DNA of 63,008 nucleotides, the filler included, from Collodictyon triciliatum (taxonomy: Eukaryota): NCBI GenBank assembly GCA_043381765.1. It is 4 parts of 4 records of this genome, joined end to end, with 100 filler letters (N's around TTAATTAATTAA, not from the genome) between each part and the next. Parts side by side here need not be neighbours in the genome. Positions count along the whole stretch, not along the records: positions 24,835 to 49,350 come from JBHJMP010001081.1; 3 more parts are not named here. The stretch is one strand, 5' to 3'. A program made the translations under genes and the position numbers. Numbering within the stretch: position 1 is the first letter of the stretch; the number at the start of each line of letters is the position of its first letter. This document shows, in pieces, positions 1 through 63,008 of this stretch. The notes beneath the pieces were generated by a model. That model was not told the DNA's origin and ran no database searches. It worked only from the letters and a program-made list of their open reading frames with translations.

Positions 1-31000: not shown

Positions 31001-34000
31001 TTTCTTTGAAAATCGATGGTTTCTTGAAGCTTTCTAATCTCATCTTCTTTGGATGCAATTTTTGATTTCAATTCCATATTTTTACGAGCATTATTTTGTT
31101 TCTCTGCTTCCAAGGACAAAAGAAGGTTTTCTTTGGTTAGGTGGTTCATTTCGTTCGAGTATAGATAACTTATTATTTTAGTGGAAGATGACCCAAAATT
31201 TGAAGGAGCGATATCCCCCTTTAACACCAATTCCAATCTAGATCGGAAAATGGAATTTTTGAAGTGGAGTGTACTTAGCTGCTCCCAGTTGAGTGAATGG
31301 CTGTCTTTATATTCACAAGTATCAGCAGGAACTTGTGGAGGAGAATATGTGTTCCCGGTGCTAATAGCAATATCTTGGTCCCTATTATCACCTTCAGAAT
31401 CAGACACAGCAGCAGTAGTGCTTGTTTCTTGTTTTTGCTTTCCTGAGTTTCCAGGTGCAGGAATTATGTCTGCGGGTGCCTCTTGATTGGTGATTTCCGT
31501 TTCTATCATACTATCAACTTCTTCATACTGTTCATGCATCATAATTAGAGCATTTTGGATTTCAATCGGATATGCAGACTTCAACCAAGGATTACGTTGA
31601 AAGGCAACAAGTTGGAAACTGAGAATCAAGTTCAGCAAAACTTTCCTTTTTTCTCGAAAAAATGTGCGTGTAAACCTAGAACCAATATTGAATATATAGC
31701 TTATCATTTGGCATGAGAAAAGTCCCAAATTAGTTAATAATGTCTCCCATTTTTTCTCTGTGCCTTCGCCTCCTACTTTCTGACATTCTTTTTTTTCTTG
31801 GAGTAATTTCTTTATTTCTTCCATTACTTCTTTCATTCTTCCTCCAATATTTTCTTCTTTACTTTCCTTATTTCCATTCGTTTCTTCAACTTTCATGTCT
31901 CCTAATTTTCCATTGGAGGAGATTTCCGTGGAACCAGATTTATTCCCAATTTCTTCACTTTTACTGCCAGATATATCATTCTCAAGGAGTTTGTTTTCAA
32001 TTTCATCATAGTAATACAGTCCGCCTTCAGGGTATCCTGTGATGCTTATCTTCAATAAGTTAATTAACCCGTTTAGTTCCTCGTTTGAAATGAAAGAGCA
32101 TGATATGGGGAATGACGAAAACAATCGTCCAACAGTAGAGAGGCTGATGCATTCGGAAGCCCTGTCATCAAAAAAAGCAAAACATATTCTCTTGGCTCCT
32201 GCTTTGAGCTCCTCTGAAGAGCTTCCTCCAACTACAATTTTAAGAAGGTCGTAATAATTTGAAATAACTGAATATAGCCCTTTCCAAACAATTTTAATAA
32301 ATGAATTTCTATCCTCTGCAGAACCAAATCCGGTACAAGGCTGGAAGGATTTGTCCAACTCAATCATTTTCTTTGTGTATTTAATGCTATCGGCGTCCAT
32401 TATTATCTCAATGAATTTCAATCCTTGTATATGCATCAGGGGGTGCATTCCAGGGCTTAAGAGTTTGTAAATCAATTCGTATAAAGAATTGCATACCGAG
32501 AATACTTTGTGTCGATGAATATGGTGAGTACTTATCTTTTGGATGCACGAACATATGTCCAAGACATGCGATGCAAGATTTACTTCATCTCTATCGCCTC
32601 CTTCAGTCAGTTCATTCAACGCGCACATGCAAGTGACACGCCCAGAACTCGATATTTCCCATATCTTGAGCTTTCTTAGAAGCATAGGTTCTTGGGTGGG
32701 ATTTATTTCGGTATTTCTTGATCTATATAAGAGTGCAAATTTCTATATGAAAAAGTGCAGATGATCAGTTCTCAATCAAGATTTTCTCATATTTTTTAAT
32801 CATTACAACATAGTGGTGATATATTTTAAAAGGCTATTATATTGAACTCACATGCAAGTTCAGTATCGCCAAATGGCATAGGTTCTCCACGATGGATAGG
32901 TCTTTCTTTAGAAATTCAGTTCTAAGCTTATTTTTCACATCCGAAGGAAATCTGGGATATGTAAAGTTAAAGTAATTTGCCACAGATATCACATGTTCGT
33001 TCCAACAGACATCGTCGCCTCTGGCTTTTCTTAATGCTTCAAAGGCTCCTTCAACGCAACTATAATTCGTAGCATACTTAAAAGACGTGTTCAATGAGAA
33101 TTCCTTTTCGGTAATGTAACTAATTGTCGTATTTTGAGTCGACTTAAACTCTGAAGGCGATGAATCTGGACTAAGTTTTGTCCTCATCAAATTTCTCATA
33201 TCGTCAAAGAGTACTGAGAAATTCATTTCAATTTGATGGAAAATATCGGTATTCCAGTCAAACATTTTATGTAAGAATGTCCCATACAAATTTGCAGTGT
33301 CTAACATCAATAGCTTATTTTTCAATGCAAGATATCTCCTACGAATGTTACTCATGAATTGATTTAAACCTCCCAGGTGCATTGAAGAGTTTTTTTTATG
33401 GTCGGACCTATTAATGTTTGCTAACCTTGAATCAATTGACTTTTCGTAATTACTTAGGAGAAATACTGCAATAAAGTCAGCCATCTCAAGAAAGGACGGG
33501 TGTACAAAGCTCCAGTCCCCTTTGACAACGATATATCGATGTGGCACCTGGCCAAATAATTAGTTAATTGAAAATTCTGTGGGGATTGTGGGTGAAAAAA
33601 CTTCACAATATTTGGAATTTCATCCGAACGTAAGAAAAATACAAACAAAAAAAGCTGTACAAAATAGAATAACGAGATACCAACAATAAGTTATCAACAA
33701 ACCATTCCTTGATGCTCATCTGCGCCAGTTACGATATCCCTGAAGTTGCATAGGTTCCACAATTTCAGAACCGAGGCCTCCCAGTTTGGTAAGTAGCTGA
33801 TTTTCTCTTCATCGGCTACTCTCTTGAAAAAATCTTCTACGCGCAATTCATCCTCTAATTTGAAAGAGTCACCCTGGTATGTGATTAGTGTAGTCGTTCT
33901 CGAATCTGTCTTTGGCTTGCTGTAGTCCATTTTGAAGTAAATAATCTCAGGATTCAACAATGCTTCGTCCGCTACCCCTCCCGCCTGAAGCAGAGTGCGG

Positions 34001-34155
34001 TGGTTTTGTCTGATCAAGGCCTCCAACAACTCTGTCAGTAATTTCGTGTAATACGAGTCTGGGCTCACTCCTAGGCAAATGAGGGTGACATTTCGATGCT
34101 TCTCCCATCCCAGCGGGAACACGGCCTCACTTCCAACTTCAGCACGGTTTTCCAT
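25015..34155 (-). CDS. Giant NO VEIN/sacsin-like protein (~2,880 aa): GHKL ATPase + C-terminal DUF3883-like nuclease; 5 exons
   Basis: Exons 34155-33703, 33547-32852, 32742-26848, 26718-26044 and ~25950-25015 join in frame via phase-0 GT-AG introns. GHKL motifs 'ELYSSPAHFVHEIIQNSDDNDY', 'NNEKGFS', 'IGQKGLGFKSVF', 'LPFVIHSDWILVTNRE'. C-terminal 'GYRAEKL...GYDF...YFEVKG...FNISRNE' fits a PD-(D/E)XK DUF3883 pattern. Confidence 0.85.
26268..26545 (-). repeat. Coding 18-nt tandem repeat encoding GNQ(G/E)Q(T/A) hexapeptides (~15 copies)
   Basis: Plus-strand unit ACCAG(T/C)TTGT(C/T)CTTGGTT repeated inside exon 4 of the NOV-like gene. Confidence 0.95.
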
Positions 34156-34946
34156 GGATCTAATAGTTGCACAGTTAATTATTATTCCTAGCGGTACGCG
34201 GATCAGGCTTCTATGCCAAGGGTATGTAATTACCCTGAGAAGGTGGTGGAAATGGGGAACGGATAGAAACTGGGGATTAAAGTCCTACTGCCTCTTCTCG
34301 ATTATTCCAAGACACCGGGTTTCCCTGCTAACAAATCAACATGCAAGCAGGCCGGTCAGACTTAAGTACGGCGCTGAGTCGGAGACTTTCCTTAATTCTT
34401 TTATAGGGCAGATATCAGGGGCGTGAGACCAAATGTACCGTCTATGATTCGATGCCCTGGAATCAATTCTTGCAGACACATTATGTGCACTATGCGGTCG
34501 TTTTACTAGTTTTGTTTTTGAAAACAACCCTTAAATTGTGGGTTTTAACATCCTTGTTTATAATTTCCATATATAATATTCTAATCTGGACACGTTTAGG
34601 GCAGAATTTCAGCTGGGGTTAAATGTTAGATAAGGAAGACGGTCTTCTTTTGAGTGCATATTCATAATTCATTTATATTTCAATTATATTTTGATATTTA
34701 TATAATAAAATTTTTTCATTGTAGAGTAGTAAAGTAATATGTGCACTGATTCCACATATGGAAGGTCGAGTGCCCTTTGAATAACAAAACGTCAGTTTGG
34801 CTGTGGGGATTGTGAGGCATCTGTCAAATGCATCCGAACTCAGAAGCAAACCGATCGACCAGACCGACGGGCCTCGACGCCACAGCACTTCACCTGTTGA
34901 CAACCTCACTCATTCCCTTAACTTGTGCAGAGAGAACTTGCCGCAG

Positions 34947-38687
<3,741 letters not shown>

Positions 38688-38877
38688 GCCAGGTAAATCA
38701 GCTCTTGCATATAACGAAACTTGCGCTGTCACAAAATCATAATGATTTTGCATTATTAAATCAGTGACATCATATCTTCGACATCAAAAACATCTTGGTG
38801 TGCTCCGCAAAGTGCTCGTTTCAGTCTGAACGGAATAAACGAAACAAGAAAAAATATTTCATTTGCGTGCAAATGCG

Positions 38878-38980
38878 TACATACATACATACATACATAC
38901 ATACATACATACATACATACATACATACATACATACATACATACATACATACATACATACATACATACATACATACATAC
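38878..38980. repeat. (CATA)n intergenic microsatellite
   Basis: Direct reading. Confidence 0.97.
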
Positions 38981-39276
38981 ACAGAAATACACACACGCAG
39001 CCTCCATCACATCTTTGGAGTCTTGAGATCGTTCTCTCAAATACCGAGTTTGATCTGACATGTTCGTTGATGTCAAGCAAGTATTTACCGTGTTTGACTC
39101 TTCACTTCTTTCTTCGTCATCCCTCAAAACTCGCCCTGCTGTTTAAGCGCAGAGTGCACCAGATACAAAATAAACCGGAGCTGGGAAATCAGAAAACTAA
39201 AAAAGACAGGGCAAAAGCCATTCCTCTAAACTCAATTTATTTCTTCCTTGTTGCTCCGACCTGACAGACGCCTCTG

Positions 39277-41053
39277 ATGCCTCAACAAAACGCCCGATCG
39301 TATGTTCTCCCCCCAGTTTTCCCTCGACTTCAAAAGTACAATCTCTACGAGACAACGCAGGTGAGTATATCCATCCATTATACATTCATTTCAATCCTCT
39401 CTGCTCTTCTGTTACATATGGACAAGAATCTTATACTGAACTCATGGAGTACTTATCTCTTTGTCTTCTTATTATTCTTCACCGGTCGCTCGCTGATATG
39501 TTTTACATATGCGACTATGGTTATAGATGTTCAGTCAAAACTGCTATTTCTTTTTATAGAGATTTTACGTGGTGGGTTGGGATACATGCCGAACAAAAGC
39601 GCGAGTTCTGAAGATAAACAAACTGACATCCAAGGAAGATGCTGTTGATCTGATCGAAGACCAGGGAACTTATTCAAGATATCAGATTCTACAGCTCTTA
39701 CAAACGGTATTGTTACGTATTTTTCGCGTTTAATATTATCGATAGTTCCTAATAAAGAAACGAAAGAAATGAAATGATACCGTTTTATTGATATATATTA
39801 TCAGATTAAGATGGCTTCAAAGTCTACGGGTGGATTCATCGAGAAGGGAAAATATTATGGCATAATCGGTAATTCCCTGTCTCGAAATAATCCTTTTGCT
39901 CTTTTTTTTTATCAGATGAATTTATTATTCATCTATTGCAGTCTAATAAGTTTAATGGAACATCAATCTACATTTGAAGGAATACCCCGATTTCTTGGGT
40001 TTCCATACCTGCTTTTAATCAAGAAGAGGAAGCGAGTCGGATATATCGGAAGGTAATATCACATAGTACAGGATATTTTCACCATGTTTTCTCTCATGTC
40101 ATTCACATATTGGGAGTAATTGGCTCCCATAATAGTTCTTTAACTGAGAAACATCTAACAAAGAAATGATTGAACCCTTCATTACTATAAACAAAATGAA
40201 GGCACTCCATTTATACTGTCGCAGAAACTGAGCTCCTTTCTCTCGAGGCAGTGTCGAAAAAACCTATTTTTGACTCTCGATTCAACAACGAGGCAAAGTC
40301 AGAATATTCACGATAAACCTCAAAGCTAAATAGAAATAAATGAAATAATACACCGTCATCCAAGATTCACTTTGCATCATACTAGGTATCGCTCTATCTT
40401 CTCAGGACTTGATATGACAAAGAATTTTTACTTTAGCTACACTTACAATCTCACCGCTACCTTGCAGGACAATATGAAGGTTGTGCTTATTATCCACACC
40501 AAAAGCCTGGGTATATGTAGTGTGTATTTACCTTTGATCTGATCTCGATACCATTCTGATATTTTCTTATCTAAAAGACCTATGCCGAGCCACCTTTTAT
40601 TCCTCCATCTGTGGATGATGCTTTCGTGTGGAATTACTACTTGAAGCAATCGACAGATTATAAGCCCGAAATTCCAAGAGACTGGGCAATCGATCTTATT
40701 CATGGGTTCTTCGGACAAGTCAATATCCTTGAAGAAGAACCCCTTATATCCATTGCTAACATTTGAAGCGAAATGCATCACCCACATGATTTGCAGTTAA
40801 AGCGCATGTCCTTTTTATTTAAACAAAATTTTATGAATAATTCCTTAATTTTTATCTGTTCTTGTGACTTGCTTGTCATCTATCCATCCCATTTCTTACA
40901 ATTGGAGGTTCTGAGTCGTACTGTGGTGATTACCCTTATTGCCAGGCGTTCAAGATATTTCGCTGGAACAAGGTTCCTAAAGAGAGGAGTTAATGAATCC
41001 GGTTATGTTGGAAACTATGTGGAGACGGAACAAATTGTGCAAGATTGGAGTGT

Positions 41054-41142
<89 letters not shown>

Positions 41143-44100
41143 TCATAACTCGGATATTTCCATATAACTCGTCTTATAAAAGTCATCTCATAGGATTCCC
41201 TGACTATGGCCCATTTTCCTCTTTTGTTCATATACGTGGTTCTATTCCTCTCTTTTGGACTCAAGATTCCTCGATTATGGCCCCAAAACCCAAAATTGAA
41301 CGTAACATTTCATTCTAAGAGAACGAGCATACAAAAATAATTACTATTATTTTTTAGATATGATGCAGTAGTTTTTTTTGATTGTGAACGGAAGACTATG
41401 GACTCTTGATTAAATATCAAACAACAACAAAAAGTGCAACGAATAGATCCGTTCTACGTCGCCACCAAACTACATTTTGATCTCATGAAGAAAAGGTATG
41501 ACTCACCTATCACGATTCTGAATCTTGTAAAGAGCCACGAGAAATCTCCCAGAGAGTCGAAGTTACGGGTTCAATTTTTGGAAGCAGTCGAAACAATAAA
41601 CAATAACCTCGCACCTGAAGAGAAGTTACAATATCTTGCGTGGGATATCCACAAAGCATCGAAAGGGTAAGATGTGGCATTTATTTTTACTCTTTTTTTT
41701 CAAAATAGTAATCATGCTAACTTATGACTTAATAAATTCAGAAAAATTGATAACATCATGGATGCACGTGATTTACCTTGGACTTTGGAGCTATCTGACA
41801 AGAAGGAGTATTTAAAAAATGCTATCACGCTTTTTATTTTCTTTATCATTTAATGTGTTTATTCGTATGGTTCAATTCATATCTTTCGTAAAATCACATT
41901 TAGCGCCATTCAAACGCTGTATGAGATAGCTGAAAACATTCTCAATGTCGTGGGATTTTTTCACTCTGGTGAACAACCTACTTGCAGCTCCAAGTAACCC
42001 ATTGAGTTTCCATAATTAGGGAAAATTATAAAGAAATAAAATTTTATAAAACAATATGTACTTATTTAGCAATCGAACCTGCGCCCACCTTTTTAATATG
42101 TATATCTCGAAGACTTAAAGAAAACTTTGGAGGCGGTATTTCCTATTAAAATGATTAAACACAGGCATTCGTTATGCAAGGGTGGGATTCCGTATCGCGA
42201 TGGATTCCCCGGGAGAGAACAAAAAGGTGTGGCGAGAATTAACTGCATTGATAGTCTGGACCGCACCAATGTTTCAATGACGTGTATTGGTCAGTGCGCC
42301 CTGGCTTATCAGGCATGAATCCACCACATATCAATATGCCATAGAGATAAATAATTTTATAGAAGGATATTAATATCATCAAGGATTTGCTCATGAGATT
42401 TGTATCGATCATTTCAAAATAAACTACAGTTACAAGCTTTTGGAATTATTGATAAGCCTGTCCTCGACATCGATTCTGACATAGTGAACGTGTTAATGGA
42501 TTTGTATGGAATCCAAGGTGACTGTATTGCATTGCAGTATGGGGGCTCTGAGGTTTTGTTTTTATCTTTGAAGTGACCATTTCAGATAGGGAATATTATA
42601 GACTAATTACACATTTTTTTATTGTTATTAATTTAATTTTTGTTCTTTTCTACAAAATCTTTTCTTCTAAAACCCTCCAAGGCACTCCATGCTGTGGATA
42701 CATATCGAAACGATCTATCTTGGAGTTTTGACCCCAAAGACTTTCTCACTACCATTCGTCGCTACTACAGGTACCGGCTTTAAAAAGAACTTATTGGTTT
42801 TCCAAAAGGATTCTAAAAAGTACCTTGAACCCTAGTCCTAATCGATTTTGATGGTTTCAGTAATAACTTCACCGATGCGGAGCGTCAGCAGTCAATCAAC
42901 TTGTTTTTGGGGGCCTTCATCCCAAAATCTATTACGCCTCACATATGGGAATTGGAAACAGATCGAGACCTTCACAATCCTTCTCCAGATTCTCCGTATC
43001 TTTTAAAAAGGTTTTATACGCACTATCACAAATCTTTAAAAGAAAAAGGGCATAATGTATGAATATAAGAGATCAGTGGGGAAAATATTCAAGCTTGGTG
43101 GATATAATGTATCGAACTTGAACTATAACTCACTTGTTTCGATATGTAGTCCTGAGGATAGAGAAAGAACATACTCCAAAAGGAATACTCTCAGGAGGTC
43201 AATTTTGCCATCCAGTGCCCCGAAAGACAAAGTAATAATTTTAGTACGAGTATTTTAGTTTACTGCCTGTCTCTTCATCTCCAATCATACTTTGTGTTGC
43301 AATAGTCTCTGATTTTTTTTTCCTGTATGAAGAAAAATAATGAAGATGTGCGTGTTTTAGGAGTACTATGAAGAGTTTTACAACCCCACAAAATGCACAA
43401 ATATTGAAAAGCACATGACGTTTGGGTATTGCAGCCCCAAGCCTATCAATGGTTTGTTTGACGAAAATCTGAGGAGAAAGCAGATTCAGTCTGAACATCA
43501 CGAAGAAGGTCCTTGTCAACAGAACGGGTGAAGTCTTTAAGAATCACCTCCATTTCAGCTAATCCGCACAATAGATATAACCCGTCCAAAATTCACCTTT
43601 TATTTTGTCTCAATCTTCTCTCAATTCTGCACTACCGTTTACTGCTTAACTAGCTATGGAGGAAGATTCCGTGATTTTCGCTCACTGATGCAATGGAGAT
43701 TGAAAGCTGAAACAGCCCCCGTTCCAGTCCAGCCTGCGCCGCAATCTCCGGCCGTCGAAAATGATACTAAGTTCTCCACCATTCACCGCTCGGCATATCG
43801 GGAATATGGAATCAAACTCTATGAGAGAAAGGAAGATGAAGAAAAGTATAAAAGGTACGATTATTATATTATTTATTTTATTTTTGCAAGCTCCTTTTCT
43901 GCGTTAATACCTATTTTCCACACTTTGATTTGTGTGCATAAGCATCTAGAATGATGATGATTGGCATTAATGCACAGACTTGCTATCATGAACATATTAT
44001 AGAATTCTTGTTTCTTTTTTCTTTTTTTAGAATAGTTGGGACCAAAATCAACATGATTTATTTTGAAGTTTGGTTTGATGAATATATATTATTTGTACGG

Positions 44101-44496
44101 AGCAATCCACTTGTTTGCATTGATATTGTTTCCCTCTATCTCTGCCACCCATTCTGTTTTAGGTACTGCAAGTTTGAGCACGCGACAGCATCGAGCCCTC
44201 TGAACCCTCACAAGTCGGTTGCCCATCACCACTTAATGGAGCTCGTCCACCCGTCGGTGAAAAGAGGTGAAGACAGCAACTACGATGTATACGAAAATTA
44301 CTTGAATCTGGCTAATCCAAGGAAGTGGTTGAGCGAGGACTCTGACAGACAGTCCTTTTACGAGGACTATGTCCAACGCACAACATCCGAGGCCTTTGAT
44401 GAGCCCACAACACGGTGGTGGAAGACCCACATGGATGAAAGCCAAGAAAAGCCGCTCCTTAATCCTGATTTCGGTCTTGAATCCGGGTGGATATAG
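39277..44496 (+). CDS. FIG4: SAC-domain PI(3,5)P2 5-phosphatase FIG4/SAC3
   Basis: 'LQKYNLYET', 'LDMTKNFYFSYTY', 'TLIARRSRYFAGTRFLKRGVN', 'SSFVHIRGSIPLFW', catalytic 'RINCIDSLDRTN', 'GDCIALQYGGS', 'RRYYSNNFTDAERQQSINLFLG'. Confidence 0.95.
40723..40899 (+). other. AT-AC U12-type (minor spliceosome) intron in FIG4
   Basis: 5' end ATATCCTT, U12-type branch TTCCTTAAT at 40841-40849, 3' end TTAC. Removal restores in-frame 'HGFFGQV-K-LEVLSRTVVITLIARRS'. Confidence 0.88.
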
Positions 44497-45025
44497 CCCG
44501 ACTCCACCTGCTCGCCGCTGAGCCCCAAATAAACCGCCACGTCCGCACAAAGGCTGCCAAAGAGCCAGAGGCGCTGTTCCCTACGCTCGCTATAGTCAAA
44601 TGCGGAATTTATAATTATATTCTATAATTTCCCATATTATATTTTCTAGGTTATTTAAAAACATTGCATTTTAATAAAATATAATAATAGCGCTCATATC
44701 AATGACTGACCTTAGTGAATCCTGTTTTTGAACTTTTGTATTTTTGAATGTTGCAACACAGACCACAACTAACGAATACATTATCCATATGTGGATCTAG
44801 AATGGTGTCAAAGGAGTATAAAGTATTGTTCTTGTTGCTTTCGCCTATTACCACACTAGACAAATGCAAAATTGAGCAACTGACCCATGGAGGACTGACC
44901 CAAGGAAACACTGAGACCTCAACTACAGGACAGCACGGCAGACTCTTGCGCGATGGCAAGGTTTTTAATTACCACCAGACTATCTTATCCTACATGTCGT
45001 AACCAACCCCAGTCGGGCTGCTGCT

Positions 45026-45101
45026 GTGTTGGCTGATGACACACAACCCCTCTGAGTGAATCTCATTGATGAACATACGAATTCCTCGTTACTGACAACA
45101 C
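45026..45101 (+). ncRNA. Box C/D snoRNA, predicted guide for the 18S G equivalent to yeast Gm1572 (snR57-like)
   Basis: Terminal stem GTGTTG/CAACAC, C box CTGATGA 45033-39, D' CTGA 45052-55, C' TGATGA 45067-72, D CTGA 45092-95. Guide GAATTCCTCGTT is the exact complement of conserved 18S AACGAGGAAUUC; the D+5 rule hits the G of AAC-G-AGG. Confidence 0.9.
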
Positions 45102-45312
45102 GAAGACAACAACTTGCCCAAACCTTTTCGAATCTCTTCCTCACTATTATCGAAGTGACCCAAACCTCACTGAATTGCCTCTATTTTGCAATTGCAGCAG
45201 TTGACGTTGCTTGGAGTGGCCCTCCCATCCCAAGAGTGTCCATCTGCGTCGCAGGCAGCATGCGAGGTTTGTCTCAACCTATACAGCCTTGACTTCTTGA
45301 AACTTGGCAAGC

Positions 45313-45391
45313 TGTCTGGAACGATGATTAACACCCGATTTGTCTGTAACCTTTCGTGAGGACAACACATGCATCACCAACTGACCTCACA
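45313..45391 (+). ncRNA. Box C/D snoRNA, predicted guide for the 18S U equivalent to yeast Um1269 (snR55/U33-like)
   Basis: Variant C box ACGATGA 45321-27, C' TGAGGA 45357-62, D CTGA 45381-84. Guide CATGCATCACCA pairs with conserved 18S UGGUGGUGCAUG (one U-G wobble); D+5 falls on the U. Terminal stem is weak, so the 5' boundary is uncertain. Confidence 0.75.
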
Positions 45392-45542
45392 CTTGCACAA
45401 CACTCCTGTGCACGACAACTTAATATTACGACAGCCGAACTGTCATCCTAACATGAACTCACTGCAGGCTGATCAACCCCAGGCGCGACACTGCCATCAT
45501 TGTACTAGTAAATAAACCTGAACACAACTGATATCTTGGTCT

Positions 45543-45985
45543 TGGCTGAGGTGTGATTAGCGCGGCACCTACAGGATAAGTAGCGTCATTCCACTTGCGC
45601 AGAAGGCGAAGCGAGTTCCTACGCCGATCACCCCGTGCGCGTAAGCCACAGCTCACCAACCGCGCAAGGCAGGGCTTGGCTTGTTAATGTCCTCTGAAAG
45701 TCACCTCGCCACGAAGGAATAAGTTGGCCTATGAACGCCGGCCTTTCGCAGGAATCCTGAAACACTTCTGGTTGAAAGTGGCGCTCCTGCCTCGTTCCTA
45801 GGAATGAACCTTCTGTGATACACAAGCGAACATCCACGAGCTGTCATATTCTACTGCTCCTGAACTATTCCCAGCATGTGGCGACTCCTATATTAGAGGA
45901 GGAGCAACAATACACCAGGATCAGCTCTCACCTTCTGTGAGCCGAGGGCCCGCTGGGCAAAGAAAATGGGGCTGAGTCTCGGCTT
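45543..45985 (+). ncRNA. RNase MRP RNA (~440 nt)
   Basis: CR-I GAAAGTCACC (45696-45705) pairs with CR-V ...AATGGGGCTGAGT (45965-45977) to form P4. P1 GGCTGAG/CTCGGCT; P2 GTGTG/TACAC just after CR-IV-like AGCAA; TCGCCAC(45706)/GTGGCGA(45878) closes the specificity domain; P19-like hairpin CCAG...CTCAC/GTGAG...CTGG. GGGGCT in CR-V is MRP-type rather than RNase P-type. Confidence 0.8.
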
Positions 45986-46132
45986 GTTTCTACCTCTGCG
46001 TATCACCTCTTGAAGCACCCTGTAATTTGCGCTCGTGAACTGGGATTCGTTCTACGGGGGAGTGGCATTGTCATTGTTTGGCAGTCTTTCTCATATTCTC
46101 TGTCATCTTTGAAACTAGGTAGAGACTCTGAG

Positions 46133-47327
46133 ATGTCCTCGATTCAAGTACTGGTTAGAAGGTAACGCAGCTGATTCCATTACAAGCGTGTCTGTCCCAG
46201 CAAAAACAAAGAAGTCAAAAAAAAAAAAAACCAAACAGAGGGGTCTTTTTTTTCTCTGGAAAGAGCTGAATGTCTAAACCTACCCACCCGCCTGCTTAGG
46301 AATGGTTCGAACGAGACTGCCAAAGTCTGCAAAGTTCCTCCCACGTTTGCTGAGCTTCTCGCGCGCGCTGGTACCAAAGTGCAAGTAGAAAGCCCCAAGT
46401 AAGATTTCTTTTCCTTTATTCGATTCTAAGTGCAGCAAGGTTAAAGCTCAAAGTAAGATAATAAAAAAGCAACTAAAAGAGATCAACAAAGGGGTTGAAA
46501 AAAAAAAGCTCATAAAATAATGAAAGCATGGCAATAATATTTATAAGACGACAAAACCATTAACTCGGACCATGGAGTCCTATGCGGAATTTGTAATGAA
46601 TGTATTCACATTTTTCTGTTTAGTCTAAAAGTTTTGTATTTGTTGTATTTGTCATCCTATTCGCCCAATTCACACGGCAAGCTTTTATTTCATATGTGAC
46701 CAAGACGTATATTTACGGCATCTGGAGCTGAAGTAGATGACGTAGATGACCTCATTCAAGGCGACGAAGTATATATATCTGCAGGAGAGCCCTTCATCCA
46801 CCCAAACGGTACTACTTTTTATAATAATCAGTCAGAAAAGAAAAGAAAAGAATTCCAATCAAGACCGGGCCAGTCATTTTCCATATTCATTTCTCAGCCG
46901 TGACCTATCAACAGATTGCTTTTCTTTGAATCGCGATTGATCATTAACCAAACCATAAATCAATGTCACCCGGTCTTTTGCATATCCCGATAAAAGCGAC
47001 TACACCAGCTTCACAGCCAAGCACGTCTGTGGAAAAAACATCGTCATTACCCAGAACTGAACAGAAAGCCACGGGAGGCTCCATCATCGCCACTCCAGTC
47101 CAAAGTCCGTCCAAAACGGCTTCTCCAGCACCTCAAAAAGAAGAGCAGAAAATCACTCCTAAGGATGAACCCAAGAAGGACACCAAAGAAGAGAAGTCTA
47201 CAAAAAAGAATAAAAATGGCGATGGCAAGGGAAAGGCGAGCGTCGCAACTGGGGAAGAGTTCCAAAAATGGAGCGAATCGAAAAGATTCACAAAGTATGA
47301 TTATTGCAACTGATAATTTTTTTGCTC

Positions 47328-47392
<65 letters not shown>

Positions 47393-47431
47393 CATCATCA
47401 TTATCACCACCACCACCACCACCATCATCAC

Positions 47432-47488
<57 letters not shown>

Positions 47489-47953
47489 ACAAAACAGCCC
47501 TAGCTGTTGGTGCTGATACCAGCGATCTTTGTTTGATAATGATATTTAATACATATCCTATAATGAATGAACATACAGTAAGCATGATTTGTCACATTGG
47601 CATTCTAATATGCAAATTTATTTGATTATCACTATAGTTGGAGAGCCAAAATGAAGCAAATCAGCTCGCACATATCTATGCAATATGTCAAAACAACTGA
47701 TAGTCGACAGGTATTCTTGATACTGTTGCATTCGGTCCCTGCAGGCTTCGACATTAATTTACTGCAAACCCTATATATATGAGTCAACAGAGGATACCAT
47801 ATAATAAACGAGTCATTTGTTAACTATACATAATAGGGTCTCCTTAATTTTGCATGCTCGTCTGTTGTATCTGCCCCGAGTTTCTACAAAGCAGAAGACG
47901 AAGGTATTTTCTGGAACTTTCAAGCGTGTATATTCTGAACTTTATTTCCTCTC

Positions 47954-47995
<42 letters not shown>

Positions 47996-49350
47996 ACACT
48001 TCAGATAATTAAATATCCCATCATCGCAAATGAATATGTACTATGAGATTTACATTTTGCAAATATATAATTAATCGCATGTAAAATATACTAGGTCGAG
48101 TTTCTATGATGAAGCTTGCTATCAAAATCGCTCGTGAAGATCCAGAGTATTTATTCAAACTGGTTCGTAATGTCTGACAGATACTCTACTTTGTATTATT
48201 CTTTCTTTTTCTTCGCTTTATTGATGATAAGAAGTTCCAAAAATCATAAAATTCAAAGTAACTTTGTGAGTGTAGTGATGTTAATATTTTTATATTACAA
48301 GGCCCTGTACACAAGAACAAAGCTATTTATTCGCTCCACCTCAAACTTTATTCTATCACTGGCCGCTCATCTTGGACCTTGTCATCCATTCATGAAGAAA
48401 TATTTCGAACACATCATCAAGGCGAGCTGCCATCTGTCATGGATGTTTACTATGCATAAATCATGACGTTGACTACCTTATACTTGGGCACTTTATTTGC
48501 TATTTATTTTCTTAAAATTCAACTTTGATACATTAGACTCCCGGGGATCTATTAGAGTTTGTCAATCTTTATCGAACGACGCCAAACAGAATTTTATCTG
48601 TGAGATCTCTCCCACAAAGCACCCGCCGTGTTGTTTGTAATGTTTAAAATTATTGATGCACAATTTTATCATACTCGAGATGAATCCATCGAAAGCAGAA
48701 TATTTAGGACCTGGCTAGTCCCAAGAGCTCAATACCTACTTTATTTTTGTAATTTTGGTCTTATTTCTATAGTGTTTCATTCTAGTTCAGTTGCAATCGT
48801 AACCAATGACGGCTTTTACTCTTGTAGGCGACAAATTCAAACAGTTCGATACATATCAGCTCGGGAAATACTGTTCTGAATCCGATAGAAAGGCCTTGAA
48901 TATGAAAAAAAAACCGGTAAAATTCAAAATCTATGCTTACCATCCCACCTTAAAATCAGCAAACTGCTGCAATGTATTCGCGTACGCCCAGGGAGACCGC
49001 TAGCTGTATGATTCTATTTGATTTTAGATTTTAACTATTACAACCAAATCAACTAATAATATCAGGCACTTTTAATGGGTCAACTCGCTGAAGCTGTGGA
49101 CTATGTCAGAGGTATTCCTTCTCTTTAATATTTTTACTCTCCCTTTTTTATCCGTGTTAAAACAAACAAACAAACAAACAAACAAACAAACAAACAAACA
49201 AACAAACAAACAAACAAACAAACAAACAAACAAACAAACAAACAAACAAACAAACAAACACCTGGAACACACTTCAGCTACATACAAATAGAAGCTTTTT
49301 ACACAATCCTCGTTTGGTATTGTATGTTATAACAAAAGATATCTAGATGA
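46133..49350 (+). CDS. TEP1/p80-like TROVE-domain protein with N-terminal DCX/KHA-like domain; 3' part lost at assembly gap
   Basis: N-term 'MSSIQVLVRRNG...KVPPTFAELLARAGTK...KRIFTASGAEVDDVDDLIQGDEVYISAGEPF'; low-complexity linker; TROVE 'EDPEYLFKLALYTRTKLFIRSTSNFILSLAA...MKKYFEHIIKTPGDLLEFVNLY...DKFKQFDTYQLGKY'. Confidence 0.85.
49160..49260. repeat. (AAAC)n; also (TTTG)n at 62888-63008
   Basis: Direct reading. Confidence 0.97.
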
Positions 49351-49450
49351 NNNNNNNNNNNNNNNNNNNNNNNNNNNNNNNNNNNNNNNNNNNNTTAATT
49401 AATTAANNNNNNNNNNNNNNNNNNNNNNNNNNNNNNNNNNNNNNNNNNNN
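49351..49450. other. Artificial contig spacer
   Basis: Same N44-TTAATTAATTAA-N44 layout. Confidence 0.98.
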
Positions 49451-49729
49451 AGTATCAGCATTATTTGTTTTCCACAATTGTGTGTGATATTGGAAAAGTT
49501 CCAGGAACACATACTGATTCGTCGATGCTCCCAACAGCAGGATGTTGGTACATAGACCCAGCAAATTCGTTCCCATCTAAAATGAAATTTGGCAATCGAT
49601 CAAACGTTTTTAAAATGAGTTAATCCACTTAAAGCAAATTAAATCTCCAGACTGAGACTTTAGTCCGCAAGCCCGCCACCCAATGAATCTGCCTCGGACA
49701 ACCACACAAAATGTAATCCACACAAGTAA

Positions 49730-49801
<72 letters not shown>

Positions 49802-49913
49802 AGGCTCGCTGCAATGAAGCCAAACCCAGATATACTATGAACTAACTTCTGCGATCATATTCTTTTTCGACTCGATTCCGTCTCCAGCAAGGCCAGCTCA
49901 AGCATACGGCAAT

Positions 49914-52602
49914 ATGTCTGACGAAAAGCAGACCCTCACAGACTTGTTTCTGTCTATCGGGCTCGAGCCAAAGGTTGCCCAGGAAACTGCAACCAGCCCA
50001 CTTGCTGCAACCCTTAAGGAAGTCATCGCCGAGGTAAACTGCAAATGGCATCATATGTATTATATGTCAAACAGAAAGAGACGGTTCACTTTAATTTCAC
50101 CTTAAACATCTCACAGAGACCATGTCATTTGCTCTAATCTTTTGAAAAAAAATCTGGGAATAAGAATGTGTCATTATTTAGGAAGATATTGCACAAATAA
50201 CACCTCTTTTTCCCCTCATAACTACAAATAATACAAAACCCTTCTCGACAACAGGCTGGCCTTGGTGAGGGTTGCGATAAGACTACAGGTGCTTTGCTTT
50301 ATCTGCTGGCTACAAAACTTGCACCGACTGCACTGTCTCACCGCTCGTTTGTCGCTAGGTGTTTCATCTACACCTATCACAAAAACAATACAAAAAAGAA
50401 CTTATAAAAATGAAGGATAGATTCGTAAGTGTAGAATGATAATATTATTGAAATGGTTATAAAAAATCACTGTTTCAGATACATCTCAGAGAAGAAACTG
50501 AAGATGGTTCCACAGGTGGAGGCTGCTTTGGCATTTTGCAAAAAGTATGCTGGAAAGACATTCGAGGCAGCAGCATTTGATGAAGCCTGTGGTGTTGGTA
50601 AGACGATTGATATATGCTGTGTTTGGTTATACATGATAATTACACTAATTCAGATCCATTATGTGATACAGCATTCCTTGTCATTCACTTTCCATGAAAA
50701 TTAATACAAAGGTATCATGGTCACCGAGGGACAAATCAAGTCCGAGGTCGCACGCATTCTAGATTCACACGAGGCAGAGTTGAAAGAGAAGCGCTACCGA
50801 GTCAATATTGGCTTATATCTTGGCGAAATCCGAGAAGCACTAAAATGGGGAGATGGCCGACTTATTCGTGAGGAGCTTGAGAGACAGATGGAGGCACGTC
50901 TTGGTCCAAAGACTGAGGCTGATACAGCCCCACTACCCAAGGTTTAATCCAACCGTCTATGCGACATCATTTATTATTGTAACTGTATATCCATGGATGT
51001 ATTTGAAACTCGCCTTTCATTATATCTCTCTTAATCGGAGCATATACATTTAGCAAAAGAAGGAGACAAAACCCAAGAAGGAAGAGCCAGCCACAACATC
51101 TGCTACTGATTCCAAGGAAGCTGCTCCGGCCGCCCCTGCCGCCCCTGCTCTTACCAGTAGTGAGCTCCACTTCCCAGACCCAAAGGTTTGTTGGATAAAA
51201 CCTGGGGTTCATATGTGATCAATGCCATAATCAATTTCTCCCCCTTTTTTTCGTTTGCACATCTCAAATATATTTTTGTATCTCATTTCTAGTGAGAGTA
51301 TATGCTCCAAAAGTCATTTATGGTGAACCCTGTTAATTCATATCCAATTCAATAGGACAATGATCTCAACACGGATGAGTTGCTCAAGAAACACTTGGAA
51401 ATCACTGGAGGAAAAATCATAACTCGATTCCCACCTGAGCCTAATGTAAATAAGAAAGGAAATGGAAAGTGGTTAATGTTTCCATGCTAGACTAATCATA
51501 ATGTTCATATGCATTTTCCACGTTGACATCTGAGTAGGGATATCTGCATATCGGCCACGCAAAAGCAATGTCTCTGGATTTTGGATTCGCTGCCAAGAAG
51601 GGTGGAAATTGTATTCTGCGATATGATGACACTAATCCTGATGCTGAAAGAATGGAGTTTATTGAGAGCATTCAAGAGGTGATTTGCAGGAAGTTTAGTT
51701 CTCGTGTATGGAGTATGCCTGTGAGTAAGGGAATCTGACGAACACACCATCTTAATTAACTCTAGGATGTTGCATGGCTCGGCCACAAACCCTCTGAAAT
51801 CACGTACTCGTCTGATTATTTCCAGCAACTTTATGACTTTGCTGTTCTTCTCATCAAAAAGGATTTGGCTTACATTTGCCACCAAACCCGCGAGGAGATG
51901 TCAAAGTCAAGGTGCCTCTACCACTTTGAAATAATGTTCTATATACGTAGTGATTGCAAAAATGCCTAATATTTTCACAAAGGCCTTTTCGTATCGAACT
52001 CTCAGTCAAATTTCCTATTTCCTATATTCTATTTTCTATATAAGGAAGAAACAAAGATTTATAAGCAAGTTGTCTGTAATTTTAAATAATTGTGGGTTTC
52101 GGCATAATTAGAGAGCAAATGACCGACAGCCCCTGGAGAAACCGACCGGTTCAGGAATCCTTGAAGCTCTTTGAAGATATGCGCAAGGGAAAGATTGCTG
52201 AGGGACAGGCAACACTTCGCATGAAGATGAACATGCAACACGAAAACTCTAGTAACATATATTTTAGATTTTAGTTCTTTTATTTCGAGATTTGAATATA
52301 TTAGTTAGAATGAATACTATATCCTTCCCGTGATTTTTTTCTCACCCCAGCAGATATTGTGATTCAATGCATTTATATTTAAAAAAAAAACATGATTACA
52401 ATATTACTAGCCATGAGAGATTTGGTTGCTTACCGTGTCAAGTTTTCACCTCATCCCCACGCTGGAGACAAGTGGTGTGTGTATCCCTCCTACGATTTTA
52501 CCCACTGTGTTGTGGACTCTATTGAAAACGTGACACATTCTCTCTGCACTCTTGAATTCGAGGTATTTCAAAGGGAAATTTTGGCATATGATATTTTTTG
52601 AT

Positions 52603-52655
<53 letters not shown>

Positions 52656-54312
52656 TTTGTTTAATTTGATGTTTGTGATATAAAACGATAAGGCATCTTA
52701 TTCCGCAACTGTTTATTTTTTCATGAAAAATAAAATGAAAGAATTTTAATATTAAATTGACCATATGTGTTATTGATATTGGTATAAGCATTTTTCCTAT
52801 TATTCGGATGTTTCGATTATATAGGTTCGCCGTGAGCCGTATTATTGGCTTTTGGACGCCATTGGTATTTTCAAGCCCATCGTTTGGGAATATGCTCGTC
52901 TAAATATCACACGTACTGTCATGTCAAAGAGGAGACTAACCCGTCTGGTTCGCGAAGGTACTTTGGGACTTATACCAGAGAATAGTTTTATACATTTGTT
53001 CGAGAGGGGATTAAATGATTCATGAGATCAAAGATACAAACAAACGAAATGTTTGGCTCTTATCAATAGTCACATCTTCCTTTCCTTTCCCATCTAATGA
53101 AATCCACAAAAAAAATCCACACAAAAATCCACACAAAAAAAAAGGATATGTTCGCGGATGGGATGACCCACGCATGCCTACAATATGTGGGCTCCGTCGC
53201 CGTGGCTATACACCAGAGGCCATCAACCACTTTTGCGAACTTGTTGGTGTGACACGAAACGCAAACGTGATTTCTCACAAGGTTTTTCTTACCATTCACT
53301 TTTATTTATTTTATGTTAAAAAAAAAGGAGAAAAAGATAAAAGAAATGCAGAGGACTACCAAATCAACCAATCCTGTTGGTTTAGGTATTGGAGCATTGT
53401 GTGCGCCAGGACCTCGACAAGCGATGCGAGCGACGATTTGCCGTGCTGGATCCACTTCGCGTGGTCATCACAAACTACGATGGTAAGCCACCCGAACGGA
53501 CACTAGCATCTCACTGAAATGTACAAACCACTTCCGATTCCTTGCAGCAGTGTGATCGCTGGCCCGTCCTTCCACACCCATCCGGCTTCTCACCAAAGCA
53601 TCCATATCTTATCGTGCCACTAGGCGAAGGCGAAGTCGTGACTGCTCCAAAGTTTCCGCGCGACCCATCGCTGGGCGTGCGCGAAATCCCGTTCGGCCGA
53701 GTTGTGTACATCGAGCGCTCAGACTTCCGCCTGGTCGACTCGCGCGACTACTACGGCCTTGCGCCCAACAAGGAGGTGAATCTGAAGGCGGCCTACAACA
53801 TCACCTGCACACAGGTTGTCAAGGATGCGTCAGGCCAGATTGTGGAGCTGCATGCAACCTACGACCGCACGAACGCACGGAAGACAAAAGGCCACATCCA
53901 CTGGGTGGCTGAGCATGGATATCCTGCAAACAAAACAGCAGAGGTCCGAGTCTATGACGAGCTCTTCAACAGCGATAATCCTGGAGAGAAGGAAGACTGG
54001 CTGCAGGACATGAACACAAACTCTCTGCAGATTCTGCCATCCGCTCGCATTGAGCCCTCCCTCTTTGGTTTGTGACGAGTGCTTGCAAAAAGAAAAAGAA
54101 ACGAGACTATCCCCATTTCATCTTTTCACTCACACAACTTGAACACCGCAGGCGCAAAAGTTGGCGAGCGCTTCCAGTTTGAGCGTCTCGGCTTCTTCAA
54201 CGTGGACAAGGACACTGTGCTGGGCGGCTCGCACATGGTCTTCAACCGAACCATCACGCTCAAGGACTCGTACAACGAGAAGGCTGCTGCCGATGCCCCT
54301 GCAACCAAATAA
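49914..54312 (+). CDS. QARS1: Glutaminyl-tRNA synthetase, eukaryotic type with N-terminal domain
   Basis: '[18 protein letters not shown]', 'LRYDDTNP', '[12 protein letters not shown]...[10 protein letters not shown]', 'VMSKR', '[17 protein letters not shown]', 'FQFERLGFF...VFNRTITLK'. Confidence 0.97.
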
Positions 54313-54534
54313 GCAGCTCCAACTCAGCAGTTACGAGAACGAAAAAGAAAGAGGAAGAGGAAGCGGAAGAGGAAGCGCCCACGAATAAATTGGCCATCCC
54401 AATCGGCAACGTAAAGCAGATGAATCAGATGAATCAGAGAAAGCGGGCGAAGCAGGTGACTCGCAGAGGGCGCAGCCTCGTTGGCCTCCTGTGAAGATCT
54501 CTCAATACCACACAAACGCAGTTGCGGATCACCA

Positions 54535-55126
54535 TGAGCGAGGATGCAGCCTCGGCAAAAGTGCGGGCGCTTCAACGCCAGCGTGAACGATGGATGGCCG
54601 AGCGCGCAGCCGCCCAGCAGCGCGAAACTGGTGGCCACGCACCTCAAACTCAGCCCGCAGCTTCTGCCACACCCGCTCAGGCGCCTCCAGCAAATCGTCC
54701 CCGGTCAGCCAGTGCCCCAAAAGTCCACCCGAACGCGCGATATGCGGCCTATGCCCCTGGGCTGAGTCGTGCTGAGCCGATCGCCGACCGCGAGTCTCCT
54801 CGGCTGCCGCAAAGGACGCACAATATGCACAGTTCGCACAATCCGTATGCAGCTCCTTTTGAGCCGCAGCCGCTTCCTCCAGCTGCTAGTCTCTCGCTCG
54901 ATCCTATTGCAGTCCGTGCCGAGTATGAGCCTCGCCCCGAAGTGGTGCGTTCCATCATTGTATTTGCAGCCTTAGTTTATCTGTTCCTCAATCTAATTTC
55001 TTTGTTTATTGTTCCTTCAATGAACACAAAGCTCACGAGGAACTACCTTTTCAATTACCTATTTATTTATTTATTTATTCATAGGCAGTATTTACTGGGC
55101 CAGCGCCAGCTCAACCACGTCGCTAA
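54535..55126 (+). CDS. Small hypothetical Pro/Ala-rich protein (~150 aa, 2 exons)
   Basis: GC-rich ORF 'MSEDAASAKVRALQRQRERWMAER...EPRPEV', donor GTGCGT at 54944, AT-rich intron ending TTCATAG at 55084, last exon '[13 protein letters not shown]'. Confidence 0.55.
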
Positions 55127-57070
55127 GAACCCCAGACGCAGTAATGTCCCCGCCAGCACCTGCTCCCTGGAGAACCAACGGAGATGGCTTATACCTGACA
55201 ACATTAAGAGATGCGTGTGATGAAAGGGGTGGAATATGGGATTTCTTCAAAGGGAAGAGGCAACACATTCTTGAAAGTGTATATATGTACATGTATATAT
55301 TAGCCTTGTAGAAAACCTTTCATTTGAACTTGCTGATATCATTGATTGGACAACAACGGCAAGTACAAAAAAAAAGTGAGGGGATAAAATATGAATGGAA
55401 ATATACCATTTGGTATGGAACTCGATCATGTTGTTTGTCCCGCTGAGGCGACCGATAGGGCTGGAAGATGACAGGGATTGCATTCCCACCACAATCTTTC
55501 CTGCTTCGAGGGTGGCAACATATCGCAAAACTAATGTATGTATCAAGCTCGGTGGACATTTTCATAAGGAAAAATAAGGCTGCCTGTATCTACTTGTGTT
55601 TTATTATTATAGAAGTATATCTCTCTTTGACTGAACTTGACCGAACCTTCGTTTCGAGAGGCTGCATCGGCAACATCCCTGCTAAACTTGTCGTCCAACT
55701 CGGGCAAGCGAGCCAAGAATTCAGGAACAGAAAGGGACACAAAGGTCTCAGGGTAGAGCGGCTGAATCACCAACTAAAAGACAGAAAAGCAGAATCTCTA
55801 AGGATTTGAAAGTTAGGCAAAAGAGAAAAAAGAGGAGGGAGTCATTACATCAGACATCTCGGCTTTCCATCCGAGACCGCGAGCCAGAATCAGCGCCTTT
55901 CTGGCGACATCAACGCCACCCAAGTCGTCGCGTGGATCGGGCTCTGTGTAGCCAAGTTTGTGTGCTTCACGGACAACTTCGCTGAATTTCTGATAGAACA
56001 AAACCGTAATCATAATGACAATTAATTATTTTTTTTTTTTACATGAACATGAAACCGCATTAACAAGTCGTAAAAGAAAGACATCCACGAGCAAGCAAAA
56101 AAAAAAAGTACGCATATCCTTTCCATATATTCGAGACTTGAAAAAAGAAGACGATGGAGAGGATGGTAAGGCACTCTTCATAATGATGAAATCTAGACAC
56201 AAATATAATCTGCTACCAAATTGCTTTGAAGCCCGCTCATGACATAACCCAAGGTTCCGCTGAAAGTCCCCACAATTCGTTCAACAAAGTCTCCAGTCGC
56301 GTTCAGGCGCGCAACTGTGGCATTGATAGGCAAGGCAGCGCCGACTAGAACGATAAATATAACATTATCATTAATTTCACACGTAACCCAAAGGAAGTGA
56401 AACGGACCATCAAAACACAGTGTTTTTCTTTCGGACAACATATCACATCCCAAAAGACATGAGCCATACCCGTCGATTCCCAGCGTCCTGCTTTGAAGTT
56501 TCTCTTCGTGCCAAACTCCGCCGGCCCAGAAGCAAGCTTTTCATATTTCTCCTGAGACTGAGTGAGTGGCTTCTTGTTGGCCAGGGCAAAGCTGAATCCC
56601 TACGACTCTTTGGATGAGGCAACCACGCTCTTTGACCAGTTCATATCCATCGAGACTGAGAAGGAGGGCACGAACCTGTGACTGGGCATAGATAAGGTCG
56701 TCTGCAATTTCTGATGCGCTGCAGTCCACAATAATCTTGGGTCCAGGATAGTCTGCCAGAGCACTGATAGCGCCACGCAGACTCTCAGACCTGCGCGATA
56801 AGGACCCGGGTTAAACAAGTGATTATCCAGGTCCAGCCGCCCTCATTATCTACTCTGCTTCACTCACAAAGAGCTCGCACAGGAGTACCAAAGAAAGTGG
56901 CATTAAAGCAAAAGAACGAAAACTGGGGGACATGCTTTGTTATCCTAACATAGACTCGTGCTCAACAATACACACACACACAAAAAAAAAAAAAAAAAAC
57001 AACAACAGAGCATATACACAAGGTCGGGGCAGGTGTTCTTCTTATCCTCCGCGAAGGAGGCAATGGGCCT
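55092..57070 (-). CDS. Homoserine dehydrogenase (5' part lost at gap; could be the HSDH domain of a bifunctional AK-HSDH)
   Basis: 'IIVDCSAS', 'VGAALPI', '[10 protein letters not shown]', '[26 protein letters not shown]', 'LRYVATL', '[12 protein letters not shown]', '[21 protein letters not shown]'. Confidence 0.93.
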
Positions 57071-57149
57071 GATAGAAGGTTGGTAGCAGATTCCGCTTCG
57101 TTCTTCATTTTCAGCATTATTTTATCACCATTGCTCTAAGAAAGAAGGT

Positions 57150-57251
57150 TAAAAAAGATAAAAAAAGATAAAAAAAGATAAAAAAAGATAAAAAAAGATA
57201 AAAAAAGATAAAAAAAGATAAAAAAAGATAAAAAAAGATAAAAAAAGATAA
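57150..57251. repeat. 10-mer (AAAAAAGATA)n running into the gap
   Basis: Direct reading. Confidence 0.95.
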
Positions 57252-57351
57252 NNNNNNNNNNNNNNNNNNNNNNNNNNNNNNNNNNNNNNNNNNNNTTAAT
57301 TAATTAANNNNNNNNNNNNNNNNNNNNNNNNNNNNNNNNNNNNNNNNNNNN
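57252..57351. other. Artificial contig spacer
   Basis: Same N44-TTAATTAATTAA-N44 layout. Confidence 0.98.
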
Positions 57352-57389
57352 AAGAAAAAAAAACAACAGAAACAAAAAAAAAAAACCCA

Positions 57390-57423
<34 letters not shown>

Positions 57424-57606
57424 AGCGCAGAAACTTTCACGCAACGCAAAGGCAAATGCACAAATACACGCACAAGCGAGCGGTTGCGGAGGCGAACAAC
57501 CACGGGCAGGTTTGCATATCCCGGGCACAGAGCCAGAAGGGCACGAATAGCTGTTAACCGAAACAAGCATCGCAGGTGACCCGCCAAGCAGCCCGCAGAG
57601 ACTGCA

Positions 57607-58155
57607 ATGACCGAGCAGAACGCAATCCAAGACCACGCCGCGCTCTTTGCAGCAGCCGCAGACGCGCTGTTTGAGCAGACCAGCAACGCAGGCGACGGTG
57701 GGAGTGCGCGCCCGGCATCCCAGGTCGTCTTGTTGGCTGTGGAGCACTCTGTCATCACGTCGCCCGAGGCTGCGGCTTACGCCCTTGTTCTCATTGCGCG
57801 CATCCTGCGGGGACTCGAGGCACTGCACCAGACAGCACAACACAACACCCGGCAAGGTTGCGCCCTGTCACGAGGAGAAGTGACAGCCGTTGCTCTCGGC
57901 CTGGCTTCAAAGGCACTGCTCGACGACCCCTTCGACAACCGCACGTTTGCTCTGCTTGCGGATGTTCCGTTCGCGCGCTACAACGCCGCAGAACTCAACT
58001 GTCTCCACATCCTGCGATTCCGCACACACATCGACGCACGCAGAGTCTGCTTCTTGGCTCACTCGCTCCTGCATCCACCTGCACTCCCAAACACACCTGC
58101 CTGCACGCCGCATTGGCCCTCTGTGTATTCAAGCCTTGCTGCTTATTCTCTTTGA
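57607..58155 (+). CDS. PHO80/P-type-like cyclin (cyclin box), intronless
   Basis: 'YALVLIARI...ALGLASKALLDDPFDNRTFA...YNAAELNCLHILRF' fits the PHO80-like pattern (LASKxxxD..N..FA....N..E..L..L.F). Confidence 0.75.
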   Translation: MTEQNAIQDHAALFAAAADALFEQTSNAGDGGSARPASQVVLLAVEHSVITSPEAAAYALVLIARILRGLEALHQTAQHNTRQGCALSRGEVTAVALGLASKALLDDPFDNRTFALLADVPFARYNAAELNCLHILRFRTHIDARRVCFLAHSLLHPPALPNTPACTPHWPSVYSSLAAYSL

Positions 58156-58573
58156 GAACTGCTCCATAATCCTACCCCGTGGTGTCGTCGCTGTTCCTAA
58201 ACATCTGACAACCAAACGCACAGAGAAAAAAGGCTCCCCTTTTTCTATTTCAAGAACGTATTTCTTATCTTCCATTTGCTCTCCTGCGATATAATCCCTT
58301 CTGCTCTGACCCGCTGTATTCACTTTCCATGCATGTTCTTTGTTGTTGCTCTCGGCAAAGACTATGCCCACGCCGCGAACAGTCGCATAGCTGCTCTTAC
58401 ATAAAGTTTATCATCTAAAAAAAGCTATTACAGTCTTATTCTTTTCAAATATGAGCCTTCCACACATGTAGAAGCTTGTGGCATTGTAGAAAAATCAAAG
58501 AAAAAATTATAATAATAAATTGTAAATTTCTCATGATGGTTTATTCTGGGCAAAAAAATTAAGAGAAGCAATC

Positions 58574-61358
58574 TTATTTGGCAGCTTCAAAAAGAGCGGC
58601 TCCTAGATTTGCAAGTTCCTGCCTATACTCAAGATTCTCATAGTGCCCAGGAGGAATGCTAACACCAAAAGAACGCATTAAAAGCCAGTAATTAAACACA
58701 TAAGTCGATGGATACACATCCTCTCCAAGCAAGGAAATGATGGGTTACAACGCTTACTCTTTCATTCCATGCAATGCACCCCACCACGAGCATGCAATAT
58801 CCCCAGTGGAGTCATTGTCTCCTCCTAAGAAATGGAAGATAAAAAAAAACCTGAAATGAAGTGGAATCGCGAACATCAAGTGCCAAAGTGTGGCTGCTCT
58901 TCATCAGAGTTCTTCCGTACTTTGTACACAAGATTGGTGTAATCAAACAAAAAAAATCAAAGAATCTGCGTTTTACCATGTAAAACAGCTCGCAGAATAA
59001 GTTCCTCCCATGAACCAGAGCCCAATAAGGCGTCATACTGCGTTGACACAAATTGCAAATAAAAATAAGCATGAAAATTCATCAATATATGTATCGCGCA
59101 TCCTGCACAAATTTGAAAGGAAGAATAAAAAAATAATAATCAATGTATGTATCGTGAAAATATGCTGATTTTTTTAATTTCAATTTGTGTAAAAGAATAA
59201 TTACGCTGATAATTGTTGAATCGACCCCAGAACCTCCACCCCATCCCTATCAAAACAGCAAAATGAATCCTATTAGATGGGGCGAATCACATCAAAATGA
59301 AAAATGAAAAATGAAAAATGAAAAATGAAAATTGAAAAATGAAAAATGAAAAATATGAATGCAAGATTGATATCACAAAGTGTAATAAACTGGTCCTATT
59401 CATACTGTTGGGCTAATTTCCTTTGAGTTGTAGAACTCGTCTCTTTCTTCTACACCATACTGACTTGGAAACAAGGGATTATTTCCAGGATTGCGAATAC
59501 CTCGCAGATTAAGATAATACTCCCATCTGTAATTTGTGGTCATAAATATACATGTAAAGTCAAACGCTTGAACATCTATCCAATTAAATGGACGTGGACA
59601 TCATAACACTAATAAGTATAATATTTTCGCTTCGTTGTTAAATAAATCGGCATAAAAATAGAAAAAAACAAACCGGTTAACAAAGGATGGAAAGCAAGAA
59701 AGATTATCGGAGACATTTCGCCCTGACTTTTTTATAAACTGAATGGCCCTTGGAATCGCTTTAAGTATAAATGATACAAAAAGATGAATCAGAAAATCAC
59801 AAAAAACAATCGTGTATTAAATATTGATAGTCTATTTTTTTGTTTTTGTTTTTGTTTTTGATTCTGATTTCGATTCCGTCAGCTGAAAAAGGGGTGAGAC
59901 CTTCGTCAAGCAGTTTTTGACCCCAGTCACCAATTCTTATCCCCTGGATGGCATAGCTAGTGAATAATGCAGACACAACAGAGCCCAGATATCCCCCTGG
60001 ACTATGATGTGTCTAAACATGAAGTTTATCGACAGGAAAGAAATCAATAACGAAAATAAACTGTATTACGCGTCATGTATCCTTGAAAACCCAGCAGTGT
60101 GATATTGGTGGTCAATCATGCGTATTGAAGTGAGACATACCATCCGACCAGAGTCTATCGAATATGCAATAAGTGCATCTATGTCCCCTGCTCTATGATA
60201 CCGGAGACCTTCAGTAACAAGAGAAATTAAGCATTTGATTCTATTGTGTTCCGTACACATAGTTGGGGCCATGTTTAGATAAAATGCTGTGTATTGGATT
60301 AAAAGAACGACTTTGCGTATGAATTAGTTATTGCCTTAAAATACAAACAACATACAATCACTCTGAGATAAAATTTGAAAATATTTGACTTCTATTTCAA
60401 TACCAATAGGAGAAGAACGCATCGCAGCGCCACATCCATTGGCCCGTGGGTTAAACGGAACTGTGTCCCAGCTGTTTTGATGTACACACTTATCAACATG
60501 ACAATAATTCATACGGTTCCTCGAAGACATGAGTGAACTGCTTTTTGAATTGAAAATAATAATCAAATTTGCGATGTCATAACCGTACCCATTTCCTTCC
60601 CTATCTGTGTAATTGATGTTGGACAAAGTGGTATTGCCTGGCGCCCTTCCTTTCTGTTTGGTGCAAAGTAGGTTAAATCGTGTGTGCGAACTGTATTGGA
60701 GGCTTATTTAATGGAAGTGGAGTGCAAGCATCACCATATCATCCATACACACTCGATAGTGTTTCCCTATTGCTTTGCAGACCTCCAGATAATCCTTGCC
60801 GCTGCGATTTGTTGGAAACATGTTTGAAACAAAATCGGCCGGATTTAAGAAAAAGAAAAAGAAAAAGAAAAAGAAAAAGAAAAAGAAAAAGAAAAAGAAA
60901 AAGAAAAAGAAAAGTGCTAATGAATTTACTTTGCTTCTACAAGACCGCGAGCAGTCGCCAGAGTCATGATTGTGTCATCAGAGACAATCCAGTCTCGTGG
61001 ATTTAATACAAGATAGAGCGGACCTAAACATAAAAATCTACAGTTCAGGATTCAATAAAACAGATATAAGAAAAAAGTAATAATAATAATAATAATAATA
61101 ATAGAGACAAAACACAAGAGCAATCGCATCATGATGAAAAAAATTATACTTTGAATCGAATAAAGGAAAAAAAAATGATGAAAAAAATTATAAAAAAAAA
61201 AAGACCCTCATACCTTTGCCCTCAGTGAGCCTCAGCATGTCCTCGTGAATCGCCGTCCCTTTGTAGCAGAACTCCCAATGCCCGTTCTTGTAGCCCATCG
61301 CATCTCCAACGCCTCCGAGAATCAAGGACGCCACAAACCGCTGCTTCAGATGCTCCAT
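58574..61358 (-). CDS. ADPRH: ADP-ribosylglycohydrolase, ARH1 (ADP-ribosylarginine hydrolase)-like
   Basis: 'GVGDAMGYKNGHWEF', 'VSDDTIMTLATA', 'GRAPGNT', 'GCGAAMRSSPIG', 'SGRMTHH', 'GWGGGSG', 'RAVLHGGDNDSTG', 'YENLEYRQEL'. Confidence 0.92.
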
Positions 61359-61429
61359 GTTGCTGGTCTTTTGTGCCTGCTGCTCGTGTCCGAATCTGCA
61401 CCGCCAGAGGAGCAAAGTGAGAACAGGCT

Positions 61430-61756
61430 GAAGAGAGACAAGAGAGACAAGAGAGACATGAGAGACAAGAGAGACAAGAGAGACAAGAGAGACAAGAGAG
61501 ACAAGAGAGACAAGAGAGACAAGAGAGACAAGAGAGACAAGAGAGACATGAGAGACAAGAGAGACAAGAGAGACAAAAGAGACAAGAGAGACAAGAGAGA
61601 CAAGAGAGACAAGAGAGACAAGAGAGACAAAAGAGACAAGAGAGACAAGAGAGACAAAAGAGACAAGAGAGACAAGAGAGACAAGAGAGACAAGAGAGAC
61701 AAGAGAGACAAAAGAGACAAAAGAGATATGAGAGATATGAGAGACAAGAGAGACAA
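61430..61756. repeat. 9-mer (GAGACAAGA)n array, ~36 copies, just upstream of the ARH1-like start
   Basis: Direct reading, with a few variant units (GAGACATGA, GAGACAAAA). Confidence 0.97.
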
Positions 61757-62071
61757 ACGCAGAGTCTTGTTGTTCCGCTGCGAGTCACAGCGCGTATTTA
61801 TATGTCACTTGTGCAACACTCGGAAAACAAGACGAGAGAAAAAGGAAAACGGAGTGAAAAGAAAGGAATGAAAACAGAGTCGCTTGGTTCAGTTGCGAGC
61901 CGGGATGCGGCCGAAGCGTTTATTTCCCAGAGACTCCCGACAGCGCGGCTGCTTCTGTGTGGCGCAAAAGCCACGGACGCGGCCGGTTGTGGACCGCAGG
62001 TTGCTCGTGGATGCAGTCCGGCGGAACTTAATGCGCACGAACGCACACGCCAACACAGACTCACGCGCAAC

Positions 62072-62835
62072 CTACGACTCGGGCGACCCGGGCGATGACA
62101 GGCGCGACTTGCGCTGTGACCTCTGCATATTGCATTTTAGAGTATTGTTATTGCTATTGTTATGATTATTCGTATCATTCGTATTGGGATTATTCCCGTC
62201 CTTTCTTTTCCTGCTCTACAAGACTTTGACAGGAATAGCGCAGAAAAAGGGGTTGGGATGTGTGATGCACACAACATAAATGAAACAGCCAGGGAAACCC
62301 GAAACCCCTTGTCAACAGCAACCGCCTCCAATCTCAACTCTTACCGCACTGTGCGGAGTCCCGTGGTCGCTCGAAGGTGCTGGAATCTTCTTCAGTTGGT
62401 TTTGGAGCTCGTGTACTTCAGACTGAAGCCCTCTTTTTTCGTCCTCCATCTTCTTTTTCTCCTTCTTGGCGCTGAGGTTCTCTTGGTGGAGATTTGTGTT
62501 CCTCTCCGTCAGCCTACGCAAACACCCGTTAGAGAATGCACCGGCAAACACATATGCTGCCCTCTTCTTCTTCTTTTACGTCCTCAGGTCAAATAATTCG
62601 GTTCACTTTTTATCTACAATCGCAATCACACACGCCCAAGTCCGCTTCTTTCTTCTTCATTTCGATATGAATGATATAAACATTATGAATGAAGGAATAA
62701 TTTTTTTTTGGTAGAAATAAAGCAAAAATACAATAGTCTGAATACTCACAACTGCACTTTCGACTCATACTGGTTCAACCGTCTTTCCATGTCCTTCTGT
62801 ATGCTTCCATATCTTACAATCTCTTCACAGAGTCT
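62072..62835 (-). CDS. 3' exons of an unidentified coiled-coil protein (5' part outside window)
   Basis: Spliced 'LCEEIVRYGSIQKDMERRLNQYESKVQL|LTERNTNLHQENLSAKKEKKKMEDEKRGLQSEVHELQNQLKK...HSA|RSQRKSRLSSPGSPES*' with GT-AG junctions. Confidence 0.65.
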
Positions 62836-63008
62836 GTCGAAAATAATTCAAAATGAATTCTCCAATCACTACGCAATTGCTGTTTTGGTTTGTTTGTTTG
62901 TTTGTTTGTTTGTTTGTTTGTTTGTTTGTTTGTTTGTTTGTTTGTTTGTTTGTTTGTTTGTTTGTTTGTTTGTTTGTTTGTTTGTTTGTTTGTTTGTTTG
63001 TTTGTTTG

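Follow-up and report, generated by a model that had tools for sequence, protein, structure and literature searches.

A snoRNA host gene, a GC-rich spacer and a DCX-TROVE gene with a spliced-on leader as probable successive units in Collodictyon triciliatum

The window analyzed here, by which we mean the whole stretch of DNA under study, comprises 63,008 nucleotides (filler included) from the genome of Collodictyon triciliatum (GCA_043381765.1), within which positions 24,835 to 49,350 derive from the contig JBHJMP010001081.1. On the + strand of this contig lie a short snoRNA host gene (44873–45531) containing one strict and one probable box C/D snoRNA, a GC-rich spacer (45532–46116) with a candidate RNase P/MRP-like RNA, and, from 46119 onwards, exons coding for a putative DCX-like domain followed by tentative TROVE exons. 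A preliminary description of this DNA had read the same elements as one Pol II-type transcript, in which three introns would release two snoRNAs and RNase MRP RNA from the leader of a TROVE gene. The six splice-like signals on which that reading was built are all present in the sequence: a donor AAG|GT at 44960|44961 with an AG at 45196–45197; a donor GAG|GT at 45266|45267 with an AG at 45466–45467; the possible donors GTACTA/GTAAAT at 45502/45508; and an AACTAG ending at 46118, 14 nt before an ATG at 46133.

To determine which of these signals are used, we compared the stretch up to position 47250 with contigs from four RNA runs (X1–X4). These contigs stem from close relatives or strains and are not reads of this organism; 15 of 421 letters (3.6%) differ in the host transcript and 3 of 502 in the downstream mRNA. 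X1 and X2 belong to the same study, and that they represent RNA is itself recorded as a guess; since they contain spliced joints, an A-tail and oligo letters, we argue that they are cDNA, with X1 being a full-length cDNA library. Contig assemblies drop rare isoforms, so that RNAs with a 45266|45468 junction, or with one from 4550x to 46119, would be lost if they were rare.

The first unit revealed by this comparison is a short, spliced, polyadenylated, non-coding RNA running from 44873 to 45531 on the + strand. Exon 1 (44873–44960) begins at 44873 in X1 record 2, where it is preceded by 28 loose letters that we take to be the template-switch oligo of SMART-type cDNA, and at 44874 in X2 record 6. 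A TATAAA at 44816–44821, ~57 nt before the mapped 5' end, is a possible promoter element of this gene. Intron 1 (44961–45197; GT..AG, 237 nt), which contains snoRNA 1, is removed in the RNA exactly as had been predicted, with the junction 44960|45198 being found in two of the four runs; the joint is aligned as 44958>45196 (cut +2) in X2 and as 44960>45199, with one letter between, in X1 and X2. The terminal exon (45198–45531) includes, unspliced, the proposed second intron (45267–45467): its junction 45266|45468 occurs in none of the four runs, and the only contigs covering the region, X1 record 2 (45199–45531) and X2 record 8 (45229–45531), are continuous across it. An AATAAA at 45511–45516 lies 15 nt before the cleavage base 45531, after which 22 A's follow in X1; the X2 contig ends at the same base. 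As the genome continues with TATCTTGG after 45531, this A-tail is non-templated. Thus, X1 record 2 displays the complete order of template-switch letters, 44873–44960, 45199–45531 and A22, and X2 records 6, 7 and 8 are concordant with it in their start at 44874, junction and end at 45531. The longest ATG-initiated ORF in this RNA has 48 codons, or 4 if intron 2 were also removed. The joint, the A-tail, the 5' oligo letters, the snoRNA in a removed intron and the want of a long ORF, all seen in the relatives' contigs, support the existence of a non-coding, Pol II-type host transcript for snoRNAs.

Box C/D snoRNAs bear a C box near the 5' end and a D box near the 3' end that are brought together by a terminal stem, often with internal D' and C' boxes; their guide segments are complementary to rRNA over at least 10 nt, ending next to D or D'. 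snoRNA 1 (45025–45102, + strand) possesses this full architecture, with TGATGA as C (45034–45039) and C' (45067–45072), CTGA as D' (45052–45055) and D (45092–45095) and a 7-bp terminal stem. It is the sole locus in the window to combine all four boxes with a terminal stem 5 bp or longer, and such a strict architecture arose in only 1 of 300 Markov windows. Its 3' end lies 95 nt before the intron 1 acceptor, and its score against Rfam snoZ196, 21.4 bits, falls short of that family's gathering score (55). The second snoRNA (45314–45390, + strand) is probable on sequence grounds: it has a C-like box with one deviation (45322–45327), a C'-like box (45357–45362) and a CTGA (CUGA in the RNA) D box at 45381–45384, and it matches Rfam SNORD33 below threshold (24.8 bits, E 0.18, against a gathering score of 44). 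In the SNORD33 alignment its terminal stem is weak, two of six pairs being non-standard; a 5-bp outer stem can be read around it (45306–45310 with 45392–45396). Of the two C/D snoRNAs originally claimed, the first therefore stands with strict architecture and the second in this weaker form. The window contains no rRNA, and a tRNA scan of it returned no genes. Intron 1 would release snoRNA 1 by the usual intronic route of splicing, debranching and trimming to the snoRNP. snoRNA 2, by contrast, sits in a stretch that the polyadenylated RNA retains, and would therefore arise either through rare splicing out of its intron or through cleavage of the unspliced transcript.

Non-coding host genes of the GAS5/UHG type carry box C/D snoRNAs in their introns. 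The transcript described here agrees with them in being short, spliced, polyadenylated and devoid of a meaningful ORF, with a C/D snoRNA in an intron; it departs from them in that snoRNA 2 resides in retained sequence, and the comparison is to be read with both snoRNAs scoring below their Rfam gathering thresholds.

Downstream, the first four coding exons on the + strand span 46119–46161 (with the ATG at 46133), 46300–46393/8, 46700/5–46808 and 46997–47294, as defined by contig joints. The joints 46161|46300 and 46393|46700 are found in X1, X2 and X4, and 46808|46997 in X1, X2 and X3. Together these exons (46119 to 47294) would code for a DCX/ubiquitin-like domain followed by a tail rich in lysine; exon 3 alone (36 residues) scores 27.5 bits against Ubiquitin_DCDC1 (PF25510; cut-off 30.4) and 18.9 against DCX (PF03607; cut-off 22). 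Further exons on the same strand, tentatively placed between 47638 and 49350 from an exon model and PF05731 matches, bear out the claim of a downstream TROVE gene: an ORF at 48113–48463 matches PF05731 with 29.8 bits, above the Pfam cut-off of 23, and a second piece scores 18 bits (ORF 48803–49000). The end of the contig at 49350 truncates the domain, the linker beginning at 49351. A nine-exon model reads through 320 codons with no stops; the DCX and TROVE exons would tentatively form one gene. A protein homologue search with the 48-residue TROVE exon, in which longer proteins were sought, recovered none, and a metagenome scan with a codon-degenerate pattern of coding exon 2 found no stretches.

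The acceptor AG at 46117–46118 proposed for this gene is indeed used in RNA, albeit with a different partner from the one envisaged. In three of the four runs, the letters preceding 46117 are foreign to the locus: AGCTAACACTACCTAATCAAAG in X1 and AATCAAAG in X2 and X4. Of this leader, 22–24 letters are seen in X1 and 8 each in X2 and X4; hence, it is at least 22 nt long. Allowing up to three mismatches, we found no match to it on either strand of the window. The junction from 45501–45507 to 46119 that would remove the third intron is seen in none of the four runs, and the joined letters match neither 45494–45501 nor 45500–45507. The coding mRNA therefore bears a leader that corresponds to none of the predicted upstream exons, which is essentially the outcome that the preliminary description had itself named as telling against it. 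Substring searches did not find the leader letters in print; among the matches listed, all were unrelated by title.

While the joint itself is present in the contigs, the mechanism behind it has to be deduced. Because the donors at 45502/45508 are not the partners of the acceptor at 46118, spliced-leader trans-splicing is the most likely explanation: the body of the DCX-TROVE mRNA would start at 46119, with a short leader added at the AG of 46117–46118. Despite the full-length library, the X1 contig stops just 24 letters into the leader, plausibly because a sequence common to many mRNAs interrupts k-mer assembly. Spliced-leader trans-splicing is known from several protist and animal lineages; in such systems one leader is found on many mRNAs and comes from an SL RNA gene in which a donor site follows it. 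The present case is like it in having a short leader that is not encoded nearby, a pyrimidine-rich tract and an AG acceptor, with the start codon following 14 nt later, but, unlike in established spliced-leader systems, the leader is seen on one gene only.

Taken together, these observations make it probable that the + strand here comprises three successive units rather than one host transcript. By the same token, we think it likely that the 5' end of the DCX-TROVE mRNA is a leader spliced on from elsewhere, and that a short non-coding snoRNA gene ends before the proposed RNase MRP RNA. A comparatively unlikely alternative to trans-splicing is that the leader is an ordinary cis-spliced first exon, encoded outside the window or on another contig. 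Only one gene was examined and the contig extends just ~21 kb upstream (to the linker at 24735–24834), so an exon lying far upstream could look like a trans-spliced leader. However, the introns traced here measure 115–343 nt, whereas the one required would exceed 21 kb and pass over several genes, among them a 5.9-kb ORF on the opposite strand. Moreover, the contigs stop 8–24 letters into the leader in all three runs that show it, as would be expected of a sequence shared by many mRNAs.

The middle unit is a spacer of 586 nt on the + strand between the poly(A) site and the acceptor (45532–46116). Its GC content is 0.519 as against 0.379 for the window, placing it in the top 2.6% of 416-nt windows, every other one of which is coding. 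It has no run of four or more T's; there is none from 45400 to 46245, the first after 45400 being at 46246, and it consequently has no Pol III terminator. As the proposed MRP RNA falls into this spacer between the two transcripts, it lies in no intron of either. None of the four runs has contig cover at 45587–46081, which we do not count as evidence because these are contig sets that seem to derive from poly(A) priming.

RNase MRP RNA is a stable RNA bound to Pop1/Rpp proteins and is usually, if not universally, transcribed from an independent Pol III gene with a T-run terminator. A candidate of this general kind can be delineated at 45596–46002 (+ strand; GC 0.538), with a terminal helix (45596–45617 with 45981–46002), a 5'P4-like strand (45696–45705) and a 3'P4-like strand (45961–45979). 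For the P4 strands, the accessible text of PMC1796607 gives the descriptor gaaAGuCCCC and acnnnanGGGGCUnannnu, with a tight gap range of 120–280. The candidate is the sole joint match to this descriptor in the window, with one deviation per strand and a gap of 255 nt, and a joint match occurred by chance in 1 of 400 Markov null windows. Its 20-bp terminal helix adjoins the 3'P4 motif and beats 970 of 1000 shuffles; the P4 strands enclose three hairpins, and a further one precedes 5'P4.

These features, together with the GC content, would speak for an RNase MRP (or RNase P) RNA gene that is transcribed independently from a promoter of its own and merely adjoins the snoRNA host gene. The P4-like motifs with one deviation each, the terminal helix and the hairpins are, so far as the accessible portions of the sources describe RNase MRP RNA (RF00030), points of apparent likeness to it. 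Several observations nevertheless render such a gene improbable. Neither RF00030 nor RF00009 matches the spacer, even at E up to 10 in a 511-nt scan, in which the E-value was multiplied by 4227 families, such that matches under ~11–16 bits would go unlisted. The 5'P4 deviation, from C to A, breaks one P4 pair. According to the parts available of PMC13184271 and PMC1796607, the MRP P8 hairpin is capped by a GARAR pentaloop, a 3-bp P5 adjoins CR-I, and CR-IV, six nucleotides of the AnAGUnA type, stands immediately before 3'P2; some lineages are described in the latter as being without the GARAR motif. Here, the two hairpins following 5'P4 are closed by the loops CUAUGAAC and AAU, neither of them a GARAR pentaloop, and no P5, CR-IV or P2 could be convincingly assigned in the folds of this single sequence. 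The T-run terminator expected of a Pol III MRP gene is likewise missing from 45400–46245, and the spacer as a whole folds no more stably than its shuffles (z = +0.95, with 83 of 100 shuffles being as stable or more so). Hence, the earlier identification of an MRP RNA retains motif-level support through the P4 descriptor, whereas a match to an Rfam model is lacking.

An assignment to RNase P instead of MRP was considered on account of an AGNNNNA-type stretch at 45917–45924 and rejected, as that pattern recurs by chance about every 64 nt and no Rfam RNase P match was obtained. Protein coding was also discarded, the three ORFs of the spacer (71–74 codons) all being without a Pfam family at E up to 1. 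A metagenome scan with a P4-anchored pattern found no stretches; a scan for bacterial-type promoters and terminators was made as well, its output not being meaningful for a eukaryote.

Given the GC content, the single P4 match and the terminal helix, a stable P/MRP-like RNA is accordingly possible in the spacer; an actual RNase P/MRP identity is, in our judgment, doubtful. Most likely, the spacer represents the region that holds the next gene's promoter and outron, or else an unclassified RNA. A TATA-like CTATATTAG at 45889–45897 (+ strand), lying inside the candidate RNA, could be the promoter of the coding gene.

A more elaborate scheme would combine the candidate with the two RNA-defined boundaries flanking it, namely an operon-like Pol II precursor spanning the host gene, the spacer and the DCX-TROVE gene, from which cleavage and polyadenylation at 45531 and trans-splicing at 46118 free the spacer, with an RNA of ~410 nt resembling P/MRP RNA then being trimmed out. 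In its favor, just 586 nt separate the poly(A) site from the 3' splice site that accepts the leader downstream on this strand, and the spacer has a P4-descriptor match, a terminal helix and no Pol III terminator. Against it, neither read-through nor a stable RNA from the spacer is seen in the contigs of the four runs, the Rfam match and the GARAR in the two hairpins after 5'P4 are wanting, and CTATATTAG could serve the coding gene as a promoter inside the supposed RNA; we thus rate this scheme as decidedly unlikely. The original model of one Pol II transcript from ~44873 through TROVE, with introns at 44961–45197, 45267–45467 and 45502/8–46118 releasing snoRNA 1, snoRNA 2 and MRP RNA, is highly improbable: all its splice-like signals are present, and the RNA contigs confirm the use of intron 1 and of the acceptor at 46118, but it is contradicted by the second and third junctions being seen in none of the four runs, by a poly(A) site at 45531 inside the proposed third intron, and by letters joined to 46117 that match no proposed donor exon nor anything else in the window.

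A precedent for such an RNA outside a Pol III setting exists on the RNase P side. In the accessible parts of PMC4287351 and PMC6797745, RNase P RNA is reported to be intron-embedded in insects and crustaceans and to be without Pol III signals, and the former describes MRP RNA as Pol III-transcribed in all animals examined. As far as these sources allow comparison, the present candidate is similar in being without Pol III signals and in lying next to or within Pol II units, but differs in that this putative P/MRP RNA sits in no intron seen in RNA.

With the three-unit layout, what is established at this locus is mostly ordinary biology, namely a non-coding snoRNA host gene and a neighboring mRNA with a spliced-on leader, plus one candidate RNA. 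The analysis thereby removes a striking but unsupported claim, namely that the leader of a TROVE gene harbors an MRP RNA within an intron. If the leader proves to be common to many mRNAs, it would document spliced-leader trans-splicing in this AT-rich freshwater eukaryote. The spacer, for its part, offers a candidate P/MRP-type RNA made without Pol III signals, an arrangement that the accessible text of PMC4287351 reports for the RNase P RNA of insects and crustaceans. Were the spacer, against the probabilities, to encode a divergent RNA of this type, freed by polyadenylation at 45531 and leader trans-splicing at 46118, it would constitute an "intercistronic" or outron-borne catalytic RNA, placed beside snoRNAs and just upstream of the gene for an RNA-binding TROVE protein.

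Five public RNA runs were found; the four containing part of the locus (shares 0.18, 0.18, 0.05 and 0.05) were aligned to 44300-47250, all as assembled contigs. Two of them, X1 and X2, belong to one study; the other two, X3 and X4, are metatranscriptomes of aquatic and freshwater origin. The organism behind X1 and X2 is a near relative of the one sequenced here, or a strain of it, and its contigs differ from the window at 15 of 421 letters for a non-coding RNA and at 3 of 502 for a coding mRNA. The window is AT-rich eukaryotic DNA (GC 0.379) that contains introns. Identical 100-nt linker blocks (N44-TTAATTAATTAA-N44) at 24735-24834, 49351-49450 and 57252-57351 join separate contigs, at least four in number, and across them neighbours such as the TROVE and glutaminyl-tRNA synthetase genes are possibly not adjacent in the genome; the locus described below is on the contig 24835-49350. 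A single intronless open frame of 1975 codons lies at 26815-32742 on the minus strand; the other genes of the window are rich in short introns.

The preliminary description had placed two snoRNAs and an RNase MRP RNA in three successive introns of a single host transcript running into a TROVE gene. All the splice signals it named are present: AAG|GT at 44960|44961 and AG at 45196-45197 for the first intron, GAG|GT at 45266|45267 and AG at 45466-45467 for the second, and, for the third, donors GTACTA and GTAAAT at 45502 and 45508 and an acceptor AG at 46117-46118, 14 nt ahead of the ATG at 46133. In the contigs, only the first of these introns is used as proposed. Record 2 of X1 (473 nt) consists of 28 leading letters, which we take to be a template-switch oligo, followed by 44873-44960, 45199-45531 and 22 A. 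Since the genome 3' of 45531 reads TATCTTGG, the 22 A represent a real tail; AATAAA is found at 45511-45516. Records 6, 7 and 8 of X2 are concordant, with a start at 44874, the identical junction and an end at 45531. Hence, the locus produces a transcript of about 420 nt that starts near 44873, loses the intron 44961-45197 in agreement with the predicted 44960/45198 junction, and is polyadenylated at 45531. Its longest ORF has at most 48 codons. The second intron, 45267-45467, fared differently: its junction occurs in none of the four runs, and the sequence is continuous in both covering runs, which are contigs of relatives. At 45270, the fourth base of this unused donor, the relatives have A versus T in the window, and the stretch is still retained in the contigs.

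Within the removed intron, snoRNA 1 (45025-45102, plus strand) carries C, D', C' and D boxes, the C and C' boxes being perfect, and is closed by a terminal stem of 7 bp. A scan of the window for the full C/D architecture recovered this locus only, and the same architecture arose in one of 300 Markov windows. Its 3' end lies 95 nt from the acceptor of an intron that is truly removed, and it is thus a normal intron-borne C/D snoRNA, albeit one below the Rfam threshold (snoZ196, 21.4 bits vs 55). The second element, snoRNA 2 (45314-45390, plus strand), matches the SNORD33 family below its gathering score (24.8 bits vs 44; E 0.18 when 2 kb were scanned); its C box deviates at one position, its D box is CUGA and its terminal stem is weak. 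It is probably a box C/D snoRNA, which would be made either from an intron that is seldom removed or by cutting unspliced RNA.

At the crucial third intron the contigs contradict the single-transcript model: the acceptor at 46118 receives a leader matching no predicted exon. The letters before 46117 are AGCTAACACTACCTAATCAAAG in X1 and AATCAAAG in X2 and X4; they are absent nearby, differ from the end of every exon predicted in the preliminary description, and as a string have no match on either strand of the window at up to three mismatches. Spliced-leader trans-splicing is quite likely the source. A remote cis-spliced first exon, which would equally supply foreign letters at this acceptor, is less favoured because the leader is not found in 21 kb of upstream contig, the traced introns are only 115-343 nt long, and in each of the three runs showing the leader the contigs break off after 8-24 of its letters.

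Downstream of the leader, contigs of X1, X2 and X4 support the joints 46161|46300 and 46393|46700, and those of X1, X2 and X3 a third at 46808|46997. The second of these introns has CC..GA borders in three runs; a canonical GTAAGA..AG pair lies 5 nt downstream (46399..46704), and using it leaves the length and frame of the product unchanged and alters two letters. Either the intron is non-canonical, or a canonical junction is flanked by two bases that differ in the relatives. Exon 3 scores slightly under the cut-off with both the DCDC1 ubiquitin-like and the DCX model, the ORF 48113-48463 matches TROVE (PF05731) at 29.8 bits, above the cut-off of 23, and the ORF 48803-49000 does so weakly; the contig ends at 49350 and truncates both domain and gene. 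Nine exons between 46133 and 48640 can be joined into a model that stays open over 320 codons, with a donor GTATGA at 47295 that skips a stop at 47311 and microsatellites. The label DCX-TROVE is thus plausible, its TROVE part being above cut-off and its DCX part just below, with the two linked in the tentative gene model, as the RNA alignment ended at 47250. The tentative TROVE model requires one predicted GC..AG intron (GCGAGC..CATTAG, 48422-48536) for an open frame. Microsatellites and homopolymer runs (trinucleotide repeats, A runs of about 39 and 70, a CAAA repeat) occupy intronic or intergenic positions at 47320-47500, 47955-47993, 49160-49260 and 49731-49800, and asparagine-repeat tracts occur inside coding ORFs of the window.

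Between the poly(A) site at 45531 and the acceptor AG at 46117-46118 lies a 586-nt spacer. The proposed MRP RNA is in this spacer and therefore inside no intron of either transcript seen in the relatives' contigs. Four features favour a P/MRP-type RNA here. A published P4 descriptor (gaaAGuCCCC and acnnnanGGGGCUnannnu, from PMC1796607) matches jointly at a single place in the window (45696 and 45961, gap 255 nt), with one deviation per strand, one of them breaking a pair; such a match appeared in one of 400 Markov windows and nowhere in 4 Mb of local-composition sequence. The 33 nt 3' of the second motif base-pair with sequence 5' of the first better than in 970 of 1000 shuffles, giving a 20-bp terminal helix (45596-45617 with 45981-46002). 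With a GC of 0.538 the candidate block ranks among the richest 2.6% of 416-nt windows, and every other member of that group is coding. None of the three spacer ORFs has a Pfam family. [quoted passage not shown] The two hairpins 3' of the 5'P4 motif have loops CUAUGAAC and AAU rather than the GARAR pentaloop, described as a hallmark of MRP RNA in PMC13184271 and PMC1796607. There is no T run of four or more between 45400 and 46245, the spacer folds no more stably than its shuffles (z = +0.95), and P5, CR-IV and P2 received no assignment in the candidate. Two pattern scans of metagenomes for relatives' DNA, covering the spacer or coding exon 2, gave no matches. Judged by its sequence, the spacer is thus a doubtful though possible source of a P/MRP-type RNA. 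Directly after the poly(A) site, a 9-bp hairpin at 45546-45574 weakly matches archaeal C/D families (sR10, 15.9 bits; sR44, 12.5 bits), probably by chance.

In all animals that PMC4287351 examined, MRP RNA is reported as a Pol III gene. For a P/MRP-type RNA embedded in a Pol II unit, the closest precedent is the RNase P RNA located in introns in insects and crustaceans, described in the same paper; among the literature matches listed, none had a title on an MRP RNA encoded in an intron. The original observation is partly confirmed. The upstream unit is a non-coding host gene that most likely releases snoRNA 1 from its intron, and the coding mRNA receives its leader at 46118; if by trans-splicing, one could conceive of co-transcription of the units with release of a spacer RNA, though this is unsupported. 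Both non-coding host genes for snoRNAs and the trans-splicing of leaders are already well known, and the locus is ordinary except for one open candidate RNA in the spacer.
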